A DNA stretch of 64,000 bases from an uncultured Candidatus Rokubacteria bacterium (GTDB taxonomy: Bacteria; Methylomirabilota; Methylomirabilia; Rokubacteriales; CSP1-6). Below, piece by piece: positions 1 to 64,000 of this stretch (its first letter is position 1; the number at the start of each line of letters is the position of its first letter). Where the stretch lies: positions 288,001-352,000 of the forward strand of contig CAVVEU010000013.1 of NCBI GenBank assembly GCA_963747235.1, written 5' to 3'. A program made the position numbers and the translations under genes. The notes beneath the pieces were generated by a model. It saw nothing but the letters and a program-made list of their open reading frames with translations, was not told where the DNA came from and did not search any database.

Positions 1-68
1 ATGCGGGGTCCGCGTGCGCGCCTCGAAGGCGCGGCCGCGCTCCAGGCGCGACGGCCGTCGCGCCCCGG

Positions 69-84
69 TGGCACCGAGTTTGCC
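69..84 (+). promoter_or_regulatory. sigma54 (-24/-12) promoter
   Basis: TGGCAC-CGAGT-TTGC; GG at 70-71 and GC at 82-83 (canonical 12-nt spacing), just upstream of the small ORF at 99. Confidence 0.7.
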
Positions 85-98
85 GAGTATCAATCGCC

Positions 99-269
99 TT
101 GAGAGTCATTTGCCCGCGGTGCCAGCAGGAAGGCAAGCCCAGTCTCCTGGTCACGATCGACATCCCAGGCGACGACCGCGAGGTCCACGGGCTGTGCTGG
201 ACGCACCGGCTCCGCCTGCTGGCCAAGGCCACCGACTCACCGTCCGCCCGCGAGCCCGGGAAGCCCTGA
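99..269 (+). CDS. small putative Zn-binding protein (56 aa, absent from ORF track)
   Basis: Manual translation from TTG: MRVICPRCQQEGKPSLLVTIDIPGDDREVHGLCWTHRLRLLAKATDSPSAREPGKP*; CxxC...HxxCxxH; stop lies 2 nt before next ATG (272). Confidence 0.6.
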   Translation: MRVICPRCQQEGKPSLLVTIDIPGDDREVHGLCWTHRLRLLAKATDSPSAREPGKP

Positions 270-271
270 CG

Positions 272-1009
272 ATGCTGCTGGGCGGACGGTTCCATCGGAT
301 GTCGATCTGGTTCTGGCGTACGGTACCCGCCCGCCGACTGCTCGTGATCGTCGGCCCCGATCGTCCCGCGCTCGTGCCCAGGCTCGAGCGGCTCTTCGAG
401 GGCGAGCCCGGGACGGTGGACGTCGTGCTCGACCGGAGGCGTCACGAGCGCCGCGGAGCGGGCGTGGCGCGCCGGCCGGAGCGGCGGCGGCGGGACCGGC
501 GGCAGCCGCGCGGCGCGGCCCGGCGGCGCGGCGACGTCTCGGTGGTGATTCGGCGGGAATCCGCGCCCGGACTGGATTACACTCCCCCCATTCATACGAC
601 CCCCGATCCGGTCCCCATTCATGCGAAAGGAGAAGTTCGAATGATGAGCGTCGAGTCGAAGCAAACGCGTGACGGAGACGACGTGCGGCGCTGGCTCGAG
701 GCCGGGCAGACCCAGCTCGCTTCGCTCCTGGATCTGCTGCACGAGCACGATCGCCTCCGCGAGCGCGTGGAGTCTTCCGAGCGGGAGAACGAGCGGCTGC
801 GCGGCGTGACGTACGAGAACGAGCAGCTCCGCAACCGGCTCGAGACCTCCGAGCGTCAGGCCGAGCACCTCCGCCAGGGCATGGGCGAGCTGCGCGCGGA
901 GAACGAGCGGCACCAGAAGGAGCGCGAGGAAGCGGCCGAGCGGCTCAACCACCTCGTCAACGAGATCGCGCAACGCCTGCGCCCCGGCGCGGGAGTCTCG
1001 CGCACCTGA
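272..1009 (+). CDS. hypothetical protein: Arg-rich 'VVLDRRxxERR' domain plus C-terminal coiled coil (possibly a separate protein from ATG 641)
   Basis: In frame with ORF 14..1009; AAAGGAG RBS before ATG 641; heptad-rich E/R/L C-terminus. Confidence 0.55.
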   Translation: MLLGGRFHRMSIWFWRTVPARRLLVIVGPDRPALVPRLERLFEGEPGTVDVVLDRRRHERRGAGVARRPERRRRDRRQPRGAARRRGDVSVVIRRESAPGLDYTPPIHTTPDPVPIHAKGEVRMMSVESKQTRDGDDVRRWLEAGQTQLASLLDLLHEHDRLRERVESSERENERLRGVTYENEQLRNRLETSERQAEHLRQGMGELRAENERHQKEREEAAERLNHLVNEIAQRLRPGAGVSRT

Positions 1010-1103
1010 GAACCGCGTCGCCAATTTTTGTCCGCTTCCCGGCGGCCGCGTGCCGCCGGGCGGCGGGGGCGCGCGGTTTTGAGGGGTTTCCCGGCCGTCT
1101 CCG

Positions 1104-1120
1104 TTGGCACCCCGGATGCA
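1104..1120 (+). promoter_or_regulatory. sigma54 promoter
   Basis: TTGGCAC-CCCGG-ATGCA; GG 1106-7, GC 1118-9; upstream of response regulator. Confidence 0.6.
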
Positions 1121-1158
1121 GCCCACTGGGTGTCGACCCGACGTGCAGAAACTTCCCC

Positions 1159-1557
1159 ATGACCGATACCGACAGCGCGAGACCGCGGGTCCTGCTGGTG
1201 GACGACGAGGAAGGCGTGCGCATGAGCCTGCGCGCCCTGCTCGAGCGCGAGTACCGGATCGCGAGCGTGCCGAGCGGCGAGGCGGCGGTGGAGGAGCTGC
1301 CGCGCTTCCGGCCCGACGTCGTGCTGCTCGACGTGCGTCTCCTGCCGAGCATGAGCGGGCTCGACGCGCTCGAGCGCATCAAGGCATTCGACGAGCGCAT
1401 CGAGGTCGTCATGATCACCGCCTTCGCCTCGCTCGCCACCCTCAACGAGGCGCTGCGCCGCGGCGCCTGCGGCTACCTCATCAAGCCGTTTCCCCGCCGG
1501 GACCTGGAGCTGATGGTCCGCGACGCGCTGGCCCGCCGCGGCCCGCGGCTGGACTGA
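1159..1557 (+). CDS. single-domain response regulator (REC)
   Basis: VLLVDDE, DVVLLD phospho-Asp, MITA, YLIKPF motifs. Confidence 0.92.
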   Translation: MTDTDSARPRVLLVDDEEGVRMSLRALLEREYRIASVPSGEAAVEELPRFRPDVVLLDVRLLPSMSGLDALERIKAFDERIEVVMITAFASLATLNEALRRGACGYLIKPFPRRDLELMVRDALARRGPRLD

Positions 1558-1574
1558 TCTCTTGGAGCACGCCG

Positions 1575-1603
1575 TTGACAGGATTGGCTCCCCCGGTCAG
1601 AAT
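1575..1603 (+). promoter_or_regulatory. sigma70-type promoter of pckG
   Basis: TTGACA-17 nt-CAGAAT. Confidence 0.6.
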
Positions 1604-1645
1604 TTGTCCACACGCTCCATCCCAAGCGACGGGAGGGTATCGCCC

Positions 1646-3388
1646 ATGAGCCTCACGAGTCAGGTCGAGAAGTGGGTGGATGAGGTCGCCGAGCTGACGG
1701 AGCCGGCGAAGGTCGCCTGGGCGGACGGCTCGAAGGCGGAGTACGAGCGCCTCATCGCCGACATGCTGCGGGACGGCACGCTCCTGCCGCTCAACTCGCG
1801 GACGTACCCGAACTGCTACCTGCACCGCAGCCACCCCACCGATGTGGCCCGCACCGAGCAGCTCACCTTCATCTGCACGCGCCTCCGCGAGGACGCGGGG
1901 CCGACCAACAACTGGATGGCCCCCGCGGAGGGCAAGGAGAAGCTGCGCGCGATCTTCCGCGGCTGCATGCGCGGGCGCCCGATGTGGGTGATCCCGTACC
2001 TGATGGGCCCGGCCGGCTCGTCCATGAGCCGGGTGGGGGTCATGGTCACGGACAGCGCGTACGTGGTGGCGAGCATGCACATCATGACCCGCGTCGGCGC
2101 GGTCGCGCTCGAGCACATGCGCGGCCCGGACGACTTCGTGCGCGGCCTGCACTCGCTCGGGGACCTCTCGCCGGACCGGCGCTTCATCCTGCACTTCCCC
2201 GAGGAGCGGCTGATCTGGAGCGTGGGCTCGGGCTACGGCGGCAACGCCCTGCTCGGCAAGAAGTGCCACGCCCTCCGGATCGCCTCGTCGCAGGCCCGGA
2301 CCGAAGGCTGGATGGCCGAGCACATGCTGATCCTCGGCGTGGAGGACCCGGAAGGGAAGATCACCTACCTGGCCGCCGCGATGCCGAGCGCGTCCGGGAA
2401 GACCAACCTGGCCATGGTGGTGTCGAGCCTGCCCGGCTATCGCGTGTGGACGGTGGGCGACGACATCGCCTGGATCCACGTGGACAAGCACGGCCAGCTC
2501 CGCGCCACGAATCCGGAGCGCGGCTTCTTCGGCGTCGCCCCGAACACCAGCGCCAAGACCAACCCGAACGGGGCGGCGATGGTGCGCTCCAACACCATCT
2601 TCACCAACGTCGCGCTGACCCCGGCGAACGAGCCCTGGTGGGAAGGCATGGGCCCGGAGGCGCCGGAGGGCATGCTCGACTGGCAGGGCAAGCCGTGGAC
2701 GCCGGGCAGCGGGCCGGCCGCGCACCCGAATTCGCGCTTCACGGTGCCCGCGCAGCAGTGTCCCTCCATCGCGCCCAACTGGGAGGACCCGGAGGGCGTG
2801 CCGCTCTCCGGCTTCATCTTCGGCTCGCGCCGCGCGCGCGTGGTGCCGCTCGTCTTCGAGGCGTTCGACTGGAATCACGGCGTCTTCCTGGGCTCGGCGA
2901 TGGGTACCGAGACGACCGCCGCCATCACCGGGCAGGTGGGCATCGTGCGCCGCGACCCGATGGCGATGATCCCGTTCTGCGGCTACAACATGGCGGACTA
3001 CTTCGCCCACTGGCTGTCCGTCGGGCCTCGCCTGAAGAATCCGCCGAAGATCTTCCGGGTGAACTGGTTCCGGCGCGACGCGGACGGACGATTCCTCTGG
3101 CCCGGCTACGGCGAGAACGTGCGCATCCTCAAGTGGATCGTCGAGCGAATTAACGGGGGCGGCGCGGCGGTGGAGACGCCGATCGGCCACATCCCGGCGA
3201 AGGGCGCGATCGATTGCTCGGGCCTCCAGATGCCGCCCGGCGCGCTCGAGGCGGCGCTGCACGTGGACCGCGAGGAGTGGCGGCAGGCGCTCGACGAGCT
3301 GCGCGAGTTCTACGAACAGTTCGGCGAGCGGATGCCGCCGGCGATCTGGAAGGCCCACGCGGAGACGGCGCGCCGTTTCGGTCTCTGA
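1646..3388 (+). CDS. pckG: phosphoenolpyruvate carboxykinase (GTP)
   Basis: GSGYGGNALLGKKC, WMAEHM, PSASGKTNLAM, VGDDIAW, NPERGFFGVAP, AHPNSRF, RRDPMAM, VNWFR; GGAGG RBS before ATG 1646. Confidence 0.97.
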   Translation: MSLTSQVEKWVDEVAELTEPAKVAWADGSKAEYERLIADMLRDGTLLPLNSRTYPNCYLHRSHPTDVARTEQLTFICTRLREDAGPTNNWMAPAEGKEKLRAIFRGCMRGRPMWVIPYLMGPAGSSMSRVGVMVTDSAYVVASMHIMTRVGAVALEHMRGPDDFVRGLHSLGDLSPDRRFILHFPEERLIWSVGSGYGGNALLGKKCHALRIASSQARTEGWMAEHMLILGVEDPEGKITYLAAAMPSASGKTNLAMVVSSLPGYRVWTVGDDIAWIHVDKHGQLRATNPERGFFGVAPNTSAKTNPNGAAMVRSNTIFTNVALTPANEPWWEGMGPEAPEGMLDWQGKPWTPGSGPAAHPNSRFTVPAQQCPSIAPNWEDPEGVPLSGFIFGSRRARVVPLVFEAFDWNHGVFLGSAMGTETTAAITGQVGIVRRDPMAMIPFCGYNMADYFAHWLSVGPRLKNPPKIFRVNWFRRDADGRFLWPGYGENVRILKWIVERINGGGAAVETPIGHIPAKGAIDCSGLQMPPGALEAALHVDREEWRQALDELREFYEQFGERMPPAIWKAHAETARRFGL

Positions 3389-3407
3389 GCGGGCGAGGAG
3401 GCACGGC

Positions 3408-3830
3408 ATGAGCGGTGAGAGGCTGCGTGGGGTCGGGCTCGCGCTGATGATGCTGGTCGGGCTCGGCGGCTGCTCCGCCATCAGCTCCGACGCCGACTTT
3501 CCGCCGGCCCGGCCGCCCGCGGCCGCGGCGCACTTCAAGGTCACCGCGCCCGGCGGGTTCCCGGAGGACGTCTACCTGTCGGCGTGGGGGGAAGGCTATG
3601 TGATCCACGCCGCCGGCCAGGCCCCCATCTATCTGATCTCGGACAAGAAGGGCGGCTTCGTCATCCAGCGCCCCGGCGAGACCGCGTCCTGGGTGGCCCC
3701 GCGGTCGGACGGCAGCGGCTGGAACATCCTCTCCGCCAGCGGACCGGCCACCTTCCTGCTCAAGCAGGAGGGGGGTACCTGGATCCTGCAGGCGCCCGGC
3801 GAGCTGCCCACCCTGATCGTCCCGCAGTAG
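3408..3830 (+). CDS. hypothetical lipoprotein, beta-rich
   Basis: Hydrophobic N-terminus with LGGC lipobox; GAGGAGG RBS. Confidence 0.7.
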   Translation: MSGERLRGVGLALMMLVGLGGCSAISSDADFPPARPPAAAAHFKVTAPGGFPEDVYLSAWGEGYVIHAAGQAPIYLISDKKGGFVIQRPGETASWVAPRSDGSGWNILSASGPATFLLKQEGGTWILQAPGELPTLIVPQ

Positions 3831-3849
3831 CCTCGGTTCCGGGCTCCGC

Positions 3850-3982
3850 GCCACTGTCAGCTCAGTGACAGTGGCCCTGTCAAGGAGTGTCCACCGGGTG
3901 CCCATCCTTGTCCGATGACTGGTCGTTCAGTTCATTGAATCAATAGACTTGAGCTATTCCTCCTCCTGGCAGGGACGTTGCG
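3850..3982 (+). promoter_or_regulatory. sigma54 promoter with upstream inverted-repeat activator site
   Basis: GCCACTGTCA-N6-TGACAGTGGC (3850-3875, contains TGT-N10-ACA); AT-rich tract about 3930-3958; TGGCAGGGACGTTGC with GG 3968-9, GC 3980-1. Confidence 0.65.
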
Positions 3983-4066
3983 TACCCGTAGTTGGTTCTC
4001 ACGCACGGACCCGTCGAGGAGGCAACACACGATGCTCGGACGCAAGGGTAGCGGCTGCTGATCCGC

Positions 4067-4480
4067 ATGTGGCCATGGAAAGCCCGCGTCTCCGCCGCGA
4101 CTCGCAAGAAGCTCACCGCCTTCCTGGACGAGGGCTCCGAGATCGAGGGCAAGTACACGTTCACCGGCACCGTCCTGCTCAACGGGAAATTCCAGGGTGA
4201 GATCGCCTCGCCGGACACCCTCATCATCGGAGAGCGCGGGGTGGTCAACGCCATCGTTCGCGCGGGCACGCTCGTGGTGAACGGCGAGCTGGTGGGGAAC
4301 GTGCACGCCAGCGAGCGGGTGGAGCTCACCGGCAAGGCCCGCGTCTTCGGCGACCTCGAGTCGCCGATCGTGGTGCTGGACGAGGGCGTGATGTTCGAGG
4401 GCCACTGTCGGATGCCCAGGTCCGGAGCGTCCGAGCCCATCCGAGAGGCGGCGGCGGTGGTGCCGCTCAAGCGGTCATGA
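4067..4480 (+). CDS. bactofilin (polymer-forming cytoskeletal protein)
   Basis: FLDEGSEIEGK...VNGELVGNVHA...VFGDL...LDEGVMFEGHCRM repeats; start uncertain. Confidence 0.92.
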   Translation: MWPWKARVSAATRKKLTAFLDEGSEIEGKYTFTGTVLLNGKFQGEIASPDTLIIGERGVVNAIVRAGTLVVNGELVGNVHASERVELTGKARVFGDLESPIVVLDEGVMFEGHCRMPRSGASEPIREAAAVVPLKRS

Positions 4481-5370
4481 GCGACCGGCGCGGCGGCGGC
4501 TTCACGCTGGTCCTGGTGCACGGCGGCGGCACCCGCATGCTCCACGTGGGCTGCCCGCGCTGGCTCCTGTGGGCCGGCCTGACCCTCCTGCTGATGAGCG
4601 GCGCGCTGCTCGGCGGGACCTGGATGGACTACTTCGCGCTCAAGCGGGCCCATCTCCAGGCGGCCGCCCTCGAGCGGCGCGTCGAGGAGCAGCGGGCGCA
4701 GCTCGAGGCCTTCGAGCAGCGGGTGGTCGAGGTCAACCGCGAGGTGGTGGGCTGGCAGGACATGCACGTGCGCCTGTGGAGCGCGTTCGGTCCGGCCCCC
4801 GGCCAGGCGGGCAAGGGCACGGGCATGGGTGGCGCGGTGGCCGTCCTGCCGATGGTCTTCGCGAGCGAAGGGCCGGCCCTGCCGCAGCAGCTCGCCTTCC
4901 TGGCCAGCACGGTGAGCGAGAGCGGCCAGAGCCTGCGGGCGCTGGGTCGCTTCGTGGAGCGCACCCGCTCCGTGCTGCTCGCGATGCCCTTCCGCTGGCC
5001 GGTCCGCGGGCCGCTGAACTCCCGCTTCGGTCAGCGCCCGTCGCCGTGGACGGGCGAGCCCGAGTTCCATCGCGGCCTCGACATCAGCGCCGGCCGCGGC
5101 ACCCCGGTGTACGCGCCGGCCACCGGTGTCGTGCACTACGCGGGCGCGGGCGGCGAGTACGGCAACATCGTCATCCTCGATCACGGGCACGACCTGCGCT
5201 CGCTGTACGGGCACCTGCAGGAGGCCCGCGTGAAGCCCGGCGAGCACGTGGAGCGCGGCCAGCTCATCGCGCTCACCGGCAACACCGGCCGCACCTCCGG
5301 CCCGCACCTGCACTACGAGATCCAGGTGCGCGGCCAGGCCGTGGATCCCCGCCAGTACCTCTCGGAGTAG
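4477..5370 (+). CDS. M23 family metallopeptidase, membrane-anchored with coiled coil
   Basis: HRGLD, YGHL, GNTGRTSGPHLHYE; ATGA overlap with bactofilin. Confidence 0.93.
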   Translation: MSDRRGGGFTLVLVHGGGTRMLHVGCPRWLLWAGLTLLLMSGALLGGTWMDYFALKRAHLQAAALERRVEEQRAQLEAFEQRVVEVNREVVGWQDMHVRLWSAFGPAPGQAGKGTGMGGAVAVLPMVFASEGPALPQQLAFLASTVSESGQSLRALGRFVERTRSVLLAMPFRWPVRGPLNSRFGQRPSPWTGEPEFHRGLDISAGRGTPVYAPATGVVHYAGAGGEYGNIVILDHGHDLRSLYGHLQEARVKPGEHVERGQLIALTGNTGRTSGPHLHYEIQVRGQAVDPRQYLSE

Positions 5371-5442
5371 TCGCGACGTAGCTCTCGCAGTTGTGGTTTG
5401 ATCTCCTCGCGGTTGATCCAATCCCGACGAGGAGGACTCGCC

Positions 5443-6252
5443 ATGCCGGCTGTTTCCGTCAAGGAGCTCACCACCGACCTGCTGATCCGCTACGGCTTCC
5501 AGATCCTGGGCGCCCTCGTCATCCTGGGCGTCGGCTTGCTCCTGGCCCGCTGGGTGGGCAATCTGATGGGGCAGTGGCTCGAGCGCCGCCACCTCGAGCC
5601 GCCGGTCCGCAGCCTGATGGTCAAGACGGTGCGGATCGTGGTGCTGATGTTCACCCTGGTCGTCGCACTCGACAAGTTCGGCTTCCAGGTGGCCCCCCTG
5701 GTGGCCGGGATCGGCGTGGCCGGCCTCGGCATCGGCATCGCGCTGCAGGGCGTGCTGAGCAACGTGGTGGCCGGCCTCAGCATCATCATGACCAAGCCGT
5801 TCCGGGTGGGGGAGTGGATCTCGATCGTCGGGGTCTATGGCCAGGTGAGCAGTATCGAGCTCTTCTCCACGACGCTGCTCCATCCGGACCAGTCCCGGGT
5901 CGTGATTCCCAATCGCAAGATCGTCGGCGAGATCCTGCACAACCACGGAACGACCAGGCAGCTTGATCTGAAGGTGGGAGTCGCCTACGGGACCGATCTG
6001 TCCAAGGCGCTGGCCGCCGCGCTCGAAACCCTGCTCGCCAACCCGCGCGTGCTCAAGATCCCGGCGCCGACGGTGGGCATCGCGAGCCTGGGCGACTCGG
6101 CCATCATCGTCGCGCTGGGCCCGTGGGTCGCGGTGCCCGACTACGCGCCGGCCCAGGGTGAGCTCTACCAGGCCGTGGTGGAGCGGTTCCGGGCCTCCGG
6201 CATCGAGATGCCCGCGCCCCAGCGGGAGGTGCGACTGCACGCGGCCGCCTGA
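5443..6252 (+). CDS. mscS: small-conductance mechanosensitive channel (MscS family)
   Basis: Three TM helices, GIALQGVLSNVVAG, KPFRVGEWI, VIPN, GIEMPAPQR; GGAGG RBS. Confidence 0.9.
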   Translation: MPAVSVKELTTDLLIRYGFQILGALVILGVGLLLARWVGNLMGQWLERRHLEPPVRSLMVKTVRIVVLMFTLVVALDKFGFQVAPLVAGIGVAGLGIGIALQGVLSNVVAGLSIIMTKPFRVGEWISIVGVYGQVSSIELFSTTLLHPDQSRVVIPNRKIVGEILHNHGTTRQLDLKVGVAYGTDLSKALAAALETLLANPRVLKIPAPTVGIASLGDSAIIVALGPWVAVPDYAPAQGELYQAVVERFRASGIEMPAPQREVRLHAAA

Positions 6253-6264
6253 GCTCGCTCTCGC

Positions 6265-6552
6265 ATGCCACTCACACGATTCGGCTTCATCGTGACCGGC
6301 GATGACTTCGTGCAGTGGACCGGGACCGAGCGTTTCCGCATGAAGGTGGTGGGGGTGCGGAGCCCGGAGCAGGGGATCGCGGCCGCGCGGGAGATGGTGG
6401 CGGAGGGCATCCAGCTCATCGAGCTCTGCGGCGGGTTCAGCCCGGTCTGGGCCGGGAAGATCATCGAGGCCATCGACTACGCGGTGCCGGTCGGCGTGGT
6501 GGCCTACGGCCCGGAATCCATCAGCGGGATGGCGCGGCTATTCCCCGGGTGA
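6265..6552 (+). CDS. DUF6506-like small protein
   Basis: GIQLIELCGGF and VPVGVVAYG motifs recalled for this family. Confidence 0.6.
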   Translation: MPLTRFGFIVTGDDFVQWTGTERFRMKVVGVRSPEQGIAAAREMVAEGIQLIELCGGFSPVWAGKIIEAIDYAVPVGVVAYGPESISGMARLFPG

Positions 6553-7695
6553 GGGTGGCCGCGCGGCTTCCTGCAGGAGCAGCAGGATCACCGCGGTGGT
6601 GACCAGGCAGGACCCGATGACCTCGAGCCCGACGTACGTCGCGAGCAGGCCGGTGACGCCGGGAATGGCCGCGACGCCGAGATAGGCTCCCGCCACCTGG
6701 AAGCCAATGGCCGACGTGGCATGCGCGTGCCCCAGGCGCGCCGGCGTCTCCGCGATCAGCGTGGGAAAGATCGGGGCCAGGGCGAAGCCGAGCGCGGCCA
6801 GCCCGACCGGCCCGGCGCCCATGCCCGGATCCCACCAGATCAGCAGCGCGCCGGCCAGGGCGCCGACCGTGCCGATCCGGAGGAGCGCATTCGCGGCGAG
6901 CCGGCTCGCGAGCGCGCCGGAGACGACGCGGCCGGCGGTGAGCGCCGCCCAGTAGATCGCGATCCAGATGCCCGCGGCGCCCGCCGCGATCCCGCGCGCT
7001 TCGGTGAAGAGGCTGTAGGTCCACTGGCCGGCCGTGACCTCGAGGCCCGCGTAAACGAAGAAGAGGGCGACGTTCAGCCAGACTCGCGGCCGGCCCAGCG
7101 TGTCGAAGAGAGAGGCCGCGCGCTCGGGTGCCGCGCCTGGGGAGGCCGGATCCTGGCGCGCCATCGTCCACAGGGGGATCGTGACCAGGAAGCTCACCGC
7201 CATCGCGGCCAGCAGGACGCCGATCACCGCGTAGCCCCAGCGCCACGCGAGGCCCGAGGCGAGGACCGCGGTCATGAGGAGTGGGCCGAGCATCGCGCCG
7301 ACGCCGTAGCAAGCGTGCAGCCAGCTCACCAGGCGCGGCGAGAACCGCACGGCCGCGAAGGCATTGATGCCGGCGTCGATGGCGCCGGCGCCGAGCCCGG
7401 CCAGCAGGCCGGCCGCGACCATCACGCTCCAGGCCGGAGCGAGCGCGTAGGCGAACGCGTTCACGACCATCAGGACGCTGCTCCAGAGCAGCAGACGCCC
7501 GACGCCCAGGCGCGCCACCAGCGCGCCGCTGCTGAAGCTCGAGACCAGATAGCCCACCATGGCCGAGGCGAGCAGCGAGCCGAGCTGACCCGGGGGAAGG
7601 CCGAAGGAACGGCGGATGGAGGGCCACGCCACGCCGAGCACGCCGTCCGGGAGCCCCAGGCTGACGAAGGCCAGGAGCGCGATGGCGAGGAGCAC
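6538..7695 (-). CDS. MFS transporter
   Basis: About 12 hydrophobic helices; SLGLPDG..GVAWP, GAGAIDAG.N, APIFP. Confidence 0.9.
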   Translation of the reverse strand: MLLAIALLAFVSLGLPDGVLGVAWPSIRRSFGLPPGQLGSLLASAMVGYLVSSFSSGALVARLGVGRLLLWSSVLMVVNAFAYALAPAWSVMVAAGLLAGLGAGAIDAGINAFAAVRFSPRLVSWLHACYGVGAMLGPLLMTAVLASGLAWRWGYAVIGVLLAAMAVSFLVTIPLWTMARQDPASPGAAPERAASLFDTLGRPRVWLNVALFFVYAGLEVTAGQWTYSLFTEARGIAAGAAGIWIAIYWAALTAGRVVSGALASRLAANALLRIGTVGALAGALLIWWDPGMGAGPVGLAALGFALAPIFPTLIAETPARLGHAHATSAIGFQVAGAYLGVAAIPGVTGLLATYVGLEVIGSCLVTTAVILLLLQEAARPPSPGE

Positions 7696-7799
7696 GATGC
7701 GGCGGGCCCCTCGGCGGACTAGGCGGTCGCCGTGACGGAGTAAATCGGGACGGCCTCGCGCCGGGTCTTGAGCTGAGTGGTCCTCGAGCGCCGCCCGGT

Positions 7800-8297
7800 C
7801 TACTCGGCCTGGCTCCGGAAGGTCACGGTCTCATCGCCGACCCGCACCCGGGCGTCCCAGGTGATGTCGATGGCGCCCTGCACGCTCTGGTGCGCCGGGC
7901 AGCCCTGCGGGTGCAGCGCCAGCGCCCGCTCGGTCGCCTCACGAGCGTCCGCGGGCACCGCGAGCTCGTAGTGCATGTGGATGGACTTGATCCGGATGGT
8001 CTTGCCGACGCCGACGATGCGGCCTTCCACGGTGGCCACATAGCCGTCACGGTCGAACGCGATCTTGCGCCCTGCCAGGGCGCCGCGCAGCGTGCCGTAC
8101 ATTCAGCCGGCGACGGCCGCCACGATGTGGTCGAGGGTGGAGGCGACCGGCGGGCCCTCCGCGACGCCGTAGTACTCGCGCAGCTTGCCCTGCACGCCGT
8201 AGACCACCGGGGCGGGGACTTCGCCCAGATAGGCGTGGCGATAGCCGTGCCGGTACTCGAGACGGGACTGGGAGACGTATTCGAAGTCGTCGGGCAT
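7800..8297 (-). CDS. OsmC-like protein with in-frame UGA (predicted selenocysteine, codon 65)
   Basis: ORFs 8103..8348 and 7800..8102 are in the same frame separated only by TGA (8103-8105): AAVAG-U-MYGTL; second Cys in GCPAHQS; AAGGAGG RBS before ATG 8297. Confidence 0.8.
8058..8087 (-). promoter_or_regulatory. putative bacterial SECIS hairpin
   Basis: mRNA after UGA: CGCG-GCGCCCU-GGC-AGGGCGC-AAGAU-CGCG; G-initiated apical loop 27-29 nt after UGA. Confidence 0.55.
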
Positions 8298-8411
8298 GGA
8301 GACCTCCTTGGGTTGATTGAGACGTGCCGCGTCTACCTTAGCAGCCAAAGGAGCAAGGAGGCCGGCTTGAGCTGGACCGCAACACGCCTAGCATGCGGCC
8401 GGAGGTGTGCC

Positions 8412-8855
8412 ATGTCGGCCGAAGCGAACAAGGAGCTGGTCCGTCGAGTCCTGGCCGAAGTGCGAGATGGGTGGACACAGGCGGCAATCGACCAGTTCTT
8501 CGCGCCGGACTACCGCCGCCACCTCACGCCGACGGGTCCGCATCTCACTCGCGAGGAGCAGCGGGAGCGGGCTTCGCGGCTGCGGGTCGCCTTTCCCGAC
8601 GCCGATGCCGCGCTGGAGGACATCGTGGCCGAAGGAGACCGCGTGGCGTATCGGTTGACCATTCGCGGAACGCATCGAGGTTCCTTCCTCGGTGTCGCCC
8701 CGACCGGCCGGCGCGTGGTGGTCTCGTTGTTCGCGATCGTCCGCATCGAGAACGGCAAGCTGGCCGAGGAGTGGGGCGGCCTCGATCAGGTGGATCTGCT
8801 CCGGCAGCTCCGAGAGCCGGGCGAGCCGCCGAGAATGTGGGAATGTAAGACCTGA
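8412..8855 (+). CDS. SnoaL-like ester cyclase / NTF2-like protein
   Basis: NKELVRR, AFPD, IVAEGDRVA, GTHRGSFLGVAPTGR, ENGKLAEEW; GGAGG RBS. Confidence 0.88.
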   Translation: MSAEANKELVRRVLAEVRDGWTQAAIDQFFAPDYRRHLTPTGPHLTREEQRERASRLRVAFPDADAALEDIVAEGDRVAYRLTIRGTHRGSFLGVAPTGRRVVVSLFAIVRIENGKLAEEWGGLDQVDLLRQLREPGEPPRMWECKT

Positions 8856-9595
8856 CCCCGGGGCTGGCGCGTGGCATGATGGCTCCATGGCGGGGGCGGA
8901 GCGGGCGGTGGGGCTGGCGATCATGGCCAAGGCCCCGCGGGTTGGGGCGGTGAAGACGCGGCTCTGCCCGCCCTTGCGGGCTCCGGAGGCGGCCGAGCTG
9001 GCGCGGTGTTTCTTGCTGGACACCGTGGATCGGGTGCGGGTGGTCGCCGGAGCCCGGCCGATCATGGCGTACGCGCCGGTGGAGGCGCAGGGCCAGTTCG
9101 AGGAGGCCGCGCCCGGCTTCGCGCTGATCGCTCAGCGTGGCGGGGACCTGGGCGAGCGGCAGCTCCACCTGATCGAGGACGTCCTCGGGCTGGGCCTCCA
9201 GGCCGCGCTGGTGATCGGGACGGACTCGCCCACGCTGCCCCGCGAATGCCTGGACGAGGCGGTCAGCCTCGTGATGGCCCCCGACGTGGACGTGGTCCTC
9301 GGCCCCACCGAGGACGGTGGCTACTACTTGATCGGGATGCGCGCGCCCTATCCCGCTCTGTTCGAGCACATGCCCTGGAGCACGCCCACGGTGCTCGGCC
9401 GCACGCTCGAGCGTGCCCAGCGCCTGGGCCTCCGGGTGGCCTGCCTGCCCACGTGGTTCGACGTGGACACCGGCGCCGATCTCGAGCGGCTGCGGGTCGA
9501 GCTGGAGGCGGCGCCGGGCGCCTCGCCCCGTCAGACCCGGGCGTTTCTCGAGCGCCGAATCGTCTGCGCGGTCTCCGTCGTCAAACCCGTCAATC

Positions 9596-12247
<2,652 letters not shown>

Positions 12248-12251
<4 letters not shown>

Positions 12252-12361
12252 GCCGCCTCGCCGTGCTGCCGGTGCGAGGCGTACACTGGAGCGACCTGGG
12301 GGACCCGGAGCGCGTGCTGGCCACGCGGCGACGGACCCAGGCGATGCCGATCCCGGCCTGA
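12248..12361 (+). pseudogene. C-terminal remnant of a mannose-1-phosphate guanylyltransferase-like gene
   Basis: Reads RLAVLPVRGVHWSDLGDPERVL; WSDLG..RVL is typical of the C-terminal part of that family. Confidence 0.45.
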
Positions 12362-12371
12362 GCGATCGAGC

Positions 12372-13079
12372 GTGACGACGCCCGCGCCCGGGGTGGACCA
12401 GGCTCAGCTCGACGGGTTGGCCACGCGGGCCCTGGAGCATGTCCGCGACGGGGCGCTGGTGGGGCTGGGCTCGGGCCGCGCGGCGACCGCGTTCGTCCGG
12501 GCGCTGGGCGCGCGGGTGGCGCGCGGGCTACGGGTTCGTGGCGTGCCCACGTCGGAGGCAACGGCGCGGGTCGCGCGGGAGGTCGGGGTGCCGGTGGTCG
12601 GCCTGGAGGAAGGGATTCTCGACATCACGGTGGACGGGGCGGACGAGGTGGATCCCCATCTCGATCTGATCAAGGGCTATGGCGGCGCGCTCGTGCGGGA
12701 GCGGATCGTGGCGACGGCGTCGCGCCGCCGGATCACCCTGGTGGGCCGCGAGAAGCTGGTGCCCGTGCTCGGCAGCCGCGGTCGCCTGCCGGTCGAGGTG
12801 ATCCCCTTCGCGTGGCCGCTGGCGATGCGCGAGCTGGCCGCGCTGGGCTGCCGGCCGACGCTTCGCACGACCGCCGGGGCGCCGTTCGTGACCGACAACG
12901 GGAACCGGATCGCCGACTGCGCGGTTCGCCCCATCGAGGCACCGGCGGCCTTCGAGCGCGATCTCCGGGCGATCCCAGGCGTCGTGGACACGGGGCTGTT
13001 CCTGGACATGGCCGATCTGGTTCTGGTGGCGGAGGGTGGAGGCATCCGGGAGATGAGGCGAGGAGCGACGAGCGCGTGA
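12372..13079 (+). CDS. rpiA: ribose-5-phosphate isomerase A
   Basis: GLGSG, DGADEVD, IKGYGGAL.RE.IV, LPVEV, TDNGN, PGVVDTGLF. Confidence 0.95.
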   Translation: MTTPAPGVDQAQLDGLATRALEHVRDGALVGLGSGRAATAFVRALGARVARGLRVRGVPTSEATARVAREVGVPVVGLEEGILDITVDGADEVDPHLDLIKGYGGALVRERIVATASRRRITLVGREKLVPVLGSRGRLPVEVIPFAWPLAMRELAALGCRPTLRTTAGAPFVTDNGNRIADCAVRPIEAPAAFERDLRAIPGVVDTGLFLDMADLVLVAEGGGIREMRRGATSA

Positions 13080-13080
13080 T

Positions 13081-13851
13081 TTGGTTCCCGTCCTGGTGAG
13101 GACAATTCGTCGGCTTCCCGACCCGGAAGCGGTGAGCCGGGCGGCGGCGCAGGATCTGGTGGAGCTGGCTCGGGCGGCCATTGCCGACCGCGGCCGCTTC
13201 TGCGTGGCCCTGTCCGGCGGTTCTACACCCCGCCGCATGTACGAGATCCTGGCCGAGTCGCCGCGGTGGGCACAGCTCGACTGGCGGCGCGTCGAGTTCT
13301 TCTGGGGCGACGAGCGCGCGGTCGGGCCGGAGCATCCCGAGTCCAACTACGGCGTGGCGGCCTCCGTGCTGCTGGGCAAGCTGGGCGTGATGCCCGGTCG
13401 GATTCATCGCATCCAGGGTGAGTTGGCGGATCCGGAGGAGGCGGCAGCCCGGTACCAGGACGAGCTCAGCCGGGTCTTCGCGATCCCCGAAGATGGCCTG
13501 CCCCCGATCTTCGACCTGATCTTCCTCGGCATGGGGGGCGACGGCCACACCGCGTCGCTGTTCCCGTACAGCCAGGCCCTCACCGAGCGACGGCGCTGGG
13601 TGGTGGGCTATACCGTGGCCCGCATCGGCAAGACGCGCATCACGATGACGCCCCCGATCCTCAACCGGGCGGCTGAGATCCGCCTGCTGGTCACGGGCGC
13701 CGACAAGGCCGCCTCGCTGCGCGAGGCCCTGGAGGGTCCACGGGAGCCCGAGCGCCTCCCGGTGCAGCTCGTGGCCCCCGAGGCCGGACGGCTCGTGTGG
13801 CTGGTGGACCGGGCCGCGGCGGCCCAGCTCAGCCCGGATCGGAGCGCCTGA
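13081..13851 (+). CDS. pgl: 6-phosphogluconolactonase
   Basis: ALSGGSTP, FWGDER, SNY, LGMG.DGHTASLFP, RITMT; start uncertain. Confidence 0.95.
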   Translation: MVPVLVRTIRRLPDPEAVSRAAAQDLVELARAAIADRGRFCVALSGGSTPRRMYEILAESPRWAQLDWRRVEFFWGDERAVGPEHPESNYGVAASVLLGKLGVMPGRIHRIQGELADPEEAAARYQDELSRVFAIPEDGLPPIFDLIFLGMGGDGHTASLFPYSQALTERRRWVVGYTVARIGKTRITMTPPILNRAAEIRLLVTGADKAASLREALEGPREPERLPVQLVAPEAGRLVWLVDRAAAAQLSPDRSA

Positions 13852-14026
13852 AGGCGCCGCCGCGGGTCAGCCGAGATCGTGGAGCAAGCGAGCCCCGCCG
13901 CCGACTCGCCCGATTGAAGGCGCCGCCGCGGGTCAGCCGAGATCGTGGAGCAAGCGAGCCCCGCCGCCGACTCGCCCGATTGAAGGCGCCGCCGCGGGTC
14001 AGCCGAGATCGTGGAGCAAGCGAGCC
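13849..14026. repeat. perfect 66-bp tandem repeat, 2.7 copies
   Basis: TGAAGGCGCC...GCGAGCC (46 bp) starts at 13849, 13915, 13981, separated by identical 20-bp CCGCCGCCGACTCGCCCGAT. Confidence 0.95.
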
Positions 14027-15480
14027 GTAGTCAGGATGCCCTGGTACAGGTGATCCAGGCGCAGGTGCTCATTGGGGCTGTGCTGGCGGTTGTTGGCGTT
14101 GGCGTAGGGCACCACGATGGTGGGCAGCTTCAGGATGTCGGTGAAGGCCCAGAGCGGCACGCTGCCGCCCATGGTGGGCAGGACCACCGCCGGCTCCCCG
14201 CCGTGCGCGCGCTCCACCGCCTCGATGACCTGCCGCGAGATGGGCAGATCGGCGGCGGTCTTGGCGGGATCGTAGCCCCGCCGCTCCACGACCCGGACGG
14301 CCCGCCCACGTAGCTCGTCCGGGATCGGCGCATCGGCCGACTCGATCACCGTGAAGCCCTGGCCCCGGATGTGCTCGAGGATCCGCCGATATACCACGTC
14401 CACCCGCTGATTCTTCACGAGCCGGGCGTCGAAGGCCACGGTGGCCTGGCTCGGGATGATGGTCTGCGCTTCCTGACCGGTGAAGCCGCTCTTGAGCCCG
14501 CGGATGGTGAGCGTGGAGCGGAACATGAGCCGCTCCAGGTACTCGGACGGCAAGGTCACGCCGAGCTCCCGCTCGATCGCGGCGCGGTCGAGCGGTATGC
14601 GGCCCATCAGCTCACGCTCGGCGGCGGTGGGCGGGGCCACGCCCTCCTCGAGGCCTTCGACGAGCGGCGTTCCGTCCGGCGCGGCCATCGACGCGAGCAG
14701 GCCGACCAGTCGCCAGGCCGGGTTCGGGACGCTGAAGTTCCCGGAGTGCACGTCGCGCCGGGCCGTCTCGAGCGTCAACTCCAGCGAAAGGATGCCGCGC
14801 GCGCCGAAGGCCACCGTGGGTCGCCCGCTCGCGTCCTTGGGGCCGTCCATCACCAGCGCGACGTCGGCCGCCAGGAGATCACGGTGCCGCTCGGTGAAGG
14901 AGCCGAAGTGGGTGCTGCCCATCTCCTCCTCTCCGTCGAAGATGAACTTGAGCGCCACCCGGGGCGCGATGCCCTGGGCGCGCATGAGCTCCAGGGCCGT
15001 GAGATGGGCCCAGATGGGCCCCTTGTCGTCGGAAGCCCCCCGGGCGTAGAGCCGGTGCTCGGGCAGGAGGTCGTCGGCCACGTCGGCCAGGCCCAGGATC
15101 GGTGCTCCCTCCTCCGCCGTCCCGCGCCGCAGCACCGGCTCGAAGGGCGAGGGCTGAAGCCACCCCGCCGGGGGGGCGGGTTTCACGTCGAAGTGACAGT
15201 AGATCAGCACCGTGCGGCGCGCCCCGGGGAGGGGCAAGGAGCCGTACACGGCAGGATTGCCCCCTGTTTCCATGACCTGGGCATCGAGGCCTCGCGCCGT
15301 CATGGCCTGCGCCAGCCACGCGCCACCGGCCCGAACGCCTTCCGGGTTCTGGCTCACCGTATCGAGGCGCAGGAACCCGGCCAGCCCCTCCATGATGGCC
15401 CGACGACGGTCCACGATCGCGCGCTGCAGGCCGGCCCAGCCCGCGTCATCCATGGCCGTCGGCTGGGTGGGCGTAGTCAC
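13999..15480 (-). CDS. M20/M25/M40 family metallo-hydrolase (dipeptidase/deacylase)
   Basis: YCHFDV, ARGASDDKGP, DGEEEMGS, HSGN, GGSVP, QHSPNE. Confidence 0.92.
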   Translation of the reverse strand: MTTPTQPTAMDDAGWAGLQRAIVDRRRAIMEGLAGFLRLDTVSQNPEGVRAGGAWLAQAMTARGLDAQVMETGGNPAVYGSLPLPGARRTVLIYCHFDVKPAPPAGWLQPSPFEPVLRRGTAEEGAPILGLADVADDLLPEHRLYARGASDDKGPIWAHLTALELMRAQGIAPRVALKFIFDGEEEMGSTHFGSFTERHRDLLAADVALVMDGPKDASGRPTVAFGARGILSLELTLETARRDVHSGNFSVPNPAWRLVGLLASMAAPDGTPLVEGLEEGVAPPTAAERELMGRIPLDRAAIERELGVTLPSEYLERLMFRSTLTIRGLKSGFTGQEAQTIIPSQATVAFDARLVKNQRVDVVYRRILEHIRGQGFTVIESADAPIPDELRGRAVRVVERRGYDPAKTAADLPISRQVIEAVERAHGGEPAVVLPTMGGSVPLWAFTDILKLPTIVVPYANANNRQHSPNEHLRLDHLYQGILTTARLLHDLG

Positions 15481-15596
15481 GGGCTTACCTTACCCGCCGA
15501 GGATGCGCCCCGTACCAGGTTTTTGGCACATGTCTGGAAAGTTGGACTCTCCGGGCCCCTTCTCGGTACATTAGCGGCTCACGTGACGGCCTGATC

Positions 15597-17255
15597 ATGC
15601 CCCCCACTCGAGATCGCTCCATGAAGAGGCGCCGCGCGTTCCTGGCGGTGGTGATGATCCTCGACCTCTGCCTGGCAAACGCCTGCTTCCTGGCGGGGGC
15701 GGTGGTGACGCCGGCGGTGGCCCAGCAGTCCGAGGCCGACGTGTTCGTCGCGCAGGCCATCCTGGCCTATGATGCCCGGAAGTACGACGAGGCGCTGGCC
15801 CTGCTGAACGACGCGCTGGCCCTGGACCCCAAGAACGTGGAGGCGCTCTACTACTCCGGCCTGGTCCTGATGGCCCAGCAGAAGACCGAGCAGGCGGTGG
15901 AGGTGCTGGAGAAGGCCCGGGCGCTCGCGCCGCGCGACCTGTCGATCCTGTTCCTCCTGGGCGTGGCCTATTTCGCCCTCGAGCGCTACGACCAGGCCGA
16001 GAGCCCGTTGACGCAGGTGTTCAACGAGCGGCCCCAGACCGAAGGCATCGGCTACTACGTCGGGCTGATCCGCTACCGTAAGAAGGACTACCAGGGCGCG
16101 CTCAGGGCGTTCCGGGCCGAGACCTCGAAGAACCCGAACATCCAGCAGCTCGTGCGGTTCTACTCGGGGCTGACGCTCGCGATCCTGGGGCTTCCGGAGC
16201 AGGCGGTGGCGGAGGTGGACGCCGCTCTCCGGCTGCAGACCGGCTCCGCGCTCACCGGACCGGCCGAGCGCATCCGCGACTCGCTGGCCTCCGCGCGGGA
16301 TTCGGAGCGGCGCTTCCACGCCGACGTCCGGGTGGGCTTCCTCTACGACAGCAACGTGGCGGTGGTGCCGCAGCCGAGCCACGACCCGACCGCGGAGTCG
16401 CTTCGCCGGCGCAAGCACGCCACCACGGGCGAGATCGCCGCGCTGCGGCTCGAGTACGCGTGGCTGCGCACCGGTCCGTGGGAGTCCAGTGTCACGTACT
16501 CGTTCTTCCAGACGTACAACAACGCGCTGCCGGACTTCAACGTGCAGAACCACCTGGTGGCGGGTGCCCTGTCCTACCGCGCGGCCATCGGGTCCATGCC
16601 GTTCCAGGTCGGCACCCAGTACTCGTGGGACTACCTCTCGCTCGGCAACGACGACTTCCTGCAGCGTCACACCGCCACTGTCTTCGGCACCCTGGTCGAG
16701 AACCAGGGCAACCTGACCACCGTCCTGGGGCGGTTCCAGAACAAGGATTTCTACGCGTCGGTGGGGCAGCTCCTCGACGAGGATCGCGACGCGCGGAACT
16801 GGATGGTCGGCCTGACTCACGTCTTCCGCTTCGCGCAGGACAAGCACTACATCCGGGTGGGCTACCAGTTCGACTACGAAAAGGCGGACGGGCGGAACTT
16901 CAGCTACGCGGGCAATCGCTTCCTGGCCGGCGGGCAGTACACGCTGCCCTGGGGCTCCACGCGGCTCAAGTACGACTTCGACCTGCACCAGCGGCACTAC
17001 CTGCACGCCAACACGCTGCTGCCGGTGGCGAACCCGAGCACGCGCGAGCGGGAAGACTTCGAGCAGAACCACGTGGTGCGGGTGGAGCAGGTGCTGGCCG
17101 CGAACATCGGGCCCGCCTCCATCGGGTGCGCGTCGAACGCGCCGTGTCCGCTGACGCTGGCCGCCGAGTACCAGCGGACCGTCGCGGACTCGAACCTGGC
17201 AGTGTACGGCTACAACCGGAACGTCTGGTCGCTCACCCTCTCCTGGCAGTACTGA
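15597..17255 (+). CDS. TPR-repeat plus C-terminal outer-membrane beta-barrel protein (Slam/DUF560-like)
   Basis: Signal peptide, several TPRs, YDSNV barrel-entry motif, alternating aromatic strands, C-terminal beta-signal LTLSWQY. Confidence 0.7.
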   Translation: MPPTRDRSMKRRRAFLAVVMILDLCLANACFLAGAVVTPAVAQQSEADVFVAQAILAYDARKYDEALALLNDALALDPKNVEALYYSGLVLMAQQKTEQAVEVLEKARALAPRDLSILFLLGVAYFALERYDQAESPLTQVFNERPQTEGIGYYVGLIRYRKKDYQGALRAFRAETSKNPNIQQLVRFYSGLTLAILGLPEQAVAEVDAALRLQTGSALTGPAERIRDSLASARDSERRFHADVRVGFLYDSNVAVVPQPSHDPTAESLRRRKHATTGEIAALRLEYAWLRTGPWESSVTYSFFQTYNNALPDFNVQNHLVAGALSYRAAIGSMPFQVGTQYSWDYLSLGNDDFLQRHTATVFGTLVENQGNLTTVLGRFQNKDFYASVGQLLDEDRDARNWMVGLTHVFRFAQDKHYIRVGYQFDYEKADGRNFSYAGNRFLAGGQYTLPWGSTRLKYDFDLHQRHYLHANTLLPVANPSTREREDFEQNHVVRVEQVLAANIGPASIGCASNAPCPLTLAAEYQRTVADSNLAVYGYNRNVWSLTLSWQY

Positions 17256-17269
17256 GGTCCCGTACCGCC

Positions 17270-19138
17270 CTACAGCCCCTGCTTGACCTGCGCGCCGCCG
17301 GTGACGCTGATCACCGCCGAGCCCGGCGCGATCTGCAGCGTGTTGCCGGCCAGGTTCACGATCGGGCTACTGCCCAGGTTGATGGTCCCGCCGCCCGCCA
17401 CGAAGACCGGCAGGTTGCCGATCATGGAACATCCCCCGTTGCCGCAGAGGCCGTTGGTGATCGAGAGCGTGTTGCCGGTGCCGATGAAGTTGATGAGCGC
17501 GCCGGTGATGTTGAGGGTCGAGCCGCCCGAGAGGCTCAGGAGCGCGCCGTTGGTCAGGGTCAGCGTGCTACCGCCGGCGAGGCGGAAGAGATCGCCGGCC
17601 ACCGACAGGGTCGCGCCGCCGGAGAGGCTCAGCGCGTGGCCCTTGATGGTGAGGCTGCTGGCGGTCAGCGCGGTCATCTGACCGAGCTTCACCGCCGCGC
17701 CGTTTGAGAGCTCGACCAGGCTGCGGTCGGTGGTCAGGGCCGCGCGCTGGGTCAGGCTGAGGAGCGGGGCGCTGGCGCTGACCAGGTCCATGACCGCCCC
17801 GCCACTGACCGAGAGCAGGCTGCCCGCGGCGCTGGCGCTCGAGCCGACGAGGTCTACCAGGGCGGAAGCGCCGCTACCGAGGAGGCTGGCGCCGCCCGCG
17901 ATCTGCACCATGTCGGAGGCGAGGCCGAGTCCGCCGTTCTGATCGTGGAACAGGGTGCCGGTAAGGCTGAAGGTGGCTCCGCCGCCCAGCGTCAGCAGGC
18001 TGGCCGCGCTCAGCTTCGAGGGGTCGAGGTAGAGGAGCGGGGCGGTCCCGCTGCTTGCGAACGTGGCGCCGCCCGTCACGTCCATCAGGCTCTGGCCGAC
18101 GCTCAGGGAGCTGCCGATCGCCTCGAGGATCGGCACGGTGGGGGTGTCGGTCTGCCCCGCGGTCAGCGAGTAGAGACTGCCGCGCGCGGTCACGGCTTGG
18201 CCGTTGTAGGAAAGCCGCGCCTGACCTGTGGGGCCGGCGGTCGGAGTGGGTGGCGGGCTGCCCGGCAAGGTCGAGGCGACGAGCGCAACGACCGGCGTGT
18301 CCGTGATGCCCGGCGTCCCGTTGCCCTGCGCGCTCGGGGGCGGGGCCGAGGCGCTGTCGCCGCCCGCACCCGCGCCGGCCATCTCCGGGGCCAGGAACTC
18401 GGCCACCGCGAGCGCCTTCGCCTGCTCGTGCGAGGTGACGCTGGCCATGAACTCCGCCGGCCCTTCGGCGATCTGGGGCGCCGAGCGGAGGTCGGCGAAG
18501 ACCTGTGCGGCCGCGGTGGGCGACAGCGGCATTTGCGAGAAGGGCTCGCTCCCGGTGCGGCTCCAGCTCTGGAGCGTGCCGACCTGGGCCGGGGCGGCGC
18601 CCGGATTGTTCGGGTCGGACACCTCCACGAGGCCGTGCAGGACGTGGACCTTGGTCGTGTAATTCGGCTGGCCGGGTGAGCCGCCCGGCGCGGGGATCAG
18701 CTCGACCACCAGGACCGTCCCGCGAATTGCCGCGATCGCGTTCGGGGTGCGGATCTCGATCACCTCGCCGGGACGCATGCGCTGCCGCACGACTCCCATC
18801 GCGATCTTGCCCGAGGTGAGATCGACGGTGGAGCGGCCGGTCTCTTCCTTGATCGTGAGGGACGAGAGCTCGCGCACCGTCACGAGCGCCTTGCCGCCGA
18901 GGAGCACGCGCACCACCGACTTCTCGGCGGTGGCGATGTGATCCCGCATGAAGACGTTGTCTTTGAAGTGCAGGGGCTGGGGAGTGGGCAGGGCGGCGCG
19001 GGCCACCGTCACCGTACCGGCCAGCGTCGTGACGACACCGACGCCCCGGCCGCCGTCGCCCGCGGTCTGAGCCAGGGCGATGCTCGGCCACACGGCGAGT
19101 AGCAGGGCCACCCGGGTCACACGCACCAGCCATCTCAT
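17270..19138 (-). CDS. secreted FecR-domain protein with Gly/Ser/Leu-rich repeat (beta-helix-like) C-terminus
   Basis: Signal peptide (ALA/Q), FecR-like VGVVTTLAG...IRTPNAIAAIRGT...VLHGLVEV, Pro-rich linker, LxLxGG repeats. Confidence 0.8.
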   Translation of the reverse strand: MRWLVRVTRVALLLAVWPSIALAQTAGDGGRGVGVVTTLAGTVTVARAALPTPQPLHFKDNVFMRDHIATAEKSVVRVLLGGKALVTVRELSSLTIKEETGRSTVDLTSGKIAMGVVRQRMRPGEVIEIRTPNAIAAIRGTVLVVELIPAPGGSPGQPNYTTKVHVLHGLVEVSDPNNPGAAPAQVGTLQSWSRTGSEPFSQMPLSPTAAAQVFADLRSAPQIAEGPAEFMASVTSHEQAKALAVAEFLAPEMAGAGAGGDSASAPPPSAQGNGTPGITDTPVVALVASTLPGSPPPTPTAGPTGQARLSYNGQAVTARGSLYSLTAGQTDTPTVPILEAIGSSLSVGQSLMDVTGGATFASSGTAPLLYLDPSKLSAASLLTLGGGATFSLTGTLFHDQNGGLGLASDMVQIAGGASLLGSGASALVDLVGSSASAAGSLLSVSGGAVMDLVSASAPLLSLTQRAALTTDRSLVELSNGAAVKLGQMTALTASSLTIKGHALSLSGGATLSVAGDLFRLAGGSTLTLTNGALLSLSGGSTLNITGALINFIGTGNTLSITNGLCGNGGCSMIGNLPVFVAGGGTINLGSSPIVNLAGNTLQIAPGSAVISVTGGAQVKQGL

Positions 19139-19200
19139 CGCGATCAGTCCTCCGTGCAGGGGTTGCGTGGCGGCGCATAACGCGCCCGCCAGTAAGAGTT

Positions 19201-19216
19201 AGCAAGGCGTCTGCCA
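19201..19216 (-). promoter_or_regulatory. sigma54 promoter of first FecR-domain gene
   Basis: Minus strand TGGCAGACGCCTTGCT, 12-nt GG/GC spacing. Confidence 0.65.
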
Positions 19217-19283
19217 GAAGGGAGGGCTCGGAACCTGGCGGAAGATCAGGCGAAGGGGAGCTGCGGGATCCGGGGCGCTCTTC

Positions 19284-19324
19284 AAAACATGACGGGCCTC
19301 CGACGGATTTCGTCGGAGGCCCGT
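19284..19324 (-). terminator. intrinsic terminator after second FecR-domain gene
   Basis: 14-bp perfect stem ACGGGCCTCCGACG/CGTCGGAGGCCCGT, 5-nt loop, then CATGTTTT on minus strand. Confidence 0.7.
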
Positions 19325-19351
19325 GTTCGCCCCGGAACGAGCGGAGCCAGT

Positions 19352-21870
19352 CTACAGCCCGCTGATCGTGACCTTGGTCGTGGCGCCATCCACGCGAATC
19401 AGCGCGGCGTTGGGCGAGAGATTGACGGTCCCGAGCCCGCCGTTCTTGATCGCGCCGTTGATGCTCACGTTGCTGGCGAGGGCGCCGCCGGTCAGGCTGA
19501 CCGGGATGCCGCCGATCGTGGTGCACGGGCAGAAGCTGTTGGTCACGGAGACCAGGTTGCCGCCGCTGCCGCCGAAACCGATCAGGCCGCCGTTGACGCT
19601 CAGGATCGACCCGCCGGTCAAGCTCACGAGCGAGCCGTTGAGCACACTGAGGCTGCTCCCGTTTGTCAGGCTGAAGAGATCGCCGGTTACCCGGAGGACG
19701 CTGCCGCCCGCCAGGCTGAGTGCGGCCCCATTGGCCACGGTCAGTGCGCTCCGGTCGAGCTTCACGATCGAACCCAGGCTCGTGACCTTGGCCTGATAGG
19801 AGAGCTGGACGGTGTCGGCCGCGGTCGTGAGCTTGCTGCCGTTGGTGAGCACTAGCAGTGGTGCCGTCGCCTCGAGCAGCGCGGTGTCGACGCGCACGCC
19901 CTGATGGGCGTTGACGGTGGCATTGGAGGTCTCGAAGAGCGGTCCCGCGGTCTGAAGCGGCCGGCCGGTGCCGAGCGTGAGGCCGGTCTCGGCATCGATC
20001 CCGAGTCGTTATCCCGGAGAGGTCGAAGATGGGTAACCCGATGCTGCCGAAGTTGTGGCTGCCGCCCTGGAGATAGACGAGCGGATCGGTCGAGGTACTC
20101 GTCAGGGTCCCGCCCTGGATGAGGGTGACGAGGCTGAACGGCACGGTCGAGGTCGCTGTCGTTGGCGCGGAGGAGCGGGCCGGCCAGCGTGGCCCTGCCA
20201 CCGCAGCACACCGCGATGAGGGAGTCGAAGGCCTGGGGCTGATTGACGAGCTGGACGAGCGGACGCCGTTCCCGGACTGTTGAGGGTGGTGCCGGCACCC
20301 ACGAAGTAGAGCTGGAGGATCGGCGAAGACTTCCACCTGATCCAGCAGGGCGGCGGATTGCACCGACTGGTCGGTGACGTCTCCGACTTGAGCGGTGTAG
20401 GTGGCCTGCCCGGCCGTGCTCGGCACCCAGTTCAGGGTGAAGGTCTTGAAGCCGGTCACGCCGGTACCCTGACCGGTCGTGAAGCCGCCCGCGTTCGCGG
20501 TCTGCGGAGAGACCGTCGAGGATGTGAAGGACGTGTTACGTCGCTCGAGAGCCAGGACCTGCGTGTTCCCGGCCGGATCCGCGACCGACAGCTCGAGGCG
20601 GTCGTCATAGATCGTGGGCTGGCTGGGGAACTCGTTGCTGAAGAAGTTGTACGTGGTCTTGATCACGTACAGCGTGTTCCCGGTGACCGCGAACGACTGC
20701 GTGAGCTTGCTCGAGTCGGTGTATGCGGGGAGCGCCGGATTGAGCGAAGGCCCGAGACCGCCACCCTGCAAGGCACCGATCGAGCTGTAGATGAGGCCCA
20801 TGGCCTGGCCCGCGGGTGGGGCCACCGTTCCGAGACCCGCGATGGTTCCGCCCTGTCCGGTGAGGTTCCAGCCCTGGAGGCCGCTCTCGAAGCCGCCGTT
20901 CACGAGCAGATTCGGTCCCTGCGTCGTGCCGCCGGCGTCCGCCGGTCCGACTGCCACCGGTCCCGCCACTGCCACCGGTCGCCAGCCACCGGTCCCGCGA
21001 CTGCTGGGCCGGCGTGCTCCCGGTCCCGCCAGTGCCCCGCTGGTTCGACCCGTATCTTGATCTCCTGCGGGGTCGTGCCCGTGAGTGCGTTGTGACCATG
21101 ATTCCAACGGTTCCGGTGCCACCTGACGTTCCGGTACCGCTGGAGTTGCAGGATCCGTCACGCGTTCCGGTGTTCACGAACTGGGCGACCATGCGTGGCC
21201 TGGTTCGTCTGCACCTGAATGAGCGCGCTCTGGAGGCTCTCGGGCACCGACGTGAACGTGGGGGTGCCCGTCCGGAAGCCGAAGGCTCCGTTCAGGTCGC
21301 TCGCGGTGGCCGGAGTGGGGGGCTCCAGGTTCCTGCCACGTCTGCCCGACCGGGAGCGGACCGAGGTTTTGGCTATCGGGCCCGCGCAGGCAATCGCCCG
21401 GCGCCGCAGATGGTGACGGTGTAGTTCTGGGCCGCGTTGCGCTCGACCGAAATGATGCTGCCGCGCACCGCGGCCACCGCGTTCGGGGTGCGGATCTCGA
21501 TGGACTCGCCGGGGCGCATCCGCTTCTTGTCGACGGCGAGGACCACCTTGCCGTCGGGGAGGGTGACCACCGCGCGGCCCGGCTCTTCGCTGATCGTGAC
21601 CTGGGAGAGTTCACGCAAGGTGAGGATGGCCTTGCCGCCCAGCAGCACGCGCACGAGGGAGTTCTCCTGCGTGCTGATGCGGTCGCGGCCGAACACGTCG
21701 TCCTTGAACTTGATGGCGAGCGGGGTCGGCAACGCGGAGCGGGCCACCGTGGCGCGGCCGTCGATCGTCGTGACGATACCGACGGCGTCCGAGCTCTGCG
21801 CCGCGACAGGAGGCGGAAGAAGTGATGCTGCCATAGCCGCCGCCACTACCATCCACGTCCACCGTCTCAT
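19352..21870 (-). CDS. second large secreted FecR-domain protein (several frameshifts) with CBM-like NGGFE domain and repeat C-terminus
   Basis: N-terminus MRRWTWMVV...VGIVTTIDG...IRTPNAVAAVRGS paralogous to 17270..19138; NLLVNGGFESGLQGW in middle; C-terminal piece 19352..19897 resembles paralogue C-terminus. Confidence 0.7.
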
Positions 21871-21909
21871 CGTGTGCGCCTCCGTGTTTTGCTCGCGACC
21901 GAGTGACTG

Positions 21910-21938
21910 ATTATGCGTTCCGTGAGGAGCCCGCGCAA
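21910..21938 (-). promoter_or_regulatory. sigma70-type promoter of second FecR-domain gene
   Basis: Minus strand TTGCGC-17 nt-CATAAT. Confidence 0.5.
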
Positions 21939-22080
21939 GAGGAAGCGAGGCGAACATCGCATTCCTCACGAGGGCTCCGTCAGCGCGTCGACATCGCGCA
22001 CATGTTGCGCTCGGATCGCGGCTCGCGCGGCCAGTTGTGGCTCGCGCAGTGGTATAGTCGGAGGCTGAGCGCGCCCACCC

Positions 22081-22557
22081 ATGTTCGATATCGGCCTCCA
22101 GGAGCTGGCTCTCATCTTCGTGATCGCCCTGCTCGTGTTCGGCCCCAAGAACCTTCCCCAGCTCGGCCGATCCCTCGGCCGGGCCATGCGCGAGTTCCGG
22201 CGGGCCAGCGACGAGTTCCGATCCACCATCGAGACCAACCTCAAGATCAACGAGCTGGACCCGCTGCCGGATCCAACCCCGGTGGCCACCTCCTCCGACC
22301 TGGTGACCGAGCCGGTGGCGGCGGCGGAGGCCCTGCCGGAGTCGGTGCTCAACCCCTACGAGACGCCGGCCGTCGCCGTGCCGGAGGGGGAGAACTACCT
22401 GGCCCAGCGCAGCGCCAAGCTCTTCCACGGGCGTGACTGTAGCTGGGCCCGACGGATTGTTGAGCCCGAGCGGGTCTATTTCAAGCGGGTCGCCGAGGCC
22501 CGCGAGGCCGGGTACGCCGCTTGCCCGGTCTGCGAGCCCTGGGAGCCTGCCGGCTGA
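22081..22557 (+). CDS. TatA/TatB-family translocase subunit with C-terminal Ada-like Zn-binding domain
   Basis: MFDIGLQEL...LLVFGPKNLPQLGRSLGRAMREFRRA; C-terminus FH..DC...I......F.....A..AGY..CPVCEP. Confidence 0.85.
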   Translation: MFDIGLQELALIFVIALLVFGPKNLPQLGRSLGRAMREFRRASDEFRSTIETNLKINELDPLPDPTPVATSSDLVTEPVAAAEALPESVLNPYETPAVAVPEGENYLAQRSAKLFHGRDCSWARRIVEPERVYFKRVAEAREAGYAACPVCEPWEPAG

Positions 22558-22655
22558 CCCCCTTTTTTTCCTTGTGTAGCTCAACGGGTGTTGACTATCA
22601 TCTGTTGAGGCTCGGCCAAGCAGAGGCTCGAGTTGCCAGGAAAGGGGCGACCAGG

Positions 22656-23291
22656 GTGAAGGAGATGACGGCTCGGCAGCGCGAGGTGCTGGAGTTCATC
22701 CGGTTCTTCGGCGAGCGGCAGGGTGTGCCCCCCACTGTCCGCGAGATCGGGGAGCGCTTCCACTTCACGGCCCGTGCGGCGTTCGACCACCTGCGGGCGC
22801 TGGAGCGGAAGGGCATGCTGGAGCGCCGGGTGACCGGCAAGCGCGCCTCCCGGACCCTCGTGCTCCCCGCGCACAAGGGCGCGCGGCGGGTGGAAGTGGC
22901 CGCCTCCGGCATCCCGGTGCTCGGCCGCATCGCGGCGGGCGCGCCGATCACCGCGGTGGAAAACCACGAAGACACCATCCCGCTGCGGCCCGATTGGCTC
23001 GGCACGGGTGGTCAGGATGTCTTCGCGCTCCGCGTGCGCGGGGACAGCATGATCGAGGCGCACATCATGGACGGCGATCTCGTCCTCGTGCGCAAGCAGG
23101 ACACGGCGGCGAGCGGTGACATCGTCGCGGCCATGCTGGACGGTGAGGCCACCGTGAAGCGTTTCGCGCGGGAGAGCGGCGCGGTGGTGCTGCGCCCGGA
23201 GCACCCGACCATGAAGCCGATCGTGGTGGAGGCAGGTCGCGGCGACTTCCGCATCCTGGGCAAGGTCGTCGGCATCATGCGGCAAATCTGA
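22656..23291 (+). CDS. lexA: LexA SOS repressor
   Basis: MTARQREVL, PPTVREIG, HLRALERKG, GRIAAG cleavage site, GDSM Ser, ATVKR Lys. Confidence 0.96.
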   Translation: MKEMTARQREVLEFIRFFGERQGVPPTVREIGERFHFTARAAFDHLRALERKGMLERRVTGKRASRTLVLPAHKGARRVEVAASGIPVLGRIAAGAPITAVENHEDTIPLRPDWLGTGGQDVFALRVRGDSMIEAHIMDGDLVLVRKQDTAASGDIVAAMLDGEATVKRFARESGAVVLRPEHPTMKPIVVEAGRGDFRILGKVVGIMRQI

Positions 23292-23317
23292 GGGGCAATC
23301 CGAAAGGAGCACGGACC

Positions 23318-23581
23318 ATGCGGCGGGTAGCAGCAGTGGCGGTGCGGAGCAGGAAGCGGCGGCCGATCACGCGCCGTGATTGGACGTGTGACTGGCGTCG
23401 CGATGCGCGGCGCCGCGTGTGGATCGGGTCGCGCGCGCGGGCGGCCGCAGTACGCCCCCTTTTTTTCGCGCTGAAGACTCAACAGGTGGCGACGCTTCGC
23501 CCGGCCGATCTCCTGGGCGCCGCGGCAATGCTGCTGGGCGTGGTGTCGTGGGGTGTGCTGGCCGCGCTGCTGGCGAGCTGA
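23318..23581 (+). CDS. small basic protein with C-terminal TM helix
   Basis: AAAGGAG RBS; Arg-rich N-terminus, hydrophobic C-terminus. Confidence 0.5.
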   Translation: MRRVAAVAVRSRKRRPITRRDWTCDWRRDARRRVWIGSRARAAAVRPLFFALKTQQVATLRPADLLGAAAMLLGVVSWGVLAALLAS

Positions 23582-23594
23582 CGACGGGCCAGAC

Positions 23595-25490
23595 TCAGGC
23601 GCGGCCCGGACGCTCCCAGGGCCGGACCGCGATGAAGATCTGGAGCAGATCGCCGTCCAGCGCGCCGGACTTGCGCTCCTGGCCGAGGATGTCCAGCGCG
23701 CGCTCCACCGGCACCGCGGGCTTGTAGGGGCGGTCGCGCGAGGTCAGCGCGTCGAAGATGTCGGAGATGGTCATCATGCGCGTCTGCACCGGGATGTCCG
23801 GGGCGCGCCAGCCGTCCGGGTAGCCGCCGCCGTTCAGCTTCTCGTGGTGCGAGCGGGCGATCTCGGGCACGCGGCGGAGCTCCTTGGTCCACGGGATCTG
23901 CTTCAGGAACTGGTACGTGTGCACGACGTGCGACTGGATCTGCTCGTACTCCTCGGGCGTCAGGCTGCCGCGCGGGATGGCCAGGATGCGGGCCTCGTCG
24001 GGCGTGATCAGGGTCAGCGAGTCGCCCAGGTGATCCGCGTAGGCGTGCACGGCCAGGTCGCGGATCGAGGCGGAGACGTCGTCGGGCATCACGGTGGGCT
24101 CGTTGGCCGCCGCGACGGCCTTGAGATGCTGGTCGAGGTCGGCGAGCATGGCGGCCAGCTCGGCGTCCCACTCCGCGGAGCGATGGCCGAAGTCCTCCCG
24201 GCCGTGCCGGAGCAGCCAGTCCATCTTGCGGCGCGCGTGGCGCAGCTCGAGACCGCGCCGGATGATCTCGCCGCGCTGCCGGATCATGTCGAGCTGGCCC
24301 ACCGGGAGCTTCTTGGCCTTCACCAGGACTTCCTCGCGGACGCCGACCTTGCCGAAGTCGTGGAGGAGCGAGGCGTAGCGGATCTCCTTCATCTCGTCGG
24401 GCGAGAAGCGGACGTCACGGAAGGCGCCGCCGTCGCGGTCCACCGCGGTGGCCAGCGCCACCGTGAAGTCGGCCACCCGGAAGGAGTGACCCGAGGTGGT
24501 CGGGTCCCGCGACTCGATCGCGGTGACCGAGGCCTGCACGAAGCCCTCGAACAGCGCCTGGATGGACTGGTAAAGGCGACTGTTCTCGAGCGCGACGGCG
24601 GCCTGGGAGGCGAGCGACGCGGCCAGATCCCGGAAGCGCGGTGGGTAGGGGATCACGTGGGCCAGCACGTCGGCGGGCGTCGGGAAGACCGCGGCCGGAT
24701 CCCGCTTGCAGTTGATGAGCTGCAGCGCGCCGATCACCTTGCCCTGCGGCGTGGCCATCGGGACGACCAGCATGGACTTGGTGCGGTAGCCGACCCGCTC
24801 GTCGAAGTCGCGATTGACGCGGAAGCGCGAGCCGGGCGGCAGCACGTAGGCGTCGTCGAGCTGCAGCACCACGCCGGTGAGCGCCACGTGGCCGGCCACG
24901 CTGGCGTCGTCGATCGGCAGCGTGAACTCGGTGAACGGCACCCGGACCGAGTCGTTCTGGGCCAGCTTGAAGCGCAGGCGCGCGGTGCCGTCGGCCGCGT
25001 CCTCCACCACGTAGAGCGACCCCGCGTCGCTGTGGGTGATCGCGCGCGCCTTGGTCAGGATCAGATTCAGGAGCGCGTCGGTGTCGCGCTCGGCGGAGAG
25101 GCCGACGCCGATCTGGTTGAGCTCCTGCAGCTCGCGACGGCTCGCGTCGGCCTCACGCCGGGCGTGCGCGTGGTCGCACGCGTTGCGGAGCGCGGCGGCC
25201 AGCACCGCGGGAGCGGCCGGCTTGCCGACGTAGGCGTAGCACGAGACGACCGGGGTGGCGCCGGGAGCGACGAGGGCGACCACCGGCAGGTCGGGCGCGT
25301 CGGCGGCCAGGGCCGTCGCGACCTTCGCGTCCCCCGCGGTCAGGTCCACGAGCGCCACCGCGGACTCATCCGGCCCGGCCGGCGGGGCGCCCGTCGCGGG
25401 CAGCGGGAGCGCCTCGAGATCACCGGGGAGCGCGGAGAGCTGGGTAGCTGCCGGGGAACCCGCCGGGTACCAGACCACTCGGCGTGGCAT
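23595..25490 (-). CDS. GAF + HD-GYP cyclic-dinucleotide phosphodiesterase
   Basis: GAF (YRTKSMLVVPM..GALQLIN), GHSFRVA, LLHDFGK, HHEKLNGGGYP, SDIFDALT..RPYK. Confidence 0.92.
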   Translation of the reverse strand: MPRRVVWYPAGSPAATQLSALPGDLEALPLPATGAPPAGPDESAVALVDLTAGDAKVATALAADAPDLPVVALVAPGATPVVSCYAYVGKPAAPAVLAAALRNACDHAHARREADASRRELQELNQIGVGLSAERDTDALLNLILTKARAITHSDAGSLYVVEDAADGTARLRFKLAQNDSVRVPFTEFTLPIDDASVAGHVALTGVVLQLDDAYVLPPGSRFRVNRDFDERVGYRTKSMLVVPMATPQGKVIGALQLINCKRDPAAVFPTPADVLAHVIPYPPRFRDLAASLASQAAVALENSRLYQSIQALFEGFVQASVTAIESRDPTTSGHSFRVADFTVALATAVDRDGGAFRDVRFSPDEMKEIRYASLLHDFGKVGVREEVLVKAKKLPVGQLDMIRQRGEIIRRGLELRHARRKMDWLLRHGREDFGHRSAEWDAELAAMLADLDQHLKAVAAANEPTVMPDDVSASIRDLAVHAYADHLGDSLTLITPDEARILAIPRGSLTPEEYEQIQSHVVHTYQFLKQIPWTKELRRVPEIARSHHEKLNGGGYPDGWRAPDIPVQTRMMTISDIFDALTSRDRPYKPAVPVERALDILGQERKSGALDGDLLQIFIAVRPWERPGRA

Positions 25491-25602
25491 GTATCGAGGG
25501 TAGGACCCCCCTCGGCGGCCTGTCAAGGGAAGGCGAGCCGCCGGGGCCGGACGGTGGCACGGCTTGACCGTCTCACGCCCGGGTCGGTAAGATCACCCGA
25601 CC

Positions 25603-26489
25603 ATGACCACGCGCGTATCCACGGGTAGTTCCAGGCTGGACGAGATGCTGGGCGGCGGGCTGCTCCCGGGCACCCTGACGGTTGTCTACGGGGCCACCGG
25701 GATCGGCAAGACCCACCTGGGCCTGATGTTCTGCGACCACGGCGCCCGGGCCGACGGGGCCCGCGGGCATCGTGTTCGACATGAACGTCCGCGGCGACTC
25801 CCAGCAGCACCACGCCTATGCCGCGCGGCTGCACGGCTGGGACCTCAAGCGCTGGACGCACTCGGTGCTGCCCATGGCCGAGCCATTCCCGCCCGGCGAG
25901 CAGATGCAGGCCTTCTACTGCGACGCCCTGCCGTGGGTCGGCAAGCTGCGCGACTACCAGGTCACGAGCGGGGACGGGGTCGAGTTCGACTGGAACTGGA
26001 AGGCCCAGTACAACCAGGCCCTCTACACGGTGCGGCCCTTCGTGTACTTCCACCTCGCGGCGGGGAGCCGGCGCATCGTGGTGGACGGCATCGAGCCGAT
26101 GGACGTGCCGGGCGACTACATCCAGCCCTACATCTTCGACGACCTCTACCGGAAGACCATCCATCGGGACAGCGAGACGCTCGGGATGGAGATCTGCATG
26201 CCGGTGTGGAAGCACCGCGCCTTCATCGACGCGCACCGCTACGATCACATCGACGGTGACCACGCTGCTCCTGGTGACGACCGAGGAGACCCAGCTCGAG
26301 CACCTCATCGCCCGCAAGGTCGCGGCGGGCGACGTCGGCGCGGTGGCCAACACCATCGTGGTGATGGGCAGCGAGCGCGTCGGCAACCGGCTGGCCCGCA
26401 TGCTCTGCGTGGTCAAGCACCGGGGGAGCGCCAAGAGCGACGAGATCACGGAGTACCGCGTCACCGAGCGGGGCTTCGAGCTGGGCTGA
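25603..26489 (+). CDS. single-domain KaiC/RAD55-like ATPase (frameshifts near 25765 and 26250)
   Basis: RVSTG...LDEMLGGGL.PG, Walker A GATGIGKT, Walker B IVVDG, R.LCVVKHRGS across three frames. Confidence 0.8.
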
Positions 26490-26494
26490 GCCGC

Positions 26495-27337
26495 ATGGAC
26501 CAGGCCGCGCTGCTCCGGCGCCGGCGCCGCAACTTCCGCCAGCTCCCTTCCCGCCGCGTGCGCTCCGCGCGGAGCGCGCTGGCCTTCGTGGAGGCGGTGG
26601 GCCTCTGCTCGACGTTCCATCGCTTCCCGGAGGGCCTCGGCTGCCTCTGGGAGGCCGTGGTGGGCCGGGCCGCGCCGCGGTGGCCGCGCCGCTCGCACCA
26701 CGACGACGGGATCGGGCTCACCTGGGAGCTGAAGGACGTGCTGCCCGCCCGGCGCCAGGTGTACTACGGCAAGCTCGTGAAGGGCCGGCCGCTGCTGGTC
26801 GCGCTCGATCTGTTCCCCGCGTTCTATTCCCTCGTGCGCGGCAATCAGCGGGCGAGCGCGTACCGCACGGAATACGAGGCGGGCCGCCTCTCGCTCAACG
26901 CCAAGCGCATCATGGACTGCCTCGTGCGCGAGTCGCCCCAGTACACGCGGGGCATCCGCGCGGAGTGCTTCATGCTCGAGCCGGGCAAGACGCGCGAGTT
27001 CGAGCGGGCCATGGGCGAGCTCCAGCAGGGGCTCTGGATCGTGAAGACCGAGGAGCGGTACGAGCCGACCTTCTCGTACCGCTGGGACCTGCTCGAGCGG
27101 TGGCTGCCGGACGTGGTCGCGGAAGGCCGGCGGTTGCGCCGGCCGGCCGCGCTCGAGCGCCTGCTCTCGCGCTATCTCGCCGGCGCGGTGTACTCGACGC
27201 CGGCGCTGCTCGCGCGCCTCTTCGGGGTGCCGCGCCCCGAGGTGGAGACGGCGCTGTCCGCGCTGGCGCGGGCCGGGCGGGTCAGCGCGCCGCGCGAGGT
27301 GGCGGGCTGGCCGGGCCGGTGGGTGGTGAGCGCCTGA
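26495..27337 (+). CDS. winged-helix (AlkZ/YcaQ-like) protein
   Basis: ALAFVEAVG, W..KD.L....YYGK..GRP..V, LQ..LWIV pattern recalled for HTH_42-like proteins; catalytic motif not identified. Confidence 0.5.
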   Translation: MDQAALLRRRRRNFRQLPSRRVRSARSALAFVEAVGLCSTFHRFPEGLGCLWEAVVGRAAPRWPRRSHHDDGIGLTWELKDVLPARRQVYYGKLVKGRPLLVALDLFPAFYSLVRGNQRASAYRTEYEAGRLSLNAKRIMDCLVRESPQYTRGIRAECFMLEPGKTREFERAMGELQQGLWIVKTEERYEPTFSYRWDLLERWLPDVVAEGRRLRRPAALERLLSRYLAGAVYSTPALLARLFGVPRPEVETALSALARAGRVSAPREVAGWPGRWVVSA

Positions 27338-28188
27338 TGGCCTCGCCGCCGCCCGGCTTCCGCTACATCGACGTCCACACCCACCTGCATCCCGAGTGGC
27401 TCTCGGCGGCGATCCGCCGCTGGTTCGTGGGGCGGCCCGGCTGGGACTTCCAGTACCGGACCGAGCCCGAATGGGTCGCGCGCTTCCTCGCCGAGCAGGA
27501 CGTGGAGCGCTTCGTCTACTTCTCGTACGCCCACAAGCCCGGGCTCGCGCGCGAGCTCAACGCGTGGCTCCACGAGACGGCGCGGCGGCTGCCCGCGGGC
27601 CTGCCGCTCGGCACGGTGCACCCGGGCGATGCCGACGTGGTGGATGTGGCACGGGAGGCGCTCGACGGCTACGGGTTCCGGGGCTTCAAGTTCCACATCA
27701 ACGTGCAGCGCTTCCATCCCGACGACCCGCGCATCCTGCCGGTCTACGAGCTCCTGCTGGCCCGGGGGGCGGTGCTCCTGATCCACGTGGGCAGCGCGCC
27801 CTGGCCCAACGAGTACGACGGGTTCCCGCGCTTCGAGCGGGTGATGGACATGTTCCCGGAGCTCAAGGTCATCGTGGCCCACATGGGCCAGTTCGAGACC
27901 CGCCGGCATCTGGAGCTGATGGAGCGGTGTCCGAACATGTATCTCGACACCACCGCCGCGATGGCCCCGCAGAGCGCGATCTACCGGGGAGGGCACGGCG
28001 CGAGTCCCGCCGACGTGACCGACGCCGATCTGGTGCGCTGGCAGGATCGCATCCTGTTCGGGAGCGACTTCCCCAACACGCCCCACAGCTACGACGACGA
28101 GCGACGGCCGATCTGGGAGCGGCCGGTGCCCGAGACGGTTCACCGCAAGATCTTCCACGACAACGCCCAGCGGCTGCTCGGGCTCTAG
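27337..28188 (+). CDS. amidohydrolase_2 family metal-dependent hydrolase
   Basis: IDVHTH, GFKFH, IHVG, VAHMG, LFGSDFP. Confidence 0.9.
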   Translation: MASPPPGFRYIDVHTHLHPEWLSAAIRRWFVGRPGWDFQYRTEPEWVARFLAEQDVERFVYFSYAHKPGLARELNAWLHETARRLPAGLPLGTVHPGDADVVDVAREALDGYGFRGFKFHINVQRFHPDDPRILPVYELLLARGAVLLIHVGSAPWPNEYDGFPRFERVMDMFPELKVIVAHMGQFETRRHLELMERCPNMYLDTTAAMAPQSAIYRGGHGASPADVTDADLVRWQDRILFGSDFPNTPHSYDDERRPIWERPVPETVHRKIFHDNAQRLLGL

Positions 28189-29636
28189 TGCGCATCCGGC
28201 TGGAGCAGTTGCCGGTGACGGGGCGCCGCGCGCTCGCTGCGCTCGGGGAGCTGGCCGGGCCCGCGAGAGCCGCGTGGGTCGTGGGCGGCACCCTGCGCGA
28301 GGTGCTGTCGGGTGGCGCGGCCGCCGATCTCGACCTGGCGGTGGCCGGTGGGGCGCTCGAGCTGGGACGCCGCCTGGCCGACCGGCTGGACGCCACCTTC
28401 GTGGTCCTGGACGAGGACCGCGGCGCCGGGCGCATCGTGCCGCGGTCGGGCGGCGGAGAGGTGGACGTGGTGGATCTCCGCGCGGCGACGCTCGAGGCCG
28501 ATCTGCGGGCCCGCGACTTCACGGTGAACGCGCTCGCCGCGCCGGTGGCCGCGCTGCTGCGCGACGGCGTCGCCACCATCGTGGACGCGACGGGCGGGCT
28601 CGACGACCTCCGCGATCGGGTGGTGCGGCCCTGCGGGCCCGCCGCGATCGACGACGATCCGGTCCGCGCGCTGCGCGGCGTGCGGCTCGCGATGCGCCCG
28701 GGGTGGCGGCTCCATCCGGACGCCGAGGCGGCCATCGAAGCGGCGGCGCACCTGATCGCGCGCGTGGCGGCCGAGCGAGTCCGCGACGAGCTGATCGGGA
28801 TCCTCGCCGAGCCGGCGGCCGCGGCGGGACTGCGAGCGCTGGATCGGCTGGGGGTCCTGACGGTCCTGCTGCCGGAGAGCCTCCCGATGCGCGCCACCGC
28901 CCAGCCCCTGCCGCATCACTTCGACGTCTGGGAGCACTCGCTGCGGGCGGTCGAGGGCGTGGATGCTCTGCTCGCCGACCTCGACGCGCTCGCCCCATGG
29001 GGCCCGGCCCTGCGCGAGCATCTGACGCAGGACCTGGGCGGTGGGCTGACCCGGCGCGAAGCGCTGAAGCTGGCCGCGCTGCTCCACGACGTGGCCAAGC
29101 CCGAGACGCGGGCCGAGATCGGCGGGCGCGTCCGCTTCATCGGCCACGACACGGCGGGCGCGCGACGCGCGGTCGAGATCGCGCGGCGCTTCCGTCTCTC
29201 GCGGCACGCCGCGCAGGTGCTCGAGCGGCTCGTGGCCGAGCATCTGCGGCCCATGCATCTGGCGCAGGCGGGCGTGATCACGCGTCGCGCGCGGTTCCGC
29301 TTCTTCCGGGCGCTCGGCGACGAGGCGCGCGATCTGCTGCTGCTGGCCCTGGCCGACGCGGCCGCGCTCGACGGCGCCGCCCCGCTGGCGGTCTGGGCGG
29401 GTGCCGGCGGCGAGGTGGTGCGCACCCTGATGGCCGGCTTCGACGAGGAGGCGGCGGCTGCCGCGTCGCCCGCCCTGCTGCGGGGAGAAGACGTGATGGC
29501 GGCGTTCGGTGTGGCGCCGGGTCCGGAGGTCGGCCGCCTCCTCGGACTGGCCCGCGAGGCCCAGGCGCTCGGCCTGGTGAGCACGCGTGACGAGGCGCTC
29601 GCGCACCTGCGTCGCGAGACGGAGCGTGGAACTTGA
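28188..29636 (+). CDS. tRNA nucleotidyltransferase/poly(A) polymerase family with HD domain (probably CC-adding type)
   Basis: VGG.LR, DLD, DL..RDFTVNA, DDPVR.LR, ERVRDEL, LLHDVAK. Confidence 0.88.
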   Translation: MRIRLEQLPVTGRRALAALGELAGPARAAWVVGGTLREVLSGGAAADLDLAVAGGALELGRRLADRLDATFVVLDEDRGAGRIVPRSGGGEVDVVDLRAATLEADLRARDFTVNALAAPVAALLRDGVATIVDATGGLDDLRDRVVRPCGPAAIDDDPVRALRGVRLAMRPGWRLHPDAEAAIEAAAHLIARVAAERVRDELIGILAEPAAAAGLRALDRLGVLTVLLPESLPMRATAQPLPHHFDVWEHSLRAVEGVDALLADLDALAPWGPALREHLTQDLGGGLTRREALKLAALLHDVAKPETRAEIGGRVRFIGHDTAGARRAVEIARRFRLSRHAAQVLERLVAEHLRPMHLAQAGVITRRARFRFFRALGDEARDLLLLALADAAALDGAAPLAVWAGAGGEVVRTLMAGFDEEAAAAASPALLRGEDVMAAFGVAPGPEVGRLLGLAREAQALGLVSTRDEALAHLRRETERGT

Positions 29637-29662
29637 CACCCGGCCCAGGCGTTGCCTAGAGT
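29633..29662 (+). promoter_or_regulatory. sigma70-type promoter
   Basis: TTGACA-18 nt-TAGAGT. Confidence 0.55.
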
Positions 29663-29708
29663 GTGGTCACTTTCCCCGCCAATTTCACCGCTTCCAAGGA
29701 GGCCCCTG

Positions 29709-31244
29709 ATGGTTCTGAGACGTCTCTGTTCGCTCGTGCTGACCCTGCTCGTGGCGCCGGGCCTGGCCTGGGCGGCTCCGGAGGGCAAGATCGTCATCGC
29801 CCAGGGGGTGGATCCCACGACGCTCGATACCCAGAATCAGCAGGAGACGCCCGCCTCCGTGGTGGCGAGCCACCTGTTCGATACGCTGGTGGAGCGCGAT
29901 CAGAACCTCAAGATCGTGCCCGCGCTGGCCGCGGAGCTGCCGAAGCTGGTGGCGCCGACGACGTGGGAAGTGAAGCTGCGCCGCGGCGTGAAGTTCCACA
30001 ACGGCGAGGAGTTCAACGCGGAGTCGGTGAAGTTCAGCCTCGAGCGGGTCAAGACGGGACTCCGGGCCAGCTCGAACTTCCGGCCCATCGAGAAGGTGGA
30101 CATCGTGGACGCCTACACGGTGCGCGTGCAGACGAGCAAGCCGTGGCCCATCTTTCCCACGATCATGACCTCGCGCCAGGCGTCCATGTACCCGCCCAAG
30201 GCCTACGCGGGCAAGGACTCGGCCTTCATCTCGAAGAACCCGATCGGCACCGGGCCGTACAAGCTCGTTCGCTGGAGCAAGGACGAGGAGATCGTGCTCG
30301 AGGCGAATGATCAGTACTGGCGCGGCGCGGCCAGGATCAAGACGGTGGTGTTCCGCCCCATTCCCGACGACGCGGTGCGGGTGGCCGCGCTCCAGAACGG
30401 GGAAGTGGACGTGGCGGTGAACATCCCGCCGCACCTGGCCACCATCATCGCCAACCACCCCAAGATCTTCCTCTCGACCGCGCCGTCGATCCGCACGCTG
30501 CAGCTCATGTTCGTCACCCACGAGTACGACGCCCAGCACAAGCTGATCGGGCCCTACAAGGGCGTGACCGCCGACAAGCGCGTGCGCCAGGCCATCGCCT
30601 ACGCGCTCGACGTGGACGAGATCGTCAAGGGCGTGCTCGACGGCAAGGCGGTGCGCACCGCCTTGCTGCTGACCCCGCTGCATTTCGGCTACGACCCCGC
30701 GCTCAAGCCGATCAAGCAGGACCTGGGCAAGGTCAAGCAGCTCCTGACCGAGGCCGGCTTCCCGGGCGGGCTCGAGCTCACGCTGAACAGCCCGCAGGGC
30801 CGCTACGTGCGGGACAAGGAAGTGGCGGAGGCGGTGACCGGCCAGCTCACCAAGGCCGGGATCCGTACCCAGCTCAAGACCTACGAGTTCGTCAACTACC
30901 TGAACAACCTCGTGTACGCGCACAAGCCGGGCCCGGTGTGGCTGATCGGCTGGGGCACGGCCACGGTGGACGCCGAGACGGTGTACGGCCCGCTCTTCCG
31001 GAGCGGCAGCAACCTGGGCAACTACCACAACGCCGACTTCGACGGCATGGTGGACCAGGCGCAGACGCAGATGGACGAGAAGCAGCGGCTCGCCACGTAC
31101 CACCGGATCAACAAGCTGTGGATCGACGACATGCCGGCGGTGCCGCTCTACCAGCAGGTCGACCTCTACGGGGCCAGCAAGCGGCTCAACTGGAAGGCGC
31201 GCAGCGACGAGCTGATCAAGGCCTACGACATGTCACTCAAATAG
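29709..31244 (+). CDS. ABC transporter substrate-binding protein, family 5 (peptide/nickel), orphan
   Basis: Signal peptide, LRRGVKFHNG, PIGTGPYK, D.RVRQAI.YA. Confidence 0.93.
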   Translation: MVLRRLCSLVLTLLVAPGLAWAAPEGKIVIAQGVDPTTLDTQNQQETPASVVASHLFDTLVERDQNLKIVPALAAELPKLVAPTTWEVKLRRGVKFHNGEEFNAESVKFSLERVKTGLRASSNFRPIEKVDIVDAYTVRVQTSKPWPIFPTIMTSRQASMYPPKAYAGKDSAFISKNPIGTGPYKLVRWSKDEEIVLEANDQYWRGAARIKTVVFRPIPDDAVRVAALQNGEVDVAVNIPPHLATIIANHPKIFLSTAPSIRTLQLMFVTHEYDAQHKLIGPYKGVTADKRVRQAIAYALDVDEIVKGVLDGKAVRTALLLTPLHFGYDPALKPIKQDLGKVKQLLTEAGFPGGLELTLNSPQGRYVRDKEVAEAVTGQLTKAGIRTQLKTYEFVNYLNNLVYAHKPGPVWLIGWGTATVDAETVYGPLFRSGSNLGNYHNADFDGMVDQAQTQMDEKQRLATYHRINKLWIDDMPAVPLYQQVDLYGASKRLNWKARSDELIKAYDMSLK

Positions 31245-31290
31245 CTCCCGGTTGACTGGCCGCGAGCGAAGGCTAGAATAGGGACGCAAC

Positions 31291-31365
31291 GCGGGCGTGG
31301 CGCAACGGTAGCGCACGAGCTTCCCAAGCTCGGGGTTGCGAGTTCAAATCTCGTCGCCCGCTCCA
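31291..31365 (+). tRNA. tRNA-Gly (CCC)
   Basis: Acceptor GCGGGCG/CGCCCGC, anticodon arm CGAGC-TTCCCAA-GCTCG, T-loop GTTCAAATC, encoded CCA; TTGACT-16-TAGAAT promoter upstream. Confidence 0.96.
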
Positions 31366-31369
31366 TTCT

Positions 31370-31412
31370 CCGGGGCCTACGGGGCAAACCCCTGTAGGCC
31401 CCGGCTTTCTTC
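31370..31412 (+). terminator. intrinsic terminator after tRNA
   Basis: CCGGGGCCTACGGGG-CAAA-CCCCTGTAGGCCCCGG followed by CTTTCTT. Confidence 0.75.
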
Positions 31413-31467
31413 GCGGTACGCCAACGGGCGAGCGTACGAGGACTCCGAGGTCGTTCGAGGGGTCCGG

Positions 31468-32709
31468 CTAATCCGGGCCGCGGGTGTTCGGCGCGTCGAG
31501 TCCCAGCGCGGCTTCCCACGCCTGCTGGGTGGCGATCTCCTGCGTCCAGGGGCGCATCAGCGCGCCGGCGCGCGCGTCGCGGGCGTAGCGCTCGAGCGGG
31601 TAACGCTTGAGCAGCCCGCGCCCACCGCAGACGCGGATCGCCTCCTGGGTCACGGTGATCACGGACCGCTGGACGGTCACGTGCGCGGCCCGGGCGCGCT
31701 GCACCACGTCGGCCGAACAGTCCACCCGCGCCTCCGACACGGCGCGGTAGTAGAGCGCGCGCGTTCCCTCCAGGGTGAAGAGCATCTCGGCCACCGCGTG
31801 GCCCTTCACCGCGGCCTCGGTGTGCAGCCCGGGCGAGCCCGCCATCTGGCCGGTCAGGTAGGCGAGGGCGCCGTCGTAGGCGGCCTGCATGAGGCCCAGG
31901 AAGGTCGCGCAGAAGGTCAGCGGCGAGAGCTGGGGGAAGGCGTTGTACATGGCGCCGAACAGGCCCGGCGGCAGCACCTCGCCGTCGTCGGGGACGAAGA
32001 CGTCCTGCAGCACCATGTCGCGGCTGACCGTGCCGCGCATCCCCATCGGATCCCAGTCGCCCGGGAAGGACACGCCCGGCGCGTCCTTCGGGACCTGGAG
32101 GTAGAGCGTGCGCTCGATCCAGGGCTCGTCGCCGAGGCGAATGGCGGGGGTGGCGAAGTAGGGCGCGGAGCCGGCGAGGGAGACGAAGAACTTCCGCCCG
32201 TTGACGACGTAGCCCCCGTCCACCTTGCGGGCGGTGGTGCCGAAGCGGCGCCCGCCCATGCGCAGCGCGGTGTCCGTCTCGCCCTGCTCCACCGGCTCGC
32301 TGTGGGGCTGGCCGTAGAAGACGCCCTCTTCGATCACCTCACGGAACTTCGCGGCGCGGAGCTTCTCGTGCCGCCCGCGCGCCGCCGACGACATCGGCAT
32401 GGCGTCGGCGAGCACGCCCATCATCAGCATGGTGAGGCAGTGCATGTTGAAGGTGAGCGCGGTCGAGGCATTGCCCTGCGCGAGCTGCTCCGCGACCAGG
32501 CAGTAGGTCTCGTAGTCGGCGCCGAGCCCACCGTAGCGCGTGGGGACGCAGAGGCCGAGGAGGCCGGCGGCCCGCAGATCGGCGTAGTCGTCGAACGGGA
32601 AGGACGCCTCGCGATCGTGGCGCTCCGCGCGAGGGGCGAAGCGCTCGCGCGCGAGGCGGCGGGCGGTGGCGATCAGCTCGCTCTGGCGGGCGGAGGGCTG
32701 GAGGTCCAT
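31468..32709 (-). CDS. acyl-CoA dehydrogenase-family flavoprotein
   Basis: FP...LRAAGLL, NGRK.FVS, W..MGMRGTVS, PLERY.RD.R. Confidence 0.88.
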   Translation of the reverse strand: MDLQPSARQSELIATARRLARERFAPRAERHDREASFPFDDYADLRAAGLLGLCVPTRYGGLGADYETYCLVAEQLAQGNASTALTFNMHCLTMLMMGVLADAMPMSSAARGRHEKLRAAKFREVIEEGVFYGQPHSEPVEQGETDTALRMGGRRFGTTARKVDGGYVVNGRKFFVSLAGSAPYFATPAIRLGDEPWIERTLYLQVPKDAPGVSFPGDWDPMGMRGTVSRDMVLQDVFVPDDGEVLPPGLFGAMYNAFPQLSPLTFCATFLGLMQAAYDGALAYLTGQMAGSPGLHTEAAVKGHAVAEMLFTLEGTRALYYRAVSEARVDCSADVVQRARAAHVTVQRSVITVTQEAIRVCGGRGLLKRYPLERYARDARAGALMRPWTQEIATQQAWEAALGLDAPNTRGPD

Positions 32710-32767
32710 GGCCGCCCGCTACTGTAACGCCTCCGGCGCGTTCTCAGTAGCGGGTCGGCCGGCCCGC

Positions 32768-33408
32768 TCACTCTTTCCTCGGGGCCTCTCCGCGGCTCAG
32801 CCGTACGAGGAACTTGGCGAGGTCCCGCGCCATGTCGTCGAACGACTCCTTCAGGTGGTCCTTGCTGTCGCCGCCGAAGAAGCCCATCTGCGCGACCCTC
32901 CGGTCCGCGCGTCCGTGAAGACCATATCGCTCTGGGCCCGCGCCTTGCCGGCGCCGTAGAGGCCGGCGAAGGCGCGCGCGGCCTGGGAGCCCTCGCCGAG
33001 CCGGGTGATTCGTCCGTCGAGGCGGAGGGCCTTCTCCGCGCCCGGCTGCCACGGAGTCTCGGTCAGGTTGACGACGCGCGTGAAGAGGCCGCTCTCGCGC
33101 ATCCGTCGCACCAGCTCGGAGTGGAAGAAGGCCGACATGGAGGCGGCGGTCCGCCGGTCCCCGTCGTCCTTGACCGCGAGATCCGTGACCGGGAAGAGGC
33201 TGATCGCGATGACCGGGTAGGCCTTGAGATCGAAGCCGCCCGCGATGCCGACGAGCCCGGCGTCCTTGTCCTCCACCGTCGGCAGCAGGGTGCCGGCCCC
33301 GGACGGATGGTCGGCCTTCACCTGATAGGCGCCGTAGCAGCCGGCCAGGAGGAGGCACAGGGCGACACCGAGCACTCCACCGGGGACGCCGAACGATGAG
33401 CGCGCCAT
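32768..33408 (-). CDS. DUF4410-like lipoprotein (frame break near 32900)
   Basis: LLAGC lipobox; G.IT....GS.AAR...G.GAG pattern; C-terminus in another frame. Confidence 0.6.
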
Positions 33409-33563
33409 GGGACGGGCCCTCCCTTCCACGCAGCGTGGAGCACGGAACGGGACGGGGGATCTTGAACGCTGCGGGCGGAGCATGGCCGCCGCGGGGCCCG
33501 CGTGTCAACGGATTCCTGCGCTTATACCGTGATCCGTGACCGGTTCGTTGCGGGCTCCGGTCT

Positions 33564-34504
33564 TCAGGGGTCGGCGAGCGCCTTCGCCAGCGCCGTCACG
33601 ACATGCTCCATGTGGGCGATGTAGTCGGCGGTGCCGGGCACCGCGCCGGGAGACTGCGGGATCACCACGAGCTTGGCTCCGGCCAGTCGGGCCACCGCGG
33701 CGGCGCTCTCGGGGGGATACCAGCTCTCGAGCACGACCACGCGCGCGCCCTGCTCCTTCATCCGTCGGACGAGGCTCGTGAGGTGCTGCGGGGTCGGAGG
33801 GACACCGGGGCGGTCCTCGATGACGCCGAGCTCGATGAGGCCGTACGCGCGGTAGAAGTACGGCCAGCTATCGTGGTAGCTCACCACCCGCGCGCCGCGG
33901 TACGGCGCCAGCAGCTCACGCCAGCGCTGGAACCGGCTCTCGACGCGGGCGAGGAACTCGCGCCGGTTGGCGTCGAGCTTCGGGGCGAGATCCGGCCGCA
34001 GGCGAGCGAGGCCGTCGGCGATGGACGCGGTCACGGTGGGCATCGTGCCGGGGTCGAGGGTGAAGTGCGGATTGCCGGACGGGTGCACGTCGCCGAGCGA
34101 CCGGTCCACGCGGCCGGACGGGATCTTGAGGAGGTCGAGGCCCTGGGAGGCCTCGATCACGCTCGCCGAGCCGCGGAGCAGGCGCGGGTTGCCGCTGCTC
34201 TCGACGATCGGGTCGATCCAGGCGTCCTCCTCGAGACCGTTGCGCACCAGGATCTCGGCCCGCTTGACGAGCAGGATCTGGCTCGGCCGGATCTCGAGGT
34301 CGTGGGGATTCTGGCCGGGGCGGGTCGCGACCTCGACGCGGCCCAGGTCGCCCACGAGGGCGCGCGTGATGGACCAGAGATCGGGCAGGGTGGTGAGCAC
34401 GCGCAGGGCAGGCTCGGCGGCCGGCCCGGACGCCGGGGGGGCGGCGAGAAGGCCCGCGAGCAACGCGATGATGGAGATGAGGCGCAGGGGCGGCGCGGGG
34501 ACAT
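33564..34504 (-). CDS. metal (Zn/Mn/Ni/Co) ABC substrate-binding protein, ZnuA family
   Basis: NPH, NGLEE..W, DVHP.GNPH..LDP, YHDSW.YF, PPTPQHL; ATG 34504 overlaps porin stop but needs a 1-nt shift in the signal peptide. Confidence 0.9.
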
Positions 34505-35931
34505 CAGAAGCGCTCCGTCGGGTGGGCCCCGAGGATGAACGTGCCCTGCAGGAAGAACTCGTTCGCGACGCGCTCCACCGCGCCGGTCCCTTCGGTGTGC
34601 TTGTACTGGGCGCGGAAGCGAAGGAACTCGGACGGCTTGAACTGGAGATAGGGCGAGACGGCCCACTCGCGCCCGCGCTCCACCGCGAGCTCGGTCCAGT
34701 CCCCGCGCACGCCGAAGGCCCAGCGGCGGGTGAGATCGAGCTGCCCGTAGAGGTAGGCGCCCCAGCGGTCGAAGCGCCGGTCCCGCGGGGGCGTGGTGTC
34801 GTCGCCGTCCGTCGTCACCGTGCGCATGGCGTAGAGCGCCTCGCCCGCGATGGTGAAGAGGGGGAAGCCCGAGCCGGGGGCCGCCCACTTGTACTTGGCT
34901 CCCAGGCCGAGGATCGTGGTGCGATGCGCGTCGGTGGCGATGCCGCTCGCCGCCGACAGGTCGATCTGCAGGCCGCCGTGCTCCTCGAGCTCGAGGAATG
35001 TCCGCCAGCGGCCGATGACCAGCGGATCCCGCAGGCTGCCGCGGCCGAACGCCACCTCGTTGTCGCCGTCGAAGACGCCGATCGACAGCTCGTTGTAGAC
35101 CGGCAGCGGCAGCACCCAGAAGGCCTCGACGCCCTTCTCGCCCTCGAGCTGCTCTTCGCCGAAGAAGCGGCTCAGCACGTTCGGCCGATCGATCTGCGGC
35201 AGGTCGTCCTGGTGCACGATGTTCAGCGTGCCGAAGCGGGGCCGCATGACGCCGAGGCGCGCGGTGGTGCCGAGGGGCAGGCTCAGCAGGGTCAGGTTCG
35301 CCTCGTCCACCTCCACGCTGAGGCTCCGGTCGGACGGCTCGAGGCCGGCCGCCTCCTCGCCGGCGGAGAGCCGGACGACCGCGCTGGCATACGGGTCGAC
35401 CCGGCCGAACAGGCCCAGCTCGACTTCCCGCGGGAAGAAGCGGTTCTCGCGCCCGGCGAACGTGCCGTCGCGTCGGCGCTCGCGACTCCGGGAGGTGAAG
35501 TCGGTGACGAAGTCCCCGCTGACCCCGATGTCGAAGAGGAGCGTGCGTCCCGGCTGGGCCAGGGCGAACGGCTGGCGCGGGGCCAGCATCTCGCGCAGGG
35601 ATGGCTCGCCACCGGCCGGGGCGGGGCTGGCGGCGGTGACGGGGACGGTTGCCGCGGGAGTCGGCGCCCCGGCGGACCCGGCCGGCGCCGCCGCGGAGCT
35701 CGGCGCCGGGGTCGCGGTGCGTCGCTGGCCCTCGAGCTGCTCGAGACGGTCGGTCAAGTCGCGCAGGCGCGTCTCGTACTGCTCGCGGATCGAGTCGAGC
35801 TGGCGGCGTACCGCGGTGAGCTCCTGGCGGACCGCGTCCACGTCCTGGGCGTGGGCGGGGCCCGGCAGCGACGTGCCCAGCGACAGCAGCAAGAGCGGGA
35901 GCGGCCAGAAGCCGGCCGTGTGCATGCGCAT
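34504..35931 (-). CDS. outer-membrane porin-like protein typical of metal-uptake loci
   Basis: Signal peptide, coiled coil, REVEL...VDPY, EA.LT..LP, FG..N..H..DLPQ.DRP, SEFLR.R.QY, GAHP..F C-terminus. Confidence 0.8.
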   Translation of the reverse strand: MRMHTAGFWPLPLLLLSLGTSLPGPAHAQDVDAVRQELTAVRRQLDSIREQYETRLRDLTDRLEQLEGQRRTATPAPSSAAAPAGSAGAPTPAATVPVTAASPAPAGGEPSLREMLAPRQPFALAQPGRTLLFDIGVSGDFVTDFTSRSRERRRDGTFAGRENRFFPREVELGLFGRVDPYASAVVRLSAGEEAAGLEPSDRSLSVEVDEANLTLLSLPLGTTARLGVMRPRFGTLNIVHQDDLPQIDRPNVLSRFFGEEQLEGEKGVEAFWVLPLPVYNELSIGVFDGDNEVAFGRGSLRDPLVIGRWRTFLELEEHGGLQIDLSAASGIATDAHRTTILGLGAKYKWAAPGSGFPLFTIAGEALYAMRTVTTDGDDTTPPRDRRFDRWGAYLYGQLDLTRRWAFGVRGDWTELAVERGREWAVSPYLQFKPSEFLRFRAQYKHTEGTGAVERVANEFFLQGTFILGAHPTERF

Positions 35932-36007
35932 GGATGCCCTCCGGAAGCGGAGCGTGAGCTGCCGACGCGGTCCGGGGGGACCGCCGGTTCACGATCAGCG
36001 GGCGCGG

Positions 36008-36289
36008 TCAGGCCGGGGGCGGAGCGCGGGGGGAATCGGGTGATGCCGGGGCCGCGGGCGCGGAGAAGGCCGGGGCCACGTCGTGCCGCTCCCGCGCCGG
36101 GTCGGCCGGCCGCGCATGGCGGGCCAGCGCGGTGGGCACCGCGACGGAGTGGGCATCCTGCTGGAGCGGGCAATCGGGGCTGCAGAATCCGGGGACGCTC
36201 CGGTCCTCGTCGAGCGCGGGCGGAACGCCCGCGACGCCGAGGGCGAGAGCGACGAGCAACAGGAGCGCGGCCCGAGCAAGCGGGTGCAT
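36008..36289 (-). CDS. DUF2946/CruR-like leader protein with signal peptide, CxxxC and C-terminal RAPP motif
   Basis: MHPLARAALLLLVALALGVAG...FCSPDCPLQQDAH...DSPRAPPPA*. Confidence 0.7.
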   Translation of the reverse strand: MHPLARAALLLLVALALGVAGVPPALDEDRSVPGFCSPDCPLQQDAHSVAVPTALARHARPADPARERHDVAPAFSAPAAPASPDSPRAPPPA

Positions 36290-36454
36290 CGGCCGGGCGA
36301 TAGTGGAGGAAGAGGGGCGGCCGGTCAAGAGGCCGCGTGACGCCGCGCGGCAAGCGGGATGCTTGACCTTTGTCCGCGGGCTGCTCTAGGATGCCCCCGC
36401 GTCGTCACGGTGACGCGCGGCGTGCCCTCTCACTGACGAGAAGGAGTCTCGGCC

Positions 36455-37473
36455 ATGAAGCCAAGAGCGATCGTAGCGGTGGGTGCGGCCCTGATGGTCC
36501 TTGCCCTCGGTTCCTCGGCGTTCGCCCAGACCGACTGCAAGACCCTCATGCCGCCGTCGCCCTGGGGCCCGAACGATCAGACGGGCGCCACGAACCGCAT
36601 CACCCCGGCCGTGACGAAGGCCGCCGCCGCCGAGATCAAGGACGGCAAGGTCATCGCGATGTCCTACCCGCTGACCGACGGCATCCCGCTCTTCGGCAGC
36701 CGCTTCACCAAGACGATCCTGACCGCCACGACGCTCGCGCCCGGCGCCGCGCTCGGCGAGAACCAGCTCACCTACATGGAAGACACCTGGCTCAGCCAGA
36801 GCCACGTGGGCACGCACCTGGACGGGCTCGGGCACATCGGACGGAAGGATTGCTACTTCAACCAGACGCCGATGGGCAAGTACATCACCCAGAACAACAT
36901 GACCCGGCTCGGCATCGAGAACCTCAAGCCCTTCGCGACCCGGGGCGTGCTCGTGGACATGGTCAAGGTGTACCAGCAGGCCAACAAGTTCAAGGGCAAC
37001 GCCGCGTGCAAGAAGCCGTGCCTCGAGAAGGGCACGGTGATCACCGCCGCCGACATCCAGGCCGGGCTCAAGATGTACAACGTGACCCTGCGCGAGGGCG
37101 ACATCGTGATCATCCACACCGGCTGGGGCGATCTCTTCGAGCAGTTCCCGGCCCAGAACGCGCTCTACAACTCGGGCGAGCCGGGCATCGGCAAGGACGC
37201 GGCGACGTGGCTCATCTCGCAGAAGGTCGTCGCGGTCGGCAACGACACGTGGGGCGGTCGAGGTCATCCCGGGCGAGAACCCGAAGGAGGCCTTCATCGT
37301 CCACAACATGCTCCTCACCGACAACGGCATCCACATCATCGAGAACGTGCGCACGGACCTGATGGCGGCCGAGGCCGCCGCGACGCGGCCGGGCCACGTT
37401 CTTCTTCAGCATGACGGTGCCGAAGGGCGTCGGCATGACCGGCAACTTCGTCGGCATCGAGGGGATCCGCTAG
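36455..37473 (+). CDS. secreted cyclase-family (kynurenine formamidase-like) hydrolase; frameshifts near 37255-37460
   Basis: Signal peptide, WGP.DQ.GA.N, HVGTHLDG, RGVLVD, HTGW, PGIG, G.HIIEN. Confidence 0.85.
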
Positions 37474-37496
37474 TCTCCGAGGTCGGTCCCGCTCTC

Positions 37497-38546
37497 GTGA
37501 CGCATCGGGCGCCGGCGTCCTCTCCACGGGGACGCCGGCGCTCGTGTCTCCAGCGCTGGACGGCGGCCGTCGCTCGGCGCGGTGATGCCTCACGGCGGGC
37601 TCGCTCCCGCCGCCGCCCAGCGGACGTACGTCGTGGCGTTCGCGAACTTCACGGACGAGCCGGGGGTGACGATCGAGGGGACGGGCTTCACCGGGCGCGA
37701 GATCCGGGAGAGCTTCGTGCTCGCCTCTCGGGTCCATCCGGTCGAGATGGTCTACTACGACAACCAGCGGGACGACGCGCGCGCCCTCGCCAACGCGGAG
37801 GCCGCGATCGCCCGCAAGGTGGATCTCTACATCCAGTACCATCGCGGGCGCCGCCAGCGCGGCGGTGGGCGAGAAGCTCCGGGCGGCCGGGATCAAGGTC
37901 CTCGCGCTGAACTACCCGTTCCCGGACGCGCCGCTCTACACCGCCGACAACCTCGCCGCCGGTCGGATCGCGGGCGAGGCGCTGGCCCAGTTCGCCTGCG
38001 CGCCTGGCGCGCCCAGCCGATGGCGGCGGCGGTCGTCGGCAATGTCAGCGCGGCCGAGGACCGGGTGCCGGAGCGGGTACAGGGCGTGACCCAGGCCCTG
38101 GGGCAGTCTGCTTCCGGCGGTGCGGGTCGACCACACTCGACACGAAGGGCAACCCGGCCCAGGTCGCGCCGCTGCTGGGGAAGTTCATCGCCGCGCATCC
38201 GACCGGCAAGCTGCTCCTGGCCGCCACCGACGACGCGACCGCGCTGGCGCTGAAGGCCGCGGTCGAGAGCGCCGGACGCGTCCACGACACCGCGATCGTG
38301 AGCCACGGCGTGGACCGGAGCATCCACGGCGGCATGAACGATCGCAAGGAGATCGATCCGAGCAACCGGGGCAGCATCCTCGTCGGCTCGGTCGCGTTCT
38401 TCCTCGATCGCTACGGGTACGAGGTGCTGCCGCTCGCGATGCGGATGCTGCGGGGGGAGGCGGTGCCGCCGCGCGTGACCACCCGGCACGTGCTCGTCAC
38501 CGCGGCGAATGTCTTCGTCGAGTATCCGCCCTACGACATGAACTGA
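37497..38546 (+). CDS. type I periplasmic (sugar-type) binding protein, several frameshifts; start uncertain
   Basis: YDNQ.D...ALANA, ADN..AGRIAGE.L, A.DD.TA, SVAFF...YG in successive frames. Confidence 0.7.
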
Positions 38547-38553
38547 GGGCAGG

Positions 38554-39802
38554 TCAGCGGGGGGGGCGCGGCGATGAAGAGCCCTTCGGGCCCTTCGCCG
38601 GTGGCGGTGGGGGCCACCGCGAAGGTCACGTGGCCGGGGGCGCTCACGCTGACCACCGGATAGAGCGTGAGGGTCGTGATGCGGTCGCCACCCGGCAAGG
38701 CGTCACCGATCGCGACGACCTGCGCGAGGCCGGCGCCGTCGGCGATCAGGATCGCCATCGGGCTCGGTCCGCCCTCGATGGAGGCGGCGAAGGCGATGGC
38801 GCCGCGCGGGCTGACCGCGGGCCACAGGCCGAAGTGCTCGATGGTCCCGCCGCCGGGCGCGGCGTCGCCCAGGCGCGAGACGGCGCGCGCGCGGCCGTCC
38901 TCGATCGCGAAGATCGCCGCCGCGACCGGAGCGAACTTGAGCATGCCGTGGAAGGCGATGACGCCCGCGTCGTTGAAGCCGATGCGCTCCGAGAACTTGG
39001 CGAAGATGCCGCCGAGGGGCGTCTCCTCTCCGGCGCCCACCACCATCTGGATCCGCTCGCCGCGCGCGACGAAGAGGCCGCCGGGCACCGCCTTGCCGTC
39101 GACGACCGCGGCGAAGGCCACCGCGCCGCGCGCGTTGATCACCGGAGGCCCGAACGCGGCGAAGGTGCCGCCCGGCGGGCGCGGGATCGCCCTGGGCCAC
39201 GACCTTGCGCAGGGTGCCGCCCGCGCTGAGGAGAATCGCGTCGAGCGGACTCGCGGCCCCGACGGATCGTCGCGAGGAACACGATGTCGCCGCGGGCGTT
39301 GACGGCGGGCGAGTCGAGCCCCGCGAGCACGCTCGACGGCATGCCCGGGGCCGCGGTGCCGGTGAGGGCGACCGGGCGGAGGCGGCCGGCGGACCAGGAG
39401 AAGATGCCCTCCACCGCCTTGCCGCCTGCCATCGCGGCCGCGAAGGCCACGAGGCCGCCGTCGCTCAAGGCCGGGGTCGGGTGCTTGCCGAACCCGAGAG
39501 GCGCCCGATGCCGGGCACCCGGTCGCCTTCCCGGGCCACCGCGAGGATCCGCTCGCCGCGCCGGAGGAAGATGCCTTCGTCGGCCGTCGCCCCGGACGAG
39601 CCGCGCGAAGAACGCGACCTCGCCGCGGGCGTTGACCGGGGCGATCACCGGGAAGGTTCTCCTGGCCGAACCGGTCGAAGGTGCCGCCGCCCGGCGCGGC
39701 GTCACCGACACGGGCGACCACGCGGAGCGTCGGAGCATCGGCGCCCTGGGCGGAGAGCGCGAAGGCGGACGCGACGAGCGCCAGGAGCGCGACACCGAGC
39801 AT
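38554..39802 (-). CDS. secreted NxxGxxAF tandem-repeat (beta-propeller-like) protein, frameshifted
   Basis: Repeats PVNARGEVAF, AVNARGDIVF, VINARGAVAF, FNDAGVIAF, GDAAPGGGTF. Confidence 0.7.
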
Positions 39803-39861
39803 CGACCAGGACTGGCGGGCGGCATACGCAGGGAGTATAGGAAGGTCGGGATGGCGCCGCA

Positions 39862-40103
39862 ATGAGCGCCTCGAGTCGCGGGATCGTGATCGGTCTCGGG
39901 CTGCTCGCGATCGCCGCGCGATCGCGGCCGCCGCCGAGGCGCCGGCCACGAGGGGGGCGTGCTACTGCCGGGCCGGCGCGGCGCTCCATTGCACCGCGGA
40001 TCTCAGCGAGCCGGACTGCCGCCGGCAGTGTGACGAGGCGCTGTGCGACGACTGGTTCTGGAAGGAACGACTGCCCTGCTGGAACTGGGGCTACGGAGGC
40101 TGA
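39862..40103 (+). CDS. small secreted Cys/Trp-rich protein (frameshift near 39920)
   Basis: Signal-like MSASSRGIVIGLGLLAIAA then ACYCR...HC...DCRRQC...LCDDWFWKERLPCWNWGYGG. Confidence 0.5.
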
Positions 40104-40117
40104 TATCCTGTAGCCGC

Positions 40118-40848
40118 ATGTCGCGCTACTACTGCCACGAGTATCCCGACGTCCTCGTGCTCTCGAGACCCGCGTGGTGGACGCGCGGCCCGGGGCGGTG
40201 CTGCTCGAGCAGAGCCCGTTCCACCCGGGCGGCGGCGGCCAGCTCGCCGACCGCGGGCTCGTGCGCTGGAACGGCGGCGCGGTGCGGGTGATCGGCATCG
40301 AGGCCGTGGGCGGACGCTACTGGCATCTGCTGGCCGAGCCCGTGGAGATGGCCGGCCCGGTGGAGGCGGTGGTGGATGCCGAGTTCCGCTCCATGATGGC
40401 GCAGCTCCACACCGACACCCACATCCTGAACGCGCTCGTCTTCCGCCAGTTCCAGGGGGCGCTGGTGACGGGCGCGCAGCTCAACGAGGACGGTACCGCG
40501 CGCATGGATTTCGACCTGCCGGAGGCCGACAACGACCGCCTCCGCGCGCTCGAGCCCGAGATCAACGACGTCATCCGCCAGGATCTGCCGGTCCGCTACG
40601 CCTACGTCGGCGAGGCCGACGCGCTGGCCGAGCGGGGCCTCGTCCGGAACCGGTCGGTGGCGCCGCCTCCCACCGAGGACGGCACGATCCGCGTGGTCGA
40701 GATCGTGGGGCTCGATCGCCAGGCCTGCGGCGGGACCCACCTGGCCTCGACGGCGGGCTCCCGTCCGCTGCGGATCCTCAAGATCGACAACAAGGGCCGG
40801 CACAACCGGCGGATCAAGATCGGGCTCGCGGGCGAGACCCCGCGATGA
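40118..40848 (+). CDS. alaX: AlaX alanyl-tRNA editing protein (frameshift near 40165)
   Basis: FHPGGGGQLAD.G, H...H (LHTDTH), RMDF, QACGGTH. Confidence 0.88.
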
Positions 40849-40854
40849 GACGGG

Positions 40855-41235
40855 TCAGGCGGGGCCGAAGCCGATGACGGTCTGGCTGTCGATCTGCACG
40901 GGGCGAAAGCGCACGGGCAGGCCGGCCGTGAGCGTCTCGAACGGGATGTCCACGATGCGGCCGAGCACGGACACCCCCTCCTCCAGCCGGACCACCGCGA
41001 CCGCGTAGGGCACCTCGCCGCCCCGCCCTCGGGGCGCGACGCGGATGACCGTGTGCGACACGATGGTGCCGCCCCCGGCGAGCGGCACCGGCTGCCAGTC
41101 GCGCTCCTGGCAGCTCGCGCAGAACTCCTTCGGCGGGATGGCCAGCTCCCCGCAGCGGCCGCAGCGGATGCCGGTGAGCCGGCCCGCGCGCGCCTCCTCG
41201 AAGAAGCCCTTCAGGTTGATCACACGCTCAGTCAC
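40855..41235 (-). CDS. DUF35 Zn-ribbon/OB-fold protein
   Basis: CxxC...PP...CxxC, G.IVSHTV, PY.VA.V.LEEG. Confidence 0.9.
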   Translation of the reverse strand: MTERVINLKGFFEEARAGRLTGIRCGRCGELAIPPKEFCASCQERDWQPVPLAGGGTIVSHTVIRVAPRGRGGEVPYAVAVVRLEEGVSVLGRIVDIPFETLTAGLPVRFRPVQIDSQTVIGFGPA

Positions 41236-42382
41236 GGCCGAACAGGCTCACGACGACCGTCGCGGTATTGCCGCCGAGCGTATGGGTCAGGCCGGTGCGG
41301 GCGCCGTCCACCTGACGCCGGTCCGCCTCGCCCCGGAGCTGCGTGACGATCTCCGCGATCTGGGCGGCCCCGGTGGCGCCGATCGGGTGGCCCTTGGCCT
41401 TGAGCCCGCCCGACGGATTCACCGGGAGCTTGCCGCCGAGGCTCGTCCAGCCCTTCTCGGCGGCCAGGCCGCCGGTGCCGGGCTCGAAGAAGCCGAGGCC
41501 CTCGGTGGCCACGATCTCGGCGATCGTGAAGCAGTCGTGCAGCTCCACCACGTCCACGTCGGTGGGCGTCTTGCCGGCCTGGCGATACGCGCCCTGGGCG
41601 GCGCGCTCGGTGGCGGTCACGCGGGAGAGATCGCGCTTCTCGTGCACGAACATGGTGTCGGTGGCCGCGTGCGAGCCCAGCACCCAGATCGGGCGCCGGT
41701 GCCGCCGGGCCACCTCCTCGGAGGCGAGCACGAGGGCCGCGCCCCCGTCGGTGAACGGGCAGCAGTCGAAGAGCTTGAGCGGGTCGGCCACGTACGCGCT
41801 CTTGAGCACCGTCTCGAGGGTGATCTCCTTCTGGAACTGCGCCTTGGGGTTCAGCACCCCGTGGCGATGGTTCTTGACCGCCACGTGGGCCATCTGCTCC
41901 TCGGTGGTGCCGTACTTGTCCATGTGCGCGCGCGCGATCAGCGCGAACACGCCGGGGAAGGTGAGGCCGGCGGGCTGCTCGAGGGAGGCGTCGGAGCAGT
42001 AGGCGAAGAACTCGGTGGCGGATTCGGTCGGCACGTTCAGCACGCGCTCGGCGCCGCCTACCAGGATCACGTCCGAGACACCGCTCGCGATCTCCATCAC
42101 CGCGTGGCGGAAGGCCACGTGGCTGGTCGCGCAGGCGTTCTCGAAGCGGGTGGTGGGGACGGTGGGGAGCCCGAGGAGGGTGGCGGCCAGCGGGCCCATG
42201 TGGAGCTGGCGCTCGGTCTCGCCTCCGGTCACGTTGCCGAAGTACAGCGCCTGGATGGCGCGCGGAGCGATCCCGGCGTCGGTGATGGCGTCGGCGGCGG
42301 CCGCCGCGAACAGCTCGGCGCTGGTCCGATCGTGCTTGCCAAACTTGGTGACACCCACTCCGATCACGGCGACGCGGCGCAT
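41228..42382 (-). CDS. thiolase (SCP-x/archaeal type)
   Basis: ENACAT, DCCP.TDG.AA, ELHDCF, NPSGGL.AKGHP.GATG. Confidence 0.92.
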   Translation of the reverse strand: MRRVAVIGVGVTKFGKHDRTSAELFAAAAADAITDAGIAPRAIQALYFGNVTGGETERQLHMGPLAATLLGLPTVPTTRFENACATSHVAFRHAVMEIASGVSDVILVGGAERVLNVPTESATEFFAYCSDASLEQPAGLTFPGVFALIARAHMDKYGTTEEQMAHVAVKNHRHGVLNPKAQFQKEITLETVLKSAYVADPLKLFDCCPFTDGGAALVLASEEVARRHRRPIWVLGSHAATDTMFVHEKRDLSRVTATERAAQGAYRQAGKTPTDVDVVELHDCFTIAEIVATEGLGFFEPGTGGLAAEKGWTSLGGKLPVNPSGGLKAKGHPIGATGAAQIAEIVTQLRGEADRRQVDGARTGLTHTLGGNTATVVVSLFGRD

Positions 42383-42491
42383 GAGGTCTCCTGAGCCCGC
42401 TGAAAGTATTGACGTTCCTGTATCCGGCATCATACCGCGCCGCCTCGCCAAATGATCGTGAAAGCCCGGACCGCGTGATACGGTGTGCCGC

Positions 42492-43447
42492 ATGACCGTC
42501 GAAGAAGCCCTGCTCGCGGTGGTGGGGGCGGTCGCGCTCGTGCTGCTCTTCCTCGGTCTGGCGGACGCCCTCGAAGGGGATCCGCGCGCCTGGCTCCGCG
42601 GGCGCCGCCGGCGTCTCTCGCGGCCCGAGCGGCCGCGCCCCGGCCTCGCGCCCGCCCCGCGGACCCCGCTGGCCCGCCGGGCCTCGCCGGCCTCTCCCGC
42701 GGCCCCGGAGCCGAAGCCCTCCAGACGAGCGGCGGTGACGGCAGAGCCTGCCGAGGCGGCGTCTCCGGCCCCGGAGGCGGCCCGCGCCATCGTGTCCGAG
42801 GAATGGCGCGCCCGGGTGGCCGCGCTGATCCGCGGGCGCGAGTGCGAGGAGGCGCGTCAGCTCCTCGATCCCGCGCTCGAGCGCGATGAGGTGGATCGGG
42901 AGACCGCGGGGTTCCTCCTCGACGTCTGCTCCACGGCGGTGGCCCGCGATCTCTGGCGTCTCCGTCGCGCGGTTCGCCGGGGCGGAGGCGACGAGGCGCC
43001 GCTCGCGAGCTCGCTTCAGGTGACCGGGTCGTGCTGGAGGCGTCCGTGGCGCAGGATCTCCCACGGGAACAGCGCCGCCGGGTGACCGGCCGCCTCTGGC
43101 GCGGACACACGCGGCTGGGCCTGCGCCGGTGGCGCGCCGGGACCTTCGAGACGGCGGTCGAGTCCCTGTTCCAGGCGCTCGCCGTGCGCGGGATCGACGA
43201 GCGCCGGCGCCGGCTCGCCCGTGACCTGCTGGTGCGCACGCTCGAGGACATGGCCGGTGAGAGCCTCGAGGTGATCCCGCAGCTCCTGGGCGAGGGTGAT
43301 CGCGCCATCGCGCTCGGGCAGGCGCAGCGGCTCCTCGAGCACATCCGCCGTACCCGGGACGAGGGCGTGTCGGCGGAGGAGCTGGCGGTGGCCGCCTCGC
43401 GCGCGCGCCAGCTGCTGGAGCACATCGAGCAGACCCCGGTGCGATGA
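42492..43447 (+). CDS. membrane-anchored helical hypothetical protein (frameshift near 43030)
   Basis: N-terminal TM, Pro/Ala linker, helical C-terminus continuing in 43031..43447. Confidence 0.5.
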
Positions 43448-44126
43448 CCGACCTCGGGCCCGCCCTGACCCTCGGCCAGATGGTGGACCGGGCGGCCGCG
43501 CGGTTTCCCGACCGGATCGCGGTCGTCTTCAAGCGGGAGCGGATCAGCTACGCCGACCTCAAGCGCCGCGCCGACGATTTCGCGCGCGGGCTCCTCGCGC
43601 TGGGCCTGGGGCCGGGCGATCACGTCGTGCTCTGGATGCCCAATCGCGTCGAGTGGAACGTCGCGAACCTCGGCATCGCGAAGATCGGGGTGGTGACCGT
43701 CACCTGCAACAGCCGCTGCGGCGGATCCTCGACCGCGAGCGTGGCCTCGGCATGGACGCGCTGGTGGTCTACGGACTCACCGAGGCGACCGGGGGCACCC
43801 ACTGGATCGCGGCCGGGCGATCCGATCGATCGGCGGGTGTCCATCGTCGGGGTACGCACCAGCGAGGTCCTGGACCGCGTGATGGATCCCGCGACCGGCC
43901 GCGAGCTAGCGCCCGGCGAGGAAGGTGGCTGCACACCGGGGACATGGCGGTCCGGGACGCGGAGGGCTATGTGCGGCTCACCGGGCGGCTCGCGAGGATC
44001 GCCAACTTCAAGGTGCCGAAGTACGTGGAGATCGTGGACCGGTTCCCGTTGACCGGCTCCGGCAAGGTGCAGAAGTTCAAGCAGAAGGCCTACGCGGTCG
44101 AGAAGTACGCGCTCCGGGGGCCCTAG
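43444..44126 (+). pseudogene. heavily deleted acyl-CoA synthetase (AMP-binding) gene
   Basis: Ordered fragments in different frames: ISYADL...GDHV.LWMPN, YGLTEATG, DPATG.E...GEEG, WLHTGD...DAEGY..LTGR, FKVP.....FPLTGSGKVQK in only about 680 bp. Confidence 0.85.
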
Positions 44127-45193
44127 CGGGCCGCGTCGATCGAGCGGGCGCGCGCTTCCGCGAAGACCTCGAGCGGCATGCCCAGGAAGGTGGCCACCAC
44201 GTCCGGGTCGAAGTGCGTGCCCGCCGAGTCCCGGATCCGATCGCGCGCCGCTTCCAGCGAGATGGCCTTGGAGTACGGCCGGTCGTAGGTCATGGCGTCG
44301 AAGGCGTCGGCGACCGCGAAGATGCGGGCGCCGAGGGGAATGACCGGGCCGGCGAGCCCGAGCGGATACCCGGTGCCGTCCCAGCGCTCGTGGTGGTGGT
44401 GCACCACCGGGATCGCGTCGCGCAGGAACGGGATGCTCTCCAGGATCTGCCGGCCGATCTCGGGGTGGCTCCGCATGATCACCCACTCCTCGGGCGTCAG
44501 GGGCCCGGGCTTGAGGAGGATCGCGTCGGAGATGCCGATCTTGCCGATGTCGTGCAGGAGGACGCCACGGCCCAGCGCGTCGAGCTCCGCGGCGGGCAGC
44601 CCGTGCGAGCGGGCGAGGGCCAGCGAGTAGGCGTGCACGCGGCGGGAGTGCAGCTCGGTGCCGATCTCGCGGGTGGCCAGGACGGAGCCCAGGGCCTCGA
44701 GCGTGGTCTGATAGGTCTGCTGCAGCTCTCCGAGGGCGGTGGCGAGGTCGCGCGTGGCCTCCGACACCCGGTACTCCAGGAGGACCTGGTGCTCGCGGCG
44801 CTCGATCAGGAGCTGGCGGTGCTCGAGCGCCCGCTCCGCCGAGAGCAGGACCTGGTCCAGGTTGACCGGCTTCAGGATGAAGTCGCTGGCGCCCTGCTTG
44901 AGGCTCTCGACGGCGGTGCGCACGTCGGCCGCGCCGGTGAGCATGATCACGGCGGCGTCGGCGTCGCGGGCCTTGACGTGCTGGAGGAGCTGGAGGCCGT
45001 CCATGACCGGCATCTTGAGATCGGTGATGGTGAGCGGGGAGCGCTCGGCCTCGAAGAGCTTGGCCGCCTCCCGGCCGTTGCCCGCGATCCGGCATTCGTA
45101 GCCCGCGGAGCCGAACACCGCGCGGAGCGTGGTGCGGATGTCGCGCTCGTCGTCGACGATCAGCACCCGCCGGGCCGAGGCCAGCGCGGTCAC
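44123..45193 (-). CDS. response regulator with HD-GYP phosphodiesterase domain
   Basis: REC (IVDDE, TDLKMP, KP); HSRRV, LHDIGK, HHERWDGTGYP, RPY. Confidence 0.93.
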   Translation of the reverse strand: MTALASARRVLIVDDERDIRTTLRAVFGSAGYECRIAGNGREAAKLFEAERSPLTITDLKMPVMDGLQLLQHVKARDADAAVIMLTGAADVRTAVESLKQGASDFILKPVNLDQVLLSAERALEHRQLLIERREHQVLLEYRVSEATRDLATALGELQQTYQTTLEALGSVLATREIGTELHSRRVHAYSLALARSHGLPAAELDALGRGVLLHDIGKIGISDAILLKPGPLTPEEWVIMRSHPEIGRQILESIPFLRDAIPVVHHHHERWDGTGYPLGLAGPVIPLGARIFAVADAFDAMTYDRPYSKAISLEAARDRIRDSAGTHFDPDVVATFLGMPLEVFAEARARSIDAAR

Positions 45194-45197
45194 GAGG

Positions 45198-46232
45198 TCA
45201 CGCGCCCGGCCGCCCGGGCGCCCGACCGGCCGCGACGTCCTCGTGCACCGATACGCGATTCTTGCCCGCGCGCTTCGCCGCGTAGAGCGCCTCGTCGGCC
45301 GCGCGGATCAGCTCGTCGGCCGCGGGGGCGACGTCCTCGGGCAGGGAGGCGATGCCGAAGCTGGCGGTGACGCGGCGGCCGTGGGCGAAGGTCCAGGTGG
45401 AGAGCACGTAGCGAATGCGGTCCGCGTACAGGCGCGCCCCGCTCTTGCTGGTCTCGACCAGGAGCACCGCGAACTCGTCGCCGCCGTAGCGGCAGATGAC
45501 GTTGATGCCGCGGGACTGCTTGAGCAGGATCTCGGCCATCGCGCGGAGCGTCTCGTCGCCGGCCCCGTGGCCCAGGTCGTCGTTCACCGCCTTGAAGCCG
45601 TCGAGGTCGAGCAGCACCACCGAGACGGGGTGATTGAAGCGGCGATAGCGCGAGACTTCTTCCTCGAGCCGGATCGAGAAGAAGCGGCGGTTGTAGAGGC
45701 CGGTGACCTCGTCCTTGAACGAGAACTCCTTGAGCTGGGCGCTGGTGGACTCGAGCTCCTTGTACGCGGTGTCGAGGCGGCGCGCGTACTCGTTGACGTC
45801 GGAGGCCTGCTGCTCGATGGTGACCAGCATGCGCGAGAAGGAGTGCATGAGCGTGTCCACCTCGTCGCTCTGCTGCACGTACTGCTGCACCGCGCTGGTC
45901 TCGAGGCTCGGCGTGGGCCGCGACGTCCCGGCGGCCGGCGCGGGCCGGCGCGGCGCATCGAGCGAGTCCGCGTGGCGCACCACCGAGGTGGCCAGATCCC
46001 AGAGCATGAAGCTGCCCGCCGCCATGAGGAGCCCGGTCCCGCCGAGCATCACCAGCATCCACGGGAGGTTGCGCTCCTGCGCCTGGGGGTCCAGCAGCGG
46101 GAGCGCGTAGGCGTAGACGAGATAGGCAACCACCAGCATGGGCAGGAACGCGGTCAGGGCCATCGCGATCAGAATCTTGCGCTTGATGCGGCGGGCCGCG
46201 GGGGTCTCGGCAGCTCTGGCGCGTCTGGCCAT
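45198..46232 (-). CDS. membrane diguanylate cyclase (GGDEF)
   Basis: Two TMs, D.VTGLYNRR, DLDGFK.VND..GH..GD, RYGGDEF, AD.ALY.AK..GKNR. Confidence 0.93.
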   Translation of the reverse strand: MARRARAAETPAARRIKRKILIAMALTAFLPMLVVAYLVYAYALPLLDPQAQERNLPWMLVMLGGTGLLMAAGSFMLWDLATSVVRHADSLDAPRRPAPAAGTSRPTPSLETSAVQQYVQQSDEVDTLMHSFSRMLVTIEQQASDVNEYARRLDTAYKELESTSAQLKEFSFKDEVTGLYNRRFFSIRLEEEVSRYRRFNHPVSVVLLDLDGFKAVNDDLGHGAGDETLRAMAEILLKQSRGINVICRYGGDEFAVLLVETSKSGARLYADRIRYVLSTWTFAHGRRVTASFGIASLPEDVAPAADELIRAADEALYAAKRAGKNRVSVHEDVAAGRAPGRPGA

Positions 46233-46339
46233 GGCGTCAACCCCAAGGATAAGCGGCGACGGCCCTTCAATGCGGCGAGAATTTCAGCGCGGCGCCCTTC
46301 CTTGACGGGGTGCGGAAGGGTGGGGTACGGTAGCTTGCC

Positions 46340-46591
46340 ATGGCCCAGGAAGCGAAACTCGTCAATCCTGACAGGCAGATTGACTGCACCGGGCTGTTCT
46401 GTCCCATGCCGATCGTGAAGACCCGTGAGGCGATGGCCCTGATGACGGCGGGTCAGGTTCTCGAGATGCTCTCCGACGATCCCGCCTCCGATCCCGACAT
46501 GCGGAGCTGGGCGCAGAACACCGGCCACGAGCTGCTCGACGTCATCCGGAACGGGGCGGTCTACCGCTTCGTGATCAGGAAGTCGCGGTAG
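46340..46591 (+). CDS. tusA: sulfur carrier TusA
   Basis: IDC.GL.CPMP, DDPAS..D. Confidence 0.9.
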   Translation: MAQEAKLVNPDRQIDCTGLFCPMPIVKTREAMALMTAGQVLEMLSDDPASDPDMRSWAQNTGHELLDVIRNGAVYRFVIRKSR

Positions 46592-47785
46592 ATGCCGGTG
46601 GAGTCGACCGGGGTCGAGCCCGGGCGCGTCTACCTCGACTACGCGGGGTTCGCGCCGGTGGACCCGCGGGTGCTCGCGGTCATGCGCCCGTTCCTCGAGG
46701 CGGGGATCGGCAATCCCTCGGCCCGCCACTCGCTCGGCGCCGAGGCGCGCGAGTCGCTCGACGCGGCCCGCGTGAAGGTCGCGCGTCTCTGCGGGGGCGC
46801 GCCGGGCGGCATCGTGTTCACCTCCGGCGCCACCGAGGCCAACAACCTGGCGATCAAGGGTGTGGTGGCCCGCGCTCGGGGCGGCGGGCCCGTCCGCGTC
46901 CTGCTCTCGGCCATCGAGCACATCTCGGTGATCAATGCCTGCCGCGACCTCGAGAAGGCGGGCGTGACCGTGTGTCACCTCCCGGTGGACGGCGAGGGCC
47001 GCGTGGATCCGGGCATGCTCCGGGCGGCCCTCACCGCGGACACGGTGCTCGTCTCGATCGCCGCGGCCAATCCCGAGATCGGCACGGTGCAGCCGCTCAA
47101 GGAGATCGGGCGGGTGACGCGCGCGGCGGGCGTCGCGCTGCACGTGGACGGCGTCGGCGCGCTGGGCCGGGTGCCGCTCAACGTGGAGGCGATGAGCATC
47201 GACCTGCTGACCGTCTCGGGGAACGACCTCTACGCGTCGCCGGGCAGCGGAGCCCTCTGGGTCCGGCCGGGCGTGCGGATTCATCCGCAGGTGCTGGGCG
47301 GCGGCCAGGAAGGCGGCTACCGGTCGGGTACGGAGAACGTGCCCGGCGTGGTCGGCCTCGGGGTGGCCGCGGAGCTGATGCGCGTCGAGGGCGCGCACCA
47401 GGAGGCGACCCGGCTGGCCGCCCTGCGCGACCGGCTCATGCACGGGCTGCTCGAGGCGATCCCGGACTGCCGGCTGACCGGCTCGGCGACGTCGCGGCTG
47501 CCGCAGCACCTGAGCCTCGTGGTGCGCGGGGTGAAGGCCGACGGCGTCCTGCTCGACCTCGATCTGGACGGGGTGGCCGCCTCGTCGGGATCGGCCTGCG
47601 CCTCGCTGACCCAGACGACGTCGCACGTCCTGCGGAGCATCGGGTGCACGCCCGAGGAAGCGGAAGGCTCGCTCTGCTTCACCCTCGGCCGGTGGAGCAC
47701 CGCCGCCGATGTGGACGCGGTGCTGGACCGGCTGCCACCCATCGTGGCGCGCCTGCGCGCGCTCGCCGCCGCGCTCCACACCTAG
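46592..47785 (+). CDS. iscS: IscS/NifS-like cysteine desulfurase homologue lacking the PLP lysine
   Basis: YLDYA, GNPS, FTSGATEANN, IEH, GGGQE..RSGTEN, SSGSAC, SHVL; SGNDLY replaces SxHK. Confidence 0.88.
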   Translation: MPVESTGVEPGRVYLDYAGFAPVDPRVLAVMRPFLEAGIGNPSARHSLGAEARESLDAARVKVARLCGGAPGGIVFTSGATEANNLAIKGVVARARGGGPVRVLLSAIEHISVINACRDLEKAGVTVCHLPVDGEGRVDPGMLRAALTADTVLVSIAAANPEIGTVQPLKEIGRVTRAAGVALHVDGVGALGRVPLNVEAMSIDLLTVSGNDLYASPGSGALWVRPGVRIHPQVLGGGQEGGYRSGTENVPGVVGLGVAAELMRVEGAHQEATRLAALRDRLMHGLLEAIPDCRLTGSATSRLPQHLSLVVRGVKADGVLLDLDLDGVAASSGSACASLTQTTSHVLRSIGCTPEEAEGSLCFTLGRWSTAADVDAVLDRLPPIVARLRALAAALHT

Positions 47786-47801
47786 CCCGCTCGCCCGCTC
47801 C

Positions 47802-48513
47802 GTGAAGCTCGTCCTGTTCGACATCGACGGCACGCTGATCACCTCGCGCGGGGCCGGGCGCCGCGCGATGCGAACCGCGCTCGAGCAGGTCTTCGGCGCC
47901 GCGGGGGGCATCGACCAGTACGACCTGCGCGGGACGGACGGACACCCGCATCGTCCACGACGTGATGGGCGCCCTGGGCTGGGAGCCCGCCCGGGTGAAG
48001 GAGCGCCTCGACGACTTCTTCGAGGTCTACGTGGGGGGACTGACGAGCGAGATCGGCGATGGCCGGCACGTCGTCACGCTGCCGGGGGTGACCGCGGTGG
48101 TGGAGCGCCTGGCCGAGTCCCCGGAGGTGGTGCTGGGCCTGGTGACGGGCAATATCGAGGAGGGGGCCCGGATCAAGCTCCTGCCCACGGGGCTCTGGCC
48201 GCACTTCCGGGTCGGGGCCTACGGCTCCGACCACATGGATCGGCGGCGCCTGCCGTCGCTGGCGACCCGCCGGGCGCACGCGCTCGTGGGCTACGCGTTC
48301 GCGCCCCCCGAGGTGGTCGTGATCGGCGACACCCCGCACGACATCGATTGCGCGCGCGCCTTCGGCGCGGTGGCGATCGCGGTCACCACCGGCCAGTACA
48401 GCCGCGCCGAGCTCCTCGCCGACCGCCCCGACGTCCTGTTCGACGACCTGGGGGACGTGGAGCAGGTGCTCGCGGCGGTGCTGGGCGCGGTGAAAGCGGC
48501 GGAACGAGAGTAA
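47802..48513 (+). CDS. HAD-superfamily phosphatase (frameshift near 47935)
   Basis: LFDIDGTL, VTGN, IGDTPHD. Confidence 0.88.
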
Positions 48514-48548
48514 GCCGGACCCGAGCCGGCGAAGCGCGGCATGGGGGA

Positions 48549-48576
48549 GTGCGGGGGCCATTTCTGGGCCCCCGCA
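48549..48576. terminator. hairpin between convergent genes (terminator or REP-like)
   Basis: TGCGGGGGCC-ATTTCTG-GGCCCCCGCA followed by A-rich tract. Confidence 0.5.
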
Positions 48577-48663
48577 TTAGAAAGTAAAGCGGGCCGCCCT
48601 ACGCCCGAGCGCAGCAGCCCACCCGGTGCCCGGTCAGCCGTCTCGGTGCTCAGCCGGCCGTGC

Positions 48664-49743
48664 TCAGGCCAGGGGCTTGACGCCGAGCTCGCCCGCGATG
48701 TCGTTGCACTGGCGGACGAGGGCGGGGGCGACCGGGATGCCCTGGGCGCGGCGCACGCGCTCGGTCTCGGCCTCGGGCTCGCCCGCGGTGTAGATGCGCT
48801 CCTGGCCGTCGGCGCGCGGCGTGTCGTGGAGCGCCTGCAGCAGGTCGTCCATGGCGGCGGTGAAATCCTCGAGGGGCCGGAAGCGCTCGATGTCGATCGC
48901 GGCGAAGCAATGGCCGGTGTTCGTCTCCTTGCGCTCGCGGCCGTTGGTGCGGTCGAGCACGTTGCCGTAGACGCCGCCCGAGAGCACGCCGGAGAGGATG
49001 TCCACCATCACGCCCAGGCCGTAGCCCTTGTGGCTGCCGAGCTCGCGGCTGCCGCCGAGCGGGGAGAGCAGGCGCGAGGCGAGGATCTCGCGCGCGTCGG
49101 AGGTCGGCCGGCCCTGCGCGTCGAGGCCCCAGCCCTCGGGGATCGGCTTGTTCCAGCGGGAGGCGATCGTGAGCTTGCCCACCGCGACGGTGGTCGTGGC
49201 CATGTCGAGCACGAACGGCGCGTGGTGCGCGGCGGGCGCGGCCAGGCTCAGCGGATTGGTGCCCATCATGGGCTTCCTGGCGAAGGTCGGCACCATGGCC
49301 ACGAAGGGCGAGTTGGTCACCGCGAAGCCGATCATCCCCCGCGCGAGGGCCATCATGGAATAGTTCGCGCACGCGCCGAAGTGGTTCGAGTTGCGCACCG
49401 CGACGATGCCGATGCCGTAGGTCGCGGCCTTGGTGATGGCGAGCTCCATCGCGAGGACGGAGGCGGGATGGCCGAGGCCCTTCTGTCCGTCCACCAGCGC
49501 GGTGGCCAGATCGTCGCGCGCCACGGTGGGCTCGGCCTCGGGCTGGATGAAGCCGGCCCGCGTCCACTCCACGTACTTCGGCAGCATGCCGATGCCGTGG
49601 GAGTCCACCCCGCGCAGGTCGGTGCGGACCATGAGATCGGCGGAGATGGCGGCGTTCTTCGACGACATCTTGAGCGCTTCCAGCACCGAGACGATGTACG
49701 CGGTGAGCGTGGGGGCGGAAACGGTGACGGCGGTGTCGGCCAT
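48664..49743 (-). CDS. Ldh_2-family NAD(P)-dependent oxidoreductase
   Basis: DLRG.DSHG, NSNHFG, GTNP, LDMATT, PLGG....HKGYGL. Confidence 0.92.
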   Translation of the reverse strand: MADTAVTVSAPTLTAYIVSVLEALKMSSKNAAISADLMVRTDLRGVDSHGIGMLPKYVEWTRAGFIQPEAEPTVARDDLATALVDGQKGLGHPASVLAMELAITKAATYGIGIVAVRNSNHFGACANYSMMALARGMIGFAVTNSPFVAMVPTFARKPMMGTNPLSLAAPAAHHAPFVLDMATTTVAVGKLTIASRWNKPIPEGWGLDAQGRPTSDAREILASRLLSPLGGSRELGSHKGYGLGVMVDILSGVLSGGVYGNVLDRTNGRERKETNTGHCFAAIDIERFRPLEDFTAAMDDLLQALHDTPRADGQERIYTAGEPEAETERVRRAQGIPVAPALVRQCNDIAGELGVKPLA

Positions 49744-49757
49744 GGTCGGGTCCTCGC

Positions 49758-50408
49758 TCAGGGCAGCCCGGTGATCTGGATGCCGGAGTTCTTCAGCTTG
49801 TAGCGGCGGTTGATCGTGGCCAGGACCGCGGTGATGCCCTCGAGCGGTCCCGCGTTGGTGAGCGCGCCCACGTCCACCGCGCGCAGGCCCATGGAGGCGC
49901 CCAGCTCGGTGACGAGCTTCTTGGCCTCCGCGTCGCCGCCGCAGAGGAGCAGGTCGCACGCGATGGCGTGGTCGCCCGCGGCCAGCTCGTGGGCCGCGAT
50001 GTGATGGAAGGAGGCCACCACGCGGGCCTCGGGGCCCAGGATCTCCTGCGCTTCCTCCGCGGCGGAGCCCTGTGGCGGCGGCGTGAAGAGGCGCCCGCCG
50101 CCGAAAGTGAGAGGCACCACCGTGCTCACCACGATCTTGCCGCGACAGACGTCGCGCAGCTCGGGGAGCGTGGTCTGGAGCCCGGTGGCCGGCACGGTCA
50201 GCACGACCACGTCGCCGGCGGCCGCCGCTTCCCGGTTCGACTTGCCGTCCACCCGGCTACCGGGCGTGGACGCGGCCAGCTCCGCGGCCTTCGCGCGTGC
50301 CCGCTCGGGATCGCGCGAGCCGATGATCACCTCGTGCCCGGCCTGCGCCCACCGCAGCCCGAGCCCCACGCCTTCCTTGCCGGTGCCGCCCACGATGCCG
50401 ATCCGCAT
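49758..50408 (-). CDS. npdG: NADPH-dependent F420 reductase
   Basis: IGIVGGTGKEG.GL..RW, IGSR, S.AEE, L..INRRYK; in F420 cluster. Confidence 0.9.
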   Translation of the reverse strand: MRIGIVGGTGKEGVGLGLRWAQAGHEVIIGSRDPERARAKAAELAASTPGSRVDGKSNREAAAAGDVVVLTVPATGLQTTLPELRDVCRGKIVVSTVVPLTFGGGRLFTPPPQGSAAEEAQEILGPEARVVASFHHIAAHELAAGDHAIACDLLLCGGDAEAKKLVTELGASMGLRAVDVGALTNAGPLEGITAVLATINRRYKLKNSGIQITGLP

Positions 50409-50451
50409 GCCGTCTCCTGCTGGTTATCGAAACGGTTGCAGGTTGCTTGGG

Positions 50452-51204
50452 TTATCGGAACAGGTCGCGGGCCGGGTCGCGAAGCAGGGCGCGGGTCGAG
50501 CCGTCGCCCCGCGCCCAGTCGAGCCCGCGGATGATCGCCACCGGAATGCGGTCGAGCTTGCCCATCACCGGCTCGGCCGCGCCGGCCAGCTCGTCGGCCA
50601 GCGCCAGGATGGTCGCCTGCAGCACGTAGCCGGCGGGGTCCAGCTCGCCGAGATAGCTGCGGATGGGCTCGAAGCCCGCGAGGCCGACCGCCACGTTGAC
50701 GAGGCCCTCGCGCCAGGGCCGGCCGAAGGTGTCGGCGATGATCACGGCCAGCTCGTGGCCGGTGAGCGCCTGCAGCCGCTCGCGGAGCGCGACCGCGGAG
50801 CGGTCGGAGTCCTCGGGCAGCAGGCACGCGGTGTCCGCGTCCACGTTGGACTGGTCCACGCCCGCGTTCGCGCAGACGAAGCCGTGATGCGTCTCCACGA
50901 TGAGCACGCCCTTGGCCTGGCGGACGATGCGCCGGCTCTCGCCGAGGATGACCTCGACCAGTCGCGGATCGCGCCCGATCTCCTCCGCGACCGCCTGGGC
51001 TCGCGCGGAGGGGGTCACGTCGGAGAGCCGCACGAGGCGGCCTTCGGCCTTGGAGACGATCTTCTGGCTGATCACCAGGAGGTCCCGTGCGGCGATCGGC
51101 GTGTCCTGGCGGCGCGCCGCGTCCACGATCAGGGGCGCCAGGTCGTCCCCGGGCCGGAACTCGGGGAGGCCGCCGACGCCGATGACCTCGTAGCGCGCCG
51201 GCAT
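50452..51204 (-). CDS. cofE: F420-0:L-glutamate ligase (single domain)
   Basis: QKIVSKAEG, CANAGVDQSN, DTFGRPWR.G, ADELA.AA..VMGK, DLFR. Confidence 0.93.
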   Translation of the reverse strand: MPARYEVIGVGGLPEFRPGDDLAPLIVDAARRQDTPIAARDLLVISQKIVSKAEGRLVRLSDVTPSARAQAVAEEIGRDPRLVEVILGESRRIVRQAKGVLIVETHHGFVCANAGVDQSNVDADTACLLPEDSDRSAVALRERLQALTGHELAVIIADTFGRPWREGLVNVAVGLAGFEPIRSYLGELDPAGYVLQATILALADELAGAAEPVMGKLDRIPVAIIRGLDWARGDGSTRALLRDPARDLFR

Positions 51205-51206
51205 GG

Positions 51207-51867
51207 CTAGCGGGCTCCCGCGGACCGCGCGCGCGCCGGGAAGCCGCGCAGGAGCCGGGCGCTCCGGGTGGCGGGCCCGCGCTCGAGAAGCACGGGCAGG
51301 TCGTCGGGCGCGTCCACGTCGAGGCCGATGCCGGGCAGCTCGAGCACGCGCGGCGTCAGGCCGGCGGCCCGCGCGGTCTTCAAGTGATTCTCGAACGAGG
51401 GCTCCCCAAACGTGAGCGGGATCGCGTCCGGAGGCGCCAGCAGGGCGGCGTTGGTACCCCGGCCCGAGCGCGAGGGAACGAAGACCACGCCGGGGGCTTC
51501 CTCGAGGGCGCCACACAGCGTGGCGATCTCCTGGGCGGTGACGCAGGGCACGTCGCCCGGGAGCGTGAGGAAGCGCGCCTTGCCACGGGTGACCGCCTCC
51601 CGCTGGGCGAAGGCCACCGCGGCGGTGTGGCCGCGGTTGGCGCTCTCGGCGAGGCACTCGACCCCCCGGGCGCGAGCGACGGCCTGGACCTCCGGATCGG
51701 TGGTGACCACGAGCACCGCGCCCGGCAGCGCGGCCGCCGCGGCGTCCAGCACGTCCTCGAGCATGGCGCGCGCTAGCTCGCGGCGCTCGGCCGGCGGATA
51801 GGGCGGGGATGAGGCGCTGCTTGGCGTTGACCAGGTCCTTCACCGGCACGGCCAGCAGGAGGCTCAT
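51207..51867 (-). CDS. cofC: 2-phospho-L-lactate/PEP guanylyltransferase (frameshift near 51790)
   Basis: VPVK....AKQRL, MLEDVL, PGDVP, GTNA, FG..SF..H, LDVD.PDDL. Confidence 0.9.
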
Positions 51868-52790
51868 GCGGCCGCGCTCAGGACGTGGCGGGCCAGCGTG
51901 ATCTCGGCTTCGCGGCTCGACATCATGGTGGGCGCGGGCACGGGCGTGACGCCCACGGCCTGGATCTGGTCCGCCAGGGCCCGGTCCTGCTCGTCGAAGA
52001 CCAGGCGGTCGAGCCAGGCGCCGTAGGCCCGGGCGACGCCAACCGCCGACACCGGCAAGCCCGCGGACGCCATGAGCCGCCCAGCGGGGCCCGAGACGGC
52101 GGCGCCACCCACGATGGGGCTGACGGCGACAACGTGCGCCGGCGTGGCGCCCAGGGCCTCCACGAGGCCCGGAACGGACAGGATCGGGCCCACCGAGGTG
52201 ATCGGATTTGACGGGCACACCAGGACGGCATCCGCGGTGGCGATCGCGTCCAGCACGCCCGGCGCGGGCGCCGACGCGGCGGCCCCCGCGTAGTCCACGG
52301 CCCGCACCTCGACCTGGGCCTTCTCGCGCACGAAGTACTCCTGGAAGGTCAGCCAGCCGTCCGGACCGAGGATGCGCGTACGCACCGGCTGGTCGGACAT
52401 CGGCAGCACGGTGGCCGTCACCCCGAGGGCCGCGGCGAGCGAGCGGGTGACCTCGGTCAGCGTCCGGCCTTCCCGGAGCAGCCGCGTGCGGTGCAGATGC
52501 GTGGCCAGGTCGCGGTCGCCCAGGTTGAACCAGACCGGCTCGCCGAAGCGGGCGATCTGGTCGAGGGCGTGGAACGTCTCGTCGGTGAGGCCCCAGCCCT
52601 TCTGCTCGTCGATCACCCCGCCCAGCGTGTAGGAGACGGTATCCAGATCGGGCGAGATGTGAAGACCCCAGATCTCCGCGTCGTCACCGGTGTTCACGAT
52701 GACGGTGAGATCGCGCGGGTCCATGATCCGGGAGAGACCGCGGAGCAGCTTGGCGGCGCCGGTGCCACCCGCGAGCGCGGTGAGCTTCAT
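51864..52790 (-). CDS. cofD: 2-phospho-L-lactate transferase
   Basis: LAGGTGAAK, NTGDD, SPDLDT, WF.LGDRD.ATH, FQEYFV, PSNP..S..PIL. Confidence 0.95.
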   Translation of the reverse strand: MKLTALAGGTGAAKLLRGLSRIMDPRDLTVIVNTGDDAEIWGLHISPDLDTVSYTLGGVIDEQKGWGLTDETFHALDQIARFGEPVWFNLGDRDLATHLHRTRLLREGRTLTEVTRSLAAALGVTATVLPMSDQPVRTRILGPDGWLTFQEYFVREKAQVEVRAVDYAGAAASAPAPGVLDAIATADAVLVCPSNPITSVGPILSVPGLVEALGATPAHVVAVSPIVGGAAVSGPAGRLMASAGLPVSAVGVARAYGAWLDRLVFDEQDRALADQIQAVGVTPVPAPTMMSSREAEITLARHVLSAAA

Positions 52791-52808
52791 GGCGGGGCGA
52801 ACGGCGGG

Positions 52809-53315
52809 TCAGTGCTCGCCGCGGGCGAGGGCGGAGCGAGAGCCGCCGCGCCCCGCGGTGCTCCAGAGGGCGGTGCCGCCGCGCCAGCCGAACAACCCGA
52901 GTCCGGGGCGGCCCTGGAGCTCGCGGGGCAGCTCCGCCTCGGGGGTCGGGATGAAGCCGCTGCGGACCCAGACCCGGTCGAGGCTCTGGGGTCGCGCGAA
53001 GACGGTGGTGATGCCGGCGGTGGCGGTGTGGGCCAGCGACTGGCCGACGAGCTCGGCCGCCACGGCCAGCACGTCCTCCGCCGGCGTGTCGGGCGGGGCC
53101 ACGACCACCGGTCCGTGCAGCATCGCCGTGGCGCCCGCCCGCTCCATCAGGACCGCTCCCACGAGTCGCTCCCCGTCCCAGGCACCCCAGCCGGCGTGAA
53201 CGTCGGCCGGCGGCGGGGTCCAGGCTCCCGCGAACCGGAACAGCTCGCGGGCCTCCTCCCAGGACGCGGGGAGCGGTCGATAGGCGAGAGCGTCGTGCGT
53301 GTTACTTCTTGCCAA
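52809..53315 (-). CDS. GNAT-like hypothetical protein
   Basis: GAWDGERLVGAV.ME, GF-type acetyltransferase-like pattern; start uncertain. Confidence 0.45.
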   Translation of the reverse strand: MARSNTHDALAYRPLPASWEEARELFRFAGAWTPPPADVHAGWGAWDGERLVGAVLMERAGATAMLHGPVVVAPPDTPAEDVLAVAAELVGQSLAHTATAGITTVFARPQSLDRVWVRSGFIPTPEAELPRELQGRPGLGLFGWRGGTALWSTAGRGGSRSALARGEH

Positions 53316-53589
53316 GCACCGAGTCCTTGAGGGACTTGGCGAGCCGGAACTTCACCACGCGCTTGGCCGGGATCTTGATGGGCTCACCGGTCTGGGGGTT
53401 GCGCCCCATCCGGGCCTTGCGGTTGGCCAGCACGAGCCGGCCGAAGTTCGGCACCACGAACACGTTCTTTGCTTCCTTGGTCGCAAGCGACAGTAGCTGG
53501 TCCATGACGTCGACGACCTGCTTCTTCGAGAGCTCCGTCTTCTGGGCCAGGTGAGCGATGATGGAGGACTTCGTCATCGTTTTTGCCAT
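53302..53589 (-). CDS. HU family DNA-binding protein
   Basis: MTKS.II, FG, RKARMGRNPQTGE.IKIPAK..VKFR; GGAGG RBS. Confidence 0.95.
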   Translation of the reverse strand: MAKTMTKSSIIAHLAQKTELSKKQVVDVMDQLLSLATKEAKNVFVVPNFGRLVLANRKARMGRNPQTGEPIKIPAKRVVKFRLAKSLKDSVLGKK

Positions 53590-53736
53590 GTGCTTCCCTC
53601 CGGGTTTGAGTGTGAGAGTGAACGGTCGGGCCGTTGAGGATTCACACGTCTCGTGAAGCCAAGGGCCAATTCTACTCAAGCCGACCCGCGCGCTCAACTG
53701 CTGAATGCGCGGGCGAATGCGCGGAGACGCGGTGTC

Positions 53737-55019
53737 CTAGTCGCCCGGCGCGCGTGTGGGGTGCAGGAAGCGGAACTGCCCCGATCCGGCCAGGGCGCGA
53801 TAGGAGCCGAAGCGCGCCTCCGCGTTCTCCACGTGATCGAGCGGCGAGTCGTCGGCCGGATCCTCGACCTCGTAGACGCGGAGCAGCTCGTAGGTGGTGG
53901 AGCGCTGGGCCGGGACGCGTCCCGCATCGCGGATGAGCCGGCGCAGCTCGACCGGCGGCACGAGCTGGCCGTACGACGCGCCGGCGGAGGTGGAGATGGA
54001 TTCGTTGATCAGGGTGCCGCCCATGTCGTTGCAGCCCGCCGCGAGGAGGACCTGGGCGAGCTTGGGCCCTTCCTTGACCCACGAGCACTGGATGTTGCGG
54101 AAGAGCGGGCCCAGGAAGAGGCGCGCCAGCGCGTGCATCCGGATCACCTCGAGGCCGGTGGCCCCCTGGCGCACGCCGGGCACGAGGCCGCGGCGGTACA
54201 TCGGCGCCTCCTGGTGGATGAGCGAGAGGGGGACGAACTCGGTGAAGCCGCCCGTCTCCTTCTGGATGGAGCGGAGCAGGTCCATGTGCCGGATCCAGTG
54301 CTCGGGCCGCTCCACGTGTCCGTACATGATGGTGGAGGTGGTCCGGATGCCCTGGGCGTGCGCGGAGGTGATCACCTCGATCCACTGCTTGACCGTGATG
54401 CGGCCGCGCGCGATGACGTCCCGGATCTCCTGGTCCAGCACCTCGGCCGAGGTCCCGGGCAGCGTGCCGAGGCCGACCTTCTTGAGCTCGGCCAGGTATT
54501 CGGGAATGGAGAGCCCCGAGCGGGTGGAGCCGTAGAGGATCTCCTCGGGCGAGAAGGCGTGCAGGTGCATCTCGGGCAGGGCCGCCTTGATCGCGCGGCA
54601 GAGATCGATGTAGTAGCGGCCGTCGAGCTTGGGAGGCAGGCCCGCCTGGATGCAGACCTCGGTGGCGCCCATCTCCCACGCCTCGATGGCGCGGCGGACC
54701 ACCTCGTCCATCGGCAGGAAGTAGCCTTCCTCCTCGCGGTGGTCGCGGCTGAACGCGCAGAACGTGCAATGCTTGATGCACACGTTGGTGAAGTTGATGT
54801 TGCGGTTGACGACGTAGGTGACCACGTCGCCCGCCTGGCGACGCCGCATCTCGTCGGCGACCAGCGTCAGCGCCTGCAGGTCGCGCCCCTGGGTCTCGGT
54901 GAGGCGGATGCCGTCGGCGACCGACAGCTCGCCGCCGTCGAGCAGCGCGCCCAGGATGCGGCGGGTATCGGGCGAAGCCCAGTCCAGCGAGATCGCGGTC
55001 GGCGTTGTCGGTCGAGCAT
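53737..55019 (-). CDS. cofH: FO synthase subunit CofH (radical SAM); frameshift near N-terminus
   Basis: NRNINFTNVCIKHCTFCAF, PGTSAEVLD, TIMYGHVE, WVKEG, NDMGGTL.NESI; TAATG coupling with cofG. Confidence 0.92.
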
Positions 55020-56222
55020 TACCAGTTTCTCCATATCTCCAGATCGGGTCGCACGAAGCCCTCGGCGTCCACGAGCTCGGCCACGCGCGGGCGCAGCCGC
55101 TCGTCGAGGAACGCCTCGCGGGTAGTGTACTCGGGATAGACGGCGAGGCGCTCGCGCAGCTCGTGGCCGGCGGCCTCGGTGCGGCGCCGCAGCTCGGCCA
55201 GGCCGGGCCAGGGGCGCTCGGGGTTGATGTGATCCGGGGTCAGCGGCGAGATGCCGCCCCAGTCGTTCAGGCCGGCCGCGGGGAGCTGGTCGTAGCCTTC
55301 CGCCGACAGGTTGGGCGGGGCCTGGATGTTCATGGACGGGCCCAGCAGGAGCCGCGCCACCGCGACGGTCCGCAGGAGATCGAGCGCGCCGGGCTCGGGC
55401 CAGCCGCGCATCGGGATCGTCGCCTTGGCGCGGAAGTTCTGGACGATGACCTCCTGGATATGGCCGTGGCGCTCGTGCAGGTCGCGGATGGCGAGGAGCG
55501 AGGCCACGCGCTCGGCGTGGGTCTCGCCGATGCCGATCAGGATGCCGGTGGTGAACGGGATGCCGAGGGCGCCCGCGCGCGCGATGGTCCGGAGGCGCCG
55601 CTGCGGGACCTTGTCGGGCGCCCGGTCGTGCGCGGCGCCCGGGGCGAGCAGCCGCTCGGACGTGCTCTCGAGCATGATGCCCATGCTCACGTTGACCTCC
55701 CGCAGCGAGGCCAGATCCCGCTCCGTCATCAGCCCCGGGTTGGCGTGCGGCAGGAGCCCGGTCTCATCCAGGACGCGGGCGCTGATCTCGCGCAGATAGC
55801 CGAGCGTCGTGCGGTGCCCCACCGAGCGCAGGAAGGCGCGGTGCTCGGGGAAGATCGCCTCGGGCTTGTCGCCCAGCGAGAACAGCGCTTCCTTGGCGCC
55901 GAGCCGCGCGCCCGCGCTGGGCCAGGGCCAGCACCTGGTCGGGCGTCATCGTGAAGGCGCCCGGCTCGCCGGGATCCTTCCGGAAGGTGCAGTAGCCGCA
56001 GTAGTCGCGGCAAAGGGTCGTGAGCGGGATGAAGACCTTGGCCGAGAAGGTGATGCGCCGGCCGCGGCCCCGGTCGCGCAGGGCCGACGCGGCCCCGAGC
56101 AGCGCGGGCAGGTGCTCGGTCGGCGTCTCGAGGAGCGCGGTGGCCTCCGCCGCGTCGGGCGTCCGGCCCTCCGCGACCCGGTCCAGCGCCCGCTCGACCG
56201 GGGTCAGCTCGAGTACTGCCAT
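55019..56222 (-). CDS. cofG: FO synthase subunit CofG (radical SAM); frameshift near 55915
   Basis: FIPLT.LCRDYCGYCTF, LPHANPG, FTTGILIGIGE, IQAPPNL, DWGGISP.TPDH.NPE. Confidence 0.92.
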
Positions 56223-56653
56223 GAGGAGACGCGGCTGGGGGTCACGCGGATCATGAGGCCGCGCTCGCGCGGCAGCCCGAGGGTGCGGTACTGCGCGTAC
56301 TTGGCGACGAGCAGATCCACCCCGTGGGCGAACTGCGGGCCGTCCGTGAGCAGATCCGCCTGCCCCTGGATGATGACGTAGCGCAGACGGGTCCAGTCCT
56401 CGTCATACTGGTCGATCACGATTGAGACGCGCGGATTCTCCCGGAGGTTGCGGATTCGCTTGAGCCCCTCGGGCGGCGCCTGCTTCGGCTTGGCGTCCAC
56501 TGCGGAATACAGCGCCTGGCCGTCGAAAGCGTAGCAGATCGGCACCACCATCGGCTGGCCGCTCGCGTCGGCGGTGGCGAGCCGGCCGACCCGCGCGCTC
56601 GTGATGAAGCCGGCGACGGGCGGGGGAATGGGCGTGGTCGGGCTCGACGGCAT
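56204..56653 (-). CDS. PPOX-class F420-dependent oxidoreductase (TIGR03668-like)
   Basis: RVGRLAT, P..VP.C.A, SAVD.KPK, L.R..N...NP.V...D.Y.EDW..L. Confidence 0.85.
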   Translation of the reverse strand: MPSSPTTPIPPPVAGFITSARVGRLATADASGQPMVVPICYAFDGQALYSAVDAKPKQAPPEGLKRIRNLRENPRVSIVIDQYDEDWTRLRYVIIQGQADLLTDGPQFAHGVDLLVAKYAQYRTLGLPRERGLMIRVTPSRVSSWQYSS

Positions 56654-56661
56654 GGGCCGCC

Positions 56662-57627
56662 CTAGCGGGGCGCCCGGAGGACCTTCGGCCGGACCTCCTG
56701 GGCGAAGCGCTCGATCAGCGTGAGCTGCCCCTTGAGATCCTGGGGCGCCGGATCGAAGACGAAGTGGGAGACGCCGAGCGCCTGATAGCTCTTGATGTGC
56801 CGGATGACGTCCTGGGCGGTGCCCCGGAAGCCGGGCTGATCGCTCACCGCCGCGTTGCCGCGCCTGGCGGCCAGCTCGAGCGGCACCCGTACCGAGAGGG
56901 TGATGGCCTTCGGGTCGCGCCCGGCCTTGCGGGCCCAGCCGTGGATGACCTTGACCTTCTCCGCGTACTCGTCGGGCAGGAGCATCGCGGGTGGCCGCAT
57001 CGCGATGGGATGCCAGGCGTCCGCGAGCTCGCCGGTGCGGCGCAGCGCCACGTCGGTGTGCCCGCCGATCCAGATCGGGATGCCGCCCTTCTGGCGCGGC
57101 TTGGGCATGGCGCTCACCGAGGGCAGACGATAGTGCGCGCCCTTGAACTCCACCGGCTCCTTCGTCCACATGTCCCGCATGAGGCGCAGGTACTCGTCCG
57201 TGACCTTGCCCCGCTCCGCAAAGGGCGGCGCCTGGAGCGTCTCGAATTCCTCCTTCATCCAGCCCACTCCGGCGCCCAGGATGATGCGGCCGCCCGACAT
57301 CACGTCGAGCGTGGCCAGCATCTTGGCGGTCACGACCGGGTTGCGATACGGCACGACCAGCACACTGGTGCCGATCTTCACGCGGGAGGTCAGCCCGACC
57401 AGGACTCCCATCATCGCCATCGGCTCGAGGTAGCCGTTCGTCCAGTCGCCGGTGAAGCGGCCGCTGGCCGCGTAGGGATAGGTCGAGTTGTAGGAGGTCG
57501 GGATGACCACGTGATCGGTCACGAAGACCGAGGCGTAGCGGAGCGCGTCTGCCTTCTCGGCCAGCTTGGTGAGCGCCTCCGGCGTCGCGAGCGGACCACG
57601 GCCCGGCAGAGCGAAGCCGAATTGCAT
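56662..57627 (-). CDS. LLM-class F420-dependent oxidoreductase
   Basis: DHVV.P, GTSVLV.PYRNP...AK..ATLD..SGGR, G.GW..EEF, PIWIGG. Confidence 0.9.
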   Translation of the reverse strand: MQFGFALPGRGPLATPEALTKLAEKADALRYASVFVTDHVVIPTSYNSTYPYAASGRFTGDWTNGYLEPMAMMGVLVGLTSRVKIGTSVLVVPYRNPVVTAKMLATLDVMSGGRIILGAGVGWMKEEFETLQAPPFAERGKVTDEYLRLMRDMWTKEPVEFKGAHYRLPSVSAMPKPRQKGGIPIWIGGHTDVALRRTGELADAWHPIAMRPPAMLLPDEYAEKVKVIHGWARKAGRDPKAITLSVRVPLELAARRGNAAVSDQPGFRGTAQDVIRHIKSYQALGVSHFVFDPAPQDLKGQLTLIERFAQEVRPKVLRAPR

Positions 57628-57918
57628 GAGCCGCATATTGCTCGCCGCGTTTGGGCCTGTCAAGGCGGGGGTTTGCGCGATCCATGGTCGGGCGACCCGC
57701 TTGGGGTGCATCGGTAAGCTTCTTTATTTATCCGCTCGGCTCGCCTTCGGCTGCGCCTCGCCAAGCCACTGCCTCTTTGCGCCAACGGCTTGCCCGCGGG
57801 CGACGCGCATGGCTGCGCCCGGGCATTCCACGGCCCACGGCGCCCGTGTCAGCGGGCTGACACCAAAAAATCGGGCCTATGCTAGGCTCGTAATTGCCAT
57901 GTTGATCGGGAGAGCCTC

Positions 57919-59274
57919 GTGAAGCCGCGCATCCTCGTGGTGGACGACGAATCGGTCATCGCCGAGAATCTCCGTCTGACCCTCGAGCGCGAGGGCTATG
58001 ACGTGGAAACGGCGGGGAATACCGTCGGCGCCATGCTCCGGATGGAGACGCGGGAGTTCGCTCTGGGCGTGGTGGATCTGATCTTGCCGGACGGCGACGG
58101 CCTCCACCTGCTGCGCCTCCTGAAGGCCAAGGACCCCTCGATCGAAGTCATCATCATGACCGGGCACGGGTCCATCTCCAAGGCGGTCGAGGCGACCAAG
58201 CAGGGCGCCTTCTACTTCGTCGCCAAGCCCTTCGACGCCGATGAAATGCTGATGCTGGTGGGCAAGGCGCTGGAGCGCCGGCGCCTGCTCGCCGAGACGT
58301 CGGATCTGCGGCGCAAGCTCGCCGAGCAGGCCGCCTACGGCGAGATGCTCGGGTCCTCCCCGGCGATCAAGCGCGTCTTCGAGATGCTGGAGTCGGTGGC
58401 CTCCTCCGACGCCAACGTGCTCATCGTGGGCGAGAGCGGCACCGGCAAGGAGCTGGCCGCCAACGCGGTCCACGCGAAGAGCACGCGAGTCGATGGCCCG
58501 ATGGTGAAGATCAACTGCGCGGCGCTGCCGAAGGACCTGATCGAGTCCGAGCTCTTCGGCCACGTGAAGGGCGCCTTCACCGGCGCGTCCACCGACAAGT
58601 CCGGATTGCTGGAGGAGGCGCATCGCGGCTCGCTGCTGCTCGACGAGATCACCGAGATGCCGCTCGATCTGCAGGCCAAGCTGCTCCGCGTGCTGGAGGA
58701 CCGCACGGTGCGCCGGCTCGGCGGGGCCAAGACCGTGCCGGTGGACTTCCGGCTGATCTGCTCGACCAACCGGGAGCCGGAGGTGGCGCTGCGCGAGGGC
58801 CGCCTGCGCCAGGATCTCTACTTCCGCATCAACACGGTGACGGTGGCGCTGCCGTCCCTGCGCGATCGCACCGGCGACATCCCGCTGCTGGCCAAGTCCT
58901 TCCTCGAGCGCTTCCGGGCCAAGCACGGGCGGGAGGTCGAGAGCATCGACCCCGAGGCCTACCGGCGGCTGCTCTCCTATGGCTGGCCGGGCAATATCCG
59001 CGAGCTCGAGCACGCGATCGAGCGGGCGGTCCTGGTGGCTCGTGGCCGCGAGATCACCCTGGCGGATCTGCCGGAGCCCCTGCAGGTCGATCCCTCGCCG
59101 GGCGGGTCGGCCCCTCCGCCGGGCTCGCTGGAGGAGATCGAGCGCGTGTCCATCGTCCGGGCGCTCGAGTCCACCGGCTGGAACAAGCAGGCCGCCGCCC
59201 AGGTCCTGGGCCTCAGGCGCCCGACCTTGTACTCGAAGATGCGCCGGCACGGGATCCCCCAGCGCCGGGCCTGA
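57919..59274 (+). CDS. sigma54-dependent response regulator (NtrC/AtoC family)
   Basis: REC, GESGTGKE, ESELFGH.KGAFTGA, LDEI, R.DLYFR, WPGN.REL, Fis-type HTH. Confidence 0.95.
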   Translation: MKPRILVVDDESVIAENLRLTLEREGYDVETAGNTVGAMLRMETREFALGVVDLILPDGDGLHLLRLLKAKDPSIEVIIMTGHGSISKAVEATKQGAFYFVAKPFDADEMLMLVGKALERRRLLAETSDLRRKLAEQAAYGEMLGSSPAIKRVFEMLESVASSDANVLIVGESGTGKELAANAVHAKSTRVDGPMVKINCAALPKDLIESELFGHVKGAFTGASTDKSGLLEEAHRGSLLLDEITEMPLDLQAKLLRVLEDRTVRRLGGAKTVPVDFRLICSTNREPEVALREGRLRQDLYFRINTVTVALPSLRDRTGDIPLLAKSFLERFRAKHGREVESIDPEAYRRLLSYGWPGNIRELEHAIERAVLVARGREITLADLPEPLQVDPSPGGSAPPPGSLEEIERVSIVRALESTGWNKQAAAQVLGLRRPTLYSKMRRHGIPQRRA

Positions 59275-59374
59275 CGTTCTCCCGAAAACACGCTGTTCGG
59301 CCCGATCGTCAACCCCCTGCCGCTCCGTATGAGGAGTGCCATGCCAAATAGCTGAAAGAATATGCGTCTCATTT

Positions 59375-59390
59375 TGGCAATGCTCTTGCG
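59375..59390 (+). promoter_or_regulatory. sigma54 promoter
   Basis: TGGCAATGCTCTTGCG; GG 59376-7, GC 59388-9. Confidence 0.65.
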
Positions 59391-59417
59391 TTCCCACGGG
59401 CGCACGGAGGTGGCACC

Positions 59418-59828
59418 ATGCCCCGCATATTGCTCGTTGACGACGACCCCGCCTGGCGGAATCTCTACCGGATGGCTCTGGAGAACCAGTTCGACCTCTT
59501 CGAGGCGACCGATGGGTATCAGGCCCTGTCCGTGCTGGGCGCCGTGAGACCCGACGTGATCGTCCTGGACCTCCGGATGCCGCGGATGGACGGCATGGAC
59601 TTCATCCGGCGGCTCAGCCGCCGCAGCCCTCGGCCCAAGGTCATCATCTGCTCGGGGACGTTCACCGAGGCGGAACGGCCCCTGATCCCGGGCGTGTGCC
59701 TGGCCGCGAAGACACCGGACCTGAAGGAGCTGTGGTCGGCGCTTCGGAGCACGATCCCGAGCGCGGCCGAGGCTCCCGTCCCCGCCAAGCAGGCGGTGGC
59801 GGTCGAAGACGCGGTCTGGCGCGACTGA
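59418..59828 (+). CDS. single-domain response regulator
   Basis: ILLVDDD, DVIVLDLRMP.MDG; GGAGG RBS. Confidence 0.9.
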   Translation: MPRILLVDDDPAWRNLYRMALENQFDLFEATDGYQALSVLGAVRPDVIVLDLRMPRMDGMDFIRRLSRRSPRPKVIICSGTFTEAERPLIPGVCLAAKTPDLKELWSALRSTIPSAAEAPVPAKQAVAVEDAVWRD

Positions 59829-59850
59829 GGTCGGCATCCCGCCGATCGGC

Positions 59851-60351
<501 letters not shown>

Positions 60352-60392
60352 TGCTCCATCAACACGCCGGAGGCCACTGCGGTGACTGCAGG

Positions 60393-61869
60393 ATGACGTC
60401 GATTCTGACGATCGTGTTGTCCGGCCTGATGATTGCACTCGGCCTGCTGGGGCCGGCCTTGCGCGCAGGCTCCGGCCCCTGCCGCGCCCGCGCCGGCCAC
60501 CCCGGCGCCCGGGCTCCCGCGGCCCCCGCGACTCCCGCGCCGCCGAAGATCGACAGCGGCGACACGGCCTGGGTGCTGGTGTCCACCGCGCTGGTGCTGC
60601 TGATGACCGCGCCCGGCCTGGCCCTGTTCTACGGGGGCATGGTGCGGCAGAAGAACGCCCTCGGCACCCTGATGCAGAGCTTCATCATCCTCGCGCTGAT
60701 CTCGGTGCAGTGGGTGCTCTGGGGCTACTCGCTGGCCTTCGGTCCCGACAAGGGCGGCATCATCGGCGGGCTCGAGTGGGTCGGCCTCAAGGGCGTCGGT
60801 CCCGAGCCCATCGCGGACTACGCGCCGACCATTCCGCACACCGCCTTCATGCTGTTCCAGATGATGTTCGCGGTCATCACGCCCGGCGCTGATCACGGGC
60901 GCCTTCGCCGAGCGCAAGAAGTTCTCCACCTTCCTGGTGTTCATCCTCCTCTGGGCCACCTTCGTCTACGATCCGCTGGCCCACTGGGTGTGGGGCATCG
61001 GCGGCTGGCTGAAGAACCTGGGCGCGCTCGACTTCGCGGGCGGTACCGTCGTCCACATCTCGTCCGGTATCTCGGCGCTCGCCGCCGCGATCGTCATCGG
61101 CAAGCGCAAGGGCTATGGGCACCAGCCCATGCCCCCGCACAACCTGCCCTTCACGGTGATGGGCGCCGCCTTGCTGTGGTTCGGCTGGTTCGGGTTCAAC
61201 GCGGGCAGCGCGCTGGCCGCCAACGGCCTCGCCGCCCACGCGTTCATGACCACCAACACCGCGGCCGCGGCGGCCGCGCTCGGCTGGATGTTCACGGAGT
61301 GGATGTCGCGGGGCAAGCCGACCGTGCTCGGCGCGGCGTCGGGGGCGGTGGCGGGTCTCGTCGCCATCACCCCGGCGGCCGGCTTCGTGACCCCGATGGC
61401 CTCCATCGTCATCGGCGTGGTGGCGGGCTTCATCTGCTACACCGCCTGCAACTTGAAGTCGAAGCTCGGCTATGACGACTCGCTCGACGTGGTGGGCGTG
61501 CACGGGGTCGGTGGCACGTGGGGGGCCCTGGCCACCGGAATCTTCGCCACCAAGCTGGTCAACGACGCGGGCGGCGACGGGCTGCTCTACGGCAACCCGA
61601 AGCAGCTCTGGATCCAGTTCGTGGCCGTCGCGGTGACCTGGATCCTGGCCTTCGTGATGACGATGGTCATCCTCAAGGTCCTCGACGCCATCATGGGCCT
61701 GCGGGTCAGCGACGAGGACGAGATGGTCGGTCTGGACCTGTCGCAGCACTCGGAGACGGCGTACATGCTCGGCGGCTCGGCCTCGTACGGCGAGTACTCG
61801 ATGGGTGGGAGCGCCGGCGGCTTCGAAGGGATGAAGCCGGCGGAGGCCAAGCCCCGTCCGAGCCACTAG
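60393..61869 (+). CDS. amtB: ammonium transporter (frameshift near 60885)
   Basis: [47 protein letters not shown]. Confidence 0.94.
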
Positions 61870-61993
61870 GAGAGGGGGCCCGCTTGACGGGCCCCGGGCA
61901 AAACACTTATGGTTGGTGGCCGGTGGGGCCACGGAGGCTCCACCGGCCCGCGGTTTTCCCCACCCCGCACTGAGGCGACAAGGAGGCAGGAGA

Positions 61994-63418
61994 ATGACCC
62001 CGAAGGACGTGTTGAAGATGGCGAAGGAGAAGGGCGTCAAGATCATCGATCTGCGGTTCATCGACATGCCCGGTCTCTGGCAGCATTTCTCCATCCCGGT
62101 GTCCGAGCTGAGGGAAGACATCTTCGAGGACGGGCTCGGCTTCGACGGCTCCTCGATCCGCGGGTTCCAGACCATCGACGAGTCGGACATGCTGCTCATC
62201 CCCGACCCGTCGACGGCCCAGATGGATCCCTTCACGGCCGTGCCGACCATGGTCCTGATCTGCAACGTCAAGGACCCGATCACCGGCAAGGCCTACAGCC
62301 GCGACCCCCGCTACGTGGCCCAGAAGGCGGAGGCGTTCGTCAAGAAGAGCGGGGTGGGTGACACCATCTTCATCGGGCCCGAGCTCGAGTTCTTCTTCTT
62401 CGACTCGATCCGGTTCGACCAGAGCTACAACTACGGCTTCTACTTCATCGACTCGGAAGCGGGCGCGTGGAACACCGGCCGGGAGGGCACGCCCGATCGC
62501 CCGAACCTCGGCTACATCCCGCGCTACAAGCAGGGCTACTTCCCGGTGCCGCCGATGGACAAGTTCCAGGACATCCGGTCCGACATGGTGCTGGCGCTCG
62601 AGTCGGTCGGCGTCCGCGTCGAGGTCCACCACCACGAGGTGGCGAGCGGCGGGCAGACCGAGATCGACATGCGCTTCGACACCCTGACGAAGATGGCCGA
62701 CAAGGTGTGCTGGTACAAGTACTGCGCCAAGCAGACCGCGAAGAAGTGGGGCAAGACCGCCACGTTCATGCCCAAGCCCCTGTTCCAGGACAACGGCTCC
62801 GGCATGCACACGCACCAGTCCATCTGGAAGAACGGCAAGAACCTCTTCTACGAGCGGGGCGGCTACGCCGACATCTCGAAGATGTGCCTCTACTACATCG
62901 GCGGCATCCTGAAGCACGCCCCCGCGCTGCTCGCGTTCATCGCGCCCTCGACGAACAGCTACAAGCGGCTGGTGCCGGGCTACGAGGCGCCGATCAACCT
63001 CGTCTACAGCCAGCGCAACCGCTCCGCCGCGATCCGGATCCCGATGTACTCGAAGGCGGAGGGCGCGAAGCGGATCGAGTTCCGGACGCCGGATCCGACC
63101 TGCAACCCGTACCTGTCGTTCGCGGCGTGCGTGATGGCGGGCCTCGACGGCATCGCCAACAAGATCGATCCCGGCAAGCCGGTGGACAAGGACCTCTACG
63201 AGCTGCCGGCCGCCGAGCAGAAGAAGATCAAGCAGCTCCCCGGCGCGCTCGACATCGTGCTGGACAACCTCGAGAAGGATCACGACTTCCTGCTCAAGGG
63301 AGACGTGTTCACGCCGGACCTGATCGAGACCTGGATCGACTACAAGCGGAAGAACGAGGTGGATCCCGTCCGGCTGCGCCCGCACCCGTACGAGTTCGCC
63401 CTGTACTACGACATCTAG
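61994..63418 (+). CDS. glnA: glutamine synthetase type I
   Basis: FDGSSI.GF, GPELEFF, HHEVA, FMPKP...[25 protein letters not shown] adenylylation Tyr. Confidence 0.97.
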
Positions 63419-63445
63419 TCCCGTAGCTTGCCGTCCCCGCAGTCC

Positions 63446-63483
63446 CGGCCCCCCGGCCTCCGCGTCAGGAAGCTGGGGGGCCG
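63446..63483 (+). terminator. hairpin after glnA
   Basis: CGGCCCCCC...GGGGGGCCG inverted repeat; weak U tract. Confidence 0.4.
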
Positions 63484-63509
63484 TCGGTTGTTCGGCTCCG
63501 GCGCCCCGC

Positions 63510-63646
63510 TGAGCACCACGTGAGCAGGGTGCTCTTTCGGTGAGCATGCCGTAGGGTTGACCAGTCGGCCTCCGTGCCGGTAAGTCGCGATCGCAAATGG
63601 CTTCTGCCACCGCGGTCCCGGCTCCGAGGCTGGCATCGGAATCGCA
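63510..63646 (+). promoter_or_regulatory. sigma54 promoter with NtrC-like site for second amt
   Basis: TGCTC-N7-GAGCA (63530-46); TGGCATCGGAATCGCA with GG 63632-3, GC 63644-5. Confidence 0.6.
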
Positions 63647-63689
63647 GTTCGTCCGCCGATGTCATTCTCAGCCCAATAAGGAGCCGACC

Positions 63690-64000
63690 ATGCGGAGTGG
63701 CAAGGGGTGGACAATCAAGTTGATGGTCCTCGCGCTGTTGGTGGTGCTCGGCGTGGCCGGCGGGGTGCTCGCGCAGGACAAGCCGGCCGAGAAGCCAGCG
63801 GAAGCCGCTGCGAAGCCCGCGGAGGATCCGCTCAAGATCCTCGCCGGCAAGGCGGACGACCTGAAGGTCGCGCTGGACACCGTCTGGGTGATGGCGACGG
63901 CGTTCCTGGTGTTCTTCATGAACCTCGGGTTCGCGACCGTGGAGTCGGGGTTCTGCCGGGCCAAGAACACGGTGGCCATCCTGGCCAAGAACTTCATCGT
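63690..64000 (+). CDS. second ammonium transporter (5' part, runs off window)
   Basis: Manual translation: signal peptide then LDTVWV..TAFLVFFMNLGFA.VESGFCRAKNTV.IL.KN; AAGGAG RBS. Confidence 0.88.
   Translation, partial: MRSGKGWTIKLMVLALLVVLGVAGGVLAQDKPAEKPAEAAAKPAEDPLKILAGKADDLKVALDTVWVMATAFLVFFMNLGFATVESGFCRAKNTVAILAKNFI

What the first reader, a model, noticed from the sequence alone, without database searches (positions are those of the whole stretch)
7800..8297. Hidden selenoprotein: OsmC-like redox protein with UGA at the catalytic Cys position and a SECIS-like hairpin
Seen: two ORFs abut in one frame across a single TGA (8103-8105), giving STLDHIVAAVAG-U-MYGTLRGAL and a later GCPAHQS; a GC-rich hairpin with a G-starting loop lies 20-36 nt after the UGA. 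Known: OsmC/Ohr proteins use two Cys in these positions, bacterial Sec insertion needs an adjacent downstream SECIS, and OsmC-like selenoproteins have been reported. Inference: one 165-aa Sec enzyme that standard callers split in two. Unlike the indel-type breaks elsewhere in the window, this one keeps the frame.
Basis: partly seen in the sequence, partly recalled or inferred. Interest (0 to 1): 0.8.

Follow-up and report, generated by a model that had tools for sequence, protein, structure and literature searches.

The report
Selenocysteine OsmC-fold peroxidase gene, miscalled as fragments
This is one gene for a small antioxidant-type enzyme whose catalytic cysteine is replaced by selenocysteine, written as a TGA "stop" codon, so gene callers cut it in two; the kind of protein is known, but this branch of the family is not covered by current annotation models.

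Summary
On the minus strand, one frame runs from ATG 8297 to TAG 7802-7800 and is interrupted only by TGA 8105-8103 (codon 65). The 165-residue product is an OsmC/Ohr-fold protein.

The TGA is very probably selenocysteine:
- The genome has tRNA-Sec (anticodon TCA), selA, selB and selD.
- TGA sits at the same column in 30 of 30 orthologues read codon by codon, down to about 37% identity.
- In a scan of 201 genomes of the phylum, 145 of 150 listed matches carry one TGA, and no full-length match lacks it.
- 26 of 28 full-length database homologues have Cys at that column.
- A 7-bp hairpin with a GGC triloop, 20-36 nt after the UGA, is kept in all 30. It has one compensatory C:G to G:C pair, and it is the least synonymously variable stretch of the gene.

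U65 aligns with the first conserved Cys of solved OsmC proteins and C133 with the second.

OsmC-like selenoproteins have been known since 2005. This clade scores 18 bits against the curated model NF041052 (cut-off 95) and lacks that family's UxxT motif. Public records mostly list it as a 100-residue "OsmC family protein".

Verdict: a real selenoprotein gene and a new member of a known kind. Selenium insertion and enzyme activity are untested.

The parts
7800..8297 (-). Whole gene: 165 codons plus the TAG stop (7802-7800). It encodes an OsmC/Ohr-fold protein with Sec at codon 65.
   Evidence: One frame read with TGA=U. Pfam OsmC PF02566 scores 41.5 bits (cut-off 27.5) over residues 56-147, spanning the TGA. 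The AlphaFold2 model has pLDDT 95.8. The best Foldseek PDB matches are all OsmC/Ohr proteins, probability 1.00, TM up to 0.85.
8303..8309 (-). Shine-Dalgarno sequence AAGGAGG, 5 nt before the ATG at 8297.
   Evidence: Read directly from the sequence. A GGAGG-type motif (mostly AGGAGG or GGAGG) stands in the 20 nt before the N-terminal start in most of the 30 orthologues; the upstream strings are printed. No such motif lies before the internal ATG at 8102.
8103..8105 (-). In-frame UGA, codon 65: the proposed selenocysteine codon, at the position of the first conserved Cys of OsmC proteins.
   Evidence: TGA is at the same column in 30 of 30 orthologues. Cys is there in 26 of 28 full-length homologues. 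The column aligns with the Cys of 'HAGCFS' in 1ukk and 'HAACFS' in 1qwi.
8067..8083 (-). SECIS-like hairpin: 7-bp stem GCGCCCU/AGGGCGC with triloop GGC (8076-8074), 20-36 nt after the UGA.
   Evidence: 96.8% of cells are paired across 27 distinct sequences, against 28-60% when the partner is slid by 1-3 columns. Pair 36/44 is C:G in 16 and G:C in 11. RNAalifold keeps the 5 core pairs in 30 of 30. Codons 72-77 have the lowest synonymous variation of all 6-codon windows in the gene, 0.020 against a gene mean of 0.29.
7899..7901 (-). TGC, Cys133 in GCPAHQS: the second conserved Cys, proposed as the resolving Cys.
   Evidence: Invariant in 29 of 29 rows of alignment A1. It aligns with the Cys of 'GCPVS' in the solved OsmC proteins 1ukk and 1qwi.
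8130..8132 (-). Asp56, nearly invariant, 9 residues before Sec65.
   Evidence: At least 90% conserved in A1 and invariant in A3. The profile position aligns with Glu48 of 1ukk. Its catalytic role is inferred.

Best explanation
The stretch is a single gene (8297 to 7800, minus strand) for a 165-residue OsmC/Ohr-fold selenoprotein. Translation starts at the ATG behind the AAGGAGG. At UGA-65 the SelB.GTP.Sec-tRNA(Sec) complex, recruited by the hairpin 20-36 nt downstream, inserts selenocysteine instead of terminating. Sec65 lies in the long first helix at the position of the first conserved Cys of OsmC, which from memory is the peroxidatic Cys. Cys133 sits at the position of the second conserved Cys, from memory the resolving one. 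The proposed chemistry is as follows: the selenolate attacks a hydroperoxide and becomes a selenenic acid; Cys133 then forms a selenenylsulfide with it; a dithiol donor, lipoyl- or thioredoxin-type as for Ohr/OsmC, reduces that bond. The following are shown here: the single frame, the fold, conservation of the TGA, Cys/TGA pairing with homologues, the conserved hairpin with covariation and synonymous constraint, and the Sec machinery in the genome. The following are inferred: actual Se insertion, peroxidase activity, the reductant, and the homodimeric active site. I put about 0.9 on 'UGA-65 is decoded as Sec' and about 0.55 on 'the enzyme is a hydroperoxide reductase'. The confidence figure given refers to the first claim together with the fold assignment.
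For: Frame and motifs. OsmC domain across the TGA: 41.5 bits against a cut-off of 27.5. Fold: pLDDT 95.8, and the Foldseek PDB top hits are all OsmC/Ohr (1lql, 6ebc, 2onf with TM 0.85, 1nye). Sec machinery in the same assembly: tRNA-Sec at C14:45388-45481, 69.3 bits, ARAGORN anticodon tca; selA at 500 bits and selB at 365 bits directly beside it; selD at 227.8 bits. TGA is an ordinary stop in this genome: the neighbouring SnoaL and DUF2064 genes end in TGA, and 17 of 32 long high-GC3 ORFs in the window do so. Conservation among near relatives: 29 of 41 genomes have the gene, and every match long enough to span the column has one TGA. The column is identical in 30 of 30 loci read by codon. These fall into three subgroups, UMYGT, UMTGT and ULTGT, down to about 37% identity. 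Phylum sample: 133 of 201 genomes have a match at E<=1e-10. Of 154 matches, 150 are listed and 145 of those have one TGA. The 5 without are fragments covering model positions 1-65, 90-155, 99-154, 103-155 and 90-155. Four unpublished genomes (G068, G084, G132, G169) are among the 133, and the claim does not depend on them. Cys/Sec pairing: 26 of 28 full-length homologues have Cys, and 42 Cys-form loci were found, mostly in Acidobacteriota (the search pattern itself demanded Cys). Database hits break exactly at residues 64|66. Hairpin. The two other TGA-bearing OsmC-fold genes of this genome also have G-first triloop hairpins, at nt 24-26 counted from the U of UGA. In subgroup 3 the codon after the TGA is CTC, not ATG. 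Contigs from DNA and RNA libraries bridge the TGA without a listed change there.
Against: There is no direct evidence of selenium in the protein and no peptide spanning U65. Folded alone, the hairpin is no more stable than shuffled sequence (z -0.58). Its covariation rests on one compensatory pair, shared by two subgroups and therefore one or two events; the G-A-L-x-x-R peptide is conserved, and part of the pairing follows from G+C-rich codons. In subgroup 2 a stronger alternative hairpin (7 bp, loop at nt 21-26) competes with it. The RNA-library contigs do not prove transcription (caveat stated). selD appears in two overlapping pieces in different frames in this assembly, so the Se donor gene may be frameshifted or mis-assembled. 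No conserved neighbour points to a reductant: the MFS gene is kept in 1 of 19 other loci and the SnoaL gene in 2 of 19. The family reaches no curated OsmC, Ohr or OsmC_like_Se cut-off, so the peroxidase function is extrapolated from the fold and the two Cys positions.
Confidence: 0.85

Rival explanations
1. Sec is inserted, but the protein is not a peroxidase. It could be another redox or chalcogen-handling protein of the OsmC superfamily, for example a selenenylsulfide/disulfide oxidoreductase or a sulfur/selenium carrier, as for the many OsmC-like (YhfA-type) proteins of unknown activity.
For: The family scores far below the curated cut-offs of the peroxidase subfamilies: OsmC TIGR03562 gives 14-30 bits against 85.8, and Ohr is not reached. 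It has a 55-residue N-terminal part that the Pfam model does not cover. There is no conserved redox partner nearby. The closest structure by TM-score is an uncharacterised protein, 2onf.
Against: Both Cys positions of OsmC are kept, with the second invariant in 29 of 29. Asp56 aligns with the Glu ahead of the first Cys in 1ukk. Arg20 is invariant in A3. From memory, a Cys/Arg/Glu triad defines the Ohr/OsmC peroxidases.
Confidence: 0.3
2. It is a split gene. Translation ends at the UGA and restarts at the overlapping AUG (UGAAUG), giving a 64-residue and a 100-residue chain that assemble into one OsmC fold without any Sec.
For: In the window group and in subgroup 2, ATG directly follows the TGA, a layout typical of coupled genes. 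Gene callers choose exactly this 100-residue ORF.
Against: In subgroup 3 (7 of 30 loci) the next codon is CTC (Leu), so no start is available there. Cys homologues carry M or L at that position, so the Met is simply a family residue. A split would remove the catalytic residue itself, while every uninterrupted homologue has Cys there. There is no SD before the internal ATG. The hairpin is under synonymous constraint.
Confidence: 0.04
3. The UGA is read as a standard amino acid: Trp, Gly or Cys by recoding, a suppressor tRNA or an alternative genetic code.
For: Three database proteins show W at the column (P0002, P0003, P0172) and one shows R (P0122). From memory, Cys can be misinserted by the Sec pathway when selenium is scarce.
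Against: TGA ends the neighbouring genes and is the commonest stop of long high-GC3 ORFs in the window. Homologues have Cys at the column, not Trp or Gly. A complete Sec-decoding set is present. The W calls come from unnamed metagenome gene calls and most likely reflect a TGA=W translation table used by the source; this is an inference and was not checked.
Confidence: 0.04
4. It is a pseudogene (nonsense mutation) or an assembly/sequencing error at one base.
For: The assembly does show frame breaks elsewhere, in selD and a selD-like gene. Two orthologues carry additional defects: L033 has an extra TAG and L043 a frameshift.
Against: The same codon at the same column is found in 30 of 30 independently assembled genomes, and in 145 of 150 listed matches across the phylum. 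Variation between strains falls mostly on third codon positions on both sides of the TGA. Contigs from four runs show no listed change at 8103-8105.
Confidence: 0.01

Closest known systems
OsmC-like selenoprotein of Zhang, Fomenko and Gladyshev 2005 (COG1765/YhfA type; NCBIfam NF041052 OsmC_like_Se; motif UxxT)
   Same: OsmC superfamily fold, Sec encoded by UGA at the first conserved Cys of the long helix, a second Cys about 65-70 residues later, and a downstream hairpin with a G in the apical loop (PMC1088965, passages; PMC9312934 and PMC13188914, table passages). hhalign places the two Sec columns on each other.
   Different: The window protein scores 18.2 bits against a cut-off of 95, and its subgroup relatives score 19.7-22.6 bits. 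The profile comparison is not significant (E 0.09). The motif is U-M-Y-G-T, not UxxT. The N-terminal part has a different length. The same genome carries a true NF041052 member at C17:12526-12957 (151.8 to 160.6 bits, F-U-L-M-T), so the two are paralogous lineages and not one family.
OsmC peroxiredoxins (E. coli OsmC 1qwi/1nye; Thermus thermophilus OsmC 1ukk; TIGR03562)
   Same: Same fold (Foldseek probability 1.00, TM 0.69-0.73). The U65 column aligns with the first Cys and C133 with the 'GCPVS' Cys. Asp56 aligns with the Glu ahead of the first Cys in 1ukk.
   Different: Sec in place of Cys. TIGR03562 gives 14.1 bits against 85.8. There are about 20 extra residues, mostly N-terminal. Sequence identity to solved chains is 9-20%.
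Ohr organic hydroperoxide resistance proteins (e.g. 6ebc, 1n2f, 4xx2; TIGR03561)
   Same: Fold, and two Cys on the two helices. The mechanism proposed here is borrowed from Ohr/OsmC, and the mechanism itself is recalled from memory.
   Different: No significant sequence match to the Ohr model. A lipoyl-protein partner was not sought.
Cys-containing orthologues in Acidobacteriota and other soil bacteria (loci L059-L100; P0121, P0126, P0127 and others)
   Same: Same family: 32-55% identity over nearly the full length, the same N-terminal part, and the same G-C-[ML]-x-G-T and G-C-P motifs.
   Different: TGY (Cys) instead of TGA. On a quick tree the three Sec subgroups lie in three places among the Cys forms. 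The fewest Sec/Cys changes is 4, and well-supported branches force at least 2 (quick search, many long branches).

Membership tests
Bacterial selenoprotein gene (Sec-UGA) | The in-frame UGA is conserved at the same column in orthologues. | tested here: met
   30 of 30 loci read by codon. 145 of 150 listed matches in 201 genomes of the phylum carry one TGA; the column was not individually checked for those.
Bacterial selenoprotein gene (Sec-UGA) | Homologues have Cys at the UGA column. | tested here: met
   26 of 28 full-length homologues have Cys and 2 have W. 42 Cys-form loci were found, though the search pattern required Cys.
Bacterial selenoprotein gene (Sec-UGA) | A SECIS hairpin lies just downstream, with the apical loop 16-37 nt from the UGA and a G in it. 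This criterion is recalled from the bSECISearch model and does not come from any call. | tested here: met
   The triloop GGC starts 27 nt after the UGA. The stem is kept in 30 of 30, with one compensatory pair, G40 of the loop invariant, and a trough in synonymous variation. bSECISearch itself was not available.
Bacterial selenoprotein gene (Sec-UGA) | The genome encodes tRNA-Sec, SelA, SelB and SelD. | tested here: met
   selD matches in two pieces in different frames, so whether it is intact is uncertain.
Bacterial selenoprotein gene (Sec-UGA) | Selenium is actually incorporated into the polypeptide. | not testable with these tools
   This needs 75Se labelling or mass spectrometry.
OsmC/Ohr superfamily (Pfam PF02566) | Profile score above the gathering cut-off. 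| tested here: met
   41.5 bits against 27.5, residues 56-147.
OsmC/Ohr superfamily (Pfam PF02566) | OsmC fold. | tested here: met
   Model pLDDT 95.8. 61 PDB matches at E<=0.001, and the listed ones are all OsmC/Ohr-type.
OsmC/Ohr superfamily (Pfam PF02566) | Two redox Cys at the canonical helix positions. | tested here: met
   U65 and C133 align with the two Cys of 1ukk and 1qwi. C133 is invariant.
OsmC/Ohr superfamily (Pfam PF02566) | A catalytic Arg and Glu complete the active site (feature recalled from the Ohr/OsmC literature). | tested here: inconclusive
   Asp56 aligns with Glu48 of 1ukk and Arg20 is invariant in A3. Their geometry in the model was not inspected.
OsmC/Ohr superfamily (Pfam PF02566) | Homodimer with intertwined active sites (recalled). 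| not tested
   The only attempt, a complex-prediction job, was not accepted.
NCBIfam NF041052 OsmC_like_Se (the published OsmC-like selenoprotein) | HMM score of at least 95 bits. | tested here: not met
   18.2 bits. The own-genome search with this model does not list the window gene at E<=0.001.
NCBIfam NF041052 OsmC_like_Se (the published OsmC-like selenoprotein) | Redox motif UxxT. | tested here: not met
   The window has U-M-Y-G-T, with Thr four residues after Sec. The C17 paralogue has U-L-M-T. The motif is as given in PMC1088965 Table 3.
NCBIfam TIGR03562 OsmC / TIGR03561 Ohr peroxiredoxin subfamilies | HMM score above the cut-off (85.8 / 88.85 bits). | tested here: not met
   OsmC scores 14.1 bits for the window protein and 27.6-30.1 bits for subgroups 2 and 3. 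Ohr is not reported for the family.

The most novel reading that the evidence does not exclude
This is a selenoprotein lineage not yet catalogued. It would be a separate clade of the OsmC superfamily, with the motif G-U-[ML]-x-G-T and a 55-residue N-terminal part, that uses Sec throughout the Methylomirabilota/Rokubacteria-type phylum. It was found in 133 of 201 sampled genomes with no Cys form among them. It has switched between Sec and Cys at least twice, and it is entered in public databases as a truncated 100-residue protein.
Probability: 0.4. Interest if true: 0.55.

Novelty: new member of a known kind. Interest (0 to 1): 0.42.

Why it matters
The gene is systematically mis-annotated. Most public entries for it are 100-residue fragments that start at the Met after the Sec codon, or 64-residue N-terminal pieces. 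NCBI's curated OsmC_like_Se model does not reach it. Adding a model for this clade would correct hundreds of records in a phylum that a 2026 review cites for the largest predicted bacterial selenoproteome (PMC13188914, passage read).

Biologically, it offers natural Sec/Cys pairs at 55-78% identity (P0001, P0121) in a small, well-folded enzyme. That makes it a convenient system for asking what selenium buys a peroxidase of the OsmC/Ohr type, for which, as far as I recall, no Sec form has been characterised biochemically.

Tried and rejected
- **Single-sequence fold of the hairpin**: not better than shuffles, so not used as evidence.
- **Rfam scan of 7700-8400**: only sub-threshold chance matches. 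Rfam holds no general bacterial SECIS model that matched.
- **Promoter/terminator scan of 7500-8600**: nothing found.
- **Gene neighbourhood as a functional clue**: the neighbours are an MFS transporter, a SnoaL-like protein and DUF2064. They are not conserved around orthologues, with MFS kept in 1 of 19 and SnoaL in 2 of 19, so this was dropped.
- **The search for related loci with the 29-row alignment** failed for lack of a conserved stretch. The repeat with 10 rows used a pattern containing Cys, so it could find only Cys forms and says nothing about how common Sec forms are outside the phylum.
- **Homodimer prediction**: the job was not accepted and nothing was learned.
- **Residue tally at column 65 over all stored hits**: the script did not run (after). 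The odd partial hits were inspected with align_proteins instead. Most are frameshifted reads or gene models that skip the region.
- **BSepDB supplement**: the word OsmC does not occur in the one file held, so it could not tell whether this clade is catalogued.
- **Deng et al. groundwater MAG study** (reference 66 of PMC13188914): not found in the library. Its lists may already include this clade.
- **Earlier findings of this scan**: none for this genome.
- **RNA-library contigs**: they bridge the TGA, but by the tool's own caveat they do not show transcription.

Full report
**1. The observation**

The feature is on the minus strand. An ATG at 8297 is preceded by AAGGAGG (8309-8303). The frame then runs to a TAG at 7802-7800 and is interrupted once, by TGA at 8105-8103. 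Table 11 gives two abutting ORFs, 8103..8348 and 7800..8102. With TGA read as U the product has 165 residues, with ...LDHIVAAVAG-U-MYGTLRGAL... and ...HPQGCPAHQS....

Folded alone it is unremarkable for this G+C-rich DNA: z = -0.58, and 55 of 200 shuffles fold at least as well.

**2. What the protein is**

- Pfam OsmC (PF02566) matches residues 56-147, across the TGA, at 41.5 bits against a cut-off of 27.5.
- An AlphaFold2 model built on 29 sequences has mean pLDDT 95.8.
- Its Foldseek matches in the PDB are OsmC and Ohr proteins throughout, at probability 1.00: 1lql, 6ebc, 2onf with TM 0.85, and 1nye.
- A profile of the family aligned to solved OsmC chains puts the U column on the Cys of 'HAGCFS' (1ukk) and 'HAACFS' (1qwi). 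It puts Cys133 on the Cys of 'GCPVS', and Asp56 on the Glu ahead of the first Cys in 1ukk.
- From memory, these are the peroxidatic Cys, the resolving Cys and the active-site acid of OsmC.

**3. Is the TGA a Sec codon?**

(a) Machinery. The assembly holds tRNA-Sec (69.3 bits, cut-off 47; ARAGORN anticodon tca). selA (500 bits) and selB (365 bits) lie right beside it on contig 14, and selD (227.8 bits) is on contig 27. selD matches in two overlapping pieces in different frames, so it may be frameshifted or mis-assembled.

(b) TGA is an ordinary stop here. The neighbouring SnoaL-like and DUF2064 genes end in TGA, and so do 17 of 32 long high-GC3 ORFs in the window.

(c) Orthologues.
- Among 41 near relatives, 29 have the gene, and every match long enough to span the column has exactly one TGA.
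- I read 30 loci codon by codon, and the TGA is at the same column in 30 of 30. They form three subgroups: G-U-M-Y-G-T (the window's group, 77-99% identity), G-U-M-T-G-T (about 46%) and G-U-L-T-G-T (about 38%).
- In a sample of 201 genomes of the phylum, 133 have a match at E<=1e-10. That makes 154 matches, of which 150 are listed. Of the listed ones, 145 carry one TGA. The other 5 are fragments that stop at or do not reach the column. For those rows I did not verify the column individually.
- Four of the 133 genomes are flagged unpublished (G068, G084, G132, G169). Removing them changes nothing.
- No uninterrupted full-length form was seen in the phylum sample.

(d) Cys partners.
- In the 1.8-billion representative library, many hits end at residue 64 or begin at residue 66, which is the signature of split gene calls.
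- I aligned 26 full-length hits picked from the 150 listed, plus P0001 and P0002. Of these 28, 26 have Cys at the column and 2 have W.
- Among the partial hits, one more shows W and one shows R. The rest are frameshifted or skip the region.
- 42 Cys-form loci, mostly Acidobacteriota, were recovered from the species-genome collection, but the search pattern itself contained Cys.

(e) Names attached to the 100-residue fragments point to Methylomirabilota or Rokubacteria-type MAGs.

**4. The hairpin in comparison**

- The 30 sequences align without gaps over 66 columns.
- The 7-bp stem is paired in 96.8% of cells, against 28-60% when the 3' arm is slid by 1-3 columns.
- Pair 36/44 is C:G in 16 distinct sequences and G:C in 11. 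Pair 38/42 is U:A in 16 and U:G in 11.
- 0 of 500 column shuffles reach the observed pairing or covariation score.
- RNAalifold on its own keeps the five core pairs in 30 of 30.
- The compensatory change is informative. Where the 3' arm codon is GCG (Ala) instead of GGG (Gly), the 5' arm Ala codon is GCG instead of GCC, which is a synonymous change.
- Within the window's own subgroup (17 distinct genes), codons 72-77 are the least synonymously variable 6-codon window of the whole gene, 0.020 against a mean of 0.29. The unusual codons GCA and GGG are fixed in 17 of 17.
- The middle loop base G is invariant.

Caveats:
- The covariation amounts to one or two evolutionary events.
- The encoded peptide is itself conserved.
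- Subgroup 2 can form a stronger alternative hairpin with its loop at nt 21-26.

The two other TGA-bearing OsmC-fold genes of the genome also have G-first triloops on G+C-rich stems, at nt 24-26.

**5. Rivals**

- *Termination-reinitiation at UGAAUG.* Subgroup 3 has CTC after the TGA. Cys homologues carry M or L there. There is no SD before the internal ATG.
- *Pseudogene or sequencing error.* Conservation of the codon excludes it. So does the third-position pattern of strain variation on both sides of the TGA.
- *Alternative genetic code.* Point 3(b) above and the Cys column exclude it.
- *Function.* This is the real open question. The family reaches none of the curated OsmC, Ohr or SACOL1771 cut-offs, and it has no conserved neighbour.

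**6. Relation to what is known**

- OsmC-like selenoproteins were described from the Sargasso Sea in 2005, with COG1765 and motif UxxT (PMC1088965, table and legend passages).
- They are the only OsmC entry in two reviews (PMC9312934 and PMC13188914, table passages).
- NCBIfam NF041052 models that family. The window protein scores 18.2 bits against its 95-bit cut-off.
- The same genome has a genuine member at C17:12526-12957 (151.8 bits in the genome scan, 160.6 for the cut-out protein, F-U-L-M-T).
- It also has a third TGA-bearing OsmC-fold gene at C28:39381-39713, at 45 bits.
- Profile comparison of the window family with either paralogue is not significant (E 0.09 and 0.18), although the Sec and Cys columns coincide.
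- So the window gene works like the known OsmC-like selenoproteins but is not a member of the curated family.
- Full-text searches found no description of this clade. The searches were OsmC + selenoprotein, OsmC + selenocysteine, selenoprotein + Methylomirabilota, and Rokubacteria + selenocysteine.
- The groundwater-MAG study cited in the review for a 63-selenoprotein Methylomirabilota MAG is not in the library. The BSepDB supplement held does not contain the word OsmC. Prior listing therefore cannot be excluded.

**7. Evolution**

I built a quick maximum-likelihood tree of 89 rows: 22 Sec forms chosen from the 30, 26 database Cys forms and 41 of the 42 Cys loci. It places the three Sec subgroups in three different neighbourhoods of Cys forms. 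The fewest Sec/Cys changes is 4, and at least 2 are forced by well-supported branches. The tree has many long branches and only SH-aLRT support, so I take this as suggestive only.

**8. Reads**

Contigs of two soil or bog DNA runs and two metatranscriptome libraries cover 8103-8105. Records bridge it: X1 record 6, X15 record 10 and X16 record 11. No difference is listed there; the nearest listed are at 8115 and 8118. However, 41 differences were not shown, and RNA-library contigs do not prove transcription.

**9. Verdict**

This is a real, conserved selenoprotein gene of the OsmC fold that is split by standard callers. It is a new member of a known kind, and its practical value is for annotation. 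Selenium insertion, activity, the reductant and the dimer remain inferred.

Noticed in passing
own genome, contig C28:39381-39713 (minus); locus L048:1486-1872: A third OsmC-fold gene with an in-frame TGA at the catalytic-Cys column (..AIGA-U-RINN.., second Cys in EGCRIS). It scores only 45 bits against NF041052 (cut-off 95). A 9-bp hairpin with a GUU triloop lies at nt 24-26 from the U of the UGA.
   Followed up: partly
own genome, contig C17:12526-12957 (plus); locus L046:1447-1962: A genuine member of the published OsmC_like_Se family (151.8 to 160.6 bits, motif F-U-L-M-T, one TGA). The genome therefore holds at least three OsmC-fold genes with TGA at the active site, plus a Cys paralogue at C2:114758-115135.
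   Followed up: partly
own genome, C27:46033-46945 and C8:303114-303868: selD matches in two overlapping pieces in different frames, and a selD-like gene on C8 matches in three pieces.
   Followed up: no
loci L033 (G014) and L043 (G023): Two orthologues carry extra defects. L033 has an in-frame TAG at codon 110. L043 has a frameshift after about residue 126, with the rest of the protein found in another frame. These are decaying copies or assembly errors.
   Followed up: no
database proteins P0002, P0003, P0172, P0122, P0005, P0133, P0144: Public gene calls of this family show W (three) or R (one) at the Sec column, or skip the region around it altogether. These look like products of other translation tables, spliced gene models or read errors.
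   Followed up: partly
window 6541-7695 (-), 8412-8855 (+), 8884-9648 (+): The neighbours are an MFS transporter, a SnoaL-like protein and a DUF2064 protein. None is conserved next to the orthologues (MFS in 1 of 19, SnoaL in 2 of 19 other loci).
   Followed up: yes
30 orthologous loci: Most orthologues end in TAG. 6 of the 29 loci not cut by a contig end terminate in TGA, although TGA is the commonest stop among long ORFs of the window.
   Followed up: no
window 31291-31365 (+): tRNA-Gly (anticodon ccc), the only tRNA gene in the window.
   Followed up: no

Follow-up and report, generated by a model that had tools for sequence, protein, structure and literature searches.

A candidate CruR/CutF-type metal-sensing arrest leader upstream of porin and ZnuA-like genes in an uncultured Rokubacteria bacterium

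The window analysed here, a 64,000-nt stretch of DNA from an uncultured Candidatus Rokubacteria bacterium, carries a unit whose parts all lie on the minus strand: a short leader ORF of 93 aa plus stop (36008..36289; ATG at 36289, TGA at 36010..36008), an intergenic spacer of 76 nt (35932..36007) running from the leader stop to the porin ATG, a porin-like gene of 475 aa (34504..35931; ATG at 35931) and the ORF of a ZnuA-like substrate-binding protein (33564..34463; PF01297, E 5.7e-46). The translated leader begins MHPLARAALLLLVALALGVAG, continues VPPALDEDRSVPGFCSPDCPLQQDAHS and ends PDSPRAPPPA before the stop. Codons 1-21 (36227..36289) specify a predicted signal peptide, read by eye (Arg6, a hydrophobic run, GVAG) and conserved among relatives (alignment A1). 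Residues 23-49 (36143..36223) form a conserved segment in the same alignment, PPALDEDRSVPGFCSPDCPLQQDAHSV, the putative sensor, with its cysteine codons at 36184..36182 (C36) and 36172..36170 (C40), and the candidate arrest motif R88-A89-P90-P91 is encoded at 36017..36028, followed by P92, A93 and the stop. The initial annotation had described an ORF with an export signal, a CxxxC and a terminal RAPP, 76 nt before the porin, and both coordinates and translation agree with that description.

Open frames of about 93 aa are common in G+C-rich DNA, and overlapping chance ORFs are plentiful on both strands here, which might have made the leader one more chance frame. That reading is already refuted, and we give it practically no weight: the databases contain 114 relatives (51-163 aa), leader profile matches free of stops occur in 20 of 251 genomes of the phylum, and amino acids are conserved while synonymous positions vary. 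In its own genome the leader is present as a single copy. In alignment A1 (the window leader with 37 relatives picked across the score range) the residues P23, D27, E28, D29, R30, G34, C36, S37, P38, C40, L42, Q43 and R88 are invariant, H47 is kept in at least 90% of the rows and aa 55-82 are variable. At the nucleotide level every synonymous form of the Pro, Arg and Ala codons of PRAPP is used, and the residue that follows, like the choice of stop codon, is free to vary. The leader ORF is a real, conserved gene, and selection acts on its peptide.

The geometry of this peptide was examined in 100 related loci (the window, 19 genomes and 80 metagenome contigs), in which 97 leaders could be read. 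The Cys motif is C-S-P/A-D-C (CxxxC) in 96 of the 97 and Y-S-E-D-C in the remaining one, a conservation partly built into the 80 metagenome loci, the scan for which was seeded with CSPDC and DEDR. The terminal motif is PRAPP in 91 leaders, PRGPP in two and SRAPP in two, so that RAPP or RGPP is found in 95 of 97, and the conservation of both motifs, proposed with the initial annotation as a check, is borne out. Behind RAPP/RGPP there are exactly two residues in 90 leaders and three in five. Between the second Cys and the Arg lie 47 residues in 37 leaders, 48 in 53 and 49 in four, the exceptions being one leader at 31 and the two without the motif. What is established here, beyond the reality of the gene, is thus a set of conserved motifs, a ruler of 47-49 residues and a fixed distance to the stop. 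In the distant members L034, P0252 and P0255 a Tyr replaces the first Cys and an HxHD segment lies upstream, and the ligand set of the leader is consequently not fixed.

Such a peptide could bind metal as a small secreted protein that acts in trans in the periplasm, as a chaperone or a buffer, with RAPP as a slow-translating or structural tail. Its signal peptide, its invariant acidic/Cys/His segment and the operon that it shares with a metal-binding protein would all suit this role. However, the roughly 30 residues between metal segment and tail are unconserved and yet fixed in number, RAPP stands exactly two residues before the stop in the great majority of leaders (the 90 above), and two unrelated cargoes follow the same leader. 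Selection is also reported to act against RAPP in ordinary proteins, while the motif is over-represented at the C-terminal ends of small upstream ORFs whose products are exported (PMC12992588), and CutF and CruR are described as undetectable as stable products (PMC9973294, PMC9426467). We regard the secreted protein as improbable, if still the foremost of the alternatives. A precursor of a RiPP or of a metallophore was also considered and dropped, maturation genes being absent from the unit.

Upstream of the leader, conservation points to a promoter with a -35 hexamer TTGACC (36323..36328, minus strand) and a -10 hexamer CACTAT (36300..36305, minus strand), the latter 10 nt before the ATG. The arrangement TTGAyn-N17-CAC(T/C)AT-N8-10-ATG recurs in 58 of the 64 distinct upstream regions of related loci; a consensus promoter scan missed it because the -10 matches at just three of six positions. 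The position of this -10 implies a transcript that is probably leaderless or nearly so, which would account for a leader without a Shine-Dalgarno (SD) site. The TTG that is sometimes called as an alternative leader start is the first three bases of the -35 hexamer. Further upstream, a GCGTCA(C) motif is also conserved among the related loci.

The spacer is 72-91 nt long (72 distinct sequences) and opens with 22 nt rich in C and poor in G (mean C 0.49, mean G 0.24). Both hairpins that had been described in it were located, at 35984..35967 and 35952..35939, and they fared quite differently. Hairpin 1, GCGGUCC-CCCC-GGACCGC (35967..35984), is a conserved structured element: it has the same location in most relatives, a GCGG..CCGC hairpin is found in 58 of 75 distinct sequences and, in a chosen subset, 98% of 200 cells are paired and both sides change in three of seven pairs. 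In that subset its covariation score is 0.226, against 0.100 +/- 0.014 for shuffled alignments (none of 500 reaches it) and at most 0.104 for slid partners. Hairpin 1 is conserved with compensatory changes. It had to be anchored by hand, since the loops are misaligned in A2, the 75-sequence MAFFT alignment, on which RNAalifold gave no consensus structure; a mutual-information scan of A2 likewise yielded no Watson-Crick covarying long-range pairs, its top pairs mirroring the split between porin and receptor loci. A motif AGCUCAC (35954..35960, minus strand) is conserved before both kinds of cargo (alignments A2 and A5).

Hairpin 2, CUCCG-CUUC-CGGAG (35939..35952, minus strand), overlaps the porin SD, GGAGGG (35942..35937, minus strand), which it had been claimed to bury. 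It is lineage-specific, restricted to the near relatives of the window. RNA folding, suggested earlier as a check, returns it in the minimum-energy fold of the isolated spacer but loses it once 53 nt of the leader 3' end are added, and its pairing probability in the longer context of the window is 0.02; the folding energies of the window spacer are no better than those of shuffles (z 0.11 and 1.15). Across loci, native SD pairing is 0.838 versus 0.811 with shuffled upstream sequence, showing no excess over composition; it lies above its own shuffles in 45 of 72 sequences, and the fraction of shuffles per sequence that reach the native value averages 0.453. The burial of the SD by hairpin 2 does not hold up as a general feature of the family. 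When the footprint of a stalled ribosome is masked in the model, SD pairing falls slightly, from 0.86 to 0.82 in porin loci and from 0.82 to 0.70 in receptor loci.

SD masking within the expectation from composition, along with the conserved promoter and its upstream GCGTCA(C) motif, would also suit a leader that does no more than carry ribosomes across a structured 5' region, coupling translation constitutively or stabilising the mRNA, with regulation left entirely to transcription via a factor on the GCGUCAC-type motif upstream of the -35. Such an arrangement leaves unexplained why RAPP, the Cys segment and the fixed ruler are all kept at the peptide level with free synonymous change, and we judge it very unlikely.

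Neither Pfam nor NCBIfam has a family that the 475-aa protein passes. Its predicted layout comprises a signal peptide, a coiled coil (about aa 31-70), a disordered Ala/Pro linker and a 16-strand beta-barrel; the AlphaFold2 model of 16 strands is of moderate confidence (pLDDT 68.8, pTM 0.62). Foldseek matches include OprP 2o4v (E 4e-10), OmpT 6ehe (TM 0.69 by target) and DcaP 6eus, and the best 49 of the 225 matches (E <= 0.001) are nearly all porins or other outer-membrane channels, at E 4e-10 to 7e-8. The model is thus that of a 16-strand porin whose N-terminal part forms a coiled coil. DcaP has an N-terminal periplasmic coiled coil too; the predicted barrel matches those of DcaP (Acinetobacter baumannii) and of OprP/OprO (Pseudomonas) in its 16 strands, at an identity of 8-12%.

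The start codon of the ZnuA-like gene overlaps the porin stop in relatives (TGATG); the ATG of the window (34504..34502) is out of frame with the body of its gene, and this start region was also inspected in DNA contigs from four soil runs. The binding protein falls below the cut-offs of the NCBIfam equivalogs AztC and ZnuA. Among solved structures it aligns best with Zn-specific ZnuA proteins; the histidines of 'npHd', 'npHf' and 'syHd' all align with His residues of Synechocystis ZnuA 2ov1, which we take to be its three zinc ligands. As the initial annotation had observed, there is no permease in the unit: neither ZnuB nor ZnuC (the ABC permease and ATPase) is encoded there, and the ABC-3 genes (ZnuB) lie on another contig of the genome, next to another ZnuA.

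This is one of two cargoes. Behind the same leader, promoter and spacer, 52 of the 100 loci have a TonB-dependent receptor with ExbBD (ExbB, ExbD and the Plug domain were confirmed in receptor loci) and 37 have the porin, with ZnuA seen in 28; in either case the cargo is an outer-membrane channel or receptor. The earlier view of a target independent of TonB is therefore right for the porin loci, including the window, and too narrow for the family, half of which resembles CruR in this respect.

Arrest leaders of the CruR/CutF type are already in print (PMC9426467, PMC9973294, PMC12992588), and surveys count such upstream ORFs in the thousands. CruR, Bp2923 of Bordetella pertussis, is the DUF2946 prototype and stands upstream of a TonB-dependent transporter; it has a CXXC and a RAPP three residues from the end with 45 residues between them, a distance kept within 1-2 in more than 2000 proteins (PMC9426467), and toeprinting of its arrest places Pro-Pro at the P and A sites (PMC12992588). 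CutF of Rhodobacter capsulatus combines a Sec signal, a CxxxC, a Pro-rich end and a short spacer, and was assigned to DUF2946 by its authors (PMC9973294). A survey of 52,895 genomes describes small upstream ORFs with RAPP/RGPP that precede metal genes, including those for TonB-dependent receptors; nearly all of the RAPP ORFs ahead of such receptors have signal peptides (PMC12992588).

Homology does not place our leader in DUF2946. Against Pfam, the window leader has no match at E <= 10; PF11162 (DUF2946) matches five of 38 members of the leader family, weakly (best E 0.068), and nothing in the genome of the window. A scan for PF11162 in the 251 genomes of the phylum gave one match over the cut-off, and among 20 more at E <= 0.01 many contain stops. 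Aligning A1 by hhalign with A4, which holds 16 PF11162-labelled proteins of the same phylum, gave a probability of 0.65% (E 0.087) in what is a weak test, both alignments being shallow and of low complexity, and the aligned segment is G-x4-C-P-x7-H alone; at these values common descent of the leader with CruR is unsupported. A profile search of 1.84 billion representatives returned 22 clusters, all of the same narrow leader family and with no bridge to DUF2946. In the ESM Atlas the nearest named clusters for the leader are labelled 'DUF2946', at 0.91-0.92, which we take as a lead only.

Architecture, by contrast, brings the leader close to both prototypes, and by this yardstick it is a putative soil-bacterial branch of the CruR/CutF-type leaders. 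Of the DUF2946 features, the family lacks the CXXC and possesses the terminal RAPP and a spacing near 45 residues (47-49 in 94 of 97 leaders; a DUF2946-labelled family of the same phylum has 48 between Cys and RAPP). It also has what all four filters for CutF-like proteins select (PMC9973294): 93 aa, PP at 90-91 of 93, a spacer of 76 nt and a signal peptide by eye. With CruR it shares the small upstream ORF, the predicted signal peptide, the Cys motif, the RAPP 2-3 residues from the C-terminus, a spacing of about 45 residues between the motifs (47-49 here) and a same-strand outer-membrane importer, in about half of the family a TonB-dependent receptor as well. It differs in having CxxxC instead of CXXC, a spacer of 72-91 nt instead of 162 nt and, in the window, a TonB-independent porin plus ZnuA-like protein in place of a TonB transporter; moreover, CruR functions without its signal peptide, whereas that of the leader family is strongly conserved, and the metal of CruR is copper, whereas that of the leader family is probably another. 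With CutF the leader shares the Sec signal peptide, the CxxxC, the Pro-rich C-terminus and a spacer under 100 nt. The CxxxC had been presented as a departure from known leaders, which is mistaken in that CutF itself has it (PMC9973294). The stem-loop of CutF over the next SD has a counterpart in the window that is not conserved in the leader family, its stalling motif is PPP rather than RAPP, and its cargo is a detoxifying multicopper oxidase rather than uptake components (porin, binding protein, receptor), a difference that makes an opposite polarity likely. The RAPP class of PMC12992588 shares the RAPP near the C-terminus, the signal peptide and the metal-homeostasis genes downstream; those given in the available part of that paper are TonB receptors, YcnI, PCuAC, PepSY, DsbA and thioredoxin, with porins and ZnuA-type proteins unnamed there. 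In three supplementary text files of PMC9973294 Methylomirabilota, Rokubacteria, ZnuA and porin are unmentioned, and our literature search found no paper pairing ZnuA with an arrest peptide.

This comparative evidence sustains the analogy, drawn in the initial annotation, to CruR/CutF leaders acting in cis before a porin and a ZnuA-like protein. In our view the 93-aa ORF is likely to be a ribosome-arrest leader of the CruR/CutF kind that senses metal, acts in cis and probably switches metal uptake genes on or off. Arrest, export, metal binding, the metal concerned, polarity and output step are what we infer, as follows. The leader would be transcribed from the conserved promoter as a nearly leaderless mRNA, its signal peptide would direct the nascent chain into the Sec translocon, and the ribosome would pause at R88-A89-P90-P91, when Pro90 occupies the P site and Pro91 the A site. 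The Asp/Glu-Cys-x3-Cys-His segment, 47 residues back, would at that moment be just clear of ribosome and translocon and meet periplasmic metal, its metal-bound or metal-free state setting the duration of the arrest. Since two codons and the stop remain, a ribosome parked at RAPP would end exactly where the C-rich spacer begins, and from there it would set the expression of both the porin and the ZnuA-like protein coupled to it in translation. It might keep the C-rich leader 3' end from pairing with the SD, in the manner of CutF, or it might keep Rho off the spacer, in the manner of CruR; for the loading of Rho the spacer, at 76 nt, is on the short side. No terminator-like sites were found in 35850..36480. 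The cargo serves uptake, and we therefore prefer a CruR-like polarity, in which scarce metal would bring arrest and expression and bound metal release and shut-off. Zinc is most likely the metal sensed; it is favoured over nickel or cobalt for a single reason, the predicted three-His site of the binding protein.

The same arrest could instead monitor secretion or redox state, its release by Sec pulling force or by a DsbA-driven C36-C40 disulfide matching outer-membrane protein synthesis to the capacity for export or oxidative folding. The first RAPP arrest peptides were indeed found upstream of sec/yidC genes, DsbA and thioredoxin genes are also reported behind RAPP upstream ORFs (PMC12992588), and disulfide formation has been proposed as the releasing force for CutF (10.1101/2025.02.05.636593, a 2025 preprint). 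Both cargoes here, however, are metal-uptake components and neither includes a Sec, YidC or Dsb factor; a gene for a protein-localisation factor, which marks the ApdA/ApdP type, is not what follows the leader, the cargo being porin plus ZnuA or receptor plus ExbBD. The pattern in the distant members, which retain one Cys and gain His, also speaks for metal ligands more than for an obligatory disulfide. A secretion or redox monitor seems to us a little less probable even than a secreted metal-binding protein.

Metal-sensing arrest peptides are a recently described way of reading out the periplasm without a membrane receptor and, to our knowledge, two have been studied at the bench, both for copper. 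The metal-sensing leader proposed here would carry the principle into a soil phylum about which little is known and into a sequence family missed by the current Pfam model, and would extend it probably to zinc and to a porin independent of TonB that is paired with an orphan binding protein. The swap of cargo behind a constant leader and spacer offers a natural comparison for spacer function, and the ruler of 47-49 residues together with the two codons before the stop leads to geometric predictions of how ligand binding across the membrane might reach the peptidyl-transferase centre. A bolder and more doubtful proposal, which we put forward tentatively, is that this is the first zinc-responsive arrest switch: a ruler of 47-48 residues would position a Cys2-His-Asp site at the periplasmic mouth of SecY, and the nascent exported peptide that carries this site would report periplasmic zinc to its own ribosome. 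The portable module (promoter, leader, hairpin-bearing spacer, start codon) would have been recombined at one chromosomal site before either of two uptake routes, a TonB-independent coiled-coil porin paired with a ZnuA-type orphan or a TonB-dependent receptor accompanied by ExbBD-TonB of its own.

Finally, a DUF4410 lipoprotein-like gene (32851..33483, minus strand; PF14366, E 6e-7) lies 80 nt downstream of the ZnuA-like gene. The unit may end with it; a DUF4410 gene follows ZnuA in four of the 28 loci showing ZnuA, many loci ending earlier.

The ORF, the spacer, both hairpins and the gene order described in the initial annotation are all present on the minus strand. The 93-aa leader ORF runs from the ATG at 36289 to the TGA at 36010..36008 and reads from a signal-peptide-like start (MHPLARAALLLLVALALGVAG) through VPPALDEDRSVPGFCSPDCPLQQDAHSV and an Ala/Pro-rich stretch to the end PDSPRAPPPA. 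A spacer of 76 nt (36007..35932, minus), which holds hairpin 1 (35984..35967, minus) and hairpin 2 (35952..35939, minus), separates it from the 475-aa porin-like gene (35931..34504, minus). A ZnuA-like gene (34463..33564, minus; PF01297, E 5.7e-46) and, 80 nt past it, a DUF4410 lipoprotein-like gene (33483..32851, minus) follow. Neither the leader nor the 475-aa protein falls in a named family of Pfam or NCBIfam.

Judged by its sequence, the leader is a real and well-conserved gene under selection at the peptide level. A word-seeded search gave 114 relatives of 51-163 aa, and those with names are all labelled hypothetical, one of them being a Methylomirabilota record. When the window protein is aligned with 37 relatives, hand-picked across the score range, the signal peptide, the segment P23..Q43 and the tail D-x-P-R-A-P-P are kept; D27, E28, D29, R30, G34, C36, S37, P38, C40, L42 and Q43 are invariant, H47 is kept in at least 90% of the rows, and residues 55-82 are free to vary. 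With the leader profile, the window's own genome shows a single copy; 20 of the 251 genomes of the phylum have one, as do 10 of the 20 other genomes of the same genus, many genomes of both sets being incomplete. The family is narrow, since the same profile reached only 22 clusters among 1.84 billion representative proteins.

The DNA of 100 loci was read as well, one being the window, 19 coming from genomes and 80 from metagenome contigs. Two peptide patterns, G[FY]CSPDC[PL]L and [IVL]PP[AGT][LF]DEDR, served as seeds for the metagenome scan, so that part of the conservation of these two motifs in the 80 metagenome loci is built in; the leader tail was not among the seeds. The leader pattern picked up 97 leaders, missing L027 (FCSPGC, with a normal tail) and two loci that end too early. 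The tail is PRAPP in 91 of the 97, PRGPP in two, SRAPP in two and CRPPP in one, with none in a single truncated frame. The proposal of a metal-sensing ribosome-arrest leader thus held up as regards conservation, with RAPP or RGPP in 95 of the 97 leaders and the Cys segment invariant in the alignment. Exactly two residues follow the tail motif in 90 of these leaders and three in five, while the second Cys is separated from the Arg by 47 residues in 37 leaders, 48 in 53, 49 in four and 31 in one. Among 72 distinct sequences, all synonymous forms of the P-R-A-P-P codons are in use, at least nine different residues come next and each of the three stop codons is found; it is thus the peptide, not the RNA, that is under selection. 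Some variants could serve as natural test cases: L063, with its linker cut to 31 residues; L060, where CRPPP replaces PRAPP; and a distant branch (locus L034; proteins P0252 and P0255) with Tyr at the position of the first Cys, an upstream HxHD segment and, in part of its members, three residues after RAPP.

The principle of such a leader is not new, for its architecture is that of the published CruR and CutF. According to PMC9426467, CruR of Bordetella pertussis is a DUF2946 protein with a CXXC and RAPP three residues from its end; a TonB-dependent transporter lies downstream, and copper relieves the arrest, whereupon Rho causes termination within a 162-nt spacer. For CutF of Rhodobacter capsulatus, PMC9973294 and bioRxiv 10.1101/2025.02.05.636593 describe a Sec signal peptide, CxxxC and PPP at the C-terminus, with copper prolonging the stalling so that a stem-loop over the cutO SD melts. 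The CxxxC spacing, initially considered a departure from known leaders, is therefore not one (PMC9973294). A survey of 52,895 genomes (PMC12992588) reports an enrichment of C-terminal RAPP and RGPP among small exported upstream ORFs, which precede TonB receptors and other metal genes, and a toeprinted CruR arrest with its two Pro codons in the P and A sites. The window leader belongs to this kind; its sequence family lies beyond the reach of the current Pfam model. It has no Pfam match even at E 10, and PF11162 is touched by only 5 of 38 members of its family (best E 0.068). When its profile was compared with that of 16 proteins from this phylum labelled PF11162, the probability was 0.65%, hhalign aligning only the metal segment G-x4-C-P-x7-H, though that family has 48 residues from Cys to RAPP, the same fixed distance as in the window leader's family. 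DUF2946 membership is thus not demonstrable by sequence; by analogy we file the leader as working like CruR/CutF and as passing the published CutF-like filters. The phylum also holds a second family of small RAPP-ending ORFs (loci L116, L117, L118 and L121; proteins P0256-P0375), only partly labelled PF11162, in which IHSVHHLP is followed by a His-rich stretch, a single Cys-Pro, 48 residues, G-R-A-P-P and about eight residues more.

Upstream of the leader ATG, TTGAyn-N17-CAC(T/C)AT is found in 58 of 64 distinct regions, at a gap from -10 to ATG of 8-10 nt (10 nt in 50 of the 58). This conservation points to a -35 at 36328..36323 and a -10 at 36305..36300 (minus), a promoter that a stricter promoter scan did not list. 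No RNA sequencing run covering the region was found. Transcription is predicted to start 3-4 nt before the ATG, and a nearly leaderless transcript would explain why the leader has no SD. The TTG at 36328, where some gene callers start the ORF, is disfavoured because it forms part of the -35. GCGTCAC, about 10 nt upstream of the -35 (36331..36345, minus) and conserved in many loci, and a near-palindrome, GCGCGTCAC-C-GTGACGACGC, in the leader region of the divergent gene (36398..36418, minus) may be operator sites for some regulator. The only promoter-like match in this region, TTGACC-18-TAGGAT for the divergent cyclase gene, lies at 36363..36392 on the plus strand; the shuffled region gave a mean of 0.0 matches.

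The spacer measures 72-91 nt ahead of both types of cargo, with C averaging 49% and G 24% over its first 22 nt. Hairpin 1 begins 21-24 nt past the stop in most sequences; its GCGG..CCGC form occurs in 58 of 75 distinct sequences, and at that position most of the 17 others form another hairpin. Of these sequences, 31 have a loop of 4 nt and 6 pairs or more; within this subset pairing holds in 98% of 200 cells, a percentage inflated by choosing the subset for this very feature. Both partners differ between sequences in three of the seven pairs (C-G becoming U-A in 10 sequences), and covariation is 0.226, against 0.100 +/- 0.014 for shuffles (0 of 500 reach it) and at most 0.104 for slid partners, which makes hairpin 1 a conserved RNA structure. 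Beyond hairpin 1, AGCUCAC (35954..35960) is conserved before both cargoes in two alignments and lies some 22-28 nt ahead of the start codon; a GAGCUG or GCUG on the 5' side of hairpin 1 is its pairing partner in some sequences. Hairpin 2, which was thought to bury the porin SD, is found only in the window's near relatives, and in the window it competes with pairing of the SD to the leader's Pro codons. Across 72 sequences the predicted SD pairing probability is 0.84, versus 0.81 with shuffled upstream sequence, so the masking is attributed to C-rich composition, beyond which these values show no selected structure. The predicted partner is mostly the leader 3' end (0.43-0.46) or the first 25 spacer nt (0.18-0.19), and masking the footprint of a stalled ribosome frees the SD only a little in the folding prediction.

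We propose that the nearly leaderless mRNA would be translated first, that the leader's signal peptide would engage SecYEG, and that the ribosome would arrest once Pro90 occupies the P site and Pro91 the A site. The 47-residue stretch leading back to Cys40 would then span the exit tunnel and the translocon, putting the Asp/Glu-Cys-Cys-His segment at the periplasmic mouth. Two codons and the stop lie past the arrest A site, so that an arrested ribosome, whose front edge is some 15 nt from the first base in the P site, would reach just to the first base of the spacer; such a meeting would explain the strict distance from RAPP to the stop. By analogy, the output could be either CutF-like, the C-rich leader end and spacer start being kept from the SD, or CruR-like, with Rho kept off C-rich RNA. 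As the cargo serves uptake, the polarity of CruR, with expression when metal is scarce, is preferred; the alternative may be a substrate-induced design.

The label 'porin' for the 475-aa protein is supported at the level of the fold. Its model (mean pLDDT 68.8, pTM 0.62, from a 30-sequence alignment) runs from a signal peptide through a long helix (aa 31-70) and a disordered linker to a 16-strand barrel. Porins lead the Foldseek matches: OprP 2o4v (E 4e-10), Vibrio OmpT 6ehe (TM 0.69 by target), BpsOmp38 and DcaP 6eus. The ZnuA-like protein aligns best with Zn-specific ZnuA structures and lacks a His-rich loop; three of its His match His of Synechocystis ZnuA that we take to be zinc ligands. 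Together with the Tyr and HxHD of the distant leaders, this binding protein makes zinc our best guess for the metal sensed, though it may instead be copper. The unit has no permease, as initially noted; ABC-3 genes and a further ZnuA are on another contig. In relatives, the ZnuA-like gene begins at an ATG that shares bases with the porin stop (TGATG), and its product starts with a normal signal peptide. In the window (region 34463..34506, minus), the corresponding ATG (34504..34502) does not share the reading frame of the ZnuA body; the first canonical in-frame start, TTG 34463, gives a poor signal peptide, and a CTG in the right frame is found at 34487..34485. Close relatives on contigs from two soil runs have one extra C behind 34489. 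The window thus has a true frameshift here or else a misassembled C run. In the literature searched we found neither a description of a coiled-coil porin with an orphan Zn-type binding protein as the cargo of such a leader nor a paper joining 'ZnuA' and 'arrest peptide'.

The gene behind the leader is a TonB-dependent receptor in 52 of the 100 loci and the 475-aa gene in 37, 28 of which also show ZnuA, the others ending too early to tell. The remaining 11 comprise seven with too little downstream DNA, the three missed leaders and one with unrelated sequence. This last, the metagenome contig L040, switches to unrelated sequence of lower G+C about 25 nt past the leader stop, just before hairpin 1, with no porin or receptor gene within its remaining 711 nt; the break may stem from an insertion, a rearrangement or chimeric assembly of the contig. 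The receptor has CarboxypepD_reg, Plug and barrel domains and is followed by ExbB, ExbD and a TonB-sized ORF. A Cys-to-Arg distance of 47 goes with the porin in 33 of 37 loci, and one of 48 with the receptor in 48 of 52. Both cargoes occur inside the window's genus. The module adjoins a signal-peptide-bearing 'cyclase' (PF04199) gene and a DUF7453 gene in the window (porin type, divergent; 36455..39949) and also in one receptor-type genome (co-directional; locus L143, G133:C18:69000-79000). The two cassettes thus seem to be alternatives at one chromosomal site.
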